Shown here: positions 1 to 64,000 of the stretch, one piece after another
How positions within the stretch are numbered: position 1 is the stretch's first letter
Layout: each line of letters opens with the position of its first letter
Source of the DNA: a virus
Lineage: Duplodnaviria > Heunggongvirae > Uroviricota > Caudoviricetes
DNA length: 64,000 nucleotides
Virus record (IMG/VR): IMGVR_UViG_3300045988_009603
Direction: 5' to 3' (one strand)
Translations under genes and position numbers: made by a program
Notes under the pieces: model-generated
What the model saw: the letters and a program-made list of their open reading frames with translations, nothing else
Told to the model about the DNA's origin: nothing
Databases searched by the model: none

Positions 1-178
1 CTTTGGAGATTACCTGCACAGTTTGAAAATGAATTTTCTCTTTGGAGTTCAAAATTCTCTCTACAGATTTCTCTACAGAACTCTACCTGCACAATCCTGA
101 AATAAAAAAGCCCTCCTTACCTGAAAAATTTACCAGATAAGAAAGGCTTAGCCTATTGTGAATATTCTACAGAGTTTC

Positions 179-964
179 TTAGTTCTTTGCGTCTAAGAAG
201 GTAACTTCCGGTGAAGAGAAGACCGTCTCGATATCCTCATCAGTTCTTGCATAGATATATGTATCTGCATCACTACCAAACGTTACAGCTATCCTGTGAT
301 TGCTCTTCGACAGGTGGGTAACTAGAGCGTTACTTAGAGACATCTTCTCAACCGGAGGGTTACTTTGATGTATCTTACCTTTTCTTCGTCTGAAGAGGGT
401 AACTGCATCCTCTGTGAACGTTACTACACCTGCAAAGTATTCTGGTTCACAGTAGTTATTCCAACCTGAGCGTAACTTGTGGTACATCTCTCCTTCGTAG
501 ACATACAGATAAACATCTACACTCTTCATCACCTGATTAATGATAACTGTGACGGCTTGAGGGTCTAGCCCACCGATACCTGCACCAATCATAGGTAACC
601 CAACTTTCTTCAACTGATTAACTTCACAGTATCTGTTAAGCTGTTTCAAAGATGACTCTAAAGCACTGTATCTGGCATCTTTACCAGTCTTAAGCTGAGT
701 GTAAAGATTAGCTATACGACCTTGTTTTAAACGTGCTACAGAGAAATTACCTAGTAAATTTTCACAGGGTTTGTGACCTATACCACCTGCATACAGATAA
801 ACTTCTGTATCAGTCTCATATGCTTTTGGGTAAAGTTTAGAAATCTTGTCAGCGATACCTGCACCCATTAAGTTCATACAGTTGCAACCGTGACCAATAA
901 TATCAAACTTACCTTTATCAAATGCGTCAAAGATATCACCTTTGATGATTTTTACAATACCCAT
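179..964 (-). CDS. TARG1-like macro domain protein (ADP-ribose processing) with unassigned C-terminal extension
   Basis: N-terminal ~155 aa carry macro-domain signatures KGDIF, GHGCNCMNLMGAGIA and LPMIGAGIGGLD, collinear with TARG1/OARD1-type macro domains; C-terminal ~100 aa unassigned. Confidence 0.55.
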   Translation of the reverse strand: MGIVKIIKGDIFDAFDKGKFDIIGHGCNCMNLMGAGIADKISKLYPKAYETDTEVYLYAGGIGHKPCENLLGNFSVARLKQGRIANLYTQLKTGKDARYSALESSLKQLNRYCEVNQLKKVGLPMIGAGIGGLDPQAVTVIINQVMKSVDVYLYVYEGEMYHKLRSGWNNYCEPEYFAGVVTFTEDAVTLFRRRKGKIHQSNPPVEKMSLSNALVTHLSKSNHRIAVTFGSDADTYIYARTDEDIETVFSSPEVTFLDAKN

Positions 965-965
965 A

Positions 966-1166
966 CTAATAATGCTCCCAACGTTGCATGTCTTCGGATG
1001 GTTTTACACGGTTACCTTCATGGTCTACATAACCTGCACCACAACCTTCACAGATAACTGGCATAGCCGAGCCAGCTTCAAACTCTTCTTTGGTGAAGAG
1101 ACCTTTCAAGTCCCCTGTATCAACACCAAAATGTTCTATTGCACACTTCTTGCAGAAATCAGCCAT
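966..1166 (-). CDS. small zinc-ribbon protein
   Basis: Start taken at internal Met (MADFCKKC...); CxxC...CEGCG cysteine pairs; tracked ORF 966..1244 trimmed. Confidence 0.3.
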   Translation of the reverse strand: MADFCKKCAIEHFGVDTGDLKGLFTKEEFEAGSAMPVICEGCGAGYVDHEGNRVKPSEDMQRWEHY

Positions 1167-1386
1167 GAATAATTGCCTCTTGAATGATGATACCTTTACC
1201 ACAACGACTTTTAAAGTCTTCCAATGGTTCAGAGATAAAGCCACGTAAGCAGTCAGTGAATACTAAGTTCTTCCGGTAAGCTATCACATCATTTGCTGTA
1301 AATGGTATGACCTTATTTCGTCCAATGAACACCGCTGACCTGATAAGTTTCCGTGTCTTTTTATCTCTGGCTAGTATTACTTTCAT
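1159..1386 (-). CDS. hypothetical protein
   Basis: 75 aa ORF in minus-strand operon, slight overlap with neighbours. Confidence 0.3.
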   Translation of the reverse strand: MKVILARDKKTRKLIRSAVFIGRNKVIPFTANDVIAYRKNLVFTDCLRGFISEPLEDFKSRCGKGIIIQEAIIHG

Positions 1387-1687
1387 AGTTTACCTTCTCA
1401 GTTAGCTCGTATAAATCAACATGCTCAATACTATCAATGTTGATACCAATCTTTTTGAAGCGTTCTATCACTTCGTTGTCAGTCATCCATATCAGACACC
1501 AATGATTATGGATGGATTCTTCAAGAAGGTCAACACAATCTTTAAAAGTTTTTGTATCACTCCTTGTTCCGACTACTGCGATTGTTCCATACAACCACTT
1601 ACCATTACCATAAGATACTTGTGCTACGCCAACTTCTTTATCTTTCTCGTAGTAAACAGCTACAAAGTCTCTTCCATTAATTTGCAT
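1361..1687 (-). CDS. hypothetical protein
   Basis: 108 aa ORF, tightly packed in minus-strand operon. Confidence 0.35.
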   Translation of the reverse strand: MQINGRDFVAVYYEKDKEVGVAQVSYGNGKWLYGTIAVVGTRSDTKTFKDCVDLLEESIHNHWCLIWMTDNEVIERFKKIGINIDSIEHVDLYELTEKVNYESNTSQR

Positions 1688-1689
1688 AG

Positions 1690-1959
1690 TTACTTCCTCG
1701 TTTTAAGAACTGCTAAGATTTCTTTAGAATCTGGTAAGAACCATGTGTAGTGATTCTCTTTGATTTCTGGATGAGTGTCAACCTTTATTTTGCACTCTTT
1801 ACCAACATGCTTAAGCTGTGCTGTGACACCTTGCATAAAGATATGACACATCACATTATCCATAATGGTTGGTGAGAAATCAATTCGCATATAAGTTTCT
1901 TTTGGTCGTGGCAACAGTAAGTAACCTTCTACATAGAAAGTGTCTTGATTCTCTGTCAT
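1690..1959 (-). CDS. hypothetical protein
   Basis: 89 aa ORF, 3 nt after upstream gene. Confidence 0.35.
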   Translation of the reverse strand: MTENQDTFYVEGYLLLPRPKETYMRIDFSPTIMDNVMCHIFMQGVTAQLKHVGKECKIKVDTHPEIKENHYTWFLPDSKEILAVLKTRK

Positions 1960-2225
1960 TGCTGCTTATTCCCTAATAAAATCATGTCAATAAGGTTATT
2001 AGTTTTAATTGTACACTGGTAAAAGCCGTCACGGTAGAACTCAAGTGCTGCTGCTACATCACTACCTGTGTTGCCTTTGATGATATACTGTGACTCTTCT
2101 TGAGTGTACTTATCACCCTCACTTACTTGGGAGTTTTTGAATGTACTGTTCACTTTGTTCGTTGAACACCCTGACATAATTATCAGTAACACAAACATTA
2201 TAAAACTCTGGCTTAGTTTTTTCAT
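1956..2225 (-). CDS. o-spanin-like outer membrane lipoprotein
   Basis: Signal peptide with lipobox LLIIMSGC; gene start embedded in the 3' end of the preceding membrane-anchored ORF in another frame (overlapped spanin architecture). Confidence 0.45.
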   Translation of the reverse strand: MKKLSQSFIMFVLLIIMSGCSTNKVNSTFKNSQVSEGDKYTQEESQYIIKGNTGSDVAAALEFYRDGFYQCTIKTNNLIDMILLGNKQQ

Positions 2226-2466
2226 ATGTTAGTACCTCTTTTGTATGCTTATTCTTAGCAAGCACATCTTTCAAATCATTTTTGTAATTGGTGCTCAATG
2301 TAACTAATCCTTCCTGATAAGCATCTTTAGCAACACTTATGAGCTTTTGATTGTTTAGCTCAGTTTCAGCAACTTGGTAGTCTCTGTAAGAGTACCCTCC
2401 CCAGACACCCGCCCCAACTAAGAAAACAATTATGAAAGTAGCTTGACAGAACTCTTTAAATGTCAT
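2119..2466 (-). CDS. i-spanin-like inner membrane protein
   Basis: N-terminal TM helix (FIIVFLVGAGVWGG) followed by charged, probably helical periplasmic segment; overlaps the lipoprotein ORF; AGGAG RBS. Confidence 0.45.
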   Translation of the reverse strand: MTFKEFCQATFIIVFLVGAGVWGGYSYRDYQVAETELNNQKLISVAKDAYQEGLVTLSTNYKNDLKDVLAKNKHTKEVLTYEKTKPEFYNVCVTDNYVRVFNEQSEQYIQKLPSK

Positions 2467-2483
2467 TTAACAATCTCCTGAAA

Positions 2484-2506
2484 TGAAAAAGGCTCCCGAA
2501 GGAGCC
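2484..2506 (-). terminator. intrinsic terminator (GGCTCC-CGAA-GGAGCC hairpin plus U-run on minus strand)
   Basis: Perfect 6 bp stem with tetraloop followed by A-run on plus strand. Confidence 0.5.
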
Positions 2507-2518
2507 TGTATCTTAACC

Positions 2519-2983
2519 TTAACTGAGGACTTTAGCAAGGACATTTGCAGCCATCGAAGAAGCTTTTGCAGCAGCAGCTACCCCAGCTTTGACAGTGCTA
2601 TCCTTAATAGCAGATACCGTTGCAGCATCAGTAAAGAGATAAGTAGTTGTTTTATAACCACTTGTAAAGGAAAGCATAAGAGCAGTTTCCAGATTGAAAG
2701 AGCGATACGGAGCACCTTCTTTAACGATACCTTCAGCACCTAACTCTGAAGCCATACCCATATCATAGATAGTCATCAGGTTTTCTTTGTGTGCAGTCGT
2801 TGAACCAGCACCTTTGACGTGTTTCTTAACATTCAGAAGAGCACGGTATTCTCGGATGTTACCGTCTGCTTTTACATTGACAGCACGGAAGATTTTACCC
2901 TCAAAGTTGCTTTTGATAATGTTACGAACTACTTCAGATTTGTTTGCCGTAACGTCCAGTGCTACCGTAATGATATTGTTCAT
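2519..2983 (-). CDS. hypothetical protein
   Basis: ORF 2519..2998 in track; start probably at second Met (MNNIITVALDV). Confidence 0.35.
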   Translation of the reverse strand: MNNIITVALDVTANKSEVVRNIIKSNFEGKIFRAVNVKADGNIREYRALLNVKKHVKGAGSTTAHKENLMTIYDMGMASELGAEGIVKEGAPYRSFNLETALMLSFTSGYKTTTYLFTDAATVSAIKDSTVKAGVAAAAKASSMAANVLAKVLS

Positions 2984-2994
2984 AAGTTTTTCTC

Positions 2995-3690
2995 TCAATG
3001 TTTAACTAACATGGTTTTAATGTGTGGAAGGATTCTGTTTACCTTCTGAACATTCTTCTCTGTATCTTCTATAAAGCATACTATATTAAAGTAAGGAAGA
3101 ATGCAAGACTGAATCATCCTAACTTTTAAACTTTCTGCACTTATAGAGTTAGTTCCAAAACCACGCATGAAAAGCATGTAATCATGCTCTATGTTATGCC
3201 TTAAAAACATCTCAGTAGGTATTCTCTGAGATTCACCTCTTGCTGTCAAGAGTCCAATGGCAGCATGATTAGCAATTGCATCAATAATACTAAAAACATA
3301 CGTTGGTTTTGCTCTTACAGAGTCAAGAAGATTAGTGTACTGTGAGAATGACCCATCAGTCAATTCCGTTGAGCAATCTTCGTGATTAAAATTTGTAAGA
3401 ACACCATCAATATCTGCTAAGATGAGGTTACCTTTTTCTACAAGGTCTTTATTGACTATGACTAAACTGTCACGTCTTACACCTACAGTTTGTCCAGTCT
3501 CTTTGTCCACAACGTTCACAATTGGTTGTGATGTGTGGAACTCTTCAAGTGAACATACAACTTCTCTTGCAGTGTCTTCAAAATCCCTGCACTGTTCTGG
3601 AGTCCATATACAGGAATCAAGACCTAACTCATGAGGATGCAAGTCGTAAGCATGACACAGTACTTCATCAGACTTTCTTAATTTTTTCAT
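2995..3690 (-). CDS. HAD-superfamily phosphatase-like protein (possible nucleotidase)
   Basis: Motif LILADIDGVLTNF (DxDG HAD motif I) and downstream GLLTARGE; N-terminal ~90 aa unassigned. Confidence 0.4.
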   Translation of the reverse strand: MKKLRKSDEVLCHAYDLHPHELGLDSCIWTPEQCRDFEDTAREVVCSLEEFHTSQPIVNVVDKETGQTVGVRRDSLVIVNKDLVEKGNLILADIDGVLTNFNHEDCSTELTDGSFSQYTNLLDSVRAKPTYVFSIIDAIANHAAIGLLTARGESQRIPTEMFLRHNIEHDYMLFMRGFGTNSISAESLKVRMIQSCILPYFNIVCFIEDTEKNVQKVNRILPHIKTMLVKH

Positions 3691-4216
3691 GATTTACCTT
3701 AGAAATGTTTGTTGCAAATTCACATTGAGCAATGACTTTCATATTGTTATAGACATCTTGAGAGTATTTCTTAGCTTTAGGGATTTTGTACGAATACCCA
3801 GCATTATATGATGCTAAAACTTTTTGTAAAGTCTTCTTTGACTTTGGTTGACCGTGTACCTTAGTCCAAAATTCAAGCTCTTTGTGTGTTTCCTTTGCAG
3901 CATAGTCAAAATCTTTTAAGAGTTTCTTTTTAGCCACATTAGGACTAATTTTGTTACGCTTTACAACAGTCTTCAAGTGATTCTGGAAAATACCATAGTC
4001 ATGGGTCTTTTTATTCTCTACCTTCAGACCTAACTCTGACTCTTGTAAGGCTATAGCAGCTAGAGTAATACCCCAACCTTTACCCATATTATTCTCACCA
4101 TACTGGTAAGCTTTTAACATGTTTACTTTTTGGCTAATTGATAGCTCTGGGCAGTCAACTGCATAAGATAAGTGTGCTGTAAACATTAAGCACAAACCTA
4201 GAATCAACTTCTTCAT
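3668..4216 (-). CDS. lytic transglycosylase (SLT domain) with N-terminal signal sequence; candidate endolysin
   Basis: Hydrophobic N-terminus MKKLILGLCLMFTAHLSYA; SLT motifs QESELG (catalytic Glu-Ser), GIFQ and YNAGYSY. Confidence 0.55.
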   Translation of the reverse strand: MKKLILGLCLMFTAHLSYAVDCPELSISQKVNMLKAYQYGENNMGKGWGITLAAIALQESELGLKVENKKTHDYGIFQNHLKTVVKRNKISPNVAKKKLLKDFDYAAKETHKELEFWTKVHGQPKSKKTLQKVLASYNAGYSYKIPKAKKYSQDVYNNMKVIAQCEFATNISKVNHEKIKKV

Positions 4217-4278
4217 TGGTTCTCCTGTTTAGTTTATCGTGACAACAATTATACAGCACTCTACACAAAATACAAATA

Positions 4279-4304
4279 AAAAAAGGCCGCCGAAGCAGCC
4301 TTTT
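4279..4304. terminator. bidirectional hairpin terminator
   Basis: GGCCGC-CGAA-GCAGCC stem-loop flanked by A-run and T-run, between lytic enzyme gene and rIIB-like gene. Confidence 0.4.
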
Positions 4305-4317
4305 AAGAAATTACTTA

Positions 4318-5427
4318 TTAGATTTCACGTTTACGTTGAGAAATGAGTTCACCAGCAGTACCAACGATGACATGCAAAGCTTCAGTCTTACCATCCCACG
4401 CTTTCAGCACTTTACGCTGATTATCAACGATTGCTGCAACTTCATAACGGGATGAACGCATCTTCATATCGTTGTAATCAGTTGGAACAGATACAACATC
4501 TCGTGGATGGACACGAACCTTCAGGATTGTATCACCTGAGAAGCAACGAACATAATCCCAAGCACCAACATGAAGACCCTGAGAGCAAGTTACGTTACGG
4601 TTGTTATCAACCATCCAACGTGGCATTTCTACAATATTACCTAAATCATTAGGTACTTTATAGGTGTGGGAGTCAACCAACTTGCCTTCACGAGTAGAGA
4701 CTTTCTTCCAACCAATGATGTAACCTTCTTCATCAATTTCAACATCAAGGTGAGATACGAATCCCCAAAGTTGTTCTACAGAATCTTTAGATGGGTTTTC
4801 CATCAGTTTTTCGAAGAACATTACAAGTCGTTCAAAACCTTTATCACCAGTCTTCATCATGTGAAGAATACGGTCAACCAGAGTAGAACGCATCTCAACA
4901 GCACCGTAGAATAACTTGTCACCTTTGATTGTGATAGCACCCTGAGTGAAGTTTTCGATAGACTTACGAATGTTCATCAGTTCAAAAGCTTTCTTGTACT
5001 CACCACCTACAACAGCCATTACGATTTCTTTGTAGTTTGGATGGGTAGACTCAACGATTTCAGAATCTGCACCGAAAGTCATGATAACAGAATCGCCAGT
5101 AATCATATACTCAATCTGGTTACCATTCTGCATAGCTTCGTGTAGTTTATTTACTGGAGCTTCCTGTACAGCCTCTTTAACAACCTTTTCAACTGGTTTT
5201 CCAGCTTTCTTTTTAACTGATTTAGCAACTTGCTTCAAAGTCTTCGTAGCTGGTTTAGAAGCTACCTTTTTCTTACCTTTTAAGGTTGCTTCATGACGCT
5301 CTACAGCACGACCAACTGAACGGGTTGAAGTATTGAACTTCTGTGCAATAGCTGTTTTAGTCAGCTTACCTTCTTTCACCAGTTCGTAAATTTCTGCGTC
5401 AATCTGTGCTTTAGTTTTAATAGTCAT
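4318..5427 (-). CDS. rIIB: rIIB-like protein
   Basis: Call rests on position immediately downstream of the rIIA-like gene and similar size; no diagnostic motif recognised. Confidence 0.4.
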   Translation of the reverse strand: MTIKTKAQIDAEIYELVKEGKLTKTAIAQKFNTSTRSVGRAVERHEATLKGKKKVASKPATKTLKQVAKSVKKKAGKPVEKVVKEAVQEAPVNKLHEAMQNGNQIEYMITGDSVIMTFGADSEIVESTHPNYKEIVMAVVGGEYKKAFELMNIRKSIENFTQGAITIKGDKLFYGAVEMRSTLVDRILHMMKTGDKGFERLVMFFEKLMENPSKDSVEQLWGFVSHLDVEIDEEGYIIGWKKVSTREGKLVDSHTYKVPNDLGNIVEMPRWMVDNNRNVTCSQGLHVGAWDYVRCFSGDTILKVRVHPRDVVSVPTDYNDMKMRSSRYEVAAIVDNQRKVLKAWDGKTEALHVIVGTAGELISQRKREI

Positions 5428-5506
5428 CTTATTACTCTCTCTTGTTAGTTAATAAATCATTTTGTAAGGCTATTCTAAGGGGCTTCAAAGCCCCTTGTCA
5501 AACACT

Positions 5507-7873
5507 TTAATCGTAAATTGTAGTCCCTTCTGGAACACACTTCACATCAAAGCCTAAGAATTTACTCACTTCAATGGGTGACACTTTATTCCAATCTAAA
5601 TGAGAAAGCAAGAAGTTTTCTTGTTTTCTTTTTGAAAGATAGTTTGTCACCTTAATAATCATACGGTCACCAGCTTTCTTAATTTTCTTGTATAGCTTTG
5701 TATCGTTGTCAAGGCATTCTTTCAAAGTTTGCAACCGACTAATAGTGTAGGTGTATGCAAACGGTGCAGCAACGTATTGGATTTTACCAAACATTGCCTC
5801 AACAGCATCTTCATTACCTTCTAAGAAGATAGTTTTGTTTGTGTCTCGTGAATAGCAATAGCCACGAGAAATCTTCTTGTTATTGAACGTAAAGTTTCTG
5901 GCAATAATCCAACTGCTTGTAAGGTCTAGAACACCATTCATATAGATACGTGTCATATACCTGTTATGATTAATCCAGTGAACATCAGTTAAGCTGTCGT
6001 TCAAGAGTTTCTCATCTACTTCAATCCAGTCTTCTGGTATCTTTTTCCAATTTGCTTTTCGGAAAACATAGACTGTCTTTTCAATGACATTGGCAACTGA
6101 CTTAGCTACATCTTCTGGAGACGAGCAAAAACATTCACCATCAACAGTATCACCTACTGCCTTGATATAAAGTTGAGGCTCTTCAATTGTGTCTAAGTCT
6201 TCTGACACCTCTTTATAGGAAGCTACACCTTCTGCTGGAACAGCTTTCCAGAGTTTTACAACACCTCTTACAGCTTCTTTACGCTGATAATGATGTTCCT
6301 TATCAGACATCTTCACAATCTTTAACAAGCTTTTATCAAGTTTGTGCAGATTGATTAGGTCGTCTAACTCTTTTTCAGTCGAGAATACAAAGACAATACC
6401 ATTATATCTGTGAAACAGACTTGACTCACTGGCATAGTCTCGACATGCACCACGCAAGATTTGGTTGCGTCCTACAGTCTTCTCAGTACCATTTTTATTG
6501 CGACGGTCATTGATAACAAACAAAAACTGTTCAATTTGGCTTTTGCGCATTGCGCCAAAGATATTGAACATACTTGCCTCTTGAGTGTAGGAAAGTGCTG
6601 TTGCACGAATCTTACTTTCTAAAGAGTTGAACTTAACATAAGCAACTGGATTATAAAGATAATCTACTTTAGGGATGTTGTTTCCGTTCCTATCAACCTT
6701 AATATTACCTTTACCATCACGTTCATAAATAACTGAGCCGTCTTCTGCGTAGATAATTCCACGACGAATGTTTAGTAATTCTTCTTCCAGAGAATCAAGC
6801 TTAACACCACCCCACTCTAGCTTTGGACACACAGCATTAAACATCTCTCGTGAGTTCAAACGTAACTCAGCATAAGCCTGTGCAGCATCCATGAGTGTAG
6901 GTTGGCTATTAACTTTCTTGATAACATCCTTTGTAATGGCTTCAGTTATCTTTTTAGTAGCCTCAATGATAACATTTTTTGTCGTGTCATTCATCTGTAA
7001 TGCTTCACGAGAAGCTGCGATAGCAACTGAACCAATAGGCATATAGATGTTTACAAGGTCTACGCTCCTACGGAAAAATTCTGGCAAGACTTTGAAGAAA
7101 TCATCACCAAGTAATGCTTCCATGTTAACAGGGTATGCAATGTTACCCATCACCACATTAAACTCTGTCCTGTTACCACTAGAACGCCAACTTTGCTTAT
7201 GAATCATAGCATCATAAACACCTTCTTCACGGGCAATGACGTTCATATCTGCTAATACATCGTCATACTCGATATTGCTTTCTGGTTTTACAGCAAAGTA
7301 TGAGTATACGTGACCAGCTTCTTCAAAGAATTTTGAGATACGATGGTCAGCAACTGCTACACGTACAGCTAAACCATTAGGTTCTTTTGTTGGATTGGTG
7401 GTCAGCTTAGTTACTTGAGGGATACCATTCTCAAGATAAACAGAGTACTTATTAACAACACCATCAACATAACTGGACACTGTGAATGACTGAGCAATTG
7501 CAAATGGGGATTTTGAGCCGATACCCATTGCACCAATGTAGTCATTAGAGTCATTCTTCGTAGAAGCCCCGTAGTTTAGATACAAACTCATAACTTTATC
7601 ATGAGTCAATCCAGTTCCAAAATCACGAACTTCAAAGTAAGGCTCAAAACGAGTAGGTAAATGCACATGGAACGGGATGTTCTCTTTTCCAGCTTCTTTC
7701 TGAGCATCCACTGCGTTACATGACAGTTCACGAATAACTGCCCTTTCTTTAAAGGTGTATACACCAGAACTCAAAAGGCTGAACATTTCGGGTGTCATTG
7801 TAATCTGTGCTTGAGACGTCTCTAAAGAAGTTGAACTCTTAATCACTTCTGCGTGGTCATTTACCATGCGCAT
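5507..7873 (-). CDS. rIIA: rIIA-like protein (HATPase_c-type ATPase domain)
   Basis: N-terminal GHKL-type motifs (ELSCNAVDA, DFGTGL, GAMGIGSKS); 788 aa. Confidence 0.6.
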   Translation of the reverse strand: MRMVNDHAEVIKSSTSLETSQAQITMTPEMFSLLSSGVYTFKERAVIRELSCNAVDAQKEAGKENIPFHVHLPTRFEPYFEVRDFGTGLTHDKVMSLYLNYGASTKNDSNDYIGAMGIGSKSPFAIAQSFTVSSYVDGVVNKYSVYLENGIPQVTKLTTNPTKEPNGLAVRVAVADHRISKFFEEAGHVYSYFAVKPESNIEYDDVLADMNVIAREEGVYDAMIHKQSWRSSGNRTEFNVVMGNIAYPVNMEALLGDDFFKVLPEFFRRSVDLVNIYMPIGSVAIAASREALQMNDTTKNVIIEATKKITEAITKDVIKKVNSQPTLMDAAQAYAELRLNSREMFNAVCPKLEWGGVKLDSLEEELLNIRRGIIYAEDGSVIYERDGKGNIKVDRNGNNIPKVDYLYNPVAYVKFNSLESKIRATALSYTQEASMFNIFGAMRKSQIEQFLFVINDRRNKNGTEKTVGRNQILRGACRDYASESSLFHRYNGIVFVFSTEKELDDLINLHKLDKSLLKIVKMSDKEHHYQRKEAVRGVVKLWKAVPAEGVASYKEVSEDLDTIEEPQLYIKAVGDTVDGECFCSSPEDVAKSVANVIEKTVYVFRKANWKKIPEDWIEVDEKLLNDSLTDVHWINHNRYMTRIYMNGVLDLTSSWIIARNFTFNNKKISRGYCYSRDTNKTIFLEGNEDAVEAMFGKIQYVAAPFAYTYTISRLQTLKECLDNDTKLYKKIKKAGDRMIIKVTNYLSKRKQENFLLSHLDWNKVSPIEVSKFLGFDVKCVPEGTTIYD

Positions 7874-7901
7874 AATACTTTCCTCTTAGTTTACTGTTAA
7901 A

Positions 7902-8078
7902 TTACTTATTAAACATTTTACCAGAACCACCACATATAGGGCAACAGCCTGTTCTTGTATAACCTTCCCCATTACAGAAGTCACATTTTTTGTGCTCTGC
8001 GTAGTACTTGCAAAGAAGGTAAACAAACACTGCTACACTACCAAGTGACAGTAAAATTTCTATCCAATATGCTTGCAT
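7902..8078 (-). CDS. small membrane protein with DnaJ-type CxxCxGxG zinc finger
   Basis: 58 aa ORF absent from the >=60 aa track; GAGGTGA RBS 5 nt upstream of ATG; N-terminal TM helix then CDFCNGEG and CPICGGSG; 19 nt overlap with upstream gene. Confidence 0.35.
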   Translation of the reverse strand: MQAYWIEILLSLGSVAVFVYLLCKYYAEHKKCDFCNGEGYTRTGCCPICGGSGKMFNK

Positions 8079-8407
8079 GACTCACCTCTCATATTTTTGT
8101 AAAGGATAAAGCTTCTGTCATGGACGATACTTGTAGATACTGCAAAGTTACTTTCAAGCATCTGTTTGTTTGGATTGTAGAAGTTTTCTTTAAACTCGTC
8201 AAGTGCAAATTGGTGATTGTCTGGAAGACCTTTTACACAGACCTTTATTGTAATTGCTGCTGCAACCTTGCCAGTCAGTTCTTCTTTAGCTGCTACTAAG
8301 ATTTTGTTGAGGAACTTATGACCATTTTCAGGCTTCTTGATATTCTCCCAGCGTTCTTCTAAGACAATATTGATGTTCATTTCTTTGATTTTCATAATTT
8401 TCACCAA
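8060..8407 (-). CDS. hypothetical protein
   Basis: 115 aa ORF. Confidence 0.35.
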   Translation of the reverse strand: MVKIMKIKEMNINIVLEERWENIKKPENGHKFLNKILVAAKEELTGKVAAAITIKVCVKGLPDNHQFALDEFKENFYNPNKQMLESNFAVSTSIVHDRSFILYKNMRGESCKHIG

Positions 8408-8745
8408 GTCCAGTTAACGAGTATACCATCAAAACCTTTTGCTAAGGGTACACCCTCATGCTCATAAAATTCAGGATTAACTTCGAATCCACGATTTTCA
8501 ATATAATCTATCATATATTTCATTACAAAGCTAATCTCTTCGTGGTCATCTGGGTCTCTGCCAAAGAACTGTTCTATGACAAACATACCTTCTTTTGTAG
8601 CAAATTGGCAGTGGTGATTGTGGATACCTTCACAAAACTTTTCAAACTTTTCTTTACCGAGAACTTCAAGGATGTCTGTATAGGCAACTTGTAAGTATTT
8701 CGGTTGTACAGGTTTCTTGTTAAACCATATGGAAAGGTTGTCCAT
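8401..8745 (-). CDS. hypothetical protein
   Basis: 114 aa ORF. Confidence 0.35.
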   Translation of the reverse strand: MDNLSIWFNKKPVQPKYLQVAYTDILEVLGKEKFEKFCEGIHNHHCQFATKEGMFVIEQFFGRDPDDHEEISFVMKYMIDYIENRGFEVNPEFYEHEGVPLAKGFDGILVNWTW

Positions 8746-8762
8746 AGCATTCTCCAGAAATT

Positions 8763-8783
8763 AAAAAGGCTCCCGTAGGAGCC
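8763..8783 (-). terminator. intrinsic terminator (GGCTCC-CGTA-GGAGCC)
   Basis: Hairpin plus A-run on plus strand, immediately downstream of the nadV-like gene. Confidence 0.5.
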
Positions 8784-8798
8784 TCTTATCATATACTT

Positions 8799-10580
8799 TT
8801 AAAGCTGCTTGTCAATATTATTTCGAATATCACCAAGAGATGTGTAACCGAACTGCTCAGAGTCACTAAAGACTAAACGTAAAGCACAAGCTGGATGTTC
8901 AAGCACATCTGCAAAGCTCTGGAATCCATAGCCATCTACAGCTTGCAGCTTATCACCATCCCACATAGGTGCTACACCACCAAAAGCAGACTTCTTAACA
9001 CCACTATCTGTTTTAGGGTCTTTTGCAAGCATAATCTCTTTACCGCCAATGCTTGCAAGAGTTGCTTTGACAGCAAATGCAAAGGTGTCACGAGTCATGT
9101 ACTGGTAAGTGTAAGAACCTACACCAAACACTACGTTAGAGCTTGCAAAACCCATTTCATACAAACGCTTCAAGATTTCGTTTGCACGTTCCAACGTGAT
9201 AGAGTCACCATAAATAAGTCCGATGTGCTCATCCAGTACTTTAAAACCTTTAGAGTTGATAGTTCCCCCAAAGATGTTATACAGTGTCTTGATAGCTCCA
9301 TCAATCTCTGCTACAGGACGTGTTACAACGTTTGCAGAACCAACCATATAAGCGTTTTTCAACATCACTGTATCAGCAACTTCAAAGTCTTCTCTGTCAA
9401 CAACCATTTCGTAGCCTTCTGACAGTAGCCACCCAGCAATACCATAGTTGATGTTTTCAAGCTTCATGTTCAGAACAGCATTCAACATTGTGTCGCTGGC
9501 TTCCAGCTTGCTTAGGTGTTCGTAATAAGATTTTTTAGCGCACTCTAAATGGATTGCTTTGTATCCTGTGACAATATGTACAGGGTCTCCAGAGTCAGGA
9601 CGGATTACCAGTTTACCATCACGTTCCATAATCTCTTTACGAAGTGCTGGTAAGATTTCTGATACAGTTCTCCAGAAATTATAAGTGTCTGAAACAACAC
9701 TTGCAATACCAGTTGGGTAAGTTTCTGTTAAGAAACGACGGAAGGTTTGTAACTCACCTTTAAAGCGTCTTTCTTCTTCAACCAACTCGTTACCACCTTC
9801 CCAAGCAATGTTTGCACACATTACAGAGTGTTCAGTGGCTGGTACAGAACCACCAATATCAGAGATTGGGTAAGATTGTCCGTAGATGCGTTTAGCTGTA
9901 TATACAGCAGGGAAGCTATCAGTCCCTTTAAAGCTGGTTAAGTGGCCTACAGCGTTAAATGCGTCATCGGTAAAGCCAGACATACCACGCATAGCAAAGT
10001 CATGGCACTGATAAGGTAAATGCAAGGTATTGTCGCAAGTAAGGTCAGCCCACTTCTTACAGATACGTTTGTAGTGCAATGCAATAGTTGCAATGGTACA
10101 AGCCTTCCAAATCTCAGCAGAGAAAGCATCTTCAAGATACCCCGCTACCCAATGGAAACCTGAAACAGTGTTCTGGAAGATAATCATTGGTACACGCATA
10201 GGGACAACTGTGCCTTCTTCTACAGCGTATACTTCAACTGGTAGATAACCTAAGTCGTGAAGTGCTTCCCAATGTTCTCGACCAATAGCATCTTTACCCA
10301 GAACACCGTTCATGACTTCTAAGATTTCGTCAATTGCTTCTTTTTTGTCACGTTCAAAGAAAGTGGCGTTCCAATGGTCTATCAAGTAATCTTTAACGAA
10401 ACGTTGAATACCAAAAGCCACTACACCGTCAATTGCTAAAGGACTGTTAAACCATTTATCACTACGTGGTGTCAGGTTCAACATAAGATATTGCGTAGCA
10501 TCTGGATACTGATATACATGTGATGCCTTGTAAGCATCTGCATTAAGACCTGCTGGTACTGCATAAAGTGATTTAGTCAT
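8799..10580 (-). CDS. nadV: nicotinamide phosphoribosyltransferase (NAMPT/NadV)
   Basis: 593 aa; length and overall conservation typical of NAMPT family; adjacent to prs. Confidence 0.75.
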   Translation of the reverse strand: MTKSLYAVPAGLNADAYKASHVYQYPDATQYLMLNLTPRSDKWFNSPLAIDGVVAFGIQRFVKDYLIDHWNATFFERDKKEAIDEILEVMNGVLGKDAIGREHWEALHDLGYLPVEVYAVEEGTVVPMRVPMIIFQNTVSGFHWVAGYLEDAFSAEIWKACTIATIALHYKRICKKWADLTCDNTLHLPYQCHDFAMRGMSGFTDDAFNAVGHLTSFKGTDSFPAVYTAKRIYGQSYPISDIGGSVPATEHSVMCANIAWEGGNELVEEERRFKGELQTFRRFLTETYPTGIASVVSDTYNFWRTVSEILPALRKEIMERDGKLVIRPDSGDPVHIVTGYKAIHLECAKKSYYEHLSKLEASDTMLNAVLNMKLENINYGIAGWLLSEGYEMVVDREDFEVADTVMLKNAYMVGSANVVTRPVAEIDGAIKTLYNIFGGTINSKGFKVLDEHIGLIYGDSITLERANEILKRLYEMGFASSNVVFGVGSYTYQYMTRDTFAFAVKATLASIGGKEIMLAKDPKTDSGVKKSAFGGVAPMWDGDKLQAVDGYGFQSFADVLEHPACALRLVFSDSEQFGYTSLGDIRNNIDKQL

Positions 10581-10589
10581 CTTTTAATC

Positions 10590-10618
10590 TCTCTCAAAAT
10601 GGGGCTTGAAAGCCCCCT
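10590..10618 (-). terminator. hairpin terminator downstream of prs
   Basis: GGGGCT-TGAA-AGCCCC stem-loop followed by U-rich tract on minus strand. Confidence 0.35.
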
Positions 10619-10626
10619 ATAAAGTT

Positions 10627-11526
10627 TTAATCAAGGTTTGCTACAGTAACTTGACCATAATGTGTTAAACCACGGTCTTTAGCTTCCCCTAAAGAGTTTG
10701 TAGTGTAGATGTGGTCAATACCATTGTCAAGAAGGTTTTCAACCCCTTTAGAGAAGATACCATGTGTTACATAGAGTTCCACACGTTTTGCACCTGCTTC
10801 ACGAAGATGTTTAGCTGCTTCTATGAAGGTTCGACCGCCATCACAGATGTCGTCGAGAATCATAACAGTTTTATCGGTCAAATCAACATCATCAAGGATT
10901 CGCATACCAGTAATTTCACCAGTTTTGAGGTTACGTACTTTAGACATTGTGATGTATGGCTTATCCACCTCTTTAGCAGTTTCTGCAATCTTCTTAGAAG
11001 CACCTGCATCTGGGGCTACTAAGTAATCAACCAGTGGGTCATTTGCATAGTGGACTGCAATTTCATTTTGAGGAATACTTTGGAAGCAGTTAAACAGGTT
11101 ATCTGGTACATAACTGTGAGGGTCAACTGCACAGACTGCACCAAACCCCATTGCATTGACCTGTTTAGCAAAAACCTTTAAAGCTGCTGCATCACCTTTA
11201 AACATGTGACGGTCATATCGTGCATTTGGTAAGTAGTAAAAAATGACAGTCTTTAAGGCATAGTCATGAGGGACTAAATCATCAATTGCTTCTTTAGCAA
11301 GTGCCACAGCAAACAATGTGTCCTTGTCATAACCTTTCACAATAATAATCACATTGTTGATAGACGATGCTGCATAAGCAGTAAAATCAACAAGCTCTTG
11401 TGAAAAATGTCCACCAATCTCACCAGAAGGGAATTGGATGATGTTAAACTCTTCTTCATGAGTTCCTTTAGTCGGTGAATGAACTGTAACACGGATAGAT
11501 GTTTTCATAGTTTCTCTCTTAGTCAA
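10627..11526 (-). CDS. prs: ribose-phosphate pyrophosphokinase (PRPP synthetase)
   Basis: 299 aa; PRPP-binding loop VMILDDICDGGRTF; typical Prs length. Confidence 0.75.
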   Translation of the reverse strand: MTKRETMKTSIRVTVHSPTKGTHEEEFNIIQFPSGEIGGHFSQELVDFTAYAASSINNVIIIVKGYDKDTLFAVALAKEAIDDLVPHDYALKTVIFYYLPNARYDRHMFKGDAAALKVFAKQVNAMGFGAVCAVDPHSYVPDNLFNCFQSIPQNEIAVHYANDPLVDYLVAPDAGASKKIAETAKEVDKPYITMSKVRNLKTGEITGMRILDDVDLTDKTVMILDDICDGGRTFIEAAKHLREAGAKRVELYVTHGIFSKGVENLLDNGIDHIYTTNSLGEAKDRGLTHYGQVTVANLD

Positions 11527-11797
11527 AAGTTACGTTTGTTACTGCCATTGCAGATTTGCATTTTGCAGGGTCTACAACGTGATAAAGTACACTACAGTTA
11601 CCTGTGCTGTCTGGTACAGGCTTTACCCATTGATGCTTTATAGTTGGCTCTCCTAAGTCTTTGTAAGAACCATCTGTAAAGTTGTTTACCATCTCAAGTG
11701 CAATTGGTTCTGGAACATGACCACGTATCATGTACATCTCACAACCATTACCACCTTCACTGACTAATGGTAAAATCTCCCACTTTTCTTTAGCCAT
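11519..11797 (-). CDS. hypothetical protein
   Basis: 92 aa ORF. Confidence 0.35.
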   Translation of the reverse strand: MAKEKWEILPLVSEGGNGCEMYMIRGHVPEPIALEMVNNFTDGSYKDLGEPTIKHQWVKPVPDSTGNCSVLYHVVDPAKCKSAMAVTNVTFD

Positions 11798-12305
11798 TGT
11801 AAGTTGCCCTATAAACTGTCTCGAACTTCAACAGGAGAGATATTGCCAAATCTGTATAGTTGTTGTCAAGCACATCTGGCATATTATTTTTGATATATTT
11901 CTCTTGCTCTTCATAGGTCATCTTAGGGGTGCTTAAAAGATTATCCCCTTGCTTCTGGTTATCAAGTTTAGTCTGGATAAACCAGTTTGCACAGTGGTGC
12001 TCACCACCCTTTGTAACAGGTTTGTGGTGGCCTAATGTGAAGGATTGACTACCTGTATATCTGCAAAGTTTATTGAGTACTGTAATGGTGTTCTTCACAA
12101 CAAAACATTCATACAGGTTGTCTATGGTGTAGTATGGGTAATATCGGAATAATACTCTTTCACGAGTACTCTCACGATTCCAGAGAATCATGTGATTGGA
12201 GTTGGAAGGGTCATATTGGTGGGAGTCAATGAACTCTTGACGTTCCTCAAAGCTGAGCCTTAACACTGACATTGCAGCCGAACGTTTCAGGTTTGACAGG
12301 TACAT
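11790..12305 (-). CDS. hypothetical protein with HNH-like His-rich motif
   Basis: LGHHKPVTKGGEHHCANW resembles the HH..P..GG..N core of HNH nucleases; weak. Confidence 0.3.
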   Translation of the reverse strand: MYLSNLKRSAAMSVLRLSFEERQEFIDSHQYDPSNSNHMILWNRESTRERVLFRYYPYYTIDNLYECFVVKNTITVLNKLCRYTGSQSFTLGHHKPVTKGGEHHCANWFIQTKLDNQKQGDNLLSTPKMTYEEQEKYIKNNMPDVLDNNYTDLAISLLLKFETVYRATYNG

Positions 12306-12316
12306 ATTGTCTCCAA

Positions 12317-12344
12317 AATAAAAAAGGGAACCTTTACAGTTCCC
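12317..12344 (-). terminator. intrinsic terminator
   Basis: GGGAAC-loop-GTTCCC hairpin followed by long A-run on plus strand. Confidence 0.5.
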
Positions 12345-12357
12345 TAATCATAGACTC

Positions 12358-12669
12358 TTACTGAACTAATTTCAATACTTTGAAGAAACCTTCTTCGCCA
12401 ATTGCATCATAGACCTTTTCAGTTGGCTTGATAAGGTTGTTCAAGCAGATTATTTTCTTACGTTTCTTATCATAAGAGAGTTTAAGCTGCTTCAGCTCTT
12501 TATCATCTTCAGGGTGCTCATTGTACATCTTTACAGCCTCTTTGAAGCTAATGTAACCGCCACCAAGAGTAAGGAAACCTGTGCCACAATAATGTGAATT
12601 GTGTTTATCAGCCATAAACTGACACAGAACAGAAATCTGAATTTTACGGGTGTTATAAATCTTTTCCAT
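12358..12669 (-). CDS. hypothetical protein
   Basis: 103 aa ORF. Confidence 0.35.
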   Translation of the reverse strand: MEKIYNTRKIQISVLCQFMADKHNSHYCGTGFLTLGGGYISFKEAVKMYNEHPEDDKELKQLKLSYDKKRKKIICLNNLIKPTEKVYDAIGEEGFFKVLKLVQ

Positions 12670-12680
12670 TTTAGTTATCC

Positions 12681-12929
12681 TTACTTGTTGCGTTTACGGT
12701 TACGAGCTTTCTTAGCTGCCCGTTTAATAGCTGCTGCACCAGTTGGTCGATGTGCTTGTTTCTTACCACCTTTACCACGGCCTACATAGATACTTTTCAT
12801 AATCTCATTAGCCAACTTCTCATCCATCTTGAAGTTCTGCATGAGATGAGTCACATCAACACCAGTGAGCATACCTAGTGATGCCAGTGCTGCTTTTACT
12901 TTTGATTTAAAACTGTTCCAGATTCCCAT
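12681..12929 (-). CDS. hypothetical basic protein
   Basis: 82 aa, Lys/Arg-rich C-terminus. Confidence 0.3.
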   Translation of the reverse strand: MGIWNSFKSKVKAALASLGMLTGVDVTHLMQNFKMDEKLANEIMKSIYVGRGKGGKKQAHRPTGAAAIKRAAKKARNRKRNK

Positions 12930-13198
12930 TTCTTATCTCTCTCAATCTTTTCACAAAATGTTTTAAGTTCTTCTTCAGTGACACCAACAACACTGTCACC
13001 AACGTTTAAATTTGTTCTATAGAACATTGTAAAGTGGCCTTTACCAATAACTTCAAATGTTCCAGCCTTCTCAATCTCTGCTAAGGCTTCCATTCCAACA
13101 TTACCGAAGAGTGAGTTTGTATACTTTTTCCACTCATCAAGGAGTTCGGTCTTAACCTTATAAGTGCCTAATAGGGCACTGTTGAAAGAGATAATCAT
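12896..13198 (-). CDS. hypothetical protein
   Basis: Trimmed from tracked ORF 12896..13354; AAGGTGAG RBS before internal ATG (MIISFNS...); longer form would overlap nrdG by >100 nt. Confidence 0.35.
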   Translation of the reverse strand: MIISFNSALLGTYKVKTELLDEWKKYTNSLFGNVGMEALAEIEKAGTFEVIGKGHFTMFYRTNLNVGDSVVGVTEEELKTFCEKIERDKKWESGTVLNQK

Positions 13199-13235
13199 TA
13201 TCTCACCTTTTCCGTAGCCAATTTTACGGCGAGAT

Positions 13236-13721
13236 TTATTCTGCTCGCCATTGACAATCACCTTGCCACCCATACTCTTTTCTCCAGAGGTTTTGGTTAT
13301 CAGAACCACGATATGGTTTAACTGTTGGTTTAGATGAATCATACTTACCATCAATCACCACGTCAACATATTTCATCACATCAAGGTGGATTTTTTCGTG
13401 TAACTGAAAACCTGTCCAAAGCCATATAGACTTTTCTGGATAAACAGTTTTAATACGCTTGCATATGTTGGTGACTTCTTGAATGTTTCTGTCATCCAGA
13501 GGCTCCCCACCAAGTATTGACAGCCCACTGATAGCATTATCATCCATTAACTTAATAATGCCATAGAGGTTTGCATAAGTAAACTCTTTACCAGCATTAA
13601 ATTTCCAAGACTCCCTGTTAAAGCAGCCTTCACAGTGATGTTTGCAGCCAGCTACGAAGAGGCTTACACGAACCCCTTCACCATTAGCTGTGTCAAATGG
13701 TCTAATCTCCATGTAATTCAT
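13236..13721 (-). CDS. nrdG: anaerobic ribonucleotide reductase activating protein (radical SAM)
   Basis: Cys cluster VAGCKHHCEGCFN typical of NrdG; 161 aa. Confidence 0.7.
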   Translation of the reverse strand: MNYMEIRPFDTANGEGVRVSLFVAGCKHHCEGCFNRESWKFNAGKEFTYANLYGIIKLMDDNAISGLSILGGEPLDDRNIQEVTNICKRIKTVYPEKSIWLWTGFQLHEKIHLDVMKYVDVVIDGKYDSSKPTVKPYRGSDNQNLWRKEYGWQGDCQWRAE

Positions 13722-13756
13722 CTAGTTACCTCACCAATATTATTTAAGCCTTTTAC

Positions 13757-14152
13757 TCATTCAAACACCACCTGACAAGGAACTTGTTTAGTAATAAATT
13801 CTTCACAGTGTTCTTTAATGAAGTTTTGTAATGGCACACAGTCTTGTGCACAAGTCATTAGCATAATGTACTCTGGATTCATAATATTTTCAATGGTGTA
13901 GAAGACAACATTGTCAAATAATTCATGACCGTCTTCTTCAGACCAAGTTCCAGTGACTATAGCTAATTTGTCAAGCAATTCATTAGGCAACGCTACACCA
14001 TCTTCTACGGAATCACTTAGAACGTTGTCACCTATGTACAATGTGAAGACCGTATGAAATGTTGAGTATCTTACGTGATTCTTTTCACAAGAGCCACACT
14101 CTGAGGCGTAATCTTTAATCCACTCTAACTGTTTTTTGTTCAACTTAATCAT
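13757..14152 (-). CDS. hypothetical protein
   Basis: 131 aa ORF. Confidence 0.35.
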   Translation of the reverse strand: MIKLNKKQLEWIKDYASECGSCEKNHVRYSTFHTVFTLYIGDNVLSDSVEDGVALPNELLDKLAIVTGTWSEEDGHELFDNVVFYTIENIMNPEYIMLMTCAQDCVPLQNFIKEHCEEFITKQVPCQVVFE

Positions 14153-14364
14153 AATTTCACCTTAGTTGGTAATGCACTGAATGCTATAGCTAACCCTAAA
14201 AATGGTTTGAAGCATGACCATAAATCCATTTGTCCATGATATGATAAACTCCATTGTGGGTCTGAAAAACCCCATACCATAACACTAACCCCAAAGAAGA
14301 AGATTGCTATGTATAGTATGGGTGCTAATACCCTTAAGAGTGTTGTCATTATTAATTCCACCAT
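14149..14364 (-). CDS. small membrane protein
   Basis: 71 aa, hydrophobic. Confidence 0.3.
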   Translation of the reverse strand: MVELIMTTLLRVLAPILYIAIFFFGVSVMVWGFSDPQWSLSYHGQMDLWSCFKPFLGLAIAFSALPTKVKL

Positions 14365-14738
14365 ATAGTTTTACCATTATCACATGTGTAAAGATACTCT
14401 ACAGAAGTTTGTGGGACAAGTATAGTGGTGTTCCCACTAAGTACACTCACAAAATAAGTAGCCTCACGATGTTGATGAGTTTTTACACAATGGTTTGCCT
14501 CCATCCATATCACAGTTTTGTATGAATAGAACACCGCCAAGACACAAAGTGTAATAACCCCAACTATCATGGCAAACTCAGGCAAAAAATCTGACTGTAT
14601 GATGTCTCTAAATCTCATTATTCCAAGAATAAATAAGATTATCAGACATACAATCCCACAAACTGCTACATAAAGCCACAAGTCCATAATGCAACTCCAA
14701 AGAAAAAGGTGATGTAAGCCTATCAAGAACCACATCAC
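14352..14738 (-). CDS. membrane protein
   Basis: 128 aa with multiple hydrophobic segments. Confidence 0.3.
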   Translation of the reverse strand: MMWFLIGLHHLFLWSCIMDLWLYVAVCGIVCLIILFILGIMRFRDIIQSDFLPEFAMIVGVITLCVLAVFYSYKTVIWMEANHCVKTHQHREATYFVSVLSGNTTILVPQTSVEYLYTCDNGKTIWWN

Positions 14739-14759
14739 CTTGTCAAGTTTTACATAAGG

Positions 14760-15317
14760 TTATTTTTTCTTACAATTGTCAAAATGATATCGAGTCATGT
14801 TACCAGCACCACCAGTCATACCACAATGAGGGCAAGTTTTCTTTTTCTTTGGCTTTTTTCCGGCTTCTGACATCTTCTTCCTTGTTTCTATAGACCTTTT
14901 ACAACCTTTTGATTTTGTATTGCCTATTTGAGATTCTCCTAACCGTCTTCGATGTTCTTCAGTGAAAACCCTACCTTTATTCACAATAGATAGAGCTTTC
15001 GAGTTCAAAGCCCTTACCTTTTCATAGTCTCTGGATGATATTTTCCTATCTAGGCCATCATGGGCTAACCTGTTCCATGCAAACCATAACTTATGATTGT
15101 TTGGATACATCTTAACCAGTAATTTATGAGCTATATAATGCTCTCTAGGTGTAAGTAAAGCAATATTATCTCCACTAATTTTATCGCCACCTAGACATAC
15201 TGGTGTGATATGGTGTCTTTCATAACCCTTACCTTGACATTTGTAGTATGTAAGAGGCACACCCCTTTCAGAATGTGCCTTCTTAATAATTGCATTATAT
15301 ATTAGTTCGTAATTCAT
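14760..15317 (-). CDS. free-standing HNH homing endonuclease
   Basis: HNH core ERHHITPVCLGGDKISGDNIALLTPREHYIAH; Lys-rich C-terminus with CPHCG; alternative start at 15368 overlaps nrdD 3' end. Confidence 0.6.
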   Translation of the reverse strand: MNYELIYNAIIKKAHSERGVPLTYYKCQGKGYERHHITPVCLGGDKISGDNIALLTPREHYIAHKLLVKMYPNNHKLWFAWNRLAHDGLDRKISSRDYEKVRALNSKALSIVNKGRVFTEEHRRRLGESQIGNTKSKGCKRSIETRKKMSEAGKKPKKKKTCPHCGMTGGAGNMTRYHFDNCKKK

Positions 15318-15324
15318 TTGTATG

Positions 15325-16272
15325 CTACATAGAAACCCTATCCTTAATTTCTGCCATCTTAGCGTCATTCATTCGAGACTGACCTTTAATTTTTGTGAAT
15401 GACAAGTACCCGCACACCCTGTTAATCACAGAGATGTCATGTGAATGGCAAACCTCACATTCTTCAACATCAGCCTTTGGTCTGTTACCACAATGTTCAC
15501 AGATTGCTAAGTCAAAGTTAAGTCCCTGATAGAAGCCTTTCAACATCCCTCTTGTAATACAACTTTTAAGTGCTGGTAAGTTTTCTGGGTTAGCTACCCT
15601 TACATACTGGATTCTGCCACCTCTACAAATATGGAAGAATGGTTCTTCTAAGTCCTGCTTCTCAAATGGTGAGATATCTGCTGCAACATTCATATGAAAA
15701 CTGTTTGTAAAGTATTCCTTATCAGAAACACCTTTGATAACGCCAAACATATCTCTGAACTGTTTTAGTTGAGTCCCACAAAGTGATTCTGCTGGAGTAC
15801 CATATACCGCATATAAGAAGCCATCTTCATTCTTAAACTCTTCAGTTTTCATGTTAATGTATGCCAGAACATCGTATGCAAAACTACAGCTTCCAACTTC
15901 ATGAAGTCGTTTACCCTCAGCAAGAACAGATAACTCATCAAGCGCAGTAACACCAAAAGAAGCTGTGAAAGACTTCACAATATCCCAGCCAACCTTGTCA
16001 GTAGGTTTCTTAGTCCCTTTGTACAGACCACCTTGTGTGAATGCAAGAGGGTTAGAGCTTGCTGGCATATTAGCAATCATTTCGTAGCGTTTCTTGTGGA
16101 AGCTGCGAATCATCTCTAGGTACTTATCAAGCTCTTTCCAGAAATCTAAGCCATTCTCTTTAGAATACTGGTAAATCATTGGTAAGTTCAAAGATACAGC
16201 ACCAATGTTAGCACGACCTACATAAAACTCTTCACCATCTTCGTTATGGTATGGTGATAAAAACGCTCTACA
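15325..16272 (-). CDS. nrdD: anaerobic ribonucleoside-triphosphate reductase, exon 2
   Basis: Glycyl-radical motif RVCGYLS and C-terminal Zn site CEHCGN...CEVCH; frame is open upstream of the tracked start back to the proposed 3' splice site. Confidence 0.7.
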   Translation of the reverse strand, partial: CRAFLSPYHNEDGEEFYVGRANIGAVSLNLPMIYQYSKENGLDFWKELDKYLEMIRSFHKKRYEMIANMPASSNPLAFTQGGLYKGTKKPTDKVGWDIVKSFTASFGVTALDELSVLAEGKRLHEVGSCSFAYDVLAYINMKTEEFKNEDGFLYAVYGTPAESLCGTQLKQFRDMFGVIKGVSDKEYFTNSFHMNVAADISPFEKQDLEEPFFHICRGGRIQYVRVANPENLPALKSCITRGMLKGFYQGLNFDLAICEHCGNRPKADVEECEVCHSHDISVINRVCGYLSFTKIKGQSRMNDAKMAEIKDRVSM

Positions 16273-17014
16273 CTTGTTGTTCAGGTAAGTTCGCTACGCT
16301 TACCCCGCTTTATTCAAGCTGCTTACTGTCACCAGTAAGTCCAGACTATATCTTCTACTTATTTCTAAGTAGCGTACCATTTCGAGTCGCTTGACCCTAC
16401 ACCGCTACATTCATCACGGTTAGTCGTTTGGCATTTAGATGTACTCAAATTCATGTTCAAAGTTATTATATTCTTTTACACCCTTCAGTATTGAAGAGAT
16501 AGTCTTGCGATTATACCCAAGTATCTTGGATAACTCTCGTATCGAGTTCGCAACAATAACTTCTTTTGTTACTTTGTGTGTAGCCTTCACAGCATATGAA
16601 CGCTTACAAAACTTGTAGCAACCATTCTCATAACCTTCTTTAACATTCTCAGAATGAGTTCCCCATTCTAAGTTAGAAGCATGGTTATTCAGTTTGTTGT
16701 CATCTTTGTGTTTTACAATTGGAAGATTGTTCGGGTTAGGTACATATTTCTCAGCAACTAACCTATGAACATACATGTCACGATTCTTCTTACCGTAAAA
16801 CCTCACTTTCATATACCCAGTGTTGGATTTCCACTGCTTAAGTTCTACACCATTTTTCCTAAAGACTCTTCCATCTTCAGTAACATGATAATTTGGCATG
16901 TAATACTCCTATGTTATATAGTTTCTTACATCGTACATCATTTAGCACAGGATTGTCTACATCTGTAGAGTTTCCCTGTTTAGGCACGTTTTAGATGAGC
17001 TATAGAGCTTGTTA
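16273..17014 (-). mobile_element. group I intron in nrdD carrying an HNH endonuclease ORF
   Basis: Minus-strand P-like (AAACAGGGAAAC), Q-like (AATCCTGTG), S-like (AGATATAGTC) elements; P1 pairing exon ATGGGT with intron GCTCAT giving U.G at the 5' splice site; intron ends in G; spliced junction reads ...ISPMG|CRAFLSPY... Confidence 0.65.
16435..16899 (-). CDS. intron-encoded HNH-type homing endonuclease
   Basis: Motif HRLVAEKYVPNPNNLPIVKHKDDNKLNNHASNLEWGTHSEN; located between intron Q and R elements. Confidence 0.65.
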   Translation of the reverse strand: MPNYHVTEDGRVFRKNGVELKQWKSNTGYMKVRFYGKKNRDMYVHRLVAEKYVPNPNNLPIVKHKDDNKLNNHASNLEWGTHSENVKEGYENGCYKFCKRSYAVKATHKVTKEVIVANSIRELSKILGYNRKTISSILKGVKEYNNFEHEFEYI

Positions 17015-18211
17015 ACCCATCGGTGAAATTACCTTGCCAGAACGCTCAAAAGCCTCTGCTACAGCACCATGACCAGATACACTTAAGAAATCTGGATACA
17101 TAGCTTTAGAGCAACACTCTATAGCTTTTTCAAACAACCTTGCTTGGCATACATCAAGCTTATGTCTTGTCTCTTCATAGATATACACAAGTTTAGGGAA
17201 CACCACAGGTTTTTTGCTTTTACCTTGCCCATTCATTCTTACATTAAGAATTGTATTAGCAATCATAAACTGAAGACGGTTATCTTCATTGTGCATATCT
17301 GGTTCCAGCAAACCAAATGTCAGAGTAGTAAATGCAAAATCACCGCGACTGCAAGGAACAGTGTTAAGTTTCATTTCAAGAGATTGGAAACCCTGTGTTA
17401 ACTCATTCTGTAGTTGTTCCATTACGTAATTATAGTGTTGCTCTTTAGGGATTCCGTACTCTTCAGCTTTCTCTGAATGGTACACTAAAGACTTCTTAGC
17501 ATACGGTACAAGCACCTTATCAATCTCTGCTAAAGTAAATCCACCAAATTGCTGTGCAGTTGCTGAAAGAACTACATCACCAATAACCTGTAAGGCTGAC
17601 AGCACAGACTTTGGTTCACAGTATTCAATGCCAGACATTTCAAAGCCACCTTTTAGTACTTTACCAATGTCAAACAGGCAACAGTTGATACCACCAAAAA
17701 TTAGGTCTCTTAAGTCATGGATGTAGATAAATCCTTTTTCAATGGCTTCAAGTTCCTCTGGTGTTAAATGGTACTGTTTAAAGATTTCTTTAGTCAGGTA
17801 ACCACGAATAATTGAACCTTTTGTAGAAATTAAACTGCTGTCAAAGTTAGCATTTTCACGGTCACCTAAGAAGAGTGTGTCTTTAGTCTTCTGGTAAAGC
17901 TCATCCCAATTTTGAGCAACCTCTTTACGGTAATTTCTATATGTTGAGTAAGACTCATAAATCTCGTGATTTACTTCTGCCAAAGCACCCTCAACAATGC
18001 TGTGAATATCGTTTACTGAGATGAGCAAATTATTCTGCTTAGTGGACTTTACCAGAATCCTCATAAATGCTGATTCAAGAGCTTGGGTAACATCTGGTGG
18101 CAGTTCTTTATATCCAACCCTGTTAGCTGACTTAGTTACTGCTGCTAAAACTTTTTTGATATCCGGTTCTTCAAGTGAGCCATTCTTTTTAATAATTTGT
18201 ACTTTGTTCAT
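17015..18211 (-). CDS. nrdD: anaerobic ribonucleoside-triphosphate reductase, exon 1
   Basis: 399 aa ORF read as the N-terminal part of NrdD; its tracked stop lies inside the intron. Confidence 0.7.
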
Positions 18212-18230
18212 TATTGCCCCTTTACATGCT

Positions 18231-18256
18231 AAAAAGGTCTCCGAAGAGACCCTTTC
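18231..18256. terminator. bidirectional hairpin terminator (GGTCTC-CGAA-GAGACC)
   Basis: Perfect stem-loop with flanking A-run and T-run. Confidence 0.4.
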
Positions 18257-18259
18257 ATT

Positions 18260-18466
18260 TTAAATCTTTTTAGAAAACTTCGAAAAGAGTTCTCTTAGTT
18301 TTTCAGTGATACCTAACTGTATTTCTAATATTTCAAAGATAACCCATAGTAACATGGCTCCGAACAACGAACCTTGTTCAAAATCAGTAAATAGGTTAAC
18401 AACAAGCATACCAATCACAATAACTGGTGCATCAACAACCAAACCTTCCCAAAGGCGTTTAAGCAT
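18260..18466 (-). CDS. small membrane protein
   Basis: 68 aa, two hydrophobic segments. Confidence 0.3.
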   Translation of the reverse strand: MLKRLWEGLVVDAPVIVIGMLVVNLFTDFEQGSLFGAMLLWVIFEILEIQLGITEKLRELFSKFSKKI

Positions 18467-18701
18467 TATTCACCTCTGCCATGAAATTCTGTAGCGTTCC
18501 AACAGGTTTTAGGTTTTGACCGTCAGTTTTCATGATGAATGGCATCTGACGAACTGGCATCTGTGCAATATCCATCAGGTCTGACAGCTCATAATCCTGC
18601 CCTAACATTCTCACAACATGGTCAATACCACGAGCTTTCGCAAAATTCTTTGCAGTCTCACACTGAGGGCATCCAGTTTTGGAGTAAATTACATAAGTCA
18701 T
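18459..18701 (-). CDS. glutaredoxin/NrdH-like redoxin
   Basis: Active-site CPQC near N-terminus; 80 aa; adjacent to nrdB. Confidence 0.6.
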   Translation of the reverse strand: MTYVIYSKTGCPQCETAKNFAKARGIDHVVRMLGQDYELSDLMDIAQMPVRQMPFIMKTDGQNLKPVGTLQNFMAEVNNA

Positions 18702-19774
18702 TAAGGAACCTCTAAAAATCCACTATTCAAATCATCTACAACAGTATTCAATAGATACGCACCGTTCTGTTGCTCCTGATTAGCATTCTGCTCTTTATCA
18801 ATTTCCATCTTCTTAATCATATACTTCAAAGGTGGTTCTTTAGGAGCTACAAAATCTCTAGGAATGCCAAACATATCATACAGTGGGGCAGCATTATAGT
18901 AAACCCACTCATGAAGAAGCTTTGTATTTAACCCAACTACAGCACGTCCTTCGGAGAAGATATAATACGACCATTTCTCTTCACTTTCAACTACTTCATC
19001 TAAGATTACTTTAATCTCTGGAAGAATTTGTTGGAAAGCTTTTTGCCACTCATCATCTCTTAAAGTTTCTTTTAAAACTTCAATATCAATTTTAGTGTGA
19101 AGGATTTCGTCAAGCATAATTTTCTGGACAGCTTGAGCAATACCTTGAAATTTATCTTGAGCATCAAGTGCAAAAGTACATGCAAAGGATGCCATAAAAG
19201 AAATGCCTTCAAGTGCAGTCACTGCAAATAGACCTTTTAGAATCACTTTATGGAAGTGCAAAGGGTCTTTGTCCAGAAGTGAGTCACGGACATAGCTTAG
19301 CCGATAGTTTATACCTTCATCTAGTAATTCTTCAAGAACACGATTCACAGTTTTTAATCGGTCTTGTACAGCAATATTCTGGTTAATCTCATCTAAGATT
19401 GTTTCAGGATTTTTAATACATTGTCTTACAATCTCCGAGTAAGTAAGAGCATGTAGGTTTTCAATCTCAGACTGCTTCATAATTGAAGTTGCATAAATGT
19501 CATCAGAGATAAATGGTGCAAAGGCAAATGCTAAGCTCTTAGCAACTTGGGTGTCTGCTTCCCACTGCCACTTAAGAATCTCAAGCATTACACCTGACAT
19601 TGATGCTGGCACACTCTCAAAATCAAGACGTGATTGCTCAAAAGGGAACTCATCTTCTGACCAATCTTGTGCTTTTTGTTGTTTATAGAGTTCAAAGATT
19701 TTTGGGTAGTGCTTATTAAGTGAGTCAAATGTTTTTCTCTCACCACCTAAAAAGATTGGGTGTTGGTTAATCAT
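18701..19774 (-). CDS. nrdB: ribonucleotide reductase small subunit
   Basis: Start set at MINQHPIFLGG (AAGGAG RBS; ATGA overlap with upstream stop); typical R2 length. Confidence 0.75.
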   Translation of the reverse strand: MINQHPIFLGGERKTFDSLNKHYPKIFELYKQQKAQDWSEDEFPFEQSRLDFESVPASMSGVMLEILKWQWEADTQVAKSLAFAFAPFISDDIYATSIMKQSEIENLHALTYSEIVRQCIKNPETILDEINQNIAVQDRLKTVNRVLEELLDEGINYRLSYVRDSLLDKDPLHFHKVILKGLFAVTALEGISFMASFACTFALDAQDKFQGIAQAVQKIMLDEILHTKIDIEVLKETLRDDEWQKAFQQILPEIKVILDEVVESEEKWSYYIFSEGRAVVGLNTKLLHEWVYYNAAPLYDMFGIPRDFVAPKEPPLKYMIKKMEIDKEQNANQEQQNGAYLLNTVVDDLNSGFLEVP

Positions 19775-20028
19775 AGTGTGATTTCTCCTTTCTTTATCAT
19801 CTCTAAGGCTTGTTTTCTGTCTAAAACTTCCCAATTTTCTTTGTTAAACATGTCATAAGGTCTTGCATAGATTTTACCATCTGCTGTAGAGATGTAAGAG
19901 ACACCAGCGACCCATGAGTCATCATTTTGTTTTATCATCATATCTGTGCTACTCACATAGTACAGCGTTTTCCGAGGTTTGTGGAGCAAATATATGGGCC
20001 ACTCGTGATTTGCTATTAAATCTTTCAT
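19771..20028 (-). CDS. hypothetical protein between nrdA and nrdB
   Basis: GGAGAA RBS before MKDLIANHEWP; trimmed from tracked 19771..20112. Confidence 0.35.
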   Translation of the reverse strand: MKDLIANHEWPIYLLHKPRKTLYYVSSTDMMIKQNDDSWVAGVSYISTADGKIYARPYDMFNKENWEVLDRKQALEMIKKGEITL

Positions 20029-20083
20029 AGTTTCTCCAAAGTTAATTTTAGAGGGTCTTTTACGACCCTCATAGTTATTAAAA

Positions 20084-22318
20084 CTAAACACCACAACCCT
20101 CGCAATAAGCATCTTGCAGTGCAGATTTACCTACACCAATGCGACTGTTAAGGTAGTACATGGTTTTCATACCTACTGAGTTGGCATAAATCATGTACTT
20201 CAAAGCCTGAGCCAATGATACCTTCTTAGACTTTGCGTAGTCAACATAGAAGTCTGAAGAGATAGCTTGACCAGTGAACTTTTGAACAATTGCATAACAA
20301 TCAATCAGGTCAAAGGTGTCAATACCCCAAGCAATTTCATAGACATACTTCAACTCTTCATAATCTGGAACAATAAACAGTACGTTACCAGTTGCAGACT
20401 TTTTAGTTAAAATAAAGTCACGAATTGGATACAAGCCATTTGTCGTATTAGTTGCCAGTGAAGAACTCTCATTAGGCATGTAAGCCTCTAATACAGAGTT
20501 ACGGATTCCACCGTTTTCTTTAATACGTTGTGCTAAGTCATCCCAATCATAACGAAGTTTTGCATCATGCTTCTCATCAATCTTCTTGTTAGCTGTCTTC
20601 GGAGGAACCCAACCTTCAGGGTATTTAGTGAACTGCATATACTCAGGCACACCACGTTCTTTAGCAAGTCTTAAAGAAGCTTCGTGTAAGTAGTAAGAGT
20701 GCATTTCAGCAAGCTCATGAAGCTTTGTCTTACCCGCTCTTGAAGAATAGTTCACGTAGTTTTTCGCAAGGTAATGAGCCACATTTGTAAGGCCAATCCC
20801 AACAGAACGACGCTTCTGAACATGGTTACGCATCGACGGATACGGATAATCCATAAGGTCAATAACGGAGTCAACCATTGCAAGAGCATAATAAGCAACG
20901 TCAGCGTATTCATCTTCTGAAATTCTCCCTGCAACCAAACTAGCTAGGAAGCAAAGAGCTACCTCACCATCCTCTTTCACAGCGTCATCTCTGTAAAGGT
21001 CTGTCTCTTTCTCAAAGCCGTACACTGGCAACACAATTTCCATACAAAGGTTTGACATCTTCAAAGGCTCTTTAAATGGTGTATGTGTGTTTGCATTATT
21101 TGTGAAGAATGGATACACACGGCCTGTTGCATAACGCTGCTGGATAAACAGTTTAGCAATTTCACGAGCCTTCACACGTCTGTGTTTGACACCTGAATGT
21201 ACTGCATGACCAACTGCCATAGCAAACTCATCAGCAGATGCTGTGTAGAACATGTCATAGAGCTTTGGTGCATCCTTGTAAGAGAATAACAACCAGTCTG
21301 TATCATATTGAACACACTGCCAGAAGTAATCATTTGTACCAAATGAGTAGTCCATCTCGTTAATACGTTTCGAAGGAACCGTTGTAGGGTGCTTCAAACG
21401 CAGTAAATCTTCAATCTGTGGGTCTAGAGCAGTGTAGAAGTTGTTAGCTGAACCACCACGACTCTTCTGTTTGTTTGCCTCTACAGATGAGCGTACAAGC
21501 TTGTAATAAGGCAGTTTACCCATGTGCTCAATAGTATTTTGACGGATACCATCACCAATAGTACGAGTCTCCATCAGCATCCCAATGCCAGCTTGCTTTG
21601 TAGTCATATCATAAGCAACCTTTGCAGCAATACCGAGAGATTCAGCGGTATCATTCGCCTTAATCAAACAGCACGACGCATAACCTGATTTAGTAGCTCT
21701 TAAACCATTCAGATAAGGCGTAGGAGCGTTAATCTTCAGGTCAGATAGGTAAGTGTACAGCTTAATCACATCTTGCAGCCTACGGTGCTTTGGTTGCTTC
21801 TCAAAGGCTTTCATAGCCATACCCATAAACATAAATTGTGGTGACTCAAAAAGTCTTCCTGTTTTAATATCACGGATACCATACTTGTCTCTGAACTGTT
21901 TCAGGACTGCATAACCGTAAGAGATATCCTTTGAGTGCACAATGTACCCTTGCAGATATTCAAGCTCTTCCTGAGAATAGTCCATCTTCTCCCAAAGTCC
22001 TGCTCTCTCCATATTTTTAACGAAGGTAACCAGCGTAGGAACCTTAGTAAAGCCTCCAAAGGCTTCTTTGTAGATAATTCCCAGAAGTAGCCGTCCAGCC
22101 ATGTCTGAGTACTCTTGAGTTTGTTTATCAACACAAACATCAATCATGGCTTGGTGCATCTCTTTTGTAGTGCAACCTTCATAGACACGTTTCATAGCTT
22201 CCATAGTGACTTCTGACCAGATAATCCCACGCTTATCTGCCCATGATGCCCACTTATTCAATCTTTCTGGGTCAAAGCTTACTACTGTACCATTTGATTT
22301 TTTAATTGTCTTAATCAT
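20084..22318 (-). CDS. nrdA: ribonucleotide reductase large subunit
   Basis: 744 aa; C-terminal CEGCGV tail typical of class I R1; start within the N-terminal ATP-cone region. Confidence 0.8.
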   Translation of the reverse strand: MIKTIKKSNGTVVSFDPERLNKWASWADKRGIIWSEVTMEAMKRVYEGCTTKEMHQAMIDVCVDKQTQEYSDMAGRLLLGIIYKEAFGGFTKVPTLVTFVKNMERAGLWEKMDYSQEELEYLQGYIVHSKDISYGYAVLKQFRDKYGIRDIKTGRLFESPQFMFMGMAMKAFEKQPKHRRLQDVIKLYTYLSDLKINAPTPYLNGLRATKSGYASCCLIKANDTAESLGIAAKVAYDMTTKQAGIGMLMETRTIGDGIRQNTIEHMGKLPYYKLVRSSVEANKQKSRGGSANNFYTALDPQIEDLLRLKHPTTVPSKRINEMDYSFGTNDYFWQCVQYDTDWLLFSYKDAPKLYDMFYTASADEFAMAVGHAVHSGVKHRRVKAREIAKLFIQQRYATGRVYPFFTNNANTHTPFKEPLKMSNLCMEIVLPVYGFEKETDLYRDDAVKEDGEVALCFLASLVAGRISEDEYADVAYYALAMVDSVIDLMDYPYPSMRNHVQKRRSVGIGLTNVAHYLAKNYVNYSSRAGKTKLHELAEMHSYYLHEASLRLAKERGVPEYMQFTKYPEGWVPPKTANKKIDEKHDAKLRYDWDDLAQRIKENGGIRNSVLEAYMPNESSSLATNTTNGLYPIRDFILTKKSATGNVLFIVPDYEELKYVYEIAWGIDTFDLIDCYAIVQKFTGQAISSDFYVDYAKSKKVSLAQALKYMIYANSVGMKTMYYLNSRIGVGKSALQDAYCEGCGV

Positions 22319-22336
22319 TTTTGAATCCTACAGATG

Positions 22337-22358
22337 AAAAGAGCCTCCGAAGAGGCTC
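22337..22358 (-). terminator. intrinsic terminator (GAGCCTC-CGAA-GAGGCTC)
   Basis: 7 bp stem, tetraloop, U-run on minus strand. Confidence 0.5.
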
Positions 22359-22364
22359 CCTAGT

Positions 22365-22703
22365 TTAAATCTTGAAAATTTGCTCATTCTGCCACATATC
22401 GTAAAACTTATCACTTACTTTTGTGACTGAAGAAGTGTGCATACAATTCAGGGAGAACCATGATGATGTATTATCATCCATAATTGTTTCAAGTTTTTGT
22501 GTAACGTTCACATCCATGTCTGCAACAACGTAATTACCTCGCATCTTGCAAACAATTCTTCCAAACAAGATTGCACTTCTGCCTCTTCGGTCATCACAGT
22601 ACATAACTGTGTCTCCGTGCTTAACGTCTTGTCCGATACTGTCAACACCTAACTTAGCACCTGAGATAATGTCATCATAAGATAACTTTTTTGCTTTAGA
22701 CAC
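22365..22703 (-). CDS. hypothetical protein
   Basis: 112 aa ORF. Confidence 0.35.
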   Translation of the reverse strand: MSKAKKLSYDDIISGAKLGVDSIGQDVKHGDTVMYCDDRRGRSAILFGRIVCKMRGNYVVADMDVNVTQKLETIMDDNTSSWFSLNCMHTSSVTKVSDKFYDMWQNEQIFKI

Positions 22704-23028
22704 GGTATTTCTCCAAGTTTCTTTTTAGATATAACCAACCATAGTCAGTTCTTTCTACACCCATGAAGAGTGGAGCCATTACAACTTTACCAAAAGTATT
22801 TCTGTGTAGGCAGATTTCAAAGGAATACTCTTTCTCAATATCAATCCCATATTTGTACAGGACTGCTTTTAAAACTTGTTCATTATCCAGAAGTGTATCT
22901 GGAGTCTCACCATACTTCTCAAGTAACGGGTCATTCATAAACACCGTCATCGAAATATTGTAGTTTGAGAAGTGGCTCTTCTGAGCCACAACCTCTTTAT
23001 TAATGTTCTGTGAATCCATTATAACCAA
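22696..23028 (-). CDS. hypothetical protein
   Basis: 110 aa ORF. Confidence 0.35.
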   Translation of the reverse strand: MVIMDSQNINKEVVAQKSHFSNYNISMTVFMNDPLLEKYGETPDTLLDNEQVLKAVLYKYGIDIEKEYSFEICLHRNTFGKVVMAPLFMGVERTDYGWLYLKRNLEKYRV

Positions 23029-23755
23029 CCCCTTTTAACCAGCACTTCAGGTTATTAGCATCATAATTCAGTTTCGGGTATGAGGTTACATGGAACTGCT
23101 CACCATCATAGTAGACAATATCTGCAATCCATAGTCCATTCTCTTTACAGAAATCTTTATCTGCTTTAGAGGTAATTGGATTAACTTCTACAAAACCATC
23201 TACACCCAAATCCTTTAAGCTACCTACAATACCTTTGCAGATAACGCATGTCTCAGATACTACCACAAAAAGTTCTTGGCTTTCAAGCTCTACAATGTAT
23301 TCACCAAGCTGTACTTTAGGGAGATTTGATTGCTTCATAATCTTCCCATCGGCTGCACGGACAATCGCATACCACTCTTTACCATCAACCACTGACATTC
23401 TGATGATACACTCTTGACCAGTACGCTTCTCAATATCTGCAAGACGTTTTAAAGCTTCTTCATAGTCATCTGTGTACTTCAGGTCATTATTATGACAAAC
23501 AGCTTTCATCGCACCGTTATGGTCATGTTGTGACAGGTAAATCAAACCGTCAAGAACATATTGCAAATCTGCCTGAGCATCCAATGTCTCAATTGGGTCT
23601 TTCTCTTCAATTGCTTTCACAAGCTCTTTTGCTTCTTCAAGCATACATAAAGATTGAGACTTTAAAGATTCCCAATACTCATCACTGTAAGGTTGCTTTT
23701 GAGTGTTCCCACAACGAAGGTTCCAGTTTTTTACTGATTCTCTTGAGTTAAACAT
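23000..23755 (-). CDS. hypothetical protein, possible MazG-like nucleotide pyrophosphohydrolase N-terminal domain
   Basis: Acidic helical motif EEAKELVKAIEEKD...LDAQADLQYVLDGL; weak. Confidence 0.25.
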   Translation of the reverse strand: MFNSRESVKNWNLRCGNTQKQPYSDEYWESLKSQSLCMLEEAKELVKAIEEKDPIETLDAQADLQYVLDGLIYLSQHDHNGAMKAVCHNNDLKYTDDYEEALKRLADIEKRTGQECIIRMSVVDGKEWYAIVRAADGKIMKQSNLPKVQLGEYIVELESQELFVVVSETCVICKGIVGSLKDLGVDGFVEVNPITSKADKDFCKENGLWIADIVYYDGEQFHVTSYPKLNYDANNLKCWLKGVGYNGFTEH

Positions 23756-23994
23756 TCGGACTCCTTAAAATATTTGTTAACCTTTATCTCTCGTGTTTCA
23801 ATATATTCCAGATGCTCACGTAGCTCTTGACGTTTAAGCATTAGGTGCTGCATTTGAGATTCAACAGCTTCAACCTCTTTAATTATTGACTCTCTGGCAT
23901 TTGCAAGAATGCGCTCAAGTTCTTCAATCTTACTGTCAACTTTTGCTACATGACTCACAGCTTTACTTTTGTTAAACATTTTATTCTCTCTCAA
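23731..23994 (-). CDS. hypothetical coiled-coil protein
   Basis: 87 aa, heptad-like charged sequence. Confidence 0.3.
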   Translation of the reverse strand: MRENKMFNKSKAVSHVAKVDSKIEELERILANARESIIKEVEAVESQMQHLMLKRQELREHLEYIETREIKVNKYFKESECLTQENQ

Positions 23995-24000
23995 TAGTTA

Positions 24001-24498
24001 TCAAGCACAGTTTGCTTTCATTACCTTATGGATTCTTTTTTCAGCATCTTCATAAGTTTCTTTAGTAATAAACTTAATTGCTGCAATATTGGCATTGTAG
24101 AAGAGTCTGAGCTTAGAGTCAATCCTTTTTGTCATTACATCGAATTTATGTTGGAGGTTTGCTTCACCATAAACTAGGCCACCTTTCGTGTAGTAGGTTT
24201 GGATAATGTAAAAGTCAAAAAATTCCTTTCCAAAGCTCTCGATATCTTTTTTAATATACTCAGAAGAAGTCTCATAAGTCATCCAATCACTCTCCTTAGT
24301 GACTACCTTCTTCCGAGTCTTGCCAGCAACTTTTCTTTTGGTCACACTATTAAGCTGTTTCTTTCCTATGTAATATTGTCCGGTTTTCTTACAGTGTACT
24401 AAATAGACAAAACCAAAATGTTTAGTGGGGTCAACTTCCCCACATAAAGATACCCAATGACCATAGGTGGGACAATTGCCAAATCCTTTAATCTTCAT
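24001..24498 (-). CDS. GIY-YIG family endonuclease (free-standing)
   Basis: N-terminal FGFVYLVHCKKTGQYYIGKK matches GIY-(10-11)-YIG. Confidence 0.5.
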   Translation of the reverse strand: MKIKGFGNCPTYGHWVSLCGEVDPTKHFGFVYLVHCKKTGQYYIGKKQLNSVTKRKVAGKTRKKVVTKESDWMTYETSSEYIKKDIESFGKEFFDFYIIQTYYTKGGLVYGEANLQHKFDVMTKRIDSKLRLFYNANIAAIKFITKETYEDAEKRIHKVMKANCA

Positions 24499-25528
24499 TC
24501 ATACACGGCTCCCAATTATATTTCTTAAAAGAGAAATTATCTTTTGGATTTCTCTCTTGATATGCTACCCAGAAATGCTGCTCCATTAACTCTAACGGTG
24601 TCTTTGTAACAGTTTGTCCATCCCATGACACATAGGTATAAGACTCTTTTTTAGCATAGAGTTCATAGATAGCGTCAAGACACTCTTTATAGGTCTCTTT
24701 ACCATCTAAAGCATTCATCACAGCTACTTTTCCAGCACCTTTAAGTCCGAAGTAGTTGTCTGCATTATCCCCAGCAACAGCCTGATAACACAAGAATTTA
24801 AAACCTACACCAACTGTTTTTGCAGCTTTTGGTTTTGATTTGATAGGGCAATCCCAGATATCACCAACATTATTGTCAGCAATAAAAATTAGTGGTGACT
24901 TTTCATAAGTCATGTCAATACAATAAGTCCCTTCAGCTTGTCGAAGGTCTTTGTCAATACTCATAAGAGCAGCCTTTTTACCCATCTTCTCAGCTTTAGC
25001 AATTACGATTGAATCAGCTTCGAATCCACCCTTTAAGAGTTTGAACTCTGGTCTGGATAAAAGATATTCACGACAAGCGACTAAATGTGTTGGTGTGACA
25101 GCATCTTTACGGTTACCTTGATATTGGTGCTCAAGACCTTTAATGTCTTTATGTTTATGTACACCCTTCTCTGTTAAATAACCTAACCAAGTTCTTTCTT
25201 TACCAACAACCTTAAGCCATTCCTGAAGAACCTGCTGAGTAGCCATGATAGCTTCTTTTTCACTCTTAGCTTCTTTCCAAGTCTGTCTTTCCCATTCATC
25301 TTCATCAAATGTTAGGCCAAGCTCTTCTACAAGGATTCTCTGGTCTGCTAACCATCTTGCAGCATCTTTTGCATTATCAAATGGTTCAGATTCTTCTGCT
25401 GTGAGTTTATTGACGTATTTATATTTTGCTTTCTCAACTACACAAGCACCTTTATAGGCAATACTGTCAGAGTCAATAAAGACATGTGTAACTGAATCGG
25501 GAAGTTTTGTTAGTGTATACTTCTCCAT
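24488..25528 (-). CDS. 5'-3' exonuclease / RNase H (FEN family)
   Basis: GFEADSIVIA resembles the G(Y/F)EADD(I/V)IA motif; acidic N-terminal VFIDSDSIAY. Confidence 0.5.
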   Translation of the reverse strand: MEKYTLTKLPDSVTHVFIDSDSIAYKGACVVEKAKYKYVNKLTAEESEPFDNAKDAARWLADQRILVEELGLTFDEDEWERQTWKEAKSEKEAIMATQQVLQEWLKVVGKERTWLGYLTEKGVHKHKDIKGLEHQYQGNRKDAVTPTHLVACREYLLSRPEFKLLKGGFEADSIVIAKAEKMGKKAALMSIDKDLRQAEGTYCIDMTYEKSPLIFIADNNVGDIWDCPIKSKPKAAKTVGVGFKFLCYQAVAGDNADNYFGLKGAGKVAVMNALDGKETYKECLDAIYELYAKKESYTYVSWDGQTVTKTPLELMEQHFWVAYQERNPKDNFSFKKYNWEPCMNED

Positions 25529-25590
25529 TATGACTCTCCATATGAAAAAGCCCCATACTAAGTACAGGGCTTCAAAGTAACTTTTAGAGA

Positions 25591-26448
25591 TTAGTCTTCT
25601 GTATCGAAGTCTTCATCTTCTTCGTCATCTGGGTCTGGCAAGTCTTCATCATCGCCATCATCAGAGTGATTCGAAGGTTTGTGGTCTGTTGCGTCTTCTT
25701 CAGTGATTTCACCGTTATCTTCAACACCATCAAGACCAAGCATAGCCAGTTCGTCTTCATCCAGCTCAGGTTCACCGTTAGCACCGTTACCACCAGTGTA
25801 AGGTACAAGAGTATCAATGATAAACTGTTCCTGAATAGGTTTTGTCAGAACATTGTTCTCAAAAGTGTAGAAGTGAGTAGAAAGAATCACACTACCAAAA
25901 GAACCGTTACCAACTGCAATATCTGGATGAATCACATCATAGTTCTTGTCATCTTCATGTTTATCAGATGCTTGAGCTTTGATTTTCTTCATCGGCTGCT
26001 TAACAGCTACACGCTTACCATTTACTTCTTCAATCAGCATTACAGGGAATGACTGTTTAGCTGTCCACACAGCACCATCTTTATAAGCTGCTGCACGACT
26101 TACTTTCAGGATGTAGTAAGTGTCTGCTTCAAATGGTGGTTTACAACCAAACTTCTCTTCGAAGTCATCTGCATCAACTGCTTCAGTAGTAACTTTATCC
26201 CAACCTTCTGGGTTTTTCTTAGACTTAGTAAACTCTTTAAACAGCTTGTTACCATCTTCTGCCAGAATTGAAACACTGTAGTTGCAGTCTTTGCCTGGGA
26301 ATTTCTTATCAATGGATTTACCTTTTCCCGGACGTGGTGAAGTGTTCAGGTAATAAAACCAAACATCTTTCAGCAGGTAACGCAGAGTTTGACGTTCAGT
26401 ACCGTTGTACTTCTCTACCGGAGCTTTCATTTTAACAACTTTAGACAT
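25591..26448 (-). CDS. putative ssDNA-binding protein
   Basis: 285 aa with extremely acidic C-terminal tail (DDEDLPDPDDEEDEDFDTED); position beside replication genes. Confidence 0.4.
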   Translation of the reverse strand: MSKVVKMKAPVEKYNGTERQTLRYLLKDVWFYYLNTSPRPGKGKSIDKKFPGKDCNYSVSILAEDGNKLFKEFTKSKKNPEGWDKVTTEAVDADDFEEKFGCKPPFEADTYYILKVSRAAAYKDGAVWTAKQSFPVMLIEEVNGKRVAVKQPMKKIKAQASDKHEDDKNYDVIHPDIAVGNGSFGSVILSTHFYTFENNVLTKPIQEQFIIDTLVPYTGGNGANGEPELDEDELAMLGLDGVEDNGEITEEDATDHKPSNHSDDGDDEDLPDPDDEEDEDFDTED

Positions 26449-26520
26449 TATTTAAACCTCTATCTCAATTTATGAAGAGTACCAATTCTAGTTTGTTGAT
26501 ACTCTATTGTCAAATATTAA

Positions 26521-26670
26521 TTACTGGAAGTTGTGCTTATCTTTAGAAGCTGCTTTACGTGCAGTTTTTCCAGTTCTTACACGCTTCTCTTCATAGTATT
26601 TTGCTGGTTTGCCAGCAGTGGCTTTTAAGGAATCCCCAAAAACTTTTTCAAATGCTTTAGAGTGTTTCAT
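26521..26670 (-). CDS. small basic protein
   Basis: 49 aa ORF below track cutoff; GGAGA RBS 5 nt upstream of ATG; Lys/Arg-rich. Confidence 0.25.
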   Translation of the reverse strand: MKHSKAFEKVFGDSLKATAGKPAKYYEEKRVRTGKTARKAASKDKHNFQ

Positions 26671-26922
26671 GATATTCTCCGATATACTTGATATTCAAAC
26701 ACATTTTCTTTTATTACAAACAGCCAACCAATATTATGTTGAGGTATAGTAATAGTGACTGTGATAATGCTGTGATGGAACTTTTCTTCTACCTAAACGC
26801 CTCCATCACATTTCATGTAGAGCATTCTATAGAACCTATCAACCTTTGTCAAACACTCTTCCTGAAATTCATTTAAACTTTTTTCTTCAAAGAAGGGTAT
26901 GAACCCCTCTCTTTTATAACTT

Positions 26923-28914
26923 TCACTCAGTTTCGAACGGGCAGTCATCTGCATCCTCACTTAATACAGGTGGAATCGTTGAGCTTTGACGCTGCTCTTC
27001 AGTATAAACTTCACCAGTCTCACGGTCAAACACTTCATCCTCATAATGAGGTAAAGAGTCATCGTAATGGTCTTCAGCTTCACCAATACCAAACTGCTGG
27101 CGAATATTTTCTGCTGCACCGTCAATATCAACACCACATCCAGAAGCTTTGATAAGACGTCCTGTATCTGGATTGTACCAAGTATGACCAGCAATACCTG
27201 TTGACTTACCATGACGACGACACTTAGTTAACTTGATTTTTGTCAAGTTTTTCTTAACAGGGTCTGGGTCAACCTTGTTACGCATTAACAGAATGTTGTT
27301 CATAGAAATCTGGAAATACGCACCAGAACCTTTAATATCCTCTTCAGAGATATCTCCACCTTCAGAGTTGGCTTTCTGACCACCTGCACTCTTACGAACG
27401 TGACATACGTTTACCTGTGCATACTGGTAGCGTTTGCAACGACGCAATAGCTCAGACAAAACTTCCTCTTCATCCGTATCTGAACGTGACAGAGCCAACG
27501 TAATAGGGTCAAGAATAATAATCTTGCAATCTAAGCTGTTAACAAGATAGTCAACAAACTCCAGCAAATTATCTTGGTCAATTGCCCCTTGATGGTCTAC
27601 GATATGGATACGACGACCTTTAGATAGCTCTGCGTGTGCTCCCTTTAGTTCATCCCAATCCCGTTCATCATAAGGAATCTCAGAAATCTGCTTGCTCAGG
27701 TGGATTGCACAGAGCATTTCCATAAGTTCTTCGTAAGTATCTTCTACAGGAATTACACCGATATTATAATCAGTTTCTTTCCAAGCTGAATAAATCATCT
27801 CACGAGTGTAAGCTGACTTACCTACTGAAGATGGTGCTGCAATAGTTGTAATCTCACCTAAACCATAACCACCATAAGTCAGCCTGTTCAAATCTCCGAA
27901 AGACTCTGGGAAAGGAATCAATGGAATCTGACCACGATTCTTCATCGCCTCAAAACCATCTGCAAAGTTCTTGATACCAGCAGGGCAGTAACGAGGTGCG
28001 TTGTAGATACGCTGTTTAAATCCTTCCAGAACTGTGTCTTTCTCTTTATAGAACTTTGTCCACCATTCATTAAGGTCTTTTACACCTTCTGGATACTGGA
28101 ATAAACGAACCTTCTCAATAGGTAGGATGCCAGCGGCCTCTTTGGTAGCTTTAGCACCTGCTTCATCGTTATCAAAGCACAAGTAAATCTCATCAAATGA
28201 TGTGATGTACTGATAGTTGTCTTTGATAGACTTAATGTTTGCACCTGATGGAACAGATACGTGACAGTAATTCTTACGACGAGACTTATCTTTAATTGCC
28301 AGAGAAGTCATGTAGATTGCTGTAGCACATTCCATCTCACCTTCCCAGATGAATAAACGGTTACCACCTTCTGGAGCAATCCATGAACCGAACATTGCCA
28401 GTTCACCTTTAATATCCCCAACACCACCTGAAAAGTCTTTTAGCTTACCACGTAGGTGTTCTTTTGGATGGTCTTCTGGGTAACGGTGACGAACACGGTA
28501 ACCAACATGTTCTAGTTTGCCATCTTCATTACGTTTGTAAGTTGGATAGAAATGTGCATCAATTTCACCATCACTATCAATGTCAACCTTGATACCTAAA
28601 CGTTCAAGGACTTTTGCAGGGATTTTCCTGTCTTTCAAGTCCATTGCTTCTAGGTTTTCTTTTACATCATCTAAATCCATTCCACGGAAAGTACGGTTTT
28701 TATTATCTGAACCAGTAGAATAAGTGCTCACGATTTGTCCTTTATCAAAATCCCACTCTGGGAAACCTTTGTTACAGCTAAAGCAAGTCATCGAATAAGA
28801 ATCATCGTCATGATGGTAGATTGAACCAGCATCTGATGAACCACAACGTGGACATGCACAATGACCAACAAACTGACCAGCCTCTTTCAATTTACGACCT
28901 TTAGACATTAGCAC
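26923..28914 (-). CDS. DNA primase/helicase (zinc-ribbon primase plus DnaB-like helicase)
   Basis: N-terminal CPRCGS...CFSCNKG zinc ribbon; Walker A GLGEITTIAAPSSVGKSAYT; 663 aa. Confidence 0.75.
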   Translation of the reverse strand: MLMSKGRKLKEAGQFVGHCACPRCGSSDAGSIYHHDDDSYSMTCFSCNKGFPEWDFDKGQIVSTYSTGSDNKNRTFRGMDLDDVKENLEAMDLKDRKIPAKVLERLGIKVDIDSDGEIDAHFYPTYKRNEDGKLEHVGYRVRHRYPEDHPKEHLRGKLKDFSGGVGDIKGELAMFGSWIAPEGGNRLFIWEGEMECATAIYMTSLAIKDKSRRKNYCHVSVPSGANIKSIKDNYQYITSFDEIYLCFDNDEAGAKATKEAAGILPIEKVRLFQYPEGVKDLNEWWTKFYKEKDTVLEGFKQRIYNAPRYCPAGIKNFADGFEAMKNRGQIPLIPFPESFGDLNRLTYGGYGLGEITTIAAPSSVGKSAYTREMIYSAWKETDYNIGVIPVEDTYEELMEMLCAIHLSKQISEIPYDERDWDELKGAHAELSKGRRIHIVDHQGAIDQDNLLEFVDYLVNSLDCKIIILDPITLALSRSDTDEEEVLSELLRRCKRYQYAQVNVCHVRKSAGGQKANSEGGDISEEDIKGSGAYFQISMNNILLMRNKVDPDPVKKNLTKIKLTKCRRHGKSTGIAGHTWYNPDTGRLIKASGCGVDIDGAAENIRQQFGIGEAEDHYDDSLPHYEDEVFDRETGEVYTEEQRQSSTIPPVLSEDADDCPFETE

Positions 28915-29101
28915 CTCTTCGTTGTAGTTCTGCCTTCAATCCGTTTTCAATCTTGTCCAGTTCATGAATTTCATCTGCAATCTCTTTCCTTCGTGATTCA
29001 ACTCTCTTAAGACGTTCAATCATTACCTCATTGGAAAGAGATGAGAGTTCCACTAAACGATGGTCAATAACTTTAAAATTATCTTTTACTCTCATCTTCA
29101 T
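28901..29101 (-). CDS. hypothetical protein
   Basis: 66 aa, charged/helical. Confidence 0.3.
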   Translation of the reverse strand: MKMRVKDNFKVIDHRLVELSSLSNEVMIERLKRVESRRKEIADEIHELDKIENGLKAELQRRGANV

Positions 29102-29109
29102 TCTCTCTT

Positions 29110-29853
29110 TTAAATTTTCAGGATAGCTCTTAGCTTACTTTCAAGGTCTTCAAGAGTACCATTATTATGGATAATGTCACGCGCATATTTGGTAGAAATT
29201 CCATTTTCTGAAACATGTGATGAAACTTTATCCACATTGTCTCTTTTTACTTCAATAGTTTGGTGTGCAAATCTGCTCAACCACTCAGCTTCAGAGTCAA
29301 ACCTTAAGTCACTGATTAAAACAACACCTTCTTGATTTCTAAGTGAACAAGATTCAAAGAATCGAACCATCCGTTTTTCGAGGTCTTTAGACCAGAACTT
29401 GTCACCCATAACTTTACGGATAACTTCAGTGCCCCAAATCTGTTGAATTTGCCTTGATGAGAATTTATACTTTTTACTAAACCCCAGACGTGTCAATATG
29501 GTCGGTTTAGCGACCTTCTTAAGCTCCATGATTAATCGTCCTGTTAGCTCTGACATAAGTTTAAAGTCCATATGGTAACGTTCATCTCTGAAGGTGAACT
29601 CAATAGCTTCCGTAACTTTAGGCATAAGTTCAGAGTATGATAAATCAAAAACCTGTGGAGTCTCTTTAGTTTCGCCGTAAAGGTCATTCCATGTCAGGTC
29701 AAATATCTTTGATGCAGATAGCTTAAGATTGTCTGCATAGGCCATTACTGCAACATTGTAGCCATACTCATCTTCTAAGATATTCTTGACAATAGAACAT
29801 GAGGTATCCTTTCCAGAACGTGCTTTTCCAGTAAATGCGATAATATTACTCAT
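29110..29853 (-). CDS. deoxynucleoside monophosphate kinase
   Basis: P-loop FTGKARSGKDT typical of T4 gp1-type dNMP kinases. Confidence 0.55.
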   Translation of the reverse strand: MSNIIAFTGKARSGKDTSCSIVKNILEDEYGYNVAVMAYADNLKLSASKIFDLTWNDLYGETKETPQVFDLSYSELMPKVTEAIEFTFRDERYHMDFKLMSELTGRLIMELKKVAKPTILTRLGFSKKYKFSSRQIQQIWGTEVIRKVMGDKFWSKDLEKRMVRFFESCSLRNQEGVVLISDLRFDSEAEWLSRFAHQTIEVKRDNVDKVSSHVSENGISTKYARDIIHNNGTLEDLESKLRAILKI

Positions 29854-29914
29854 TTTATCTCCATTAATTACTAAAAAGCCCCCAATTAAGGAGGCTTGTA
29901 AGGTTTATAAAGAC

Positions 29915-30727
29915 TTAGTGCAGTTGGTCAGTACTAATCTGTGAATACTCTTTTTCAGCCATAGCTGAGACTTGCTTCACAAAATCGTCACCAAAGTGGA
30001 TGCGAAGCTTCTCTTCAATGATTGAAGCGCCAATGTTTACCAAAACATCATTGATTGCTTGCATACTGACACCACCAGTCATCTCCTCAACGAACTCAAT
30101 GGTTACACCCAACATCTGAGAAAGTTGGATTAGTGCAACAATATTCATCATTGTAGAAATAGCTGGAATCATCAGAGCGACCTTCACCTGTAGTGGTTCT
30201 ACATCAGCTACAGAATCATCTTTCACAGCTTCTGCTAAAGAGTCTTTAGTTTGCTGGATAATCTCTTTGATTCGTGGGTTTAACTCTTCTACACCCCAAT
30301 CAAGTTTTTCATATCGTGACAGCTTCTCTTCCATGCGCTTCTCAAGAGCAGCCATAACAGCACTCGTTGACGAAATTAATAGGTCAACTAGCTCATTATT
30401 ACCTAAGAGCAGTAGTGAGTCTTTTTCTTCAGAGGTCATGGCAATATAGTCATTTTTCTGCATCTCATAAAAAATGAACTCTGCAAGGGCATCAACACCT
30501 ACAACGATAGATGCTAAGGCAAGTGTTTTGTCACACAGCATCATGTTAACCTGTTCTGCAAAAGCACCGTTATCAGACTTATCTTTAGGCAAGTTATAGC
30601 TTGCAGGCATAAACTGTTCTGTGTAGTTGTTTCCACGAAGAATCATAGCCATGCTTTCTACGGCATTGATTAAGAATGCTTCGTCAATACCTTTTTCTTT
30701 AAGCATTTGGTCTACAGTAGTGTTCAT
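29915..30727 (-). CDS. hypothetical protein
   Basis: 270 aa ORF. Confidence 0.35.
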   Translation of the reverse strand: MNTTVDQMLKEKGIDEAFLINAVESMAMILRGNNYTEQFMPASYNLPKDKSDNGAFAEQVNMMLCDKTLALASIVVGVDALAEFIFYEMQKNDYIAMTSEEKDSLLLLGNNELVDLLISSTSAVMAALEKRMEEKLSRYEKLDWGVEELNPRIKEIIQQTKDSLAEAVKDDSVADVEPLQVKVALMIPAISTMMNIVALIQLSQMLGVTIEFVEEMTGGVSMQAINDVLVNIGASIIEEKLRIHFGDDFVKQVSAMAEKEYSQISTDQLH

Positions 30728-30728
30728 A

Positions 30729-31151
30729 TTATTTCTCTCTCAGTTGGTTAAGTTTCTTTCTAGAACATTTTAAGTTTTCTGATGAAGAAAAGTCAAGTGT
30801 CTTTTCAGAACGTGGATAGTAATGTCTATCCCAAGAAGTTTCAACATCGTTAATCAGTGACGCTAGATTACACAGGTCTGTACCACTTTGCAACCTCTTT
30901 TTAAGAGAATCTAGTAAAGCAACTGTATCTTTAGCTTTACGCCTTGCTGTAGCAACATCTTTCATATGCTCAAATACAGAGCATTTTAAGTCATCTTCAT
31001 AGTTTTCAGACAACTCTATTTCATGTTGTATATCAACCATCCTCCTGTGATGGTGAGCATATTCCCGTTGAGCAGCAATGTCAAGTTCTTCCAACTTCTG
31101 CAAAGCTCTAACAAAGTCAGCTATGTCTGGGTGAACAAACATTTTCTGCAT
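30729..31151 (-). CDS. hypothetical protein (first gene of minus-strand operon)
   Basis: 140 aa; adjacent to divergent intergenic region. Confidence 0.35.
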   Translation of the reverse strand: MQKMFVHPDIADFVRALQKLEELDIAAQREYAHHHRRMVDIQHEIELSENYEDDLKCSVFEHMKDVATARRKAKDTVALLDSLKKRLQSGTDLCNLASLINDVETSWDRHYYPRSEKTLDFSSSENLKCSRKKLNQLREK

Positions 31152-31407
31152 GTAAGCCTCTTTTAAGTAACTATTAAGTTTTAATCTTTTATCTTAACGT
31201 ATTCTATACGTTATACTTTAAAGCTTTTTAAAAGCTATTAAATAATCTTTTAAGAGTTTTAAAGTAACTGTATAGTTAAACTGTTAAGTAACCTTTTAAG
31301 TAAAAACCCACTTCGCAAAGATTAACACCTTGTCAAGTACATTGTCAACTTGCTTTTTATAATTTTTTGCAGTAATGTATGAGGTTAATGAATTAGAGGG
31401 AGTACAA

Positions 31408-33550
31408 ATGGAAAACGTAGATTTTAAAAACTTACACTTAGTTGGTGATACAGAAACTGATGGTTTACTCCTTGAGTTCACTAAAGTCCACGTCATGGCT
31501 TTCGCAGACTATAAATCTGACGATGAAGAGCCACCTGTATGGGTCTTTACAGATGAGCCTATCCTCGGTCACAAGTATACCAAGTACATTAAAGGTGGTT
31601 TGCGTGAAGGTATTGAGTTTGCGTTAAAGGCAAAACGGCTTTGCATCCATAATGGTCTGGGGTATGACTGGTGGGTTTTCAATCACATTGCACCTGATTT
31701 GTGGAACTTTGATAATCCAAAGTGTAAGCCGTGGAGTAATTTCTTTCAGGATTCTCTTATCCAGTCTCGTGTTCAGTGGATGGATAGACCAACTCCAAAA
31801 GGCTATAAAGGTGCTCATGGCTTGGCAGCATGGGGTGCTCGTGTTGGTGTACGTAAACCAGAGATTGAACATTGGGGTGTGTGGAATGCAGAAATCTTCA
31901 CTCGTGTTGTAGAGGATATCCGTATTAACGCCAAAACTAAACGAGCACTGGATAATGAATATCTCAAGTTAAAGAAGTGTGGTATAGACACTTATGAAAC
32001 CTATATGCGAGCTAAAGAGACATCTTTCTGGATGAGTCAACAAGCTATTAATGGTTGGAAAGCTGATAAGGAGCTTATGGAGTTCCATGTAAAGGAACTT
32101 GACAAGTTGACTAATGAGCTTGCTTCAGAAGTTGAACCACACCTTCCACCAACTATTAAGACCAAAGGTAAAGTCACTGGAGAAGAGTTTGCAAAAGCTT
32201 GGAATGAGTATGTTGAAGCGTTTGGTCATGCAGATGGACTGAAAAGAATTACCAAGTACCCTAAGACAAAGTATCGTCAGCAGGTACGTAACGGTGAGAT
32301 GCAGACATATGAAATCAAGCCATTTGGTAAGCCAACTACAAAGATTTTTAACATTGAAAAGCGGAATTGCTATACACCAACCAACACTGTAACTGGCGAA
32401 GAGTACAAAGAAGGTTTTGTAGCAATGAAGGATGCTCGTGCAATTTGCAATGAGTTGAATGCAAAGATTGGTAAGAAATGCAAAGACTGGAAGCCAGTAA
32501 AAACAGTCAAAACTGTGAAGTACTATAACAGTCACGTTGTTAACCACTTTGAACTTGAGTCAAGTCGCTACACAGGATTGATTGATGCACCATATACACC
32601 AATTGAGTTTGAAGTTTCTCGTATGACTCAGGTAGCAGTTGTTAAAGACTACTTGAAATCAGTTGGTTGGATTCCAGATGACTGGAACTACAAGAAAGAC
32701 TCAGACGGTCGCCCTGTCAAAGTTTGTCGTTTCAAAGACAATAAAAAGATGATTACAAAGCATCCTAAGTGGCAGGAGATGGTTGAGCGTTGTGGATTGA
32801 GCTATGTTGAACATGAAGGTGTACAGTACATTGAGCATAACTGGTCTGTGAAGAAGTACACAGATTTGCTTGAACCTTGTCTGATTAGGACTTCACCAAA
32901 ACTTACTGAATCATCTTATGATACGATTGAAGGTGAGCTTGGACAGAAGATTGCTAAGTACTACACTTTGATGCACCGACGCAGAACTATTGAGAACTCA
33001 AAGGATGATGAAAAAGGTTGGTTGAACCAGATTCGTCCTGATGGTCGCCTTAGTGCTGGCGCAATGGTGTTTGGTACTTCAACTGGACGTATGACACAAT
33101 ATGGTATTGTAAACGTACCGTCTGGCGCTGCTGTCTATGGAGCACCCATGAGGGAAGTTTGGACTTGTGAAGAGGGTACTAATATTGTTTCAGCCGACAT
33201 GAATAGCGCCCAACTTGTGCTACTGTGTAACTTTATGGGTGATAAAGATTTCACTAAAGCGGTGACAGAGGGTAAAGAAGAGGTTGAGTTTGTTAAACAA
33301 GATGATGGTAGATACTATTGCAAACATTTTGACCAGTATCTAAACCCAGCTATTGACAAGTATTTACATTATGATTCGGAAAATGACTTATACGTGGTGT
33401 ACTCAGGGACTGATGCACATACTTTAAATAGTATCTACTTCAGTCTTAATAAAGAGGAAGACATCTTGACGTGTCGAGCTACTCAGGATACAAATCTTCT
33501 TCAAGAAATTAGTAAAGGTCGTAAGAAAGCCAAAAATGGCATTTATGCGT
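31408..33550 (+). CDS. DNA polymerase (family A), exon 1
   Basis: GAGGGAG RBS before ATG 31408; 3'-5' exo motif VGDTETDGL; motif A IVSADMNSAQL; start of motif B RKKAKNGIYA; exon end set by intron P1 pairing. Confidence 0.75.
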
Positions 33551-34354
33551 CAGTGGCGCATGTAAAACGTTGTGAATTGCTGGAAGCCTAAGTCTGTAAA
33601 GATATGGTAATCAGCAGCGAAGTCTCTGTTAGGACTCCTAAAACAAAGGAGAGAGAGACAATGGCAGGTTACGAAGAGAGATTATGCACTGAGTGTGGCA
33701 CGGAGTTTAAACCATACCAATACAATCAGAAACGGTGCAGAAGCTGTGTATTAAAATTTGACAGAAGGGCAGAACACAGGGTTCTTACTAAGAAATGCCC
33801 TAGCTGCGAGAAGGTGTTCATGCCGAGAACAGCAAGGCAAGTTTATTGCTCTTCACATTGCGGTGAGAAAGGTAGAGTTAAAAATTACTACCTAAGAACA
33901 TATGGCTTGGAAAGGGAAGAGGTTGAAGCTCTACTCCGCAACTGTGATTACAAATGTCAAATTTGTGGCGGTGAAGGTTTTATCATGAATGGTTCACGAC
34001 ACAAGGCTAAACTTGTTGTTGACCATGACCACAAAACCGGAAAGGTAAGAGGTATGCTATGCCACAATTGCAACAGAGCTTTGGGGTTGCTTGCAGATAG
34101 CGTTGATAATATGCAAAGAGCAATTGACTACCTAAGCAAATAATATAATTGTAGAGATTCCTAACAGAGAAACGTTCAGAGACTATCGAAAAGCATACTT
34201 AACGTATGAACTGAGTAGAGTAGGGTGGTAAGCTAATGACCATCCCCAAGTGCAACGGTAGCACCAATGCTACGTGATATAGTCCGACACTCCGTAGAAA
34301 TGCGGAGAAGTTCATAAGAGAACTGGTACACCTTGCGAGTGTATTGACCAGATG
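33551..34354 (+). mobile_element. group I intron in DNA polymerase gene with HNH endonuclease ORF
   Basis: P (GAATTGCTGGAA 33574-85), Q (AATCAGCAGC 33609-18), R (GTTCAGAGACTA 34174-85), S (GATATAGTCC 34276-85); P1 exon ATGCGT pairs intron GCGCAT; ends in G 34354; exon lengths sum to 2700 nt. Confidence 0.75.
33661..34143 (+). CDS. intron-encoded HNH endonuclease
   Basis: AAGGAGAGAG RBS; Cys-rich N-terminus; VVDHDHKTGKVRGMLCHNCNRALG HNH core. Confidence 0.7.
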   Translation: MAGYEERLCTECGTEFKPYQYNQKRCRSCVLKFDRRAEHRVLTKKCPSCEKVFMPRTARQVYCSSHCGEKGRVKNYYLRTYGLEREEVEALLRNCDYKCQICGGEGFIMNGSRHKAKLVVDHDHKTGKVRGMLCHNCNRALGLLADSVDNMQRAIDYLSK

Positions 34355-34911
34355 TATTGTTCGGGGCTGGCGATGAGAAATTTGCTAAGACGATTAAAGC
34401 ATCTACAACTGAGGAAGGTGCTTTAACTAAGCAAACATACTTTGTACGCCTCCCTAAAATTAAGAAGTTGATAGATGATTTAGAAGCAGACTTCAAAGCC
34501 ACTAAGAAGGCTCTTGAAGAGGTATTTGGTAAGACTGCTGCAATCTCTAAAGGGGGGTTTGTAAAGGTTGCTGGAGCTTGGTTGTGGTGCAAATCTCCAC
34601 ATAAGTTATTGAATTATTTGCTCATGGGTTCGGAAAGTCAGGTTCAGAATGAAGCCATCAACCTTGCTTGTAGAAGAACTTGTGAAGAAGGTCTTACAAA
34701 GTTGAATGGTCGAAAACCAGCTATTGGTGCTAGATTGCTTTTGGCATATCACGATGAGAATAGTTGGGAGTGTCCAGAAGACATGACGCAGGATGTTAAA
34801 GCAGTAATTGACTGGATGTATGGTCAAGCATCAAGAAATTTAGGGCTTAAGGAGGAAACTCTTGTAACTGGCACTGGTAAAGTTGGTAAAAATTGGCTTG
34901 AGGTACACTGA
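34355..34911 (+). CDS. DNA polymerase (family A), exon 2
   Basis: Completes motif B (LFGAGDEKFAKTI) and carries motif C YHDE; tracked ORF at 34357 begins on a TTG, not an independent gene. Confidence 0.75.
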
Positions 34912-34917
34912 TTAGTA

Positions 34918-34946
34918 TTGACAAGGTGCTCATGGAAGAGTACCTT
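34918..34946 (+). promoter_or_regulatory. possible sigma70-like promoter (TTGACA-N17-TACCTT)
   Basis: Perfect -35 hexamer, weak -10, upstream of gene at 34973. Confidence 0.25.
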
Positions 34947-34972
34947 ATACAATATCTTATATAGGAGGGCTT

Positions 34973-35182
34973 ATGAGCCACCGTGGAAGAACCCATGCAG
35001 CGATGATGAAAGGTGCTTCAAAGGAAACTATCAAGAATCGTAAACAGAAGTTGTTTGAGAGGATGAACAGGTTAATTGACAATTCATCTCTGTCAGGTTC
35101 TGAGAAGGTTTTCTTGAAAGGTAATCTGAAAAGCATTGCACAAGAGCTTATTGATATTGAATATTGGAGACACCAAAAATGA
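34973..35182 (+). CDS. hypothetical protein
   Basis: 69 aa; AGGAGG RBS. Confidence 0.4.
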   Translation: MSHRGRTHAAMMKGASKETIKNRKQKLFERMNRLIDNSSLSGSEKVFLKGNLKSIAQELIDIEYWRHQK

Positions 35183-35397
35183 AACTTGCAGATGTTATCC
35201 AACAACTTCACGACAACTGCTACACTCCAGAGTTGATTCAAGAGATGCTTATTGTGGTGATGCCTAGTAAGTTCTTAAAAGGTTTTAATCGTGAGGCTTT
35301 AAAGGTCGCGCATATCCTTATCGTTGACGGTAAGATTGCAAGAGACCGTACAGGTGTTCTTAAGGGTGAACGTATTGATATCTTGGAATTGCTATGA
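35179..35397 (+). CDS. hypothetical protein
   Basis: Start at ATG 35179 (GGAGA RBS); overlaps upstream stop. Confidence 0.4.
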   Translation: MKLADVIQQLHDNCYTPELIQEMLIVVMPSKFLKGFNREALKVAHILIVDGKIARDRTGVLKGERIDILELL

Positions 35398-35570
35398 ATA
35401 AGTTATATAGTCTCTGGGGAAGGATGGGTAAAGATTCTGACTGGAATCTGCTCAAAACAAATGTAAAAAGTAATGAGATAGCGTACTACAAAATTCATTA
35501 CTACAAAACTTTCAGAGAGCTTGAGTATCGTGAACAACAGACAGGAGAAGTATTATGTGGAAATCAGTAA
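35394..35570 (+). CDS. hypothetical small protein
   Basis: 58 aa ORF below track cutoff; ATGA start/stop overlap with upstream gene. Confidence 0.3.
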   Translation: MNKLYSLWGRMGKDSDWNLLKTNVKSNEIAYYKIHYYKTFRELEYREQQTGEVLCGNQ

Positions 35571-35800
35571 TTGTGCTTGGTGTTATTTTTCTAGCTGGCT
35601 GCAACCCTTCTTATGAAGATAAAAATGCTTCTTATAGTCTCCCACCAGAGATGCAAGATTGTAAAGTCTATAAGCTAAATGGTGATACTATAAGCAGGGA
35701 TATTGTTGTTGTCAGATGCCCCAACTCTCAAACAACAACATCTTATAGATATGGCAAAAATGGTCAATCTCACACCACTGTTATTGATGGAGGGTACTGA
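35555..35800 (+). CDS. putative lipoprotein
   Basis: Signal peptide with lipobox FLAGC; AGGAGAAG RBS. Confidence 0.4.
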   Translation: MWKSVIVLGVIFLAGCNPSYEDKNASYSLPPEMQDCKVYKLNGDTISRDIVVVRCPNSQTTTSYRYGKNGQSHTTVIDGGY

Positions 35801-35801
35801 T

Positions 35802-36008
35802 ATGCAAATTTTAGTAAACTATATCTATTGCTACGATGTTGTTTATTCCACTGCAACCGTGGCCCAACAAAACCCAATAGTACCACGAGAGGGTGAATGG
35901 GTTCGTATTGATGGTTGGACTTACACTGTGGAGAGTATTACTCACAAGTTTGATGTTGCTGGTGATGTTCAAGTTATCGACGTAGAGATTGGTGGTAAGA
36001 GAAAATGA
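35802..36008 (+). CDS. hypothetical protein
   Basis: Start at ATG 35802 with GGAGGG RBS; tracked 35703 start overlaps lipoprotein gene. Confidence 0.35.
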   Translation: MQILVNYIYCYDVVYSTATVAQQNPIVPREGEWVRIDGWTYTVESITHKFDVAGDVQVIDVEIGGKRK

Positions 36009-36223
36009 CTGTAGAAGACAAATTTAAGAACGCAGTTCTTACAGAAGATGGTGAGCTTGAAACATTCATTCTCCGTGTTGATGGTAAACTATTCCGGTGT
36101 CGTTGTGGGTCAAACTGTTTTCATAAACCAGATAAAAATGACTTAGAGCTTTACGCATGTAATGCTTGTTACACTTGGTATCACTCAGAGGTTAAAAATG
36201 ACAATTCTGTACAAACAAAATAA
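36005..36223 (+). CDS. small Cys-rich (zinc-ribbon-like) protein
   Basis: CRCGSNC...CNAC cysteine pattern. Confidence 0.35.
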   Translation: MTVEDKFKNAVLTEDGELETFILRVDGKLFRCRCGSNCFHKPDKNDLELYACNACYTWYHSEVKNDNSVQTK

Positions 36224-37301
36224 AGATGGTTCTTTCAATGTCTGGTCATGTGTCGCTGTAGGTGACAAAGTTATTACAACCTATGGTAAAGAAAATGGCA
36301 AGATGATGTTTGAAGAGTATACAGCAGAACCTAAAAACATCGGTAAAAAGAATGAGCGTAACGCTGGACAGCAAGCTCTCTTTGAAGTTTCTGCTAAGTA
36401 CAAGAAACAAGTAGACCGTAAAGGTTATGCTTACACAAAAGAGTCTGCACAGAATACTGAGAAGGTAGGTGTACAGCTTGCTCATGATGCTGCAAAGGTT
36501 AGTCATGCAAAGTATCTGAAGTTCCCTGCTGATGCTCAACCAAAACTTGATGGTGTACGTTGTAGGATTTCAAGGCACTTAAGTATTGGCAGTGTATTCA
36601 CAGCATACTCTCGTGAAAATACTGTTTACAAAATCCCTACTGAACTAATACCTGACATTATGGCAATGTTAAGGCTCCACAAAGATGTTGATGAATTTGA
36701 TGGAGAGATTTATGCTCATGGGTGGGACTTAGAAGATATTGTCTCTATGATTAAAAATGAAGACAATCCTGACAGACACTTGCTCAAATTTTACTGGTAT
36801 GATATCTGTGACAGTACTAAGACGTGGCCTGAGCGTAGAGATATTATTGAGACTTCACCATTGAATGACTTTAGAGATGGCTGTAAAGTTATCCCTGTTA
36901 AGTCTCGTCGTGTAAATTCTTGGGAAGAGTTTGATGAAGCTCATGATAAGTGGGTTGAAGCTCAGTTTGAAGGTGCAATGTACCGTTCAATCTCTGAAGA
37001 CTCATTCTATGAGTGTTGTCACCGTTCATACTTCTTGATTAAGCACAAGAAGATGCACACTGAAGAGTTTAAAGTGACTGGTGTAAAGACCGATAAACGT
37101 GGTCATGGCAAGTTTGTTGTAGAGACTCTCCCTAACGTCTTTGTAGATGTCTCATGGAAGACTACTCATGAGAAGAAACAGTATCTTGCTGAACATCCTG
37201 AAGAGTTTATCGGGAAGCCTTTAACGGTTCAGTTCCAGAAGATGACTCGTAAGGGTTCTTTACAGTTCCCTGTCGGGCTAGTTATTAGGGATTATGAATA
37301 A
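36198..37301 (+). CDS. ATP-dependent DNA ligase
   Basis: Adenylation motif I KLDGVR (AQPKLDGVRCRI); GAGG RBS; ~367 aa typical of phage ligases. Confidence 0.7.
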   Translation: MTILYKQNKDGSFNVWSCVAVGDKVITTYGKENGKMMFEEYTAEPKNIGKKNERNAGQQALFEVSAKYKKQVDRKGYAYTKESAQNTEKVGVQLAHDAAKVSHAKYLKFPADAQPKLDGVRCRISRHLSIGSVFTAYSRENTVYKIPTELIPDIMAMLRLHKDVDEFDGEIYAHGWDLEDIVSMIKNEDNPDRHLLKFYWYDICDSTKTWPERRDIIETSPLNDFRDGCKVIPVKSRRVNSWEEFDEAHDKWVEAQFEGAMYRSISEDSFYECCHRSYFLIKHKKMHTEEFKVTGVKTDKRGHGKFVVETLPNVFVDVSWKTTHEKKQYLAEHPEEFIGKPLTVQFQKMTRKGSLQFPVGLVIRDYE

Positions 37302-37304
37302 ACT

Positions 37305-37451
37305 ATGTTCAGTACAGTCATTCTGTTTATACTGGTTGTCTTTGTATTGTCATACGTTGCAAGTAAGCTTTTGGACACATCTTTTGCAATGGGTGTCTTG
37401 TTTACAATCTTTTGTTTCGTGACACATATAGCTATCAGGACTTTTATATAA
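37305..37451 (+). CDS. small hydrophobic membrane protein
   Basis: 48 aa ORF starting 4 nt after ligase stop; two hydrophobic helices; preferred over antisense tracked ORF 37292..37522. Confidence 0.3.
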   Translation: MFSTVILFILVVFVLSYVASKLLDTSFAMGVLFTIFCFVTHIAIRTFI

Positions 37452-37458
37452 AAAGCTG

Positions 37459-37486
37459 TTGACATAGAAAATTTGGTGAGTATACT
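37459..37486 (+). promoter_or_regulatory. sigma70-like promoter TTGACA-N16-TATACT, -10 embedded in inverted repeat GGTGAGTA / TACTCACC
   Basis: Perfect -35, near-consensus -10; 8 bp inverted repeat arms at 37476-37483 and 37506-37513. Confidence 0.5.
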
Positions 37487-37517
37487 GAGCAGCATAAACC
37501 AACAGGTACTCACCAGC

Positions 37518-37667
37518 ATCACTTAAGAGTCTTTCTAAGAGGGTTTTTAAGTGATGTGTAGCTCGGTCAGGTATGGTGCGGTGGTGTAAGGTGGTGTCAG
37601 GTGTAGTATGGTGCGGTGATGTGAGGTATGGGTAGTTAGTCTCAGCTACATTAAAATGAGACTTACC
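37518..37667 (+). repeat. composite repeat unit copy 1 (T-rich palindromic box, C-depleted GGT-rich tract, conserved-loop hairpin)
   Basis: ATCACTTAA...TTAAGTGAT box 37518-37555; GGT-rich tract 37564-37635; hairpin AGTCTCA-GCTACATTAAAA-TGAGACT 37631-37667. Confidence 0.6.
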
Positions 37668-37670
37668 TTT

Positions 37671-37786
37671 TTAAAAGGCCTTTTAAGAGGGTCTTTTAAT
37701 GAGGTGGGGTGGTGTAAGGTGGTGTAAGGTCTGGTTCGGTGTGTCGCGGTATGGGTGGATGGTAGTAGCCACGTTAAAAATCTACC
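37671..37786 (+). repeat. composite repeat unit copy 2
   Basis: Palindrome TTAAAAGGCCTTTTAA, box CCTTTTAAGAGGGTCTTTTAATG, GGT-rich tract, hairpin GGTAG-TAGCCACGTTAAAAAT-CTACC. Confidence 0.6.
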
Positions 37787-37793
37787 AAGTTTC

Positions 37794-37821
37794 TAAAGAG
37801 TCTTCTGTTGAGGGTTCTTTA
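37794..37821 (+). repeat. partial third copy of T-rich box directly upstream of gene 37863
   Basis: TAAAGAGTCTTCTGTTGAGGGTTCTTTA resembles TTAAGAGTCTTTCTAAGAGGGTTTTTAA. Confidence 0.45.
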
Positions 37822-37844
37822 CAAACAACTTAACAATCAACTAA

Positions 37845-38450
<606 letters not shown>

Positions 38451-38452
38451 TT

Positions 38453-38893
38453 ATGAATACAAAAGCATTAGCAGCAAAGTTTAGTTACGGTGACACTGTA
38501 TCACATTCTGAGATGGACACCTTCTTAGGTATTGTGAAGCCAACTTATCAAGGTGACATTGTTAAGTACGAAGATGAAATGAAGGCTTATGCGCTTACAC
38601 GTCTAAACCGACTTGAAAAGTTTATTGAAAAACTTCTTAAAGAAGAGAAGATTTATCTGGTTGCTTCAATGGGTGTTGGTTATCGTGTGGTTGAACCTAA
38701 GCATCAAGCAACTATTGCAAAACGCAAAATGTCTGGTAAGATTGGTCGTGCTTTAAAGCAAGCCACTCAAGCGATTGAGAATGTGAACACTATGGCACTT
38801 AGTCATCAAGAACGTTCACGACTGATTGAACAGCAAAATCACTTAGCTGCTATGAAAGCTAATATTAACAAGCAACGCAGAAAACCTTTCTAA
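38453..38893 (+). CDS. hypothetical protein (cassette gene 2)
   Basis: 146 aa; charged/helical, basic C-terminus; no recognised motif. Confidence 0.5.
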   Translation: MNTKALAAKFSYGDTVSHSEMDTFLGIVKPTYQGDIVKYEDEMKAYALTRLNRLEKFIEKLLKEEKIYLVASMGVGYRVVEPKHQATIAKRKMSGKIGRALKQATQAIENVNTMALSHQERSRLIEQQNHLAAMKANINKQRRKPF

Positions 38894-38904
38894 GTTGACT
38901 AGGT

Positions 38905-38927
38905 AGCCTCTTCGGAGGCTCCTTTTT
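38905..38927 (+). terminator. intrinsic terminator (AGCCTC-TTCG-GAGGCT plus T-run)
   Basis: 6 bp stem, UUCG loop, CCTTTTT tail directly after cassette gene 2. Confidence 0.6.
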
Positions 38928-39041
38928 AAAAGGTCTTTAAACAGGGTCTTTTAACAAGGCTTAGCTTGGTTAGGTATGGTAAGGTGGTGTTTGGTGTTGT
39001 AAGGTATGGGTAGTTAATCGGAGCTACATAAAAATTCGATT
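38928..39041 (+). repeat. composite repeat unit copy 3
   Basis: Box AAAAGGTCTTTAAACAGGGTCTTTTAAC, GGT-rich tract 38961-39013, hairpin AATCG-GAGCTACATAAAAATT-CGATT 39016-39041. Confidence 0.6.
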
Positions 39042-39043
39042 AC

Positions 39044-39178
39044 ATCACTTAAGAGTCTTTTAAGAGGGTTTTTAAGTGAGGTGTGGCACGGTAATGTTAG
39101 GTAGGGTCAGGTCAGGTCAGGTCAGGTGAGGTAAGGTAATGTATGGAAGGATGGCAGTAGCCTTATAAAAAATCTGCC
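39044..39178 (+). repeat. composite repeat unit copy 4, includes (GGTNA)7 tandem pentamers
   Basis: Box ATCACTTAAGAGTCTTTTAAGAGGGTTTTTAAGTGA near-identical to copy 1; GGTCA x4 + GGTGA + GGTAA x2 at 39105-39139; hairpin GGCAG-TAGCCTTATAAAAAAT-CTGCC 39153-39178. Confidence 0.6.
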
Positions 39179-39182
39179 AAAT

Positions 39183-39232
39183 AAGCTATAAAATCTGTTG
39201 ACAAGTCAGGTGTTATAGCTTATTTTTATACT
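39183..39232 (+). promoter_or_regulatory. candidate promoter (TTGACA at 39198) flanked by inverted repeat AAGCTATAA / TTATAGCTT
   Basis: Perfect -35 hexamer; weak -10 candidates TATTTT/TATACT; 9 bp inverted repeat arms 39183-39191 and 39215-39223. Confidence 0.35.
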
Positions 39233-39270
39233 CAATGTAATACAAAATTTAATATAACTTTGAGGTCATT

Positions 39271-39654
39271 ATGAAAAAGATTTTATTAGCTGCTGCAATG
39301 GTTATGGCAATGAATTTACCAGTCAATGCAACAGAACTTCCAAATGTGGACTTATCAGGTGTTCCAGAAGACACTTGCCAGATTGTTAAAGGTGTTGCTC
39401 TGGCTAATGGTGAGCTACTTAAACCAATCTCTGAAGAGTCTTTAACAGAGATGACTGATAAGGTAACTGACTATCAGTATCGTGTTCTTGCAGAGTATTT
39501 CCTGCAATCTGCAAATATTAAAGAGAAGCACCATGATGATATTGATGTACAGGTAATGCTAAATCATCGTATCCAGTTTAAAGAGGATTTGATGCAAAAA
39601 GCTATGTACGGTGTTGAGTATTTCTTAGAAAACAGAAGCTGCACAGGTATTTGA
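39271..39654 (+). CDS. secreted/periplasmic protein of unknown function
   Basis: Signal peptide MKKILLAAAMVMAMNLPVNA; GAGG RBS. Confidence 0.45.
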   Translation: MKKILLAAAMVMAMNLPVNATELPNVDLSGVPEDTCQIVKGVALANGELLKPISEESLTEMTDKVTDYQYRVLAEYFLQSANIKEKHHDDIDVQVMLNHRIQFKEDLMQKAMYGVEYFLENRSCTGI

Positions 39655-39655
39655 T

Positions 39656-39868
39656 ATGGCTCTTAAAAAGTTACATCCCAGAAGCGGTTATGGTAAGATA
39701 ATTGATGATACAGACGGCTTTACAGTCTTTACAGTTATCTGTCAAGATGATTCACAGATTGAAAAGGCTCTTGACGATTATCTTAACGATGAACGTGAAA
39801 AGGTTAGGGCTACTAACATAGACTCATTAATTGATACTTCACGCAAACGGAAGAAGAAAGATGAATGA
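39656..39868 (+). CDS. hypothetical protein
   Basis: 70 aa ORF. Confidence 0.35.
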   Translation: MALKKLHPRSGYGKIIDDTDGFTVFTVICQDDSQIEKALDDYLNDEREKVRATNIDSLIDTSRKRKKKDE

Positions 39869-40160
39869 GGTTTTTGACCCTTATGCCCCACAAGATGATT
39901 GGGAGGCTGATAGAGAGGTTGAAATGGAGAGTTATATTTGTCCAATGGATGTAGACGAAATGAGGGATTTCGTTGCACATCGTTTTAAGAGAGAGATTAA
40001 GTCCAGAGGTCTTTCTCAAGAGCAAGTTGCGAAAATTTGTGGTATCTCTCAGGCTCGTGTATCCAACATAATCAATCTCACTGGTAATGTCTCTCTTGAG
40101 TTTATGTTGGAAGTATGTGAAAAATTTGGTGTTAACTTCAATTTAAGGTTGGCAGATTAA
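39861..40160 (+). CDS. helix-turn-helix (XRE-like) DNA-binding protein
   Basis: HTH segment LSQEQVAKICGISQARVSNIINL; start at ATG 39861 overlapping upstream stop. Confidence 0.5.
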   Translation: MNEVFDPYAPQDDWEADREVEMESYICPMDVDEMRDFVAHRFKREIKSRGLSQEQVAKICGISQARVSNIINLTGNVSLEFMLEVCEKFGVNFNLRLAD

Positions 40161-40161
40161 T

Positions 40162-40521
40162 ATGAAACGTGAAAACATTATCCACTCTGAAAACTTCGCA
40201 CTAGGTTTTTATGGTGTACCTACTCACCTTGAAAAGTATTACGGTGTAAAGATTCTTTCCAATCTCATTATGGCTTACAAAGATGGTAAGATTAAGCATA
40301 CTGAGAAGAAACGTGTCATGGGTTATATGGCTGTAGGTTCAGCAATCTCAAACATTAAGCTGGAAACAACTAGCAGTCAGATTGTAAAAGACCACTTCAT
40401 CAAAGAGCTTTACCACAACCTTGATGGTGTAGATGTTCAGGCTGTTTGGCTGGATGTTGATGGTCACAATTACACAAGTTTCGTTTTCAAAAACGACGAC
40501 ATTAAGTGTCTGTTCCCATAA
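40162..40521 (+). CDS. hypothetical protein
   Basis: 119 aa ORF. Confidence 0.35.
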   Translation: MKRENIIHSENFALGFYGVPTHLEKYYGVKILSNLIMAYKDGKIKHTEKKRVMGYMAVGSAISNIKLETTSSQIVKDHFIKELYHNLDGVDVQAVWLDVDGHNYTSFVFKNDDIKCLFP

Positions 40522-40534
40522 TAGGTGATTAACT

Positions 40535-41050
40535 ATGATTGATATCTTCTTACAAGATGCCCATGCAGATTTCCTTAAAGAGATGCTTAAAAAGTTTATG
40601 GCTTCACAGTATGAGAATGAAGCATCTTTTAAAATAGTTACATGTGGCGACGAAGCTGGTTTTGTTGAGATTGAGCATGAAGGTACTGGAAAGACTGTTT
40701 GTAAGCTACCTGATAGTATGTTCTCTAATACGTTCTTAACAAAGACTAGTATAAATGTTAAACTTGTACCGCAGATTGAAACATACTCTGGTACAGATTA
40801 CCCTAAAGGTTTCAAGTCGCTAATGAGGTACTTCTTAGATGACTTTGTGAGCAATCTTCTGAGAGAGGTAAAAGAAAGTCGTACAGTGTTAACTGTAGAG
40901 AACATGGGAGGCACTATAAGGGTTACTTCTGACTGTTTTGTTATGAGCCTCTTCGACTTCGTTCCTAAGAACTTTGATGGTATTCTGGATGAAGAAGATG
41001 ACTGTGTAGACTTTATATTGGTTCTTGAACCAGTTTTTGAGGTTAAATAA
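40535..41050 (+). CDS. hypothetical protein
   Basis: 171 aa ORF. Confidence 0.35.
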   Translation: MIDIFLQDAHADFLKEMLKKFMASQYENEASFKIVTCGDEAGFVEIEHEGTGKTVCKLPDSMFSNTFLTKTSINVKLVPQIETYSGTDYPKGFKSLMRYFLDDFVSNLLREVKESRTVLTVENMGGTIRVTSDCFVMSLFDFVPKNFDGILDEEDDCVDFILVLEPVFEVK

Positions 41051-41311
41051 ATGAAAATTGAACACTGCTATGAGTCTGATGGAACGCCTATACGTTGCCC
41101 ACATTGTGGGTGTACAGACTTGCAAGGTGAAGTTCATGTGATTGTTAATGGTCATATAGCTGAAGAGAGTACGACATGTGTTGATTGTGGTGAGCAGCTA
41201 TCATTCTGGGCTTATGGTTCATACCAACCATCTCCACATTTTATCTACCATCGTAGTAAAGTTGTGAAGAGTGTCATCAACTGGTTCATTAAGAAAGGGT
41301 TTACAAAATGA
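41051..41311 (+). CDS. small zinc-ribbon protein
   Basis: CPHCGC...CVDCGEQ cysteine pairs. Confidence 0.35.
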   Translation: MKIEHCYESDGTPIRCPHCGCTDLQGEVHVIVNGHIAEESTTCVDCGEQLSFWAYGSYQPSPHFIYHRSKVVKSVINWFIKKGFTK

Positions 41312-41853
41312 TTAAGCTAATATTTGCAAGTGGTGAAAACGGTGAATTTGGTACTCCAACTGGTATGCCGTGGCCTCGACATAAACAGGACATGCAAGAG
41401 TTTAAGAGACTCACTAAAAATAACTTAGTAGTCATGGGTAATGAGACTTTTAAGACTCTGGGTAGTAAACCTCTACCAGAACGTGCAAACCTTATCTTAA
41501 CAAATTCTGTACCATACTTAGGCATAGACTTTGGCAAAGATGATGTAATGTATGCTAAAGCCAGTAAAGAGTCATTTGGAGCATTTTTGAAGTATCTTGA
41601 TAGCTCTATTGATGAAGATGTCTTTGTAATTGGTGGCGCAGGTGTCCTTGTCGATGCTTTACCGTATGCTGATGTAGTGTTCCATACTGTTTTCCATAAA
41701 GTTACTGAAGAGGTCACTGTGCATTTACCTTTTGAAAACTTCTTTGAGAAGCTGTATGATAACCATGTATTTACAAAGGTACAGTCAAAACCATCAGAGG
41801 ATGGTAAAGCAACTTTTGAAATTTATGTTCCACAAGTAAAAGGACACTTTTGA
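41308..41853 (+). CDS. frd: dihydrofolate reductase
   Basis: N-terminal IFASGENGEFG...PWP and VVMGNETFKTLGSKPLPERANLILT match DHFR signatures; upstream of td. Confidence 0.7.
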   Translation: MIKLIFASGENGEFGTPTGMPWPRHKQDMQEFKRLTKNNLVVMGNETFKTLGSKPLPERANLILTNSVPYLGIDFGKDDVMYAKASKESFGAFLKYLDSSIDEDVFVIGGAGVLVDALPYADVVFHTVFHKVTEEVTVHLPFENFFEKLYDNHVFTKVQSKPSEDGKATFEIYVPQVKGHF

Positions 41854-41854
41854 T

Positions 41855-42754
41855 ATGTCACAAGCAGATTCAAGTTACAAAAATATCCTGAACCATGTTC
41901 TATCCGTTGGTGAACTGCGTACTACACGAACTGGAGATGTTATCTCTGCATTCGCTCCACCTAAGTTTCGCTTTGATATGCGAACTGGTTTCCCGCTTTT
42001 AACATCTAAACAGGTGTTTACACGGCAAGTTATTGGGGAAGCTTTATGGTTCCTGAATGGTGAGAATAAGCTTGGTGAACTCCGTTACCGTACTTGGGGT
42101 GAAAATGACGGAGAACGCTGGACTATCTGGTCAGATGATTTTAAACGCTGGTTAAGCTCTAATTACTCTTCTGAACAAGATTGGTTAGAAGATGCAGGTG
42201 GAAGAATTTATGGGGTTCAGTGGAGAAACTTTGAAGGTCATAACGGTTGTGTTGTAGACCAGTTAGAGACCTTAGTAACAAAGATGAAGGGTGATATCAC
42301 AGACCGTTACATGCTTGTTAATGCTTGGAATGCAGCAGATATTGCAGCAAACTCAATGGCTTTAGCACCTTGTCATGTTCTGTTTCAGATTTATATCACT
42401 AATGAAGGTGAAGTTGACTTACAATGGTATCAGCGTTCAGTAGACACCTTTTTAGGACTTCCGTTTAATATTGCATCTTATGGTTTTATTCTGGAAGTTC
42501 TTTGTAAGATGACTGGATACACTCCACGATATTTGATAGGTGTCTTTGGAGATACTCAGATTTATCAGAACCATATGAAGCAGGTTTATGAACTGATGAG
42601 CAATGAAGAGTTCCATGCACCTACTTTTGAGATTGGTTTACAGCTTAATACTTTAAGTGACTTAAAACATCTCACTGCAAGTGACTTTATTGGTGGCATC
42701 AGCAACTATCAACATGCAGGAAAGATTGAAGCACCTTTGTCAGTAGGTAAATAA
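41855..42754 (+). CDS. td: thymidylate synthase
   Basis: Active-site region LAPCHVLFQIY, plus WRNFEG region; 299 aa. Confidence 0.8.
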   Translation: MSQADSSYKNILNHVLSVGELRTTRTGDVISAFAPPKFRFDMRTGFPLLTSKQVFTRQVIGEALWFLNGENKLGELRYRTWGENDGERWTIWSDDFKRWLSSNYSSEQDWLEDAGGRIYGVQWRNFEGHNGCVVDQLETLVTKMKGDITDRYMLVNAWNAADIAANSMALAPCHVLFQIYITNEGEVDLQWYQRSVDTFLGLPFNIASYGFILEVLCKMTGYTPRYLIGVFGDTQIYQNHMKQVYELMSNEEFHAPTFEIGLQLNTLSDLKHLTASDFIGGISNYQHAGKIEAPLSVGK

Positions 42755-42763
42755 AACAAAAAA

Positions 42764-42784
42764 GGCTCCCGTAAAAAAGGAGCC
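42764..42784. terminator. hairpin terminator between convergent td and minus-strand block
   Basis: GGCTCC-loop-GGAGCC with A-run upstream on plus strand. Confidence 0.45.
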
Positions 42785-42791
42785 TTAAACT

Positions 42792-43163
42792 TTACTTTTC
42801 AGTATTCTTTGTGTTCTTCTCAGTAATAGCTTGGAGGGCTGATACTGATTGAGCCAGATTGTTAACACTATCAGAGAATTTATCAAGAGTCTTAGTAAGT
42901 TTTGCGTTCTCACCCTTAACATTCTCTAACTGGACTTTCTGGTTCTCCATCCCTAGCTGAAGCAGCCTCATATCAGACTGTAAATCACGAATAGCTGAAT
43001 AATTACTTTTGGAATAATTATCTAACTGCTGTAATTTTGTTGTGATAGACACTTCTTGCTTACCATCCGAGACTTGCATGGTGGTATACATCCCAATAAC
43101 ACTAAAAATACCAACTACAATTGCACCAATATTATTTTTAAAAGCTTCCTCTAGCCACTTCAT
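42792..43163 (-). CDS. membrane-anchored coiled-coil protein (lysis-associated?)
   Basis: N-terminal TM IGAIVVGIFSVIGMY followed by heptad-rich sequence. Confidence 0.3.
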   Translation of the reverse strand: MKWLEEAFKNNIGAIVVGIFSVIGMYTTMQVSDGKQEVSITTKLQQLDNYSKSNYSAIRDLQSDMRLLQLGMENQKVQLENVKGENAKLTKTLDKFSDSVNNLAQSVSALQAITEKNTKNTEK

Positions 43164-43358
43164 TTATTCTCCCCCCTTAAAAGCTTTTTCTAAGTTATCT
43201 ACGAACTCATCATCAATAGGTGTGTCTGTTTTACTCGCAAGGTATCTTGCAAGCCTAAAGAACACTTTCTCAATCATGTATTCACTTAGAAGGGATAAAA
43301 TGAGTTTCCAGAAGAAGCTACCTAGATTTTTTAGAAGAATTGCTAGGATTGTAGGCAT
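43164..43358 (-). CDS. small membrane protein (holin-like?)
   Basis: 64 aa with hydrophobic N-terminus and charged C-terminus. Confidence 0.3.
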   Translation of the reverse strand: MPTILAILLKNLGSFFWKLILSLLSEYMIEKVFFRLARYLASKTDTPIDDEFVDNLEKAFKGGE

Positions 43359-43437
43359 TTAATCACCTCATCAGCCAAGATGGTGAGAATACCCATAAAG
43401 AATATTAACACCATCTTAACAATCAGTCAACAAGGGA

Positions 43438-45783
43438 TTAAGCAGTTCTCACCCAAGCCATTAGCTTGTAGAATTGGTTAGTAACACTAAATGCTGAACC
43501 AGAACCTGTACCACCAGTGTTACCACTTACTGTATGACTGTGAGCACCAATACCAACACTGTGAGCATGGTTACCAGCAGAAGCAGCAGTACCACTTACA
43601 GAGTGGGTGTGGTCACCACCCCCATCAGTGTAACCCGGACCTGTACCGATTCTACCACCACCACCACCAGAATAGTGTGTAGAGTTCTGACCAATCCACG
43701 AGATAGCGTGGTTGTGGTGACCAGCAGATGAAGTAGAGCCACTTACAGAGTGAGTGTGAGCACCAGTCGTGTTAGTGTTTTTTGTTCCGTAGTCAAACGA
43801 CGAAGTGGTAGCAGAAAAACTGTGAGTGTGTGAAGGCAAGTTCCCAACAGCTAACGTCACAGAGTCTGAACCACCAGTTGTAGCAACATCTGAACCATTT
43901 GCTGCTGCAATTCTGATAGTTCTACCAACACCATTGTTGAGGTACGTCCAAGTTAACCCAGGAAGTGCTGTATTAGGGTCAACATTACTGTTAAACCACG
44001 TTACAATACCTACTGGATAGATTTTATTAAGGTCTGTAGAGTCACTAATTGCTGTTGCAATTTTCTGGTCAGTTTCAGCTTTAGTGTATGCACCAATATC
44101 TGAAGGGGTTGGTTTAAATGCCGTTGAATACAACTGTGCCTCTCCAACATATGCTCCATCTGCCCCATAAGCATACGTGAAGATATCAAGACCTTTAGAC
44201 CCATATGTAAAAGCAATACCTCTGGCATGAGCAATACCAGCAGCATGTGCTACATGGATGGCTAAATCTTTCAGACCCTGCTCAATACCGTTGTTTCTTA
44301 CAAACCCTGAATAATCTTTATTGAATGATGATGGGTCATCTAGTCTATTAGTTGTCCTTGTCATTAAAGATTGGTTTAACAGTTTTGTTTTTAAGAAATA
44401 TCTAGCATCTAAGTTAGCCCAATCAGAAGGTTGAACTTGACCAGTAATGGTTAGGTTCTTATTAGCCTTAATCGCTGAGGACATAAGAGTAATTTGAGTC
44501 CCAGAGTAGCTGTTGTTTAATGCTACATCATTAGAATTTGTGCCACCCACACCTACCCACCACCTAGATACATTCGCAGTATCAACACCACGGATATATT
44601 GTGGCTGCCCCTGTGTTAAGTTTCTTAATACTAAACCTTCATTATTTGATACAATAGTTTGCACATTTGTAAAAGTGTTTGCCACATTAATCTTAGCAAG
44701 ATTACTCAAAGTTCCTGCTGGAATGTATCTAGCATCAATGTTAGTCCAATCAGAAGGTTGAACTTGACCAGTGATTTTTAGTGTTGTATTGATAGCGGTA
44801 TTTGAACCAATAGTGAGTTTACCACCAGTTTTGTAATTCTCTAGTGATACATCATCACCGCCGTTTGCGCATCCAACATACCACCTGTTAGCACCAGAAG
44901 AGTCAATAGCCTTGATGTACAATGGCTGGCTAACTGATGAATTTTGCAACCTTAACACTTCACCATCACGTTTAATTGTGTTAAAGCCATTAAACACATT
45001 TGCACCACTAAAGGTATTATTACCAGTTAACTGTGCAAATCTCTGATTAGCTGCTGTCTGAGTAAAATATCTAGCATCTAAGTTAGAGAAGTCAGAGGGT
45101 TGAACCTGTCCAGTAATAGCAAGGGTTTTATTAATAGCAACACTTGTGCCTAGAGTAATGGTTGAACCTTGTTCGCTCTCAATTTGAACATCACGGCTGC
45201 CTTTAATTAGGTTCCCGATAGCCCAAACTTTTTCACTACTAGCATCCCTAGCTACAACAGCAGTGTATGCCTCACTAGCACTTGCAGGGTTTCTTAGTGT
45301 TAGAATCTCTCCATTTGCTGTAATAGTCTGCTTGACGTTAAACGTGTTTGAGTTAGCCAACCTTGCATACCTTTCATCATTCTCTTCATTAGTTCTCATG
45401 CCAAGCTCATTAGGACTTGGCTTATTCAGAGTATGGTAAACGGTTGCAGACCTTGAAGCATCTGCAATAGTCAGTTTAAGACCATTTGCATTGATTTTAA
45501 AAGTCTTTAAAACATCACCAATATTAATCTCAGAAGAGCCTGTTGGGTCAAAGACTGCCTTACCACCGTAAAGTAACTTCACAATACCTAAGTCACCCGT
45601 CATAGTACTGCCAGCAATCTGAACAAATCTTTCAAGTTTAAAAGATGCTAAGAAGTCTTGATAGGTCATTCGACGGTCTTCATCACCTAGCATTTCAGGT
45701 CTCTTTTTAACCCTGACATGAAGAAGGTCATCTGAACGGATTGTGTCGATTGAGTTTAATTCACTCAACTTGTAATCTGCCAT
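43438..45783 (-). CDS. long tail fibre protein with internal triplicated module and His-rich C-terminal tip
   Basis: Three ~110 aa repeats each containing ITGQVQPSD(F/W)xN(L/I)DARY; C-terminal HTHS/HNH/HxH-rich segment. Confidence 0.6.
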   Translation of the reverse strand: MADYKLSELNSIDTIRSDDLLHVRVKKRPEMLGDEDRRMTYQDFLASFKLERFVQIAGSTMTGDLGIVKLLYGGKAVFDPTGSSEINIGDVLKTFKINANGLKLTIADASRSATVYHTLNKPSPNELGMRTNEENDERYARLANSNTFNVKQTITANGEILTLRNPASASEAYTAVVARDASSEKVWAIGNLIKGSRDVQIESEQGSTITLGTSVAINKTLAITGQVQPSDFSNLDARYFTQTAANQRFAQLTGNNTFSGANVFNGFNTIKRDGEVLRLQNSSVSQPLYIKAIDSSGANRWYVGCANGGDDVSLENYKTGGKLTIGSNTAINTTLKITGQVQPSDWTNIDARYIPAGTLSNLAKINVANTFTNVQTIVSNNEGLVLRNLTQGQPQYIRGVDTANVSRWWVGVGGTNSNDVALNNSYSGTQITLMSSAIKANKNLTITGQVQPSDWANLDARYFLKTKLLNQSLMTRTTNRLDDPSSFNKDYSGFVRNNGIEQGLKDLAIHVAHAAGIAHARGIAFTYGSKGLDIFTYAYGADGAYVGEAQLYSTAFKPTPSDIGAYTKAETDQKIATAISDSTDLNKIYPVGIVTWFNSNVDPNTALPGLTWTYLNNGVGRTIRIAAANGSDVATTGGSDSVTLAVGNLPSHTHSFSATTSSFDYGTKNTNTTGAHTHSVSGSTSSAGHHNHAISWIGQNSTHYSGGGGGRIGTGPGYTDGGGDHTHSVSGTAASAGNHAHSVGIGAHSHTVSGNTGGTGSGSAFSVTNQFYKLMAWVRTA
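44380..45130 (-). repeat. three tandem ~330 nt intragenic repeats in tail fibre gene
   Basis: Recurrent DNA segment TCTAGCATCTAAGTTAG...CAGAAGGTTGAACTTGACCAGT at ~44401, ~44728, ~45070. Confidence 0.55.
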
Positions 45784-45829
45784 TATAAATTTTCCTCTTA
45801 AAAGGGGCTATAAAGCCCCTGTAAAGAAA

Positions 45830-46978
45830 TTAAGCTGTTCTCTGCCATACATACAATACGAAGGATGGCTGTTCAACACTAAATGCTTGACCAGAACCAG
45901 TTGTACCAGTTGTGCCAGAGTGCGAATGCTCACCTGCTCCGGTTACTGTTACTGTTGCTGAGTGGTTGTGGGAACCAATTGCAACAGTATGGCTGTGAGC
46001 ACCAATACCAACCGTGTGATTATGCGCACCAATTGCTACAGAGTGAGTGTGGTTATTAGCTGTTGTCAATGTAGCTCTTGGGTCATAGCTTGCCCCCTCA
46101 ACTGATAAACCTCTCCAGCCACCATCAGCATAGCCACGGTTAATGAATGTTGTTTGTGTTAAGCCAGCAGCACTTGTTGTTCTGTTGCCATAGTCATAAG
46201 TAGATACAGTCTTGGTTCCATAGTCAAACGTTGTAGTCCCTTTAGTGCCATAGTCAAAAGCACTGATAGAGGCCGTTGCACCATGAGTATGACCACCACC
46301 AGTGACGTACACTGAGTGGGTATGTGCAGGGATGTTATTAACCGTCAGTGCAGTAGTCTGTGAACCAAACGTTGAACCAACTGGCCTAGAATCACTATCA
46401 TAACCTACAAGTGCTCTCCCTTTTGAGACTAACTCCCAAGTACCTCCGCAAATTAAATATGTAGAGGGGTTTGCAGGATTCATAGAGAGATGGATAGTAC
46501 CTACTGGATAAGAAGCCTGAACAGCCTTGTACAAGTTATTTACTGCTCTTGCTGTAGCATACTTATCTGCATCTTCATTATAAAGGTTAGATGTTGTCCA
46601 GTTCTGGATATTACTTAAACCAACCTGCGCCTTAGTTGTATTGTGTGGGTTGCTCTTGTCATTAATATGCTGCTGAATAAGACTATTAACCTCTTCTGAA
46701 GACATAATCTGTAGATTTTTTCTTGCCTCAGCTACATTAACAATATCTGATAAGTTATTTGCAGCAACTAACTGAAGAGCATTAATAACATTGTCTAGAC
46801 CAATTTGTGTCTTAGTAACACCATGAGGGTTATTTCTTAGGCTTGAGTGTGGAGCAAGTAGTTGCTCAAGAGTACATCTCTTATCCTCAATACCCTGCTT
46901 AAGATGGAAGATATCACTAAGGTCAATCGGTAAGGCTGCTTGAGGCAAGGCACTAATTTGAATTTCACCTACTGCCAT
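45830..46978 (-). CDS. tail fibre protein with His-rich (HxH) tip
   Basis: C-terminal NHTHSVAIGAHNHTVGIGAHSHTVAIGSHNHS repeats. Confidence 0.55.
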   Translation of the reverse strand: MAVGEIQISALPQAALPIDLSDIFHLKQGIEDKRCTLEQLLAPHSSLRNNPHGVTKTQIGLDNVINALQLVAANNLSDIVNVAEARKNLQIMSSEEVNSLIQQHINDKSNPHNTTKAQVGLSNIQNWTTSNLYNEDADKYATARAVNNLYKAVQASYPVGTIHLSMNPANPSTYLICGGTWELVSKGRALVGYDSDSRPVGSTFGSQTTALTVNNIPAHTHSVYVTGGGHTHGATASISAFDYGTKGTTTFDYGTKTVSTYDYGNRTTSAAGLTQTTFINRGYADGGWRGLSVEGASYDPRATLTTANNHTHSVAIGAHNHTVGIGAHSHTVAIGSHNHSATVTVTGAGEHSHSGTTGTTGSGQAFSVEQPSFVLYVWQRTA

Positions 46979-46980
46979 TA

Positions 46981-54975
<7,995 letters not shown>

Positions 54976-54976
<1 letters not shown>

Positions 54977-55215
54977 TACATTTTTCCTGCTCTTCTAAGT
55001 TCGTTGTAAGCAATTTCCTCTTTATACGACCTCTGAATTTCAAGAAATTGTCTCAATGATAATAAATCAGAGAATGTCATAGCAAAGAGTTGGTCAAGTG
55101 TTTCTTTACACCCTTCCATACCATAAATAGCAAGCACAAATTTCATCTCGTCTGCTTCTTCATAGGTTGACTCTACAGCAGCATCAGTTAGTGGTGTCTG
55201 TAGAGTGTTACCCAT
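54976..55215 (-). CDS. tail assembly chaperone, frameshift-extension ORF
   Basis: -1 frame relative to upstream chaperone ORF, open through the overlap; 1 nt overlap with tape measure start. Confidence 0.5.
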
Positions 55216-55217
55216 GT

Positions 55218-55616
55218 TTACTGAGAAGTTAGGCTTTTGAAAATGCTTGCTTCGAAAAAACTTCCGAAGTTTGCCTCCAGCGCAAATGCTAAGTAATCAA
55301 TAAATTCACCGTAGTTTGCTTGGAAGTATGTATCAATATTGAGTGGGAAGTCATCAACAGTTGCCCCTTGAAATAGCAGGGTAGCCATTTCTTCTAGGTT
55401 AATTTCTTCAATTCTGTCAAAACAAGCTTCAACCAGTTCTTTAAATGGAACCATTGGAGCTTCTTTCTTATCTTTATCCGTAAGACTTGACAGCATCTGT
55501 GCAAATGTTGGAACAACAATTTTACCCAACTTCATAGACATCTTAATACCGTCTCTTGCCCCAAGCAGAATGATATTTACTTTCTTACCATTAATTACTC
55601 TAGATTCTGTTTTCAT
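55218..55616 (-). CDS. tail assembly chaperone
   Basis: 132 aa between tube and tape measure genes. Confidence 0.5.
   Translation of the reverse strand: MKTESRVINGKKVNIILLGARDGIKMSMKLGKIVVPTFAQMLSSLTDKDKKEAPMVPFKELVEACFDRIEEINLEEMATLLFQGATVDDFPLNIDTYFQANYGEFIDYLAFALEANFGSFFEASIFKSLTSQ
55254..55260 (-). other. candidate -1 programmed ribosomal frameshift heptamer (U UUU UUC)
   Basis: In-frame X XXY YYZ site 12 codons before the chaperone stop; -1 frame continues without stop into ORF 54976..55215. Confidence 0.45.
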
Positions 55617-55639
55617 TGTGATTCCTTAATACTTTAAAA

Positions 55640-55672
55640 GAAACAAAAAAGGGGAAGACCTTTTAAAGTCTC
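55640..55672 (-). terminator. hairpin terminator downstream of tail tube gene
   Basis: GGGGAGAC-loop-GTCTCCCC stem-loop with flanking A/T runs. Confidence 0.4.
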
Positions 55673-55688
55673 CCCCTTATAGGATTTA

Positions 55689-56135
55689 TTAAACACTTGA
55701 CGCTGGAATTGTAGAAGTGTAGTCTAGCTTCTCACAACCAAAAATCCAAGTTTTAGAGTTCTGGTCACGACCAAGTTCAATCTGCGGCAATTCCTGCAAC
55801 CAAGCATTAATACCAGTTGCCAGAACAGAGCCTGATGGGTCGTAGATTACGAAGTTAGAAGAGATATCTTCTTCAAGTTCCATATTGTCTTGTTTAGCTT
55901 GAATTGCAGAAAGCATCTGGTTAGAGAGAGAAGTCTGCATTAGCTCAATCTCAATAGTACCTGTCTTGTCTGCATTTCTTGTCAGAGCAACTTGACCACC
56001 TGCACCTACAACTGGTGTAATAAGTGGTGATGTTCTCTGTAGACGTAAGAATGAGTCTGGGGCAAAGCCTTCAATAGCAATGCCGTTCCAGCTACATACA
56101 ACGTCTTTAGGGGAATATTGCTGATACATAGCCAT
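55689..56135 (-). CDS. tail tube protein
   Basis: 148 aa, immediately downstream of sheath gene. Confidence 0.5.
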   Translation of the reverse strand: MAMYQQYSPKDVVCSWNGIAIEGFAPDSFLRLQRTSPLITPVVGAGGQVALTRNADKTGTIEIELMQTSLSNQMLSAIQAKQDNMELEEDISSNFVIYDPSGSVLATGINAWLQELPQIELGRDQNSKTWIFGCEKLDYTSTIPASSV

Positions 56136-56150
56136 TCCAATTTACCTCTA

Positions 56151-57503
56151 TTATTCGTAAGCCACTGTACCTTTCAAGTCAACATCCAAGATAGCACCTG
56201 CTAAGATACCTGCGAAGGTAACGTCTTTCAGGATACGAGCTTTCTTGTCTGCCAAAGCAACTTGAGAGGCTTTAGGAACATTAACTGTGTAAGATGACAG
56301 GAAGTTTCTGTTAACTGCTCTTTGTAGAGAGGTTTCAATGACTTGACGAATACGGGTAATACCAGTATCATCATAAGTAATCTTACCACCCTTCTGATTA
56401 ATTAGCAAGTCTCTCAGAGAAGTTTTCAGGTCTGATTCTAACCAGTCAACACCACGGATGATGTCAATCCATTCCCCACCAGAAGTAATCCCTCTACGAA
56501 CCACTGGAACACCACCATCAAGGTCAATAAAGTTACAGTGACGTACATCTAAAGCAGACTTCTGAATACTTGTCAGAGGTCTCTGATTAGATGGCTGTAG
56601 AGAAGCAGCTACACCAGTTAACTGTGCATTACCCCAAGCAATTGAACCTGCATCATATGGAGCACCATAAGCAATGTATGCCATCTCTGGATAATCTTCT
56701 GCTGCTGTGTGATGCCACAAACAAACTGTACGAGTGTACATATTCTTAGCAAGCTGTGCTGGGACATCATTTGCACTAGCCAATTCTGTGCCTTGTAGTG
56801 CTGCTACATCAGAGTTAGCCGTGAAGAAGACTTTCTTACGAGCCTGAATCTCGGAAGCCATTGCTAAGACAAACTGTTGAGTTCTATCTTCTGCTGCAAT
56901 GAAATACCAGTCGGTAGAGTAAGTTTCGATGGCTGCCAGAGCAGTTGATGCTGTATCAGCAGTTGTACTTGCAACATATACAGTCTGTGCTGTAGTTGTT
57001 ACTTTCACAAAGTCATTATCACCAGCTTTGGTAATAATCATTGTGGCAGAACCATTGCTACCAGTTACGTTCACAGAAACCTTATCTTTGATTGTTGGGT
57101 CAGCTTCAATCTGTGTTTTAAGCTGTTGCAACACGTTTTCAGCAGTGTCTTCAGCTTGTGCTGTATACTGATATGGTTGAGAAATTCCACCGCCAGCAGC
57201 TACAGTAATTGAGTAGTCTGTACTTTCAGTAACGGCATTAGGAATTGATACAGTGTACTGCATAGCACGTCTACCAATATAAAGCTGAGTCACTTTAGGA
57301 GTCTGACTCCAAAGTTGTTTAGCAGCCTTATATGCAGCAGTATTCTCATCGAAATCTTCAGCAACTTCAGTTAAGGAAGTGTAACCACGAACTCTTTCTT
57401 CGAAATTATCTGTTGAAGCTAAGAATAGTGGTAAGCCAAAACCTTCTCTTGTAGTTCCTGCGGTGTTCAATGTAATATCTACATTAACAATTGGATTCCA
57501 CAT
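56151..57503 (-). CDS. tail sheath protein
   Basis: 450 aa; synteny sheath-tube-chaperones-tape measure. Confidence 0.55.
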   Translation of the reverse strand: MWNPIVNVDITLNTAGTTREGFGLPLFLASTDNFEERVRGYTSLTEVAEDFDENTAAYKAAKQLWSQTPKVTQLYIGRRAMQYTVSIPNAVTESTDYSITVAAGGGISQPYQYTAQAEDTAENVLQQLKTQIEADPTIKDKVSVNVTGSNGSATMIITKAGDNDFVKVTTTAQTVYVASTTADTASTALAAIETYSTDWYFIAAEDRTQQFVLAMASEIQARKKVFFTANSDVAALQGTELASANDVPAQLAKNMYTRTVCLWHHTAAEDYPEMAYIAYGAPYDAGSIAWGNAQLTGVAASLQPSNQRPLTSIQKSALDVRHCNFIDLDGGVPVVRRGITSGGEWIDIIRGVDWLESDLKTSLRDLLINQKGGKITYDDTGITRIRQVIETSLQRAVNRNFLSSYTVNVPKASQVALADKKARILKDVTFAGILAGAILDVDLKGTVAYE

Positions 57504-58103
57504 TTATTTTACCCCTTTGGAGTCTACATCTAGATGGATAGTATATTCTGGTGGCTCTTGTCCTTCTTCATAAACTAACTCGCCATCGACAATGACACGC
57601 TCAATAATACTTCCACGTTCATCTTTCAGGACTGAGTTTTTTACAAGAGTTACAACAAGAGGTGCAGAATTTTCGAAATCTGTATTGAGATAAGTGTAAT
57701 CATTTGGGGTAGCTCCAGTGTCTAGTACTGTAGCTCCTGTTTCTTCAAGGATTAAATCTCTGACTGAACTCATCTCTAATCGTTGTTTAAGCTCAAGCAT
57801 AATACTGTGAGCACCTTTACCATTCACCGTAATTAATACTGGAATCTGAAAAGCAATTCTGTAGCAAACTACATCATCCTCAACAAATTTATCAAGAACC
57901 CAACCATAAGGTGTTGCAGCATCTTGACAGTATACGGTAATAAATGGCTGGTCAGGTTTTAAACCTTTGTCATTTGAGTTATCAGAAGGGTAAGCTCTAA
58001 TTACGTTTGGTCTATTATTCTTATCACGAGCTAGTCTGTGACCAATAACATCCACTAAGGTTCTAACTAGACCTTTTTCAAGTTCTGCTGTTTCTAACTG
58101 CAT
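57504..58103 (-). CDS. putative tail completion / head-tail joining protein
   Basis: Position between capsid and sheath genes. Confidence 0.3.
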   Translation of the reverse strand: MQLETAELEKGLVRTLVDVIGHRLARDKNNRPNVIRAYPSDNSNDKGLKPDQPFITVYCQDAATPYGWVLDKFVEDDVVCYRIAFQIPVLITVNGKGAHSIMLELKQRLEMSSVRDLILEETGATVLDTGATPNDYTYLNTDFENSAPLVVTLVKNSVLKDERGSIIERVIVDGELVYEEGQEPPEYTIHLDVDSKGVK

Positions 58104-58479
58104 TCATTTTATCCCTTCTAATAATGATATATTCATAATGGGACGTATGGGCTAATTGTTGTGACCAATCCATAGTCATAAATACTTCATACTCATGACC
58201 ATCAATCATAACAATGTCAGACTCATTCCACTCTACATCATCTGAAGTTCTAAGTTTATATGTAGTATACAGGATTCTTGTATCGGTGAGTCTAATACCT
58301 TCCGGTAAAGCAATCTGTGTACCGTTCTTTACAGAACCTTTGATGTATGGCTGAATATTACCTTTGCAGTTAACCTCAACAATATCTTGTGAAGCTACCC
58401 AATCACCATCATCATTATAATAACCGTCTTCAGAGACTTTACGCTTTACTACAAAGCTGTGTCTGTTTAAGAGTCTCAT
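58078..58479 (-). CDS. putative head-tail connector protein
   Basis: Position. Confidence 0.3.
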   Translation of the reverse strand: MRLLNRHSFVVKRKVSEDGYYNDDGDWVASQDIVEVNCKGNIQPYIKGSVKNGTQIALPEGIRLTDTRILYTTYKLRTSDDVEWNESDIVMIDGHEYEVFMTMDWSQQLAHTSHYEYIIIRRDKMNAVRNSRT

Positions 58480-58958
58480 TTTTTAATACCCTTCTTAGTA
58501 GAAATTTTATAAGCAAGGTTATCCCTTAAGTCACCTGTCTCAACAAGAGGTGCATTAAAGCCTTTTTTCTTGACTGTGGAAGGTGCGTTAGGAGGGAGGA
58601 TAGCAGAATTACCAAAACCTCTTTTAATTGCCTTCTGAGCATTCTTTGCAAATACTTCTAAGGTATCTGAAGGGTCTGTGTTGAGACTGCTAAGTTGCTT
58701 ATATAGATTCTTCTTAGTCTGCTCTAACAAGGTCTGTCTGTTTAGCATCATAGTGATTTCAAACAACCTACGATATACTTTACCAGAAGCTGAGGGAACC
58801 CCAATAACTTCTTGTAAATACATTAAAGCAGGATAAGAAAAACCAGAGCTATGTTGACCTTGTTCTTGAAAATACCCAACTTGAGCATTAGCCGTTTGCA
58901 AGTTCTTCATAGCCCCGACTAATTTTGCTCTAGCGGGGTGAATAACCCTTTTAACCAT
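58476..58958 (-). CDS. putative head-tail connector protein
   Basis: Position. Confidence 0.3.
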   Translation of the reverse strand: MVKRVIHPARAKLVGAMKNLQTANAQVGYFQEQGQHSSGFSYPALMYLQEVIGVPSASGKVYRRLFEITMMLNRQTLLEQTKKNLYKQLSSLNTDPSDTLEVFAKNAQKAIKRGFGNSAILPPNAPSTVKKKGFNAPLVETGDLRDNLAYKISTKKGIKK

Positions 58959-59407
58959 TATTCATCTCGCTCGATAATAAATACGCCATTAACACGGTTG
59001 CAGTAATCTCTGCCTTCGTATCTGGCAGCATCACCATATTCTGTGTATTTCTTGACAGAGCAAGGGTTCTGACGACGCATGTCAATGTCACACTGGTTAA
59101 TACCACCTGCATAGGGTAGTCCTGAAACAGAGCTTTTAACAAGGTCATCATAAACAGCTTTCAGAGATTTGAATCTGGAAGAGTTACGTAAATAAACACC
59201 ACCAACCTTCTCATCTCCCATCTTGGCTACTTGAAAGAGTAAATATTTAAGAGCTTTGATGGCTGCTTTCTTTTCATCCTTTCCAGATTCTAGATAGAAC
59301 CACTCTAGCACAGACTGCTCAATAAGAATTTCATCATTATTGGTGTCTGTGCAGAGGATTCTTACTCTATCAAGAGGGTTATTGGCTGGGTCGCCTGTAT
59401 AACACAT
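58958..59407 (-). CDS. putative head completion protein
   Basis: Position. Confidence 0.3.
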   Translation of the reverse strand: MCYTGDPANNPLDRVRILCTDTNNDEILIEQSVLEWFYLESGKDEKKAAIKALKYLLFQVAKMGDEKVGGVYLRNSSRFKSLKAVYDDLVKSSVSGLPYAGGINQCDIDMRRQNPCSVKKYTEYGDAARYEGRDYCNRVNGVFIIERDE

Positions 59408-59427
59408 TCATAACCCTCCTAAGTTTA

Positions 59428-60534
59428 TCAGCCACCTTGAGCGTCAGCGCGAACATCTACCAGCAACTGAGGACGAGTACAGTATGGCAGCATGTAAGAG
59501 TGAGCTTCGAAGTCAATACCTTCGTCACGGTCTTTTTCGTATTCGAATACGTACAGTTCTTGACCAAGTGTATTTGCATAACCCATCTTAGGACATGGAC
59601 CATATGCAACTTCGAAGATGTTGTTTGCTTCGCCCAGCATAGAAACGTTAGGGAAAGCATGACCAACACCAACAGTGTCTGCTACGCTATCAATGCTCAC
59701 CAGAGTGTGAACCTTACCACGCTTGTCTTTGAACTTACCGTTGTACTGGACAAATTTAACACCACCGTAGTAGAAAGTGTTCATATGAGCCTGAACGCCG
59801 TCAGTACCACCAGTTCTCAGAGAACCAGTAATCTGTTGCCAAGCCAGTGGAGTCTGCTGTGCAAGATAAGCGTCACGAATCTTAGGGTGTTTAGTCAGCT
59901 TGCTGAAGAACACACGGTCAACAACTACGTGAATTTCTTCACCGTTGATTACAGTGCCGGTCTTAGCTTCATCTTCCATGTGCATACGCAGTTCTTCGAT
60001 AGAAGCGTCGATGTCAGCATTAGGGTTGTCAAGGTCGAAGTAAATAGTCTTCTTCTCAACGTCGAACTGCTTGTACAGGTCAGCATACAGCGTACCACGA
60101 GCATCGACAACTTTACCCTTCAGAGCTTGCATAAACAGGAACTCACGAGTAATATCGAACTTGGTACGAATCTTCATCAGCTTCTTAGCACGTACTACGG
60201 CTTCAGTAGTCAGTTCGTTTGCAGTGCCTGGCTGACGTACACCCTGAATTTCATCAGGAGTGATGCTTTCAACTTCTTTGAAGTACATCATTGGGAAGCT
60301 GATTTGACGAACACGCTCAGGTGCGCTAGTCTCTGCTTTACGGCTATCGCGGTCTACCGCATCAAGCAAGCTAACATCCCAATCAGTCAAGTCCATAAGG
60401 AAAGTAGTTTGGGTGATTGGTGCTGAACGGAACAGACCTAAGTTGGAAATATACCCATAAGTATTTGGGATAGACTGGACTTCACCAGTCAGGTCAGCAA
60501 GGAAAAATCTGCTTTTTTCAGAATTAGTCAACAT
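59428..60534 (-). CDS. major capsid protein
   Basis: 368 aa; downstream of protease-scaffold gene; locally higher GC consistent with a highly expressed gene. Confidence 0.6.
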   Translation of the reverse strand: MLTNSEKSRFFLADLTGEVQSIPNTYGYISNLGLFRSAPITQTTFLMDLTDWDVSLLDAVDRDSRKAETSAPERVRQISFPMMYFKEVESITPDEIQGVRQPGTANELTTEAVVRAKKLMKIRTKFDITREFLFMQALKGKVVDARGTLYADLYKQFDVEKKTIYFDLDNPNADIDASIEELRMHMEDEAKTGTVINGEEIHVVVDRVFFSKLTKHPKIRDAYLAQQTPLAWQQITGSLRTGGTDGVQAHMNTFYYGGVKFVQYNGKFKDKRGKVHTLVSIDSVADTVGVGHAFPNVSMLGEANNIFEVAYGPCPKMGYANTLGQELYVFEYEKDRDEGIDFEAHSYMLPYCTRPQLLVDVRADAQGG

Positions 60535-60567
60535 TGTAAAATTCTCCAGAATGTCTTATTATTGTTA

Positions 60568-60945
60568 TTACAGGCCAGTTGGTACGAAATCAATACCTTT
60601 AGCAGCCAGAGCTTTCTTGACGTTCTCAGCATTAACGCCAGACTCAAGAGTAAGCATGTCTTTCAGTTCTGCGTCACGGTAAATACCAACAACTTTCAAC
60701 TGACCGTGGTAAGACAGTTGCAGGTCTGAATAAAAGTTAACGATACATACAGAATCAGCCTGAGCTTCTTCCCCTGCTGCAACTTTAGTACCGTCTTCCT
60801 TAAGAACTTCACCTACACGATATTCTGTAGATGCCTGTGGAGTGTACTCTTTACGAGAGTGGCCTGTTGGGGTAACCTGTTCCCAAAGAATGATATCATT
60901 CAGAGGTTCTCTTTTACCTAACTTAGTAAAACCTTGATATGCCAT
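60568..60945 (-). CDS. putative head decoration/accessory protein
   Basis: 125 aa between protease and capsid genes. Confidence 0.3.
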   Translation of the reverse strand: MAYQGFTKLGKREPLNDIILWEQVTPTGHSRKEYTPQASTEYRVGEVLKEDGTKVAAGEEAQADSVCIVNFYSDLQLSYHGQLKVVGIYRDAELKDMLTLESGVNAENVKKALAAKGIDFVPTGL

Positions 60946-60956
60946 TATTGTGTTCC

Positions 60957-62303
60957 TTATTTGATAAGAGATTTTAGAGCATTCTGGAGAGCCAGTTTGC
61001 GTTGTTCAGCGGTGTCTTCGGAAGCATTCTTAGCTGGTTCGTTTTCTTCTTCAACCAAATCAGCTTCGCCGTCATTACCCACTTCTTCCATAGCGTTGGA
61101 ATGTTCAAGAACAGCACCAGCAGTTTCTTTCAGCTTGGTAATTTCTGATTCTTTTTGTTCCATTGCAGAAGCATGGGATGCGATAGTTTCATTAAGTCTC
61201 TGGTTAGCACCTTCCATAGCATTCATAAACAGAACACTCAGAGGGTTATCAAGACCAGCACCTAAAATAGTCGTTGCAGCTTCTTTTGCATCAAATCCAA
61301 AAGCTTCAGCAGAAGCAGAAATCTTATTAGTCAAATCTGACAAAGCAGCTTCCTGTTCTTTAGCTTTCATTTGAGCAACCTGAAGACGCAAAGCTTCTAG
61401 TTCTTGCTTTTCTTGTTCAGTCATTTCTTCACCTGAATTGTTAACGTTTAAACTTACAGGAGCCTCTTCAGAACCTTGTAAGTAATTTAAGAAATCATCT
61501 TGAGACATGATTGAGTTAATTAAACCAAGTTCAAGAGCTTCCTGAGCAGAATAAACATTCGCCTCAGTATTCTTTACAGCTTCTTCAGAGAGATTACGAG
61601 ATTCAGCTACAAAACCTGTGAAGGTCGCGTAGGTATCATTAATTCTCTTTTGAAGTCTTTCTTTGCTTTCTTCTGAAAGTGCTTGGAATGGTGAACCCAT
61701 ACCTTTAAACTCACCAGCTTTGATGACGTTAATTGTTACGCCATTCTTTTCAAATGCCTTAGTTAATTCCTGATGAACCATGATTACACCAATAGAACCA
61801 ACATCTGCATCTGGTGATGCAATAATTTCTTCAGCAGAAGATGCAAGAGCATATGCAGCGGAACAAGCGAACTCATCTACATAAGCAATAATTTTCTTTT
61901 GGCCTCTTGAAGCCATAATGTGACGTGCTAATTCAAAGCAACCTGAAGCTTCACCACCACCAGAATCAATATGCAGAACAATAGTCTTAATTGACTCATC
62001 TGCTAAAGCTTCGTCAAAGCCTCTGCGTAAACCTTCATAAGAGCTTAAACCACCTGTACACATTGCATCAATGAATGTCATACGATGAGTTAAACCACCC
62101 ATAATAGGAATAATAGCAATGTCATCTTTTACTTTTAAAAGACTTCTTGCTTCACCTTTGGGTTTATCAAAGTTTACTGCTGCTTGGACATCACCCAGCA
62201 ATCTGTTATTCACATAGGTTGCTGCTGAGTGAGCTAATGATTCAGTGGCTAGTAAAGGTTGGTTGAATAATCTATCAGCAAGTCTGAAGATATTCGAACT
62301 CAT
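60957..62303 (-). CDS. prohead protease (S49/ClpP-like) fused to scaffold-like C-terminal domain
   Basis: Peptidase region IVLHIDSGGGEASG...; C-terminal charged coiled-coil-like region. Confidence 0.55.
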   Translation of the reverse strand: MSSNIFRLADRLFNQPLLATESLAHSAATYVNNRLLGDVQAAVNFDKPKGEARSLLKVKDDIAIIPIMGGLTHRMTFIDAMCTGGLSSYEGLRRGFDEALADESIKTIVLHIDSGGGEASGCFELARHIMASRGQKKIIAYVDEFACSAAYALASSAEEIIASPDADVGSIGVIMVHQELTKAFEKNGVTINVIKAGEFKGMGSPFQALSEESKERLQKRINDTYATFTGFVAESRNLSEEAVKNTEANVYSAQEALELGLINSIMSQDDFLNYLQGSEEAPVSLNVNNSGEEMTEQEKQELEALRLQVAQMKAKEQEAALSDLTNKISASAEAFGFDAKEAATTILGAGLDNPLSVLFMNAMEGANQRLNETIASHASAMEQKESEITKLKETAGAVLEHSNAMEEVGNDGEADLVEEENEPAKNASEDTAEQRKLALQNALKSLIK

Positions 62304-62314
62304 TTTTACTCACC

Positions 62315-62647
62315 CTATTTGTTTAAATCTACAGAGACTGAAGAGATAACATAGATACCTTCTTCAGCAAAGAATTGAGGTTTGCTAAGAGCACCAGTTG
62401 CCACGCATTTATCGTTAGCATCCCACAAGCTATAGTGTGAGACCGTTGCAGAAGCTGGAACAGTAATGTTAACTGTGTCTTCTGAGGCAATTAAGCCATT
62501 ATCCGGTTCAGAAAAATAAATAGCCACTGGCTGAGTAACCTTATTTGCTGTAGGGTCTGCCGTTGGGTCTACATTGTGTAAAATAATAGTCGTTGGGGTT
62601 AGCGTGGCGAGGATTTTATTCTTACCATCAATAGTTAATGTTCCCAT
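62315..62647 (-). CDS. hypothetical head protein
   Basis: 110 aa. Confidence 0.3.
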   Translation of the reverse strand: MGTLTIDGKNKILATLTPTTIILHNVDPTADPTANKVTQPVAIYFSEPDNGLIASEDTVNITVPASATVSHYSLWDANDKCVATGALSKPQFFAEEGIYVISSVSVDLNK

Positions 62648-63147
62648 TAATTAAACCTTACTTTTTGTTTAAGGACTGTTGAATGGTTACCAGATTCATC
62701 TACCACATTTACAATCATATCATATACTTTACCTTTGACAAGTACTTTGTAATCATTTTGTGAAAAAATGTATTCAAGTCTGTTTGTTTCTTTATTAACT
62801 GTCATTGGAGATTGAAATGCAGTGTCGAGGGTAATGAAAGCGGCTTCAATGCTATTAACATTGATACGTTTATTCTCGCAGTTATATAACTTTACACCCA
62901 AAAGGCATGAACTGTCAAATGGAATTTTAACAATTTCACTACAATTTCCTGAAATAAACGGTTTTCCACTCATTGGTGCATCAAGTAACCTACAAATAGT
63001 GAAAACGTCAGAGATTCCACCATCACTAACATAACCTGAAAGGCTGACCTTTGAGCCAGCCTCTACAGATAACTTATCAGTAATGACAAGGACACCTCTA
63101 TACGAATGCACTCGTGTAGCATTTGAAATAGAGATAACTTCAGCCAT
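62647..63147 (-). CDS. hypothetical head protein
   Basis: 166 aa. Confidence 0.3.
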   Translation of the reverse strand: MAEVISISNATRVHSYRGVLVITDKLSVEAGSKVSLSGYVSDGGISDVFTICRLLDAPMSGKPFISGNCSEIVKIPFDSSCLLGVKLYNCENKRINVNSIEAAFITLDTAFQSPMTVNKETNRLEYIFSQNDYKVLVKGKVYDMIVNVVDESGNHSTVLKQKVRFN

Positions 63148-64000
63148 TATTTATTTGCCTTATTTGCTGTGCTTGGGTCTTTCGCTGAAGGTGTCTTTGC
63201 AGTACCTTCTCCAGCGGTCTTATAACCATCTCCTGAACGGCTTTGGCTATTCGGAGAAAGCTTTTCAGATACTGGCTGAGACTCATCAGCAGGAGGAAGA
63301 CCAATATGTTCTCTAAGTTTGTTAGATAGCTTTTTGTCAACTTCCAAAGCACCTACTGCAACAGTCTTCTGAATATAAGAACCAATTGCTTCAAGGTCTG
63401 GAGTTTCGATATCATCATATGTGATTTGTACATGTTCTTCATCATCCCACATATTAAGAGCATAAGTCTGTGCAACTAAGTCACGGTTGATTACGTTCTT
63501 AATTTGCTTCAGCAGAATATCTACTGACATTGCTAATAAGCTTGTCTTAGAATCTGCAAGAGAGAATGAACCATATTTTGACTGACCCATAGCAAGAACA
63601 TCTGACATAAATGCCATCATAATCTGCTTAGAATATCTGTCAATAATAGAACCTGTATCATATGCTTTAGCACCCTGTCTAGAAACTAATGAGAACTCAA
63701 AGATATCCTCTTTAGTTTCTGGGTCGATATATCTAGGCCAGATTAAACCTGCTCTGTCATTAGCAATCATATCATTAACAACAGTTTTGCAGTATTGTAC
63801 GAAAGCTTTCTTTTCAGGTTCTGCATTTTCATCCAGATAATCTGGTGGTAAACCAATCTTTGGCATACCTACTAAGTCTCTTGAAACACCAACAGCTTCA
63901 TACTCTTCAATCTGTACTTTATACTTCCACGGTACATAAGCATTAAGCAATGGTGAACGACCTTCTGGGTTACCATACTCATCGTCATACTTAAACAGCA
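63147..64000 (-). CDS. portal protein, C-terminal part (gene continues beyond window end)
   Basis: ORF open to the window edge; position upstream of protease and capsid genes; tracked Met at 63950 probably internal. Confidence 0.45.
   Translation of the reverse strand, partial: LFKYDDEYGNPEGRSPLLNAYVPWKYKVQIEEYEAVGVSRDLVGMPKIGLPPDYLDENAEPEKKAFVQYCKTVVNDMIANDRAGLIWPRYIDPETKEDIFEFSLVSRQGAKAYDTGSIIDRYSKQIMMAFMSDVLAMGQSKYGSFSLADSKTSLLAMSVDILLKQIKNVINRDLVAQTYALNMWDDEEHVQITYDDIETPDLEAIGSYIQKTVAVGALEVDKKLSNKLREHIGLPPADESQPVSEKLSPNSQSRSGDGYKTAGEGTAKTPSAKDPSTANKANK

Follow-up and report, generated by a model that had tools for sequence, protein, structure and literature searches.

Upstream of the DNA polymerase gene of Felix O1-type phages lies a short non-coding spacer crowded with recurring short words. 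The question that it raises is whether these words merely reflect base composition or are sites that some factor reads and, if so, what that factor would control. Felix O1 is a classic phage for the typing of Salmonella, and biocontrol makes wide use of its relatives. In the Felix O1 genome, the 96|97 spacer was presumed to be a divergent early promoter site, yet no host-like promoter was found in it; temporal regulation was stated to be unknown, and no proteins that modify polymerase specificity were reported (Whichard et al., 2010, PMC3185647). Our search of the literature on Ounavirinae found no study of start sites, transcriptomes, binding, origins or genome ends.

Location and composition of the spacer

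The stretch of DNA analyzed here (IMG/VR record IMGVR_UViG_3300045988_009603; 64,000 nucleotides, hereafter the window) belongs to a Felixounavirus and is ~98–99% identical to Salmonella phages ph2-2 and BPS17W1. The first-pass annotation had described a divergent control region between two operon blocks, a view that the open reading frame map and the annotation of relatives support, and every sequence feature that it listed was recovered in its place. The left edge of the 256-bp spacer is the start codon (CAT, 31149–31151) of a minus-strand gene encoding a protein of 140 aa, and its right end is exact because the polymerase ATG is at 31408 (Table 1). From this edge the leftward operon runs through the 140-aa gene, a dNMP kinase and the primase-helicase, and onward. 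Toprim and DnaB_C are fused in one protein encoded at 26923–28914, a T7-like primase-helicase, and the polymerase belongs to family A according to the annotation of relatives. The spacer is AT-rich, as had been claimed, with a GC content of 26.2% compared with 39.0% for the whole window, and positions 31152–31300 are the 150 bp of lowest GC content anywhere in it.

Table 1. Coordinates of the spacer, its neighbors and the elements discussed in the text.
Feature	Position	Strand	Remarks
Non-coding spacer	31152–31407	.	Flanked by the leftward operon for replication and nucleotide metabolism and by the DNA polymerase gene; open reading frame map, annotated relatives
First gene of the leftward operon	30729–31151	-	140 aa, PHROG 4039; directly downstream of the array
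Ribosome-binding site of the 140-aa gene, AAGAGG	31157–31162	-	Sequence; overlaps the first CTTTTAAG word
Array of seven co-oriented CTNTWWAG words	31160–31300	+	Starts at 31160, 31171, 31216, 31247, 31268, 31281 and 31293
Perfect palindrome TAACGTAT-tct-ATACGTTA	31195–31213	.	Genome-unique
Perfect palindrome AGCTTTT-t-AAAAGCT	31222–31236	.	Sequence
Predicted P_L -10, TAATCT (TAnnnT)	31319–31324	-	18 bp from the -35; 3/6 match
Second perfect TTGACA	31331–31336	-	Inside the P_L -35/-10 spacer; without a usable -10 downstream
Predicted P_L -35, TTGACA (6/6)	31343–31348	-	Invariant in alignment A1 (9 genomes)
Candidate polymerase promoter P_R	31350–31378	+	-35 TTGCTT 31350–31355, 17 bp, -10 TAATGT 31373–31378
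Ribosome-binding site of the polymerase gene, AGAGGGAG	31395–31402	+	Invariant in alignment A1
GC-rich hairpin GAGGGTC-TTTTAC-GACCCTC	20051–20070	.	Spacer after nrdA; judged outside the system

Predicted promoters

The hexamers of the predicted leftward promoter P_L together match the sigma-70 consensus at 9 of 12 positions, and its -10 has A2 and T6. T1, A2, T4, C5 and T6 of this element are conserved in alignments A1 and A2, and position 3 is variable. From the geometry of the promoter, leftward transcription would start near 31312–31313. The direct repeat reported just upstream of the polymerase gene is indeed present, as TTGTCAAGTACATTGTCAAC at 31330–31349 on the plus strand (TTGTCAA twice, with a period of 12 bp and a gap of 5 bp), but the first-pass annotation had overlooked that its two units, read on the minus strand, are both perfect -35 hexamers. 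One match to it occurs in the window compared with 0.02 expected; a scan of viral contigs for the double TTGTCAA repeat returned mostly chance matches, as is the case for a pattern of such length.

Rightward transcription would rely on the candidate promoter P_R, whose match to the consensus is weak (6/12) and whose start is predicted near 31385. Its TTGCTTTTT and TA..GT blocks are invariant in alignment A1, with variable sequence between them. An alternative rightward promoter, AGTACA-16 bp-TATAAT with its -10 at 31358–31363, is found in Felixounavirus sequences only. Neither predicted promoter was called above chance by a consensus promoter scan, and both -10 elements are weak.

Two other readings of these elements were rejected. 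A MotA box, (a/t)(a/t)(a/t)TGCTT(t/c)A, is centered at -30 and lies 11–13 bp upstream of the -10. The TGCTT at 31351–31355 belongs to a box 15 bp from the candidate -10 at 31373, which is the normal position of a -35, and a MotA-type middle promoter was discarded. A pho box for PhoB consists of two CTGTCAT heptamers 4 bp apart (11-bp period), 10 bp upstream of a -10. Here the heptamers are TTGTCAA with a 5-bp gap and a 12–13-bp period, and a TATAAT 10 bp downstream is seen only in Felixounavirus sequences, without conservation.

The word array

The seven words of the array include the forms CTTTTAAG (at 31160, 31247 and 31293), CTGTTAAG and CTTTAAAG; the last four units are in tandem, 11–13 bp apart, and a near-word, TTTTAAAG, lies within the array at 31257. 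This cluster is the densest in the window, with seven words in 150 bp of the spacer compared with three in the next best interval and a background of 0.28. Their phasing at a period of 11 bp (R = 0.85, P ~0.03) is marginal. TTAAGTAAC, with its sole window copies at 31163 and 31284, is not significantly enriched (2 vs. 1.12 expected).

The recurrence of the words is real and exceeds what AT-richness explains. CTTTTAAG occurs 19 times in the window compared with 4.84 ± 2.34 expected, and none of 100 shuffles reached 19. In BPS17W1, a complete relative, 17 of its 34 copies are intergenic, while intergenic DNA makes up 12.9% of the genome, and Markov models of order 1 to order 4 predict 1.7–4.5 intergenic copies. 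Likewise, there are 95 intergenic CTNTWWAG sites compared with 21.5 ± 4.8 expected; this motif was derived post hoc from the spacer, and only the other genomes provide tests of it that are free of bias. The first-pass annotation had asked whether the motif frequency goes beyond the expectation for an AT-rich genome, and the words do exceed composition-matched nulls.

It could be argued that the words have no specific reader and arise as a by-product of AT-richness, of the contexts of ribosome-binding sites and terminators (TAAGAGG; T-runs) and of oligonucleotide bias, with the spacer working as AT-rich, bendable DNA flanking a promoter. Several copies of CTTTTAAG do overlap ribosome-binding sites or terminator tails. 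Coding DNA is also enriched in words, 1.5- to 2.2-fold (118 vs. 53–81 expected), and this excess is modest; therefore, part of the signal is genome-wide. The AA/TT periodicity of the word block, which is unremarkable (66th–94th percentile), fits such a reading as well. However, the intergenic excess survives when the null is a Markov model of order 3 or order 4 built from the intergenic DNA itself, the clusters occur at three homologous loci and not in all AT-rich spacers, and the pattern recurs in genomes of 44–45% GC. Moreover, most substitutions remain within the word family and the arrays are ordered in orientation, so that we regard an origin of the words without any reader as very unlikely. 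The same periodicity values led us to reject intrinsic curvature caused by phased A-tracts, and a genome-wide polarity of the words of the Chi or KOPS kind was unconvincing.

Conservation and sister modules

Across the three genera of alignment A1, the mean column identity of the spacer is 89%. The spacer is 80–87% identical to those of the other genera, whereas the third codon positions of the flanking genes are only 53–67% identical, and we therefore conclude that this non-coding DNA is under purifying selection. Where the words differ between genera, five of the six varying forms still belong to the CTNTWWAG family. An example of such variants is CTTTTAAG in Felixounavirus and CTATTAAG in Mooglevirus. 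The 31195–31213 palindrome has two compensatory positions that keep its symmetry (C-G to T-A in four sequences, T-A to A-T in two). The spacer is a strongly conserved, putative two-way promoter region with an ordered array of short words.

Judged from sequence comparison, a module consisting of predicted promoter and leader can be defined that is present three times per genome. In complete relatives, the paralogous sites are S2, a second divergent spacer, and S3, beside a gene-free junction, both outside the window; nhmmer retrieves the module paralogues with E = 6e-8 and 1e-7 in BPS17W1, and with E = 3e-8 and 2e-4 in the Citrobacter phage Mordin. The P_L core reads TTGACA-17-TAGGCT in S2 and TTGACA-17-TAATGT in S3. 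In the more distant Pectobacterium phage Wc4-1 it has a 17-bp spacing and TAGGCT, and in the Erwinia phage phiEa104 18 bp and TACATT, so that neither the module copies nor the distant relatives have lost a TAnnnT -10. In the spacer analyzed here (S1) and in S2, the TTGTCAA pair has a period of 12 bp, compared with 13 bp in S3; Wc4-1 has a TTGACC on the opposite strand as its second element, which gives back-to-back -35 hexamers. S2 also shares the CTTWWAAGAGGC arrangement of ribosome-binding site and word, and has TCTTAAAAG-g-CTTTTAAGA as the counterpart of the 31222–31236 palindrome. The third copy in Mordin consists of TTGACA-17-TAACTT, a leader of ~150 nt with four words, and the GGAG-ATG of gp029. 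A core without words, CTTGACAAGGTG...TAGGCT, was found in the window at 14747–14712 on the minus strand, ~25 nt before a GGAG-ATG gene start.

Word clusters are limited to the three homologous loci, and many intergenic regions of 60–520 bp hold zero to two sites. The homologous loci of phiEa104, Wc4-1 and Mordin rank at or near the top in word density, and the two divergent spacers of phiEa104 are the top two windows genome-wide. The gene-free junction of 1.4–2 kb is filled by two opposed word arrays. The words are consistently oriented in these copies, with ratios of 3:1 in S2 and ~9:1 in the array on the S3 side; for the Wc4-1 and phiEa104 spacers the ratio is 8:1. The word pattern is also seen in genomes of 44–45% GC.

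Leader RNA or replication origin

All seven words and the two palindromes fall in the predicted ~160-nt leader of P_L. The words could thus act in RNA, as a 5' leader of P_L-type transcripts that is bound by a protein or carries signals for processing, stability or translation, for example as an AU-rich stretch to which ribosomal protein S1 or RNase E would bind, or in antitermination of the nut/put kind past internal terminators. The words of each module are found past the predicted leftward start and in one orientation relative to it, all six non-palindromic window words would read CUWWANAG in the transcript, and the opposed arrays of the junction would both be read in the same sense if transcribed convergently. 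The two longest operons begin with these modules and are rich in intrinsic terminators, the read-through of which lacks an explanation (PMC3185647), and the family is annotated with RegB-like and Ro60-like RNA-binding proteins (annotations; bioRxiv 10.1101/2024.10.10.617714). Nevertheless, DNA sites arranged as direct repeats typically show such a uniform orientation just as well, and the assignment to a leader hangs on predicted starts. The RNAalifold covariation term is negligible (-0.08 kcal/mol), with 2 of 50 pairs compensatory, both in the 7-bp palindrome; structure z-scores are modest (-1.6 and -2.8), and a search of Rfam left the spacer without a match at E ≤ 1 and the window without one at the gathering score. 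Structure in the leader RNA was accordingly rejected as the main explanation, and we consider a role of the words in RNA improbable.

The position of the spacer between the primase-helicase operon and the polymerase gene, together with its composition, suggests another function. At a transcription-activated replication origin, P_L would fire into the most easily melted DNA of the genome, and the transcript or the opened duplex would allow the T7-like primase-helicase and polymerase to start; the words would then either come with the unwinding element or serve as iteron-like sites, and S2 and S3 would be secondary origins. The T7 primary origin consists of tandem promoters and an AT-rich block, and T4 oriF and oriG consist of a promoter and an unwinding element. 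The word block (21–22% GC) is the most AT-rich 150-bp stretch of the window and, genome-wide, of BPS17W1, phiEa104, Wc4-1 and Mordin, a predicted promoter with two tandem -35 elements lies immediately upstream of it, the replisome is T7-like, and the cumulative GC skew has its minimum at the spacer. However, the skew reverts at ~43 kb, precisely where gene orientation flips; it therefore tracks the coding strand and provides no independent signal of an origin. The spacer contains no DnaA boxes, GATC clusters or IHF sites, and no initiator-like protein is found among the scanned conserved proteins of unknown function. In length (8 nt) and spacing (11–13 bp) the repeats differ from iterons of 17–22 bp, an unwinding element needs no specific, oriented words conserved throughout a family, and the same module heads ordinary genes in Mordin. 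An origin at this site is thus unlikely.

Candidate readers of the words

No binding factor for the words could be named among the proteins examined. The only recognizable regulator, a Cro/C1-type HTH protein (39861–40160), was rejected as their reader because phiEa104 and Wc4-1 keep the words without having a homologue; it could instead bind the Felix/Moogle-specific palindrome. Ten conserved proteins of unknown function and the 140-aa protein were scanned, and no nucleic-acid-binding domain was detected in them. The 140-aa protein is encoded next to the array in phiEa104 and Wc4-1 as well (47–50% identity), and has no Pfam match and no solved relative. Its AlphaFold model is a long helical hairpin (pLDDT 72.5) with generic coiled-coil matches only (E ≥ 0.2). 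With respect to host factors, sites for DnaA, IHF, CRP, Lrp and Dam (GATC) were absent, those for DnaA and IHF when searched with up to one mismatch to a relaxed consensus, and a single degenerate Fis-like match in the spacer is regarded as chance.

From the recurrence of similar words, the first-pass annotation had proposed that one factor recognizes sites at several loci. The words do recur, which suggests a common reader, but the other partners that it named, i.e. the TCTTTTAAGAG-type boxes of the GGT-rich repeats (37.5 and 39.0 kb) and the AGAGGGTCTTTTA hairpin after nrdA, do not appear to belong with them. TCTTTTAAGAG is found exactly at 3912, 31246 and 39056, hence in both the spacer and a box, and with up to one mismatch it occurs seven times compared with 2.85 expected (reached in 1 of 100 shuffles); by eye, the similarity extends to TCTTTTAAGAG(GG)TTTTWAAGTRA. 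However, each GGT box holds two to three family words, which is not exceptional because many other places have at least as many, the spacer profile matches them in the window only with E = 1.1–4.2, and the homologous region of BPS17W1 has no significant match. The hairpin shares the 13-mer AGAGGGTCTTTTA (20050 and 37686) with one box but not with the spacer, from which its GAGGGTC motif is absent. With up to two mismatches, this 13-mer occurs five times compared with 2.3 expected (reached in 8 of 100 shuffles), and a simple size calculation predicts tens of exact 13-mer pairs by chance in 64 kb. A terminator scan calls the hairpin (7-bp stem, five GC pairs) on the plus strand only, with the tail ATAGTTATTA, whereas the neighboring genes are encoded on the minus strand, on which the stem is followed by UAAAAUUAAC. 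That the same factor also reads the GGT boxes and the hairpin is hardly credible.

We consider it probable on balance that the spacer is a divergent early control region with two sigma-70 promoters and with words for one putative trans-acting factor. Two back-to-back promoters for the host sigma-70 polymerase would be centered on the invariant TTGTCAA repeats, with TTGACA-18 bp-TAATCT starting the leftward operon near 31312 and the weaker TTGCTT-17 bp-TAATGT starting the polymerase operon near 31385. The 150-bp word block (22% GC) would then lie directly downstream of the leftward start and upstream of the polymerase promoter. Its words may be recognition sites for the one factor, which would modulate or time transcription at these two promoters and in the two sister modules. 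While the non-randomness, conservation and paralogy of the module and its promoter-like geometry are observed, we infer where transcription starts, that such a factor exists and of what kind it is, and in which direction it acts. For the factor itself, a protein that binds to DNA in tandem is a more likely candidate than an RNA-binding one.

Comparison with known systems

The spacer belongs to a known kind of element, the phage divergent control region. In phi29 of Bacillus, multiple p4 sites and a p6 nucleoprotein complex make up such a region, and phage factors set the timing. The A2b/A2c-A3 region of phi29 resembles the spacer in being ~200–250 bp long, AT-rich and situated between oppositely transcribed operons that include replication genes, with back-to-back promoters for the host polymerase (predicted here) and several repeated short sites. 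In contrast to phi29, neither a p4 or p6 homologue nor a named reader was found here, the repeats are 8-nt direct repeats 11–13 bp apart instead of inverted repeats 15 bp apart, and the same words also fill the gene-free junction.

The early promoters of T5, T7 (A1–A3) and T4 are strong sigma-70 promoters used by the unmodified host polymerase. P_L shares with them a perfect TTGACA, a spacing of 17–18 bp, TAnnnT and its place at the head of an operon, but its -10 is weak (3/6), a second TTGACA lies inside its spacer, and its predicted leader is long and rich in words, whereas theirs is a short untranslated region. Similarly, T7 and T4 replication origins share with the spacer the arrangement of promoters (predicted ones here) that lead straight into the genome's most AT-rich DNA, and the phage has a T7-type primase-helicase and a family A polymerase. 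They differ from it in that here three modules exist per genome, and conserved specific words are not a feature of those origins.

With respect to the array itself, in plasmid R1 parC the par promoter is flanked by two sets of 11-bp repeats, five in each, and met boxes are tandem 8-bp sites bound by MetJ. As in these systems, short words here follow each other head to tail about one helical turn apart and next to a promoter, and the gene-free junction has two opposed arrays. However, no ribbon-helix-helix, ParR-like or other binder was found here, the repeats are degenerate and partly irregular in spacing, and a virulent phage has no obvious need for partition. The lambda nutL and nutR sites and HK022 put are cis elements in the leaders of two divergent early operons. 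Like the words, they follow directly after early promoters that head long, terminator-rich operons, but here no conserved stem-loop, boxA/boxB-like structure or N-like protein was found, and the elements would be on only one of the two divergent transcripts.

Implications

For both promoters, predictions are now available that can be tested at base resolution, in a spacer where the genome paper found no promoter (PMC3185647). The word family also predicts control regions in distant genera. The timing of expression, and possibly the start of replication, in this phage family thereby becomes directly testable, and defined regulatory parts are provided for the engineering of Felix O1-type phages. 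A new kind of biology would be involved only if the reader of the words proves unusual.

A broader proposal, which is possible but which we regard as doubtful, is that the Ounavirinae share an undescribed cis-element system of oriented 8-nt words (CTGTTAAG/CTTTTAAG/CTTTAAAG) that follow a special class of early promoters (double TTGACA) in both divergent regions, that also fill the gene-free junction as two opposed arrays, and that are read by a conserved protein without a recognizable nucleic-acid-binding domain. If this is true, such a system could supply the temporal switch that is missing in these phages, which lack factors that modify the polymerase, or, alternatively, it could form a polar barrier or an origin-terminus system that organizes transcription and replication.

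Conservation of the divergent spacer

The window shares 98–99% identity with Felix O1-like Salmonella and Escherichia phages (genus Felixounavirus) and 77–85% with more diverged relatives in Mooglevirus and Suspvirus. The 256-bp spacer is flanked by a leftward block, encoding a 140-aa protein, a 270-aa 'minor tail' PHROG, a dNMP kinase and a Toprim/DnaB-type primase-helicase, and by the rightward DNA polymerase gene, whose ATG shows that the spacer end in the first-pass annotation was exact. In Felix O1, the spacer between genes 96 and 97 is the expected start of divergent early transcription, no host-like promoter was recognisable there, and temporal regulation was stated to be unknown (Whichard et al., 2010; PMC3185647). 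Our literature search turned up no subsequent work on transcription starts, transcriptomes, replication origins or genome ends in this subfamily.

An alignment of nine genomes from three genera gave 89% mean column identity across the spacer. Pairwise identity to the window was 80–87% for the spacer and 81–85% for its word half, compared with 53–67% at third codon positions of both flanking genes, which indicates that purifying selection acts on this non-coding DNA. Two perfect palindromes are present, the one at 31195–31213 having no other copy in the genome.

The polymerase gene is split in the window and uninterrupted (2700 nt) in the Mooglevirus/Suspvirus relatives. The interruption has the appearance of an inserted homing endonuclease, and there was no match to a group I intron model.

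Feature coordinates (bare positions refer to the window)
Feature	Position	Strand	Remark
140-aa gene	30729–31151	minus	PHROG 4039
Palindrome TAACGTAT-tct-ATACGTTA	31195–31213		symmetry kept by compensatory changes at two positions
Palindrome AGCTTTT-t-AAAAGCT	31222–31236		perfect
Predicted P_L −10, TAATCT (TAnnnT)	31324–31319	minus	18 bp after −35
Predicted P_L −35, upstream hexamer	31348–31343	minus
Proposed polymerase −35, TTGCTT	31350–31355
Proposed polymerase −10, TAATGT	31373–31378		17 bp after TTGCTT
Polymerase gene, split	31408–34911		ATG at 31408, AGAGGGAG upstream; parts 31408–33591, 34357–34911
Endonuclease VII/HNH ORF	33604–34143		between polymerase parts
Word-free promoter core	14747–14712	minus
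nrdA hairpin	20051–20070
Region of nrdA stop and next ATG	20029–20090	minus	includes ~55-nt spacer
GGT-rich units with boxes	37500–37830, 38900–39210
ORFs between GGT-rich units	37848–38450, 38453–38893
Predicted promoter TTGACA-17-TATACT	37459–37487		near-consensus
Cro/C1-type HTH gene	39861–40160		99 aa
S2	BPS17W1 79240–79385		in second divergent spacer; E = 6e-8
S3	BPS17W1 1581–1691		edge of ~2 kb gene-free region; E = 1e-7
Gene-free junction, 1.4–2 kb	BPS17W1 87337..1693 (L010 1–1693 + L011 37337–37609)		between convergent transcription units
Same, relatives	phiEa104 16472–17900; Wc4-1 90818..188; Mordin 15881–17376
gp112	L011 28855–29226		BPS17W1
gp111	L011 27358–28773		BPS17W1

A word family enriched in non-coding DNA

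All sequence features previously listed for the spacer are present in the window. The spacer has three copies of CTTTTAAG and the window 19 (4.8 expected); the TTGTCAA double repeat is found once in the window (0.02 expected), while the window counts of TTAAGTAAC and TCTTTTAAGAG are not significant and marginal, respectively. The alignment showed that the spacer words are members of a degenerate family, CTNTWWAG, whose non-palindromic copies in the spacer all share a single orientation. Positions 31151–31300 form the outstanding cluster of the window: this 150-bp stretch has 7 sites, compared with 3 in the runner-up and a background of 0.28. Six forms vary at the words that are not identical between genera, and five of them still belong to the family (for example, CTTTTAAG changing to CTGTTAAG, CTATTAAG or CTTTATAG, and CTGTTAAG to CTGTAAAG or CTATAAAG).

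To tell word excess apart from AT-richness, we used the complete, annotated relative BPS17W1. There, 17 of 34 CTTTTAAG copies are intergenic (12.9% of the genome), where Markov models of order 1 to 4, fitted to its intergenic DNA, predict 1.7–4.5. For CTNTWWAG, 95 sites are intergenic, compared with an expectation of 21.5 ± 4.8 and no more than 40 in any of 200 simulations. The family is also over-represented in genes, by 1.5–2.2 times (118 coding sites against 53 with codon shuffling or 69–81 with order-3 to order-5 Markov models), as is CTTTTAAG (17 against 4.5–7.6). No convincing genome-wide strand polarity of the words was found.

Since CTNTWWAG was defined after inspection of the spacer, the decisive tests are those in other genomes. 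The Erwinia phage phiEa104, with 44% GC and a polymerase N-terminus 64% identical, has its two highest word densities genome-wide at its two divergent spacers; in the Pectobacterium phage Wc4-1, words are most concentrated in the gene-free junction and the polymerase spacer; and in the Citrobacter phage Mordin, the polymerase spacer (7 sites) ranks ahead of the second divergent spacer (5) and the gene-free junction. A purely compositional origin of the words is therefore unlikely, as the excess holds against the nulls, the clusters are locus-specific and the pattern is replicated at 44–45% GC.

Predicted promoters

A simple consensus promoter scan of the spacer returned nothing above chance. 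The direct repeat that had been noted upstream of the polymerase start allows a promoter reading that was missed: the invariant TTGTCAAGTnnnTTGTCAAC reads GTTGACAAnnnACTTGACAA on the minus strand, giving two perfect −35 hexamers. The TTGACA-18 bp-TAATCT geometry places the predicted start of the leftward promoter P_L near 31312, with a leader of ~160 nt that would contain all seven words. Within TAATCT, T1, A2, T4, C5 and T6 are conserved across the aligned genomes and position 3 is variable. The geometry recurs in the paralogous modules S2 (TTGACA-17-TAGGCT) and S3 (TTGACA-17-TAATGT), in Wc4-1 (17 bp, TAGGCT), in phiEa104 (18 bp, TACATT) and in the third module copy of Mordin. The module core CTTGACAAGGTG...TAGGCT also occurs once without a word array, where a gene with a GGAG-ATG start follows after ~25 nt; this copy probably serves as a regular promoter of that class.

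For the polymerase we propose TTGCTT and TAATGT, blocks that are invariant in the alignment around a variable intervening sequence; the alternative AGTACA-16-TATAAT (−10 at 31358) is found in Felixounavirus sequences only. In Wc4-1, TTGACC on the opposite strand replaces the second repeat, resulting in classic back-to-back −35 elements. Both spacer promoters are inferences from sequence.

Module copies and partner loci

The spacer-alignment profile detected two further significant copies in BPS17W1, S2 and S3, both oriented as the spacer. Mordin has three copies, the third being a complete promoter-leader-gene unit. In the BPS17W1 gene-free region the longest ORF is ≤42 aa, and 36 word sites form two opposed arrays, mostly CTTAACAG / CTGTTAAG, with orientation flipping near position 940; phiEa104 likewise has opposed arrays. 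The junctions of all four genomes are dense in the family, mainly in these two forms; they may hold the genome ends or a pac site, act as a terminus or give rise to a non-coding transcript. As S2, S3 and this region lie outside the window, they were not visible to the first-pass annotation.

The S2-headed leftward operon of BPS17W1 starts with a DUF5681 protein (gp112) and a Ro60/vWA-like 'RNA-binding protein' (gp111), followed by a tRNA cluster and then terminase and structural genes. The PhageMaP preprint raises the possibility that some of the tRNA-like genes encode Y-RNAs that partner the Ro-like protein (bioRxiv 10.1101/2024.10.10.617714).

Of the first-pass interpretation, the control region (a conserved non-coding spacer with promoter-like geometry) and the words in excess of composition-matched nulls were borne out, but the partner loci were not. 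The nrdA hairpin is real and has nothing in common with the spacer, sharing only a 13-mer, with a weak match statistic, with one GGT-repeat box; the boxes carry 2–3 family words each and are undetected by the spacer profile. For these reasons both were left out of the system.

The GC-rich hairpin lies between nrdA and the next gene, which overlap in the BPS17W1 annotation; the start codon annotated there may be wrong, or an indel may be present. The GGT-rich non-coding units (GGTGGTGTAA, GGTCA and similar periods) had no Rfam match and bracket two ORFs without a Pfam match. BPS17W1 lacks these ORFs and has one 420-nt spacer at that place. A predicted promoter is directed into the first unit.

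Possible function of the words

Our favoured reading is that the words are tandem binding sites on the DNA, through which a protein would regulate the leftward/polymerase promoter pair. This is suggested by the tandem part being spaced at one turn (11–13 bp), by substitutions that keep words in the family, by the opposed arrays, by a modest excess genome-wide and by the absence of RNA structure. RNA elements within the leader would also fit, given the consistent word orientation relative to the predicted start in all modules, although the leader shows no covariation and matched no Rfam family. Likewise, part of a transcription-activated origin would fit the T7-like replisome and the word block being the most AT-rich 150 bp genome-wide in all four complete genomes examined. 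However, the GC-skew minimum is accounted for by gene orientation, DnaA, IHF and GATC sites are absent, and an unwinding element leaves specific, oriented words unexplained.

As to a factor that would read the words, a Cro/C1-type HTH protein is the one regulator recognisable in the window; since neither phiEa104 nor Wc4-1 has a homologue, it is excluded as the conserved reader. After each array, the first gene is kept across lineages, namely the 140-aa protein (spacer) and the DUF5681 protein (S2); no nucleic-acid-binding domain was found in these or in nine other conserved unknowns. Conservation of the 140-aa protein extends across the subfamily and includes the invariant motifs HRRMVDVQHEIELSE and RRKAKDT; its model, a long antiparallel helical hairpin, gave only generic matches.

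Taken together, the spacer adds a new, well-defined case to a known kind of element, the divergent control regions of phages that carry repeated cis-words, and its analysis makes the question of temporal regulation left open in 2010 directly testable.

Follow-up and report, generated by a model that had tools for sequence, protein, structure and literature searches.

The family A DNA polymerase genes of phages SPO1, SP82, Bastille and Pf-WMP3 carry self-splicing group I introns with endonuclease open reading frames (ORFs; I-HmuI, I-HmuII, I-BasI and I-PfoP3I); according to PMC3428280, these introns lie at position 674 and their products are nicking HNH enzymes. The introns of the T7-like phages PhiI and W31 (I-TslI) splice in vivo and in vitro (Bonocora and Shub 2004, cited in PMC3428280), and the same source places them at a site corresponding to E. 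coli Pol I position 881, in motif C, with an HNH-family enzyme. Introns with an Endonuclease VII (Endo VII)-motif ORF are found in the family A polymerase gene of the T7-like Yersinia phages Berlin and YpP-G (represented here by a proxy, AKS2022HT54F_phi, hereafter L006) and in a polymerase gene of LUZ24-like Pseudomonas phages (here JHP, hereafter L007, whose intron presumably lies in such a gene too). The Endo VII or DHHRN motif and the corresponding type of homing endonuclease were defined for F-CphI of cyanophage S-PM2, an experimentally characterised, active homing endonuclease (PMC6083498). The polymerase intron of Felixounavirus is likewise already known, being contained, at 97-99% identity to the window's copy, in many GenBank genomes of the genus and, as the intron or its endonuclease, in print (PMC6486253, PMC6083498): Fang et al. 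2018 gave the Endo VII-motif proteins of JH2, EC6 and SP-010 as intron-encoded (PMC6083498), and for Felix O1 no introns were reported (PMC3185647). In the papers found, neither splicing nor homing had been demonstrated by experiment for a copy from Felixounavirus.

The stretch of viral DNA analysed here (64,000 nt, referred to as the window) comes from an additional strain that shares about 96% identity with BPS15Q2 across 24 kb. Its family A DNA polymerase gene is interrupted by what, judging from the sequence, is in all likelihood a mobile self-splicing group I intron of IA2 type in a Felix O1-like phage (Felixounavirus).

Interruption of the polymerase gene at the O-helix

The intron splits the O-helix (motif B) codons of the polymerase gene (Table 1). 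Joining 31408-33550 to 34355-34911 yields 2700 nt in frame with one terminal stop, and the product holds RKKAKNGIYALLFGAGDEK. Both this reconstruction, with its restored motif B, and the placement within that motif had been proposed in the original prediction. The reconstruction agrees with four intron-less Felixounavirus alleles, which encode KNGIYALLFGAGDEK uninterrupted, and the placement with an alignment of the joined protein to T7 polymerase 517-701, which runs through the junction (RDNAKTFIYGFLYGAGDEK), matches T7 R518-K522-Y526 and locates the break at G527/F528, 1 nt into the F528-equivalent codon. No junction other than the chosen one yields ...IYALLFGAG..., as found in the four intron-less alleles, and the ligated exons are predicted to read ...TATGCGT/TATTGTT... 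(...ATTTATGCGT/TATTGTTCGG...). All intron-bearing alleles examined have GCGT/TATTG, the nucleotides of P1 and P10, even where exon identity drops to about 70%; at the same site, intron-less alleles show GCAC/TGCTG or GCCC/TGTTA, those of LMP33, UAB_Phi87 and Felix O1 reading ...TATGCAC/TGCTGTTC... The polymerase start, ATG 31408, is preceded by GAGGGAG, and the other in-frame candidate, ATG 31375, lacks a Shine-Dalgarno sequence.

Without splicing, the exon 1 frame would end at a TAA stop at 33589-33591, 41 nt inside the intron; an intein is ruled out by the in-frame stops that start there. It is very improbable that two polymerase chains are translated separately and assemble with no splicing of the RNA, the interruption being just an inserted endonuclease gene, even though many deposited genomes annotate two polymerase CDSs and an endonuclease and the ORF list contains frames of 738 and 184 aa. 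The interruption lies within the O-helix, TTG 34357 is the only possible start of the second frame and has no Shine-Dalgarno-like sequence visible upstream, and the halves score 17.9 and 26.8 bits against the Pfam DNA_pol_A model, both below its cut-off of 34.3 bits, whereas the spliced protein reaches 57.9 bits, with a best stretch (680-896) that spans the junction. Moreover, the ORF is flanked by a conserved ribozyme core, which exceeds the Rfam threshold in copies lacking the ORF, and the existence of such copies is hard to reconcile with the insertion of a gene.

Table 1. Features of the interrupted polymerase gene and of the predicted intron, in window coordinates
Feature	Position	Strand	Details
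Exon 1, family A DNA polymerase	31408..33550	+	714 codons + 1 nt; ends ...AAA AAT GGC ATT TAT GCG T
P1	33544..33562	+	UAUGCGU (33544-33550) with internal guide GCGCAUG (33556-33562), 7/7 pairs; loop CAGUG
Group I intron	33551..34354	+	804 nt; last base G34354 = omega G
P3 5' strand	33568..33574	+	CGUUGUG, pairs with UGCAACG 34251-34257, 7 bp
P4, P5 and P5a region	33577..33616	+	P4 (elements P, Q) encloses P5 and P5a
P4	33578-33583 with 33611-33616	+	elements P and Q
P5	33586-33588 with 33606-33608	+	base pairing
P5a	33592-33595 with 33600-33603	+	GUAA tetraloop
P6 and P6a 5' strands	33617..33634	+	P6 33617-33618; P6a UCUCUGUUAGGA 33623-33634; P6a 12 bp, 12/12 Watson-Crick
Hairpin CUCCU/AGGAG	33635..33651	+	pairs Shine-Dalgarno AAGGAG 33646-33651; minimum-energy local fold, z = -2.0
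Intron ORF, 160 aa	33661..34143	+	483 nt, in terminal loop of 12-bp P6a
P6a and P6 3' strands	34159..34175	+	P6a 34159-34170; P6 34174-34175
Element R and P7 5' strand	34174..34185	+	GACUA pairs with UAGUC 34280-34284
P7.1	34194-34198 with 34204-34208	+	5/5 pairs changed on both sides
P7.2	34223-34229 with 34239-34245	+	6/7 pairs changed on both sides; GUA immediately 5'
P3 3' strand	34251..34257	+	UGCAACG
P8 hairpin	34258..34273	+	GUAGCA/UGCUAC; 6/6 pairs covary
Element S and P7 3' strand	34276..34285	+	GAUAUAGUCC
P9	34290-34307	+	GAAA tetraloop; 7/7 pairs covary
P9.1	34309-34324	+	GUUCAUAAGAGAAC
P9.2	34325-34345	+	alternative register UGGU/ACCA, by eye
Exon 2, family A DNA polymerase	34355..34911	+	2 nt + 184 codons + stop

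Fold, covariation and Rfam scores of the intron

The elements P (GAATTGCTGGAA, 33574), Q (AATCAGCAGC, 33609), R (GTTCAGAGACTA, 34174) and S (GATATAGTCC, 34276) each occur once in the window and align in canonical order with the consensus of Rfam RF00028. An 804-nt group I intron with these four motifs in order had been the core of the original prediction, and it holds: orthologous copies match Rfam above threshold, and in a base-by-base check of P1 to P10 all 16 proposed helices paired perfectly, by Watson-Crick or G-U pairs, with no mismatch. The predicted pairing of the exon end ATGCGT, which runs up to 33550, with GCGCAT (33556-33561), the U.G pair at the splice site and the terminal G were also recovered, U33550-G33556 being the wobble pair at the 5' splice site within a 7-bp P1 and G34354 the last base; P1 pairs alike in Meda in the Rfam alignment. 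P10, proposed from complementarity between UAUUG, the first 5 nt of exon 2, and intron CAGUG 33551-33555 (three Watson-Crick and two G-U pairs), would be short and takes up the first five intron nucleotides. In P7, G34179-C34285 closes the helix and A34180 is bulged, with G34181-C34284 beside it as the candidate guanosine-binding pair; this P7 resembles that of Tetrahymena. At the sequence level, none of 50 related introns departs from the G-C pair of the candidate guanosine site, and P7 as a whole is almost invariant among them. Subgroup IA2 is recognised by two additional helices, P7.1 and P7.2, which lie between P7 and P3' and are linked by G-U-A (PMC3428280). Comparison of the helices with this description located P7.1 at 34194-34208, P7.2 at 34223-34245 and GUA at 34220-34222, and with P2 absent the intron is assigned to the IA2-type architecture. 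A basal extension of P7.1 (34186-34188 with 34212-34214) is uncertain, pairing in the window and, by eye, not in L042.

Extraction of helices sequence by sequence from 11 related introns gave the same helix set from differing sequences. P3 is formed in relatives by other complementary strands, such as CCCAUUG/CGGUGGG and CUGUGUG/CGCACAG, and compensatory changes occur in the short P6 hairpin of Meda (U-A to C-G) and in P8 of Mushroom (GUAGUA/UACUAC). A plain MAFFT alignment of the 11 divergent introns misaligned the segment from P7.1 to P8 and was not used for pair counts. A covariance model of the 3' domain was used to align 50 distinct introns, P3, P4, P5 and P6 resting on pairing and helix extraction. 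In the resulting alignment, which was fitted to the model structure and is thereby biased towards it, 96.3% of cells were paired, compared with 66.5% after shuffling and 31-45% when slid, and 25 of the 31 pairs were changed on both sides, a result that none of 500 shuffles equalled. P7 and P4 hardly vary and are therefore uninformative on covariation either way.

At the Rfam gathering threshold, a scan of the whole window returned no match. Against RF00028, whose curated threshold is 50 bits, the window gave a partial match of 24.1 bits at 33578-33670 (E about 1e-3 in a 1.1-kb scan, 0.057 in the whole window) and a second of 12.3 bits at 34276-34305 (E 3.3, alone not significant). The ORF-less orthologous introns of Meda and Mushroom matched the full model with 62.4 and 62.3 bits (E about 1e-14). 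The core of the window intron is identical to that of Meda except in P6 and the P8 loop, and identical or nearly so to the ORF-less copies. The covariance scan suggested as a check gave matches above threshold for the orthologues and partial matches for the window itself. This shortfall is explained by the 483-nt ORF in P6a, which splits the match, and is therefore not counted against the intron, for which support at the level of Rfam comes through the orthologues and the manual structure. The Rfam match of the orthologues and the helices checked base by base also ruled out a group II intron and the plain insertion of a free-standing endonuclease gene. The lack of a gathering-threshold match in the window would also suit a decayed, non-functional remnant or an assembly artefact, to which we give almost no credence: about 40 deposited phages, sequenced independently, contain the element in its ORF-containing form, 802-805 nt long and 95-99% identical, and no helix contains a mismatch. 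Furthermore, the relatives with the intron are phages isolated in culture and need a working copy of this essential enzyme, so the intron is presumably removed.

Removal by the group I pathway would begin with transcription of the polymerase gene through the intron and folding of the RNA into P1 to P9, the exon end UAUGCGU pairing with the guide GCGCAUG. A free guanosine bound in P7, at G34181-C34284 beside the bulged A34180, would attack after U33550; the terminal G34354 would next occupy the same site, and the freed exon 1 would attack after G34354, with exon 2 held via P10. The ligated mRNA would encode an 899-aa polymerase with an intact O-helix.

The intron-encoded endonuclease and the polymorphism of the locus

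The N-terminal half of the intron ORF contains two CxxC...CxxC zinc-ribbon-like repeats and the C-terminal half an Endonuclease VII-type catalytic domain (CQIC...DHDH...R...CHNCN), in which the catalytic and zinc residues CxxC, D-H-(D)-H, R, CxxC and N are all present in the translation (CQIC...VVDHDHKTGKVRGMLCHNCN). Residues 79-159 match Pfam Endonuclease_7 with 71.7 bits (cut-off 23.6, E 4.6e-20), and a Pfam scan at E <= 0.01 returned no HNH model, the matches being Endonuclease_7 and two zinc-ribbon models. Among PDB entries, Hpy99I (1.2e-5, local alignment) and T4 endonuclease VII (6e-3) were matched. The ORF is accordingly classed, by its sequence, as a homing endonuclease of the Endonuclease VII or DHHRN type, within the wider His-Me finger group, and not a classical Pfam HNH enzyme; of the predicted HNH ORF between Q and R, the position was confirmed, in the P6a loop, and the class is refined. 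Its start at ATG 33661 is preceded by AAGGAG and agrees with the CDS annotated in relatives; ATG 33604, in the P5/P4 region and without a Shine-Dalgarno sequence, was rejected as a start. The ribosome-binding site is paired in a local hairpin (Table 1), and comparable CCUU...AAGG pairings occur at the matching place in L006 and L007; the predicted fold suggests a regulatory role, in which the hairpin probably limits translation of the endonuclease. A scan of 33300-34600 for promoters and terminators found no sites and hence gave no support to transcription of the ORF from a sigma-70 promoter of its own within the intron.

Within Felixounavirus, the locus exists in intron-less, ORF-less and ORF-containing forms, and such polymorphism among the sequences is the pattern expected for a homing element; with the junction-specific exon sequence of the intron-bearing alleles, it lends indirect support to homing. 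In a mixed infection, the endonuclease would most likely cut intron-less polymerase alleles near the insertion site, and repair from intron-bearing genomes would introduce the intron along with adjoining stretches of the exons. About half of the relatives that have the intron lack the ORF; in Mushroom-type copies, the ORF was deleted between CCTAA repeats (microhomology). Retention of the intron without its ORF, the sequestered ribosome-binding site and the lack of an internal sigma-70 promoter would fit an intron that splices while its endonuclease does not drive classical homing, being inactive or acting otherwise (harming a competitor's polymerase gene, or in RNA folding), so that inheritance is mostly vertical. 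We regard this as unlikely: the ORF is intact with its catalytic motif and, relative to the SPT-1 allele, shows a pN/pS of 0.16 with saturated synonymous divergence, indicative of purifying selection; mobility is consistent with the patchy occurrence of the intron and with the mosaic exons on either side of the site; and the related F-CphI is an active homing endonuclease (PMC6083498).

Classical homing remains the preferred reading for the enzyme, and a more tentative one concerns its origin. The endonuclease alleles of the window and SPT-1 share 79% protein identity, with synonymous sites saturated, in ribozymes that are 96-100% identical. This diverged allele, the CCTAA deletion in Mushroom and the position of the T7-like intron, 11 nt upstream, form the basis for the possibility that ribozyme and endonuclease gene have had separate histories, with the element family re-targeting within the polymerase O-helix. 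Alternatively, a diverged endonuclease in an unchanged ribozyme may reflect stronger constraint on the ribozyme or repeated gene conversion. If the histories are indeed separate, Felixounavirus would offer a natural series for the invasion, swapping and loss of endonucleases in a fixed ribozyme, and for the study of target-site shifts by Endo VII-type enzymes.

For annotation, the polymerase should be given as one joined CDS (31408-33550 and 34355-34911), in place of the two 'DNA polymerase' fragments and an 'endonuclease VII' found in many deposited relatives. A second intron of the window lies in nrdD, where the same correction is due; its ORF matches HNH_3. The polymerase intron adds one more case to the well-understood phenomenon of mobile group I introns in the most conserved segments of essential phage genes and opens no new question. 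Its value is modest and lies in a well-populated natural polymorphism in a genus used in phage typing and biocontrol: the intron-less alleles, two ORF-less forms and two diverged endonuclease alleles could serve studies of the life cycle of homing elements and of marker exclusion between co-infecting phages.

Comparison with known polymerase introns

The introns of SPO1, SP82, Bastille and Pf-WMP3 occupy another part of the fingers domain than the window intron, and their HNH enzymes belong to a different subfamily (PMC3428280). The Pf-WMP3 intron is nevertheless of the IA2 type without P2 and has its ORF in P6a, like that of the window. The introns of PhiI and W31 also resemble it in being IA2 introns of a family A polymerase gene with the ORF in P6a, but their motif C site and HNH-family enzyme differ from the motif B site and Endo VII type found here. 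Viral contig L102 contains a related intron at that motif C site, without an ORF. F-CphI, the founding DHHRN member, shares the catalytic motif of the window enzyme, with 33% identity over 96% of the length; however, F-CphI is free-standing, beside the psbA intron, whereas the window enzyme is encoded within its intron.

Closer resemblance was found to the Yersinia- and Pseudomonas-phage introns L006 and L007, both of which have the ORF in the P6a loop as in the window, together with P7.1 and P7.2, and encode endonucleases 51% and 41% identical to that of the window, respectively. The L006 intron also lies within the O-helix coding region and shares the P9.1 sequence GUUCAUAAGAGAAC with the window, but its splice point follows the TT of a Phe codon (RDNAKTF/IYG), 11 nt upstream of the one in the window, and its ORF end overlaps the 3' strand of P6a, unlike that of the window. 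The closest systems are the Felixounavirus copies in JH2, BPS15Q2, EC6, FSL SP-010 and VpaE1 and the ORF-less ones in Meda and Mushroom, which share both gene and insertion point with the window intron, with a ribozyme core 93-99% and an endonuclease up to 99% identical.

Polymerase exons and the splice junction

The original prediction placed a group I intron inside motif B of the family A DNA polymerase gene, and its coordinates all proved correct when re-checked against the sequence of the window. Exon 1 ends in ATGCGT at 33550 and GCGCAT lies at 33556-33561; the insert spans 804 nt, with G34354 as its last base, and the P, Q, R and S elements, each occurring once in the window, are found at 33574, 33609, 34174 and 34276. 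Exons 31408-33550 and 34355-34911 together form a 2700-nt frame closed by a single stop, and the product includes RKKAKNGIYALLFGAGDEK. The polymerase start at ATG 31408 is preceded by GAGGGAG; the other in-frame ATG, at 31375, lacks a ribosome-binding site. Left unspliced, the exon 1 frame ends at a TAA 41 nt inside the insert. The separate polymerase halves score 17.9 and 26.8 bits on Pfam DNA_pol_A, both under the threshold of 34.3, and the joined polymerase scores 57.9 bits, its best stretch (680-896) crossing the junction at 714/715. Comparison with solved structures aligned the joined polymerase to T7 DNA polymerase 517-701 with GRKKAKNGIYALLFGAGDEKFAK opposite TRDNAKTFIYGFLYGAGDEKIGQ, which puts the break at the T7 G527/F528 boundary, after the first nucleotide of the F528-equivalent codon; the interruption of motif B thus falls inside the O-helix carrying K522 and Y526. 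In four Felixounavirus alleles without the intron (LMP33, UAB_Phi87, typing phage 1 and HY02) KNGIYALLFGAGDEK is encoded uninterrupted, and their peptide is restored by one junction alone, namely the one whose 5' splice site follows a U and whose 3' splice site follows a G.

Megablast searches with 33000-35000 and 20000-44000 matched about 260 phage records, nearly all from the genus Felixounavirus, the Felix O1-like myoviruses infecting Salmonella and E. coli. Among them the window was closest to Salmonella phage BPS15Q2 (95.7% over 24 kb) and to Escherichia phage JH2. Most matched records label the region 'DNA polymerase', 'endonuclease VII', 'DNA polymerase', and most deposited Felixounavirus genomes present the polymerase as two separate CDSs, not one spliced gene; the practical outcome is an annotation correction. 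In Si3 (L002, RefSeq NC_041922; 2093-2854) the intron ORF is intact yet unannotated. A free-standing HNH endonuclease gene adjoins the 3' side of the polymerase in LMP33 (L003 2468-2980), Mushroom (L004 1855 onwards), Meda (L005 1825 onwards) and Si3 (3568-3921); directly downstream of the window polymerase, 34912-35400 contains small ORFs only and no HNH gene.

Ribozyme structure and covariation

Each helix was drawn and then verified base by base, and no non-standard pair was found across all drawn helices. The predicted U-G pair at the 5' splice site is present as the wobble pair U33550-G33556 within P1. In P7, a bulged base beside a G-C pair reproduces the guanosine-site arrangement of Tetrahymena.

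Features of the polymerase intron and of the nrdD region
Feature	Coordinates	Strand	Remarks
P1	33544-50 with 33556-62		loop CAGUG
P2			absent
P3	33568-74 with 34251-57
P4	33578-83 with 33611-16
P5 and P5a			P5a loop GUAA
P6	33617-18 with 34174-75
P6a	33623-34 with 34159-70		perfect 12-bp helix
P7	34179 + 34181-85 with 34280-85		A34180 bulged beside G34181-C34284
P7.1, P7.2, P8, P9, P9.1, P9.2			all form; P9 loop GAAA
P10 (possible)	intron 33551-55 with exon 34355-59		5 bp
Intron ORF	ATG 33661 - TAA 34143		160 aa; preceded by AAGGAG; agrees with CDS annotated in relatives
CCTAA repeats flanking the Mushroom deletion	33637-33641 and 34131-34135
nrdD exons	18211-17015 and 16272-15325	minus	in-frame join, 714 aa, ...SPMG^CRAFLSP... 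(^, junction)
nrdD intron ORF	16435-16899		154 aa; HNH_3; in P6 region
202-aa ORF	14760-15368	minus	directly downstream of nrdD; NUMOD3 motif and HNH-like sequence

The Rfam group I intron model (RF00028) gave no match in the window itself at the gathering threshold, only partial matches to P4-P6 (33578-33670, 24.1 bits) and to S-P9 (34276-34305, 12.3 bits). The intron minus its ORF, used as a query, found 123 phage records, and two ORF-less forms occupy the same site, one of 311 nt (Mushroom, NS7, warpig and NJ12) and one of 268 nt (Meda and many others). The scan proposed with the original prediction succeeded on these orthologues, which match the full model at 62.3 and 62.4 bits (E ~1e-14) and which match the window exactly or almost exactly outside P6 and the P8 loop. 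This identifies the window core as a genuine RF00028 core; the 483-nt ORF placed in a loop lowers the window's own score, and the interpretation of 33551-34354 as a group I intron is supported.

A scan of viral contigs for the Q...R...S pattern returned at least 120 loci, and 11 sequences of the same architecture build every helix from differing sequences; P3 is CGUUGUG/UGCAACG in the window, CCCAUUG/CGGUGGG and UGUGGUG/UGCCACA in two related introns (L042 and L092) and CUGUGUG/CGCACAG in Pseudomonas phage JHP (L007). Compensatory changes also occur within the genus, from U-A to C-G in P6 of Meda and from GUAGCA/UGCUAC to GUAGUA/UACUAC in P8 of Mushroom. A covariance model built on the 3' domain (34174-34308) gave 56 matches with 50 distinct rows, in which 96.3% of cells were paired, against 66.5% after shuffling and 31-45% with the partner slid, and in 25 of the 31 pairs both partners had changed. 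The covariation score, from an alignment fitted to the structure, was 0.432 against 0.099 and was reached by none of 500 shuffles. P7 is uninformative in this respect because it is nearly invariant, as a catalytic core should be.

Intron-encoded endonuclease and allele history

The original prediction was right in locating an ORF in the P6 region, as it sits entirely within the P6a loop, and its HNH label can be refined: the product matches Pfam Endonuclease_7 (71.7 bits, E 4.6e-20), and no Pfam HNH model matched at E <= 0.01. It also matches the solved structures of Hpy99I and T4 endonuclease VII, and its CQIC...DHDH...R...CHNCN residues are those defining the DHHRN homing endonucleases. These were founded on F-CphI (PMC6083498), which matches the window endonuclease at 33% over 96% of length. 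Two CxxC...CxxC repeats in the N-terminal half presumably bind DNA. In the predicted fold, a hairpin at 33635-33651, stacked on P6a, takes up the Shine-Dalgarno sequence of the ORF by CUCCU/AGGAG pairing, and comparable pairings are present in L006 (T7-like Yersinia phage AKS2022HT54F_phi) and JHP. Alternatively, AGAGAGAGAC, the purine run preceding the ATG, can in the local fold pair with the P6a 5' strand, so ribozyme folding and ORF translation might compete. A scan of 33300-34600 found no sigma-70-like promoter or terminator inside the intron; low-level translation of the endonuclease, from either the polymerase transcript or the excised intron, is therefore likely.

By rough count, about 40 of the ~260 records are ORF-containing and about 55 ORF-less, the remainder being intron-less. 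The junction GCGT^TATTG is common to all intron-bearing alleles examined, including Meda, whose exon identity to the window reaches just 66-80% around the intron site; intron-less alleles carry the synonymous GCAC^TGCTG or GCCC^TGTTA. The junction nucleotides that differ between the two classes are exactly those forming P1 and P10, and may also mark a target as cleavable or immune. Identity to LMP33, Mushroom and Meda is ~95% until ~400 nt upstream of the intron; beyond that point it falls to about 78%, with exon values of 66-87% over window ~33150-34911, continuing across exon 2. Such a mosaic boundary, as would be expected near a homing site, reads as recombination with the intron site at its centre.

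The endonuclease allele in the SPT-1 intron (L131, 289-1092) shares 79% of its protein and 73% of its DNA sequence with that of the window; third codon positions are 50% identical, pS is saturated at 0.80 and pN/pS is 0.16. The surrounding ribozyme is identical in the 5' part up to the P6a loop and 96% identical in the 181-nt 3' domain. The Mushroom intron (L004 1001-1311, 311 nt) equals the window intron minus ~494 nt between two CCTAA repeats and keeps the last ORF codons AGC AAA TAA, which shows that this form arose by ORF loss, through a microhomology deletion. Together, the SPT-1 divergence beside a conserved ribozyme and the Mushroom loss suggest that the histories of ORF and ribozyme are separate in part. 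In the 268-nt Meda form P6 is a clean short hairpin and no ORF remnant is left.

Structure, junction and polymorphism were observed; the standard splicing-and-homing account is the most likely explanation of the intron. In this account, whose splicing chemistry, endonuclease activity and homing we infer, transcription of the polymerase gene would run through the intron, which would remove itself by two guanosine-initiated transesterifications; the ligated message would yield the 899-aa polymerase, and in mixed infections the endonuclease would drive homing into intron-less alleles. Splicing is indirectly evidenced, since the intron-bearing relatives are cultured isolates that need their polymerase.

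Related introns in the window and in other phages

A second group I intron (742 nt, 16273-17014, minus strand) was observed in the anaerobic ribonucleotide reductase gene nrdD. It matches the full RF00028 model (16322-16502, 35.4 bits, E 2.4e-5), has a possible P1 of AUGGGU with GCUCAU and ends in G16273; an HNH gene interrupting nrdD is mentioned in the Meda note.

The Felix O1 genome paper reports no introns in Felix O1 (PMC3185647). Fang et al. (2018) gave the JH2, EC6 and FSL SP-010 proteins with the Endo VII motif as encoded within introns, and listed such ORFs also in polymerase introns of the Yersinia phages Berlin and YpP-G as well as of LUZ24, a Pseudomonas phage (PMC6083498). In view of this earlier literature, the window element is nothing unusual and, bioinformatically, was already known; experimental work on the Felixounavirus polymerase intron was not found in the literature. 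Its insertion site corresponds to about E. coli position 764; the polymerase intron sites known in 2012 were 674, 676 and 881 (PMC3428280).

The related intron of L006 (~2820-3496) interrupts the same O-helix region, encodes a 144-aa Endo VII-type ORF 51% identical to that of the window and shares the P9.1 sequence GUUCAUAAGAGAAC; its splice point, after TT of a Phe codon (RDNAKTF^IYGFLYGAG), lies 11 nt upstream of the window's site. Another related intron is present in the LUZ24-like JHP (39 bits). The window intron also shows the IA2 pattern of the Pf-WMP3, PhiI and W31 polymerase introns, in which GUA precedes P7.1/P7.2 and P2 is absent (PMC3428280). A related ORF-less IA2-type intron in an IMG/VR viral contig (L102, ~4640-4830) leaves motif B (FLFGAG) intact upstream and lies in the motif C region of a family A polymerase (...VISW / ...DEFTVEC), the site reported for the PhiI and W31 introns (PMC3428280).
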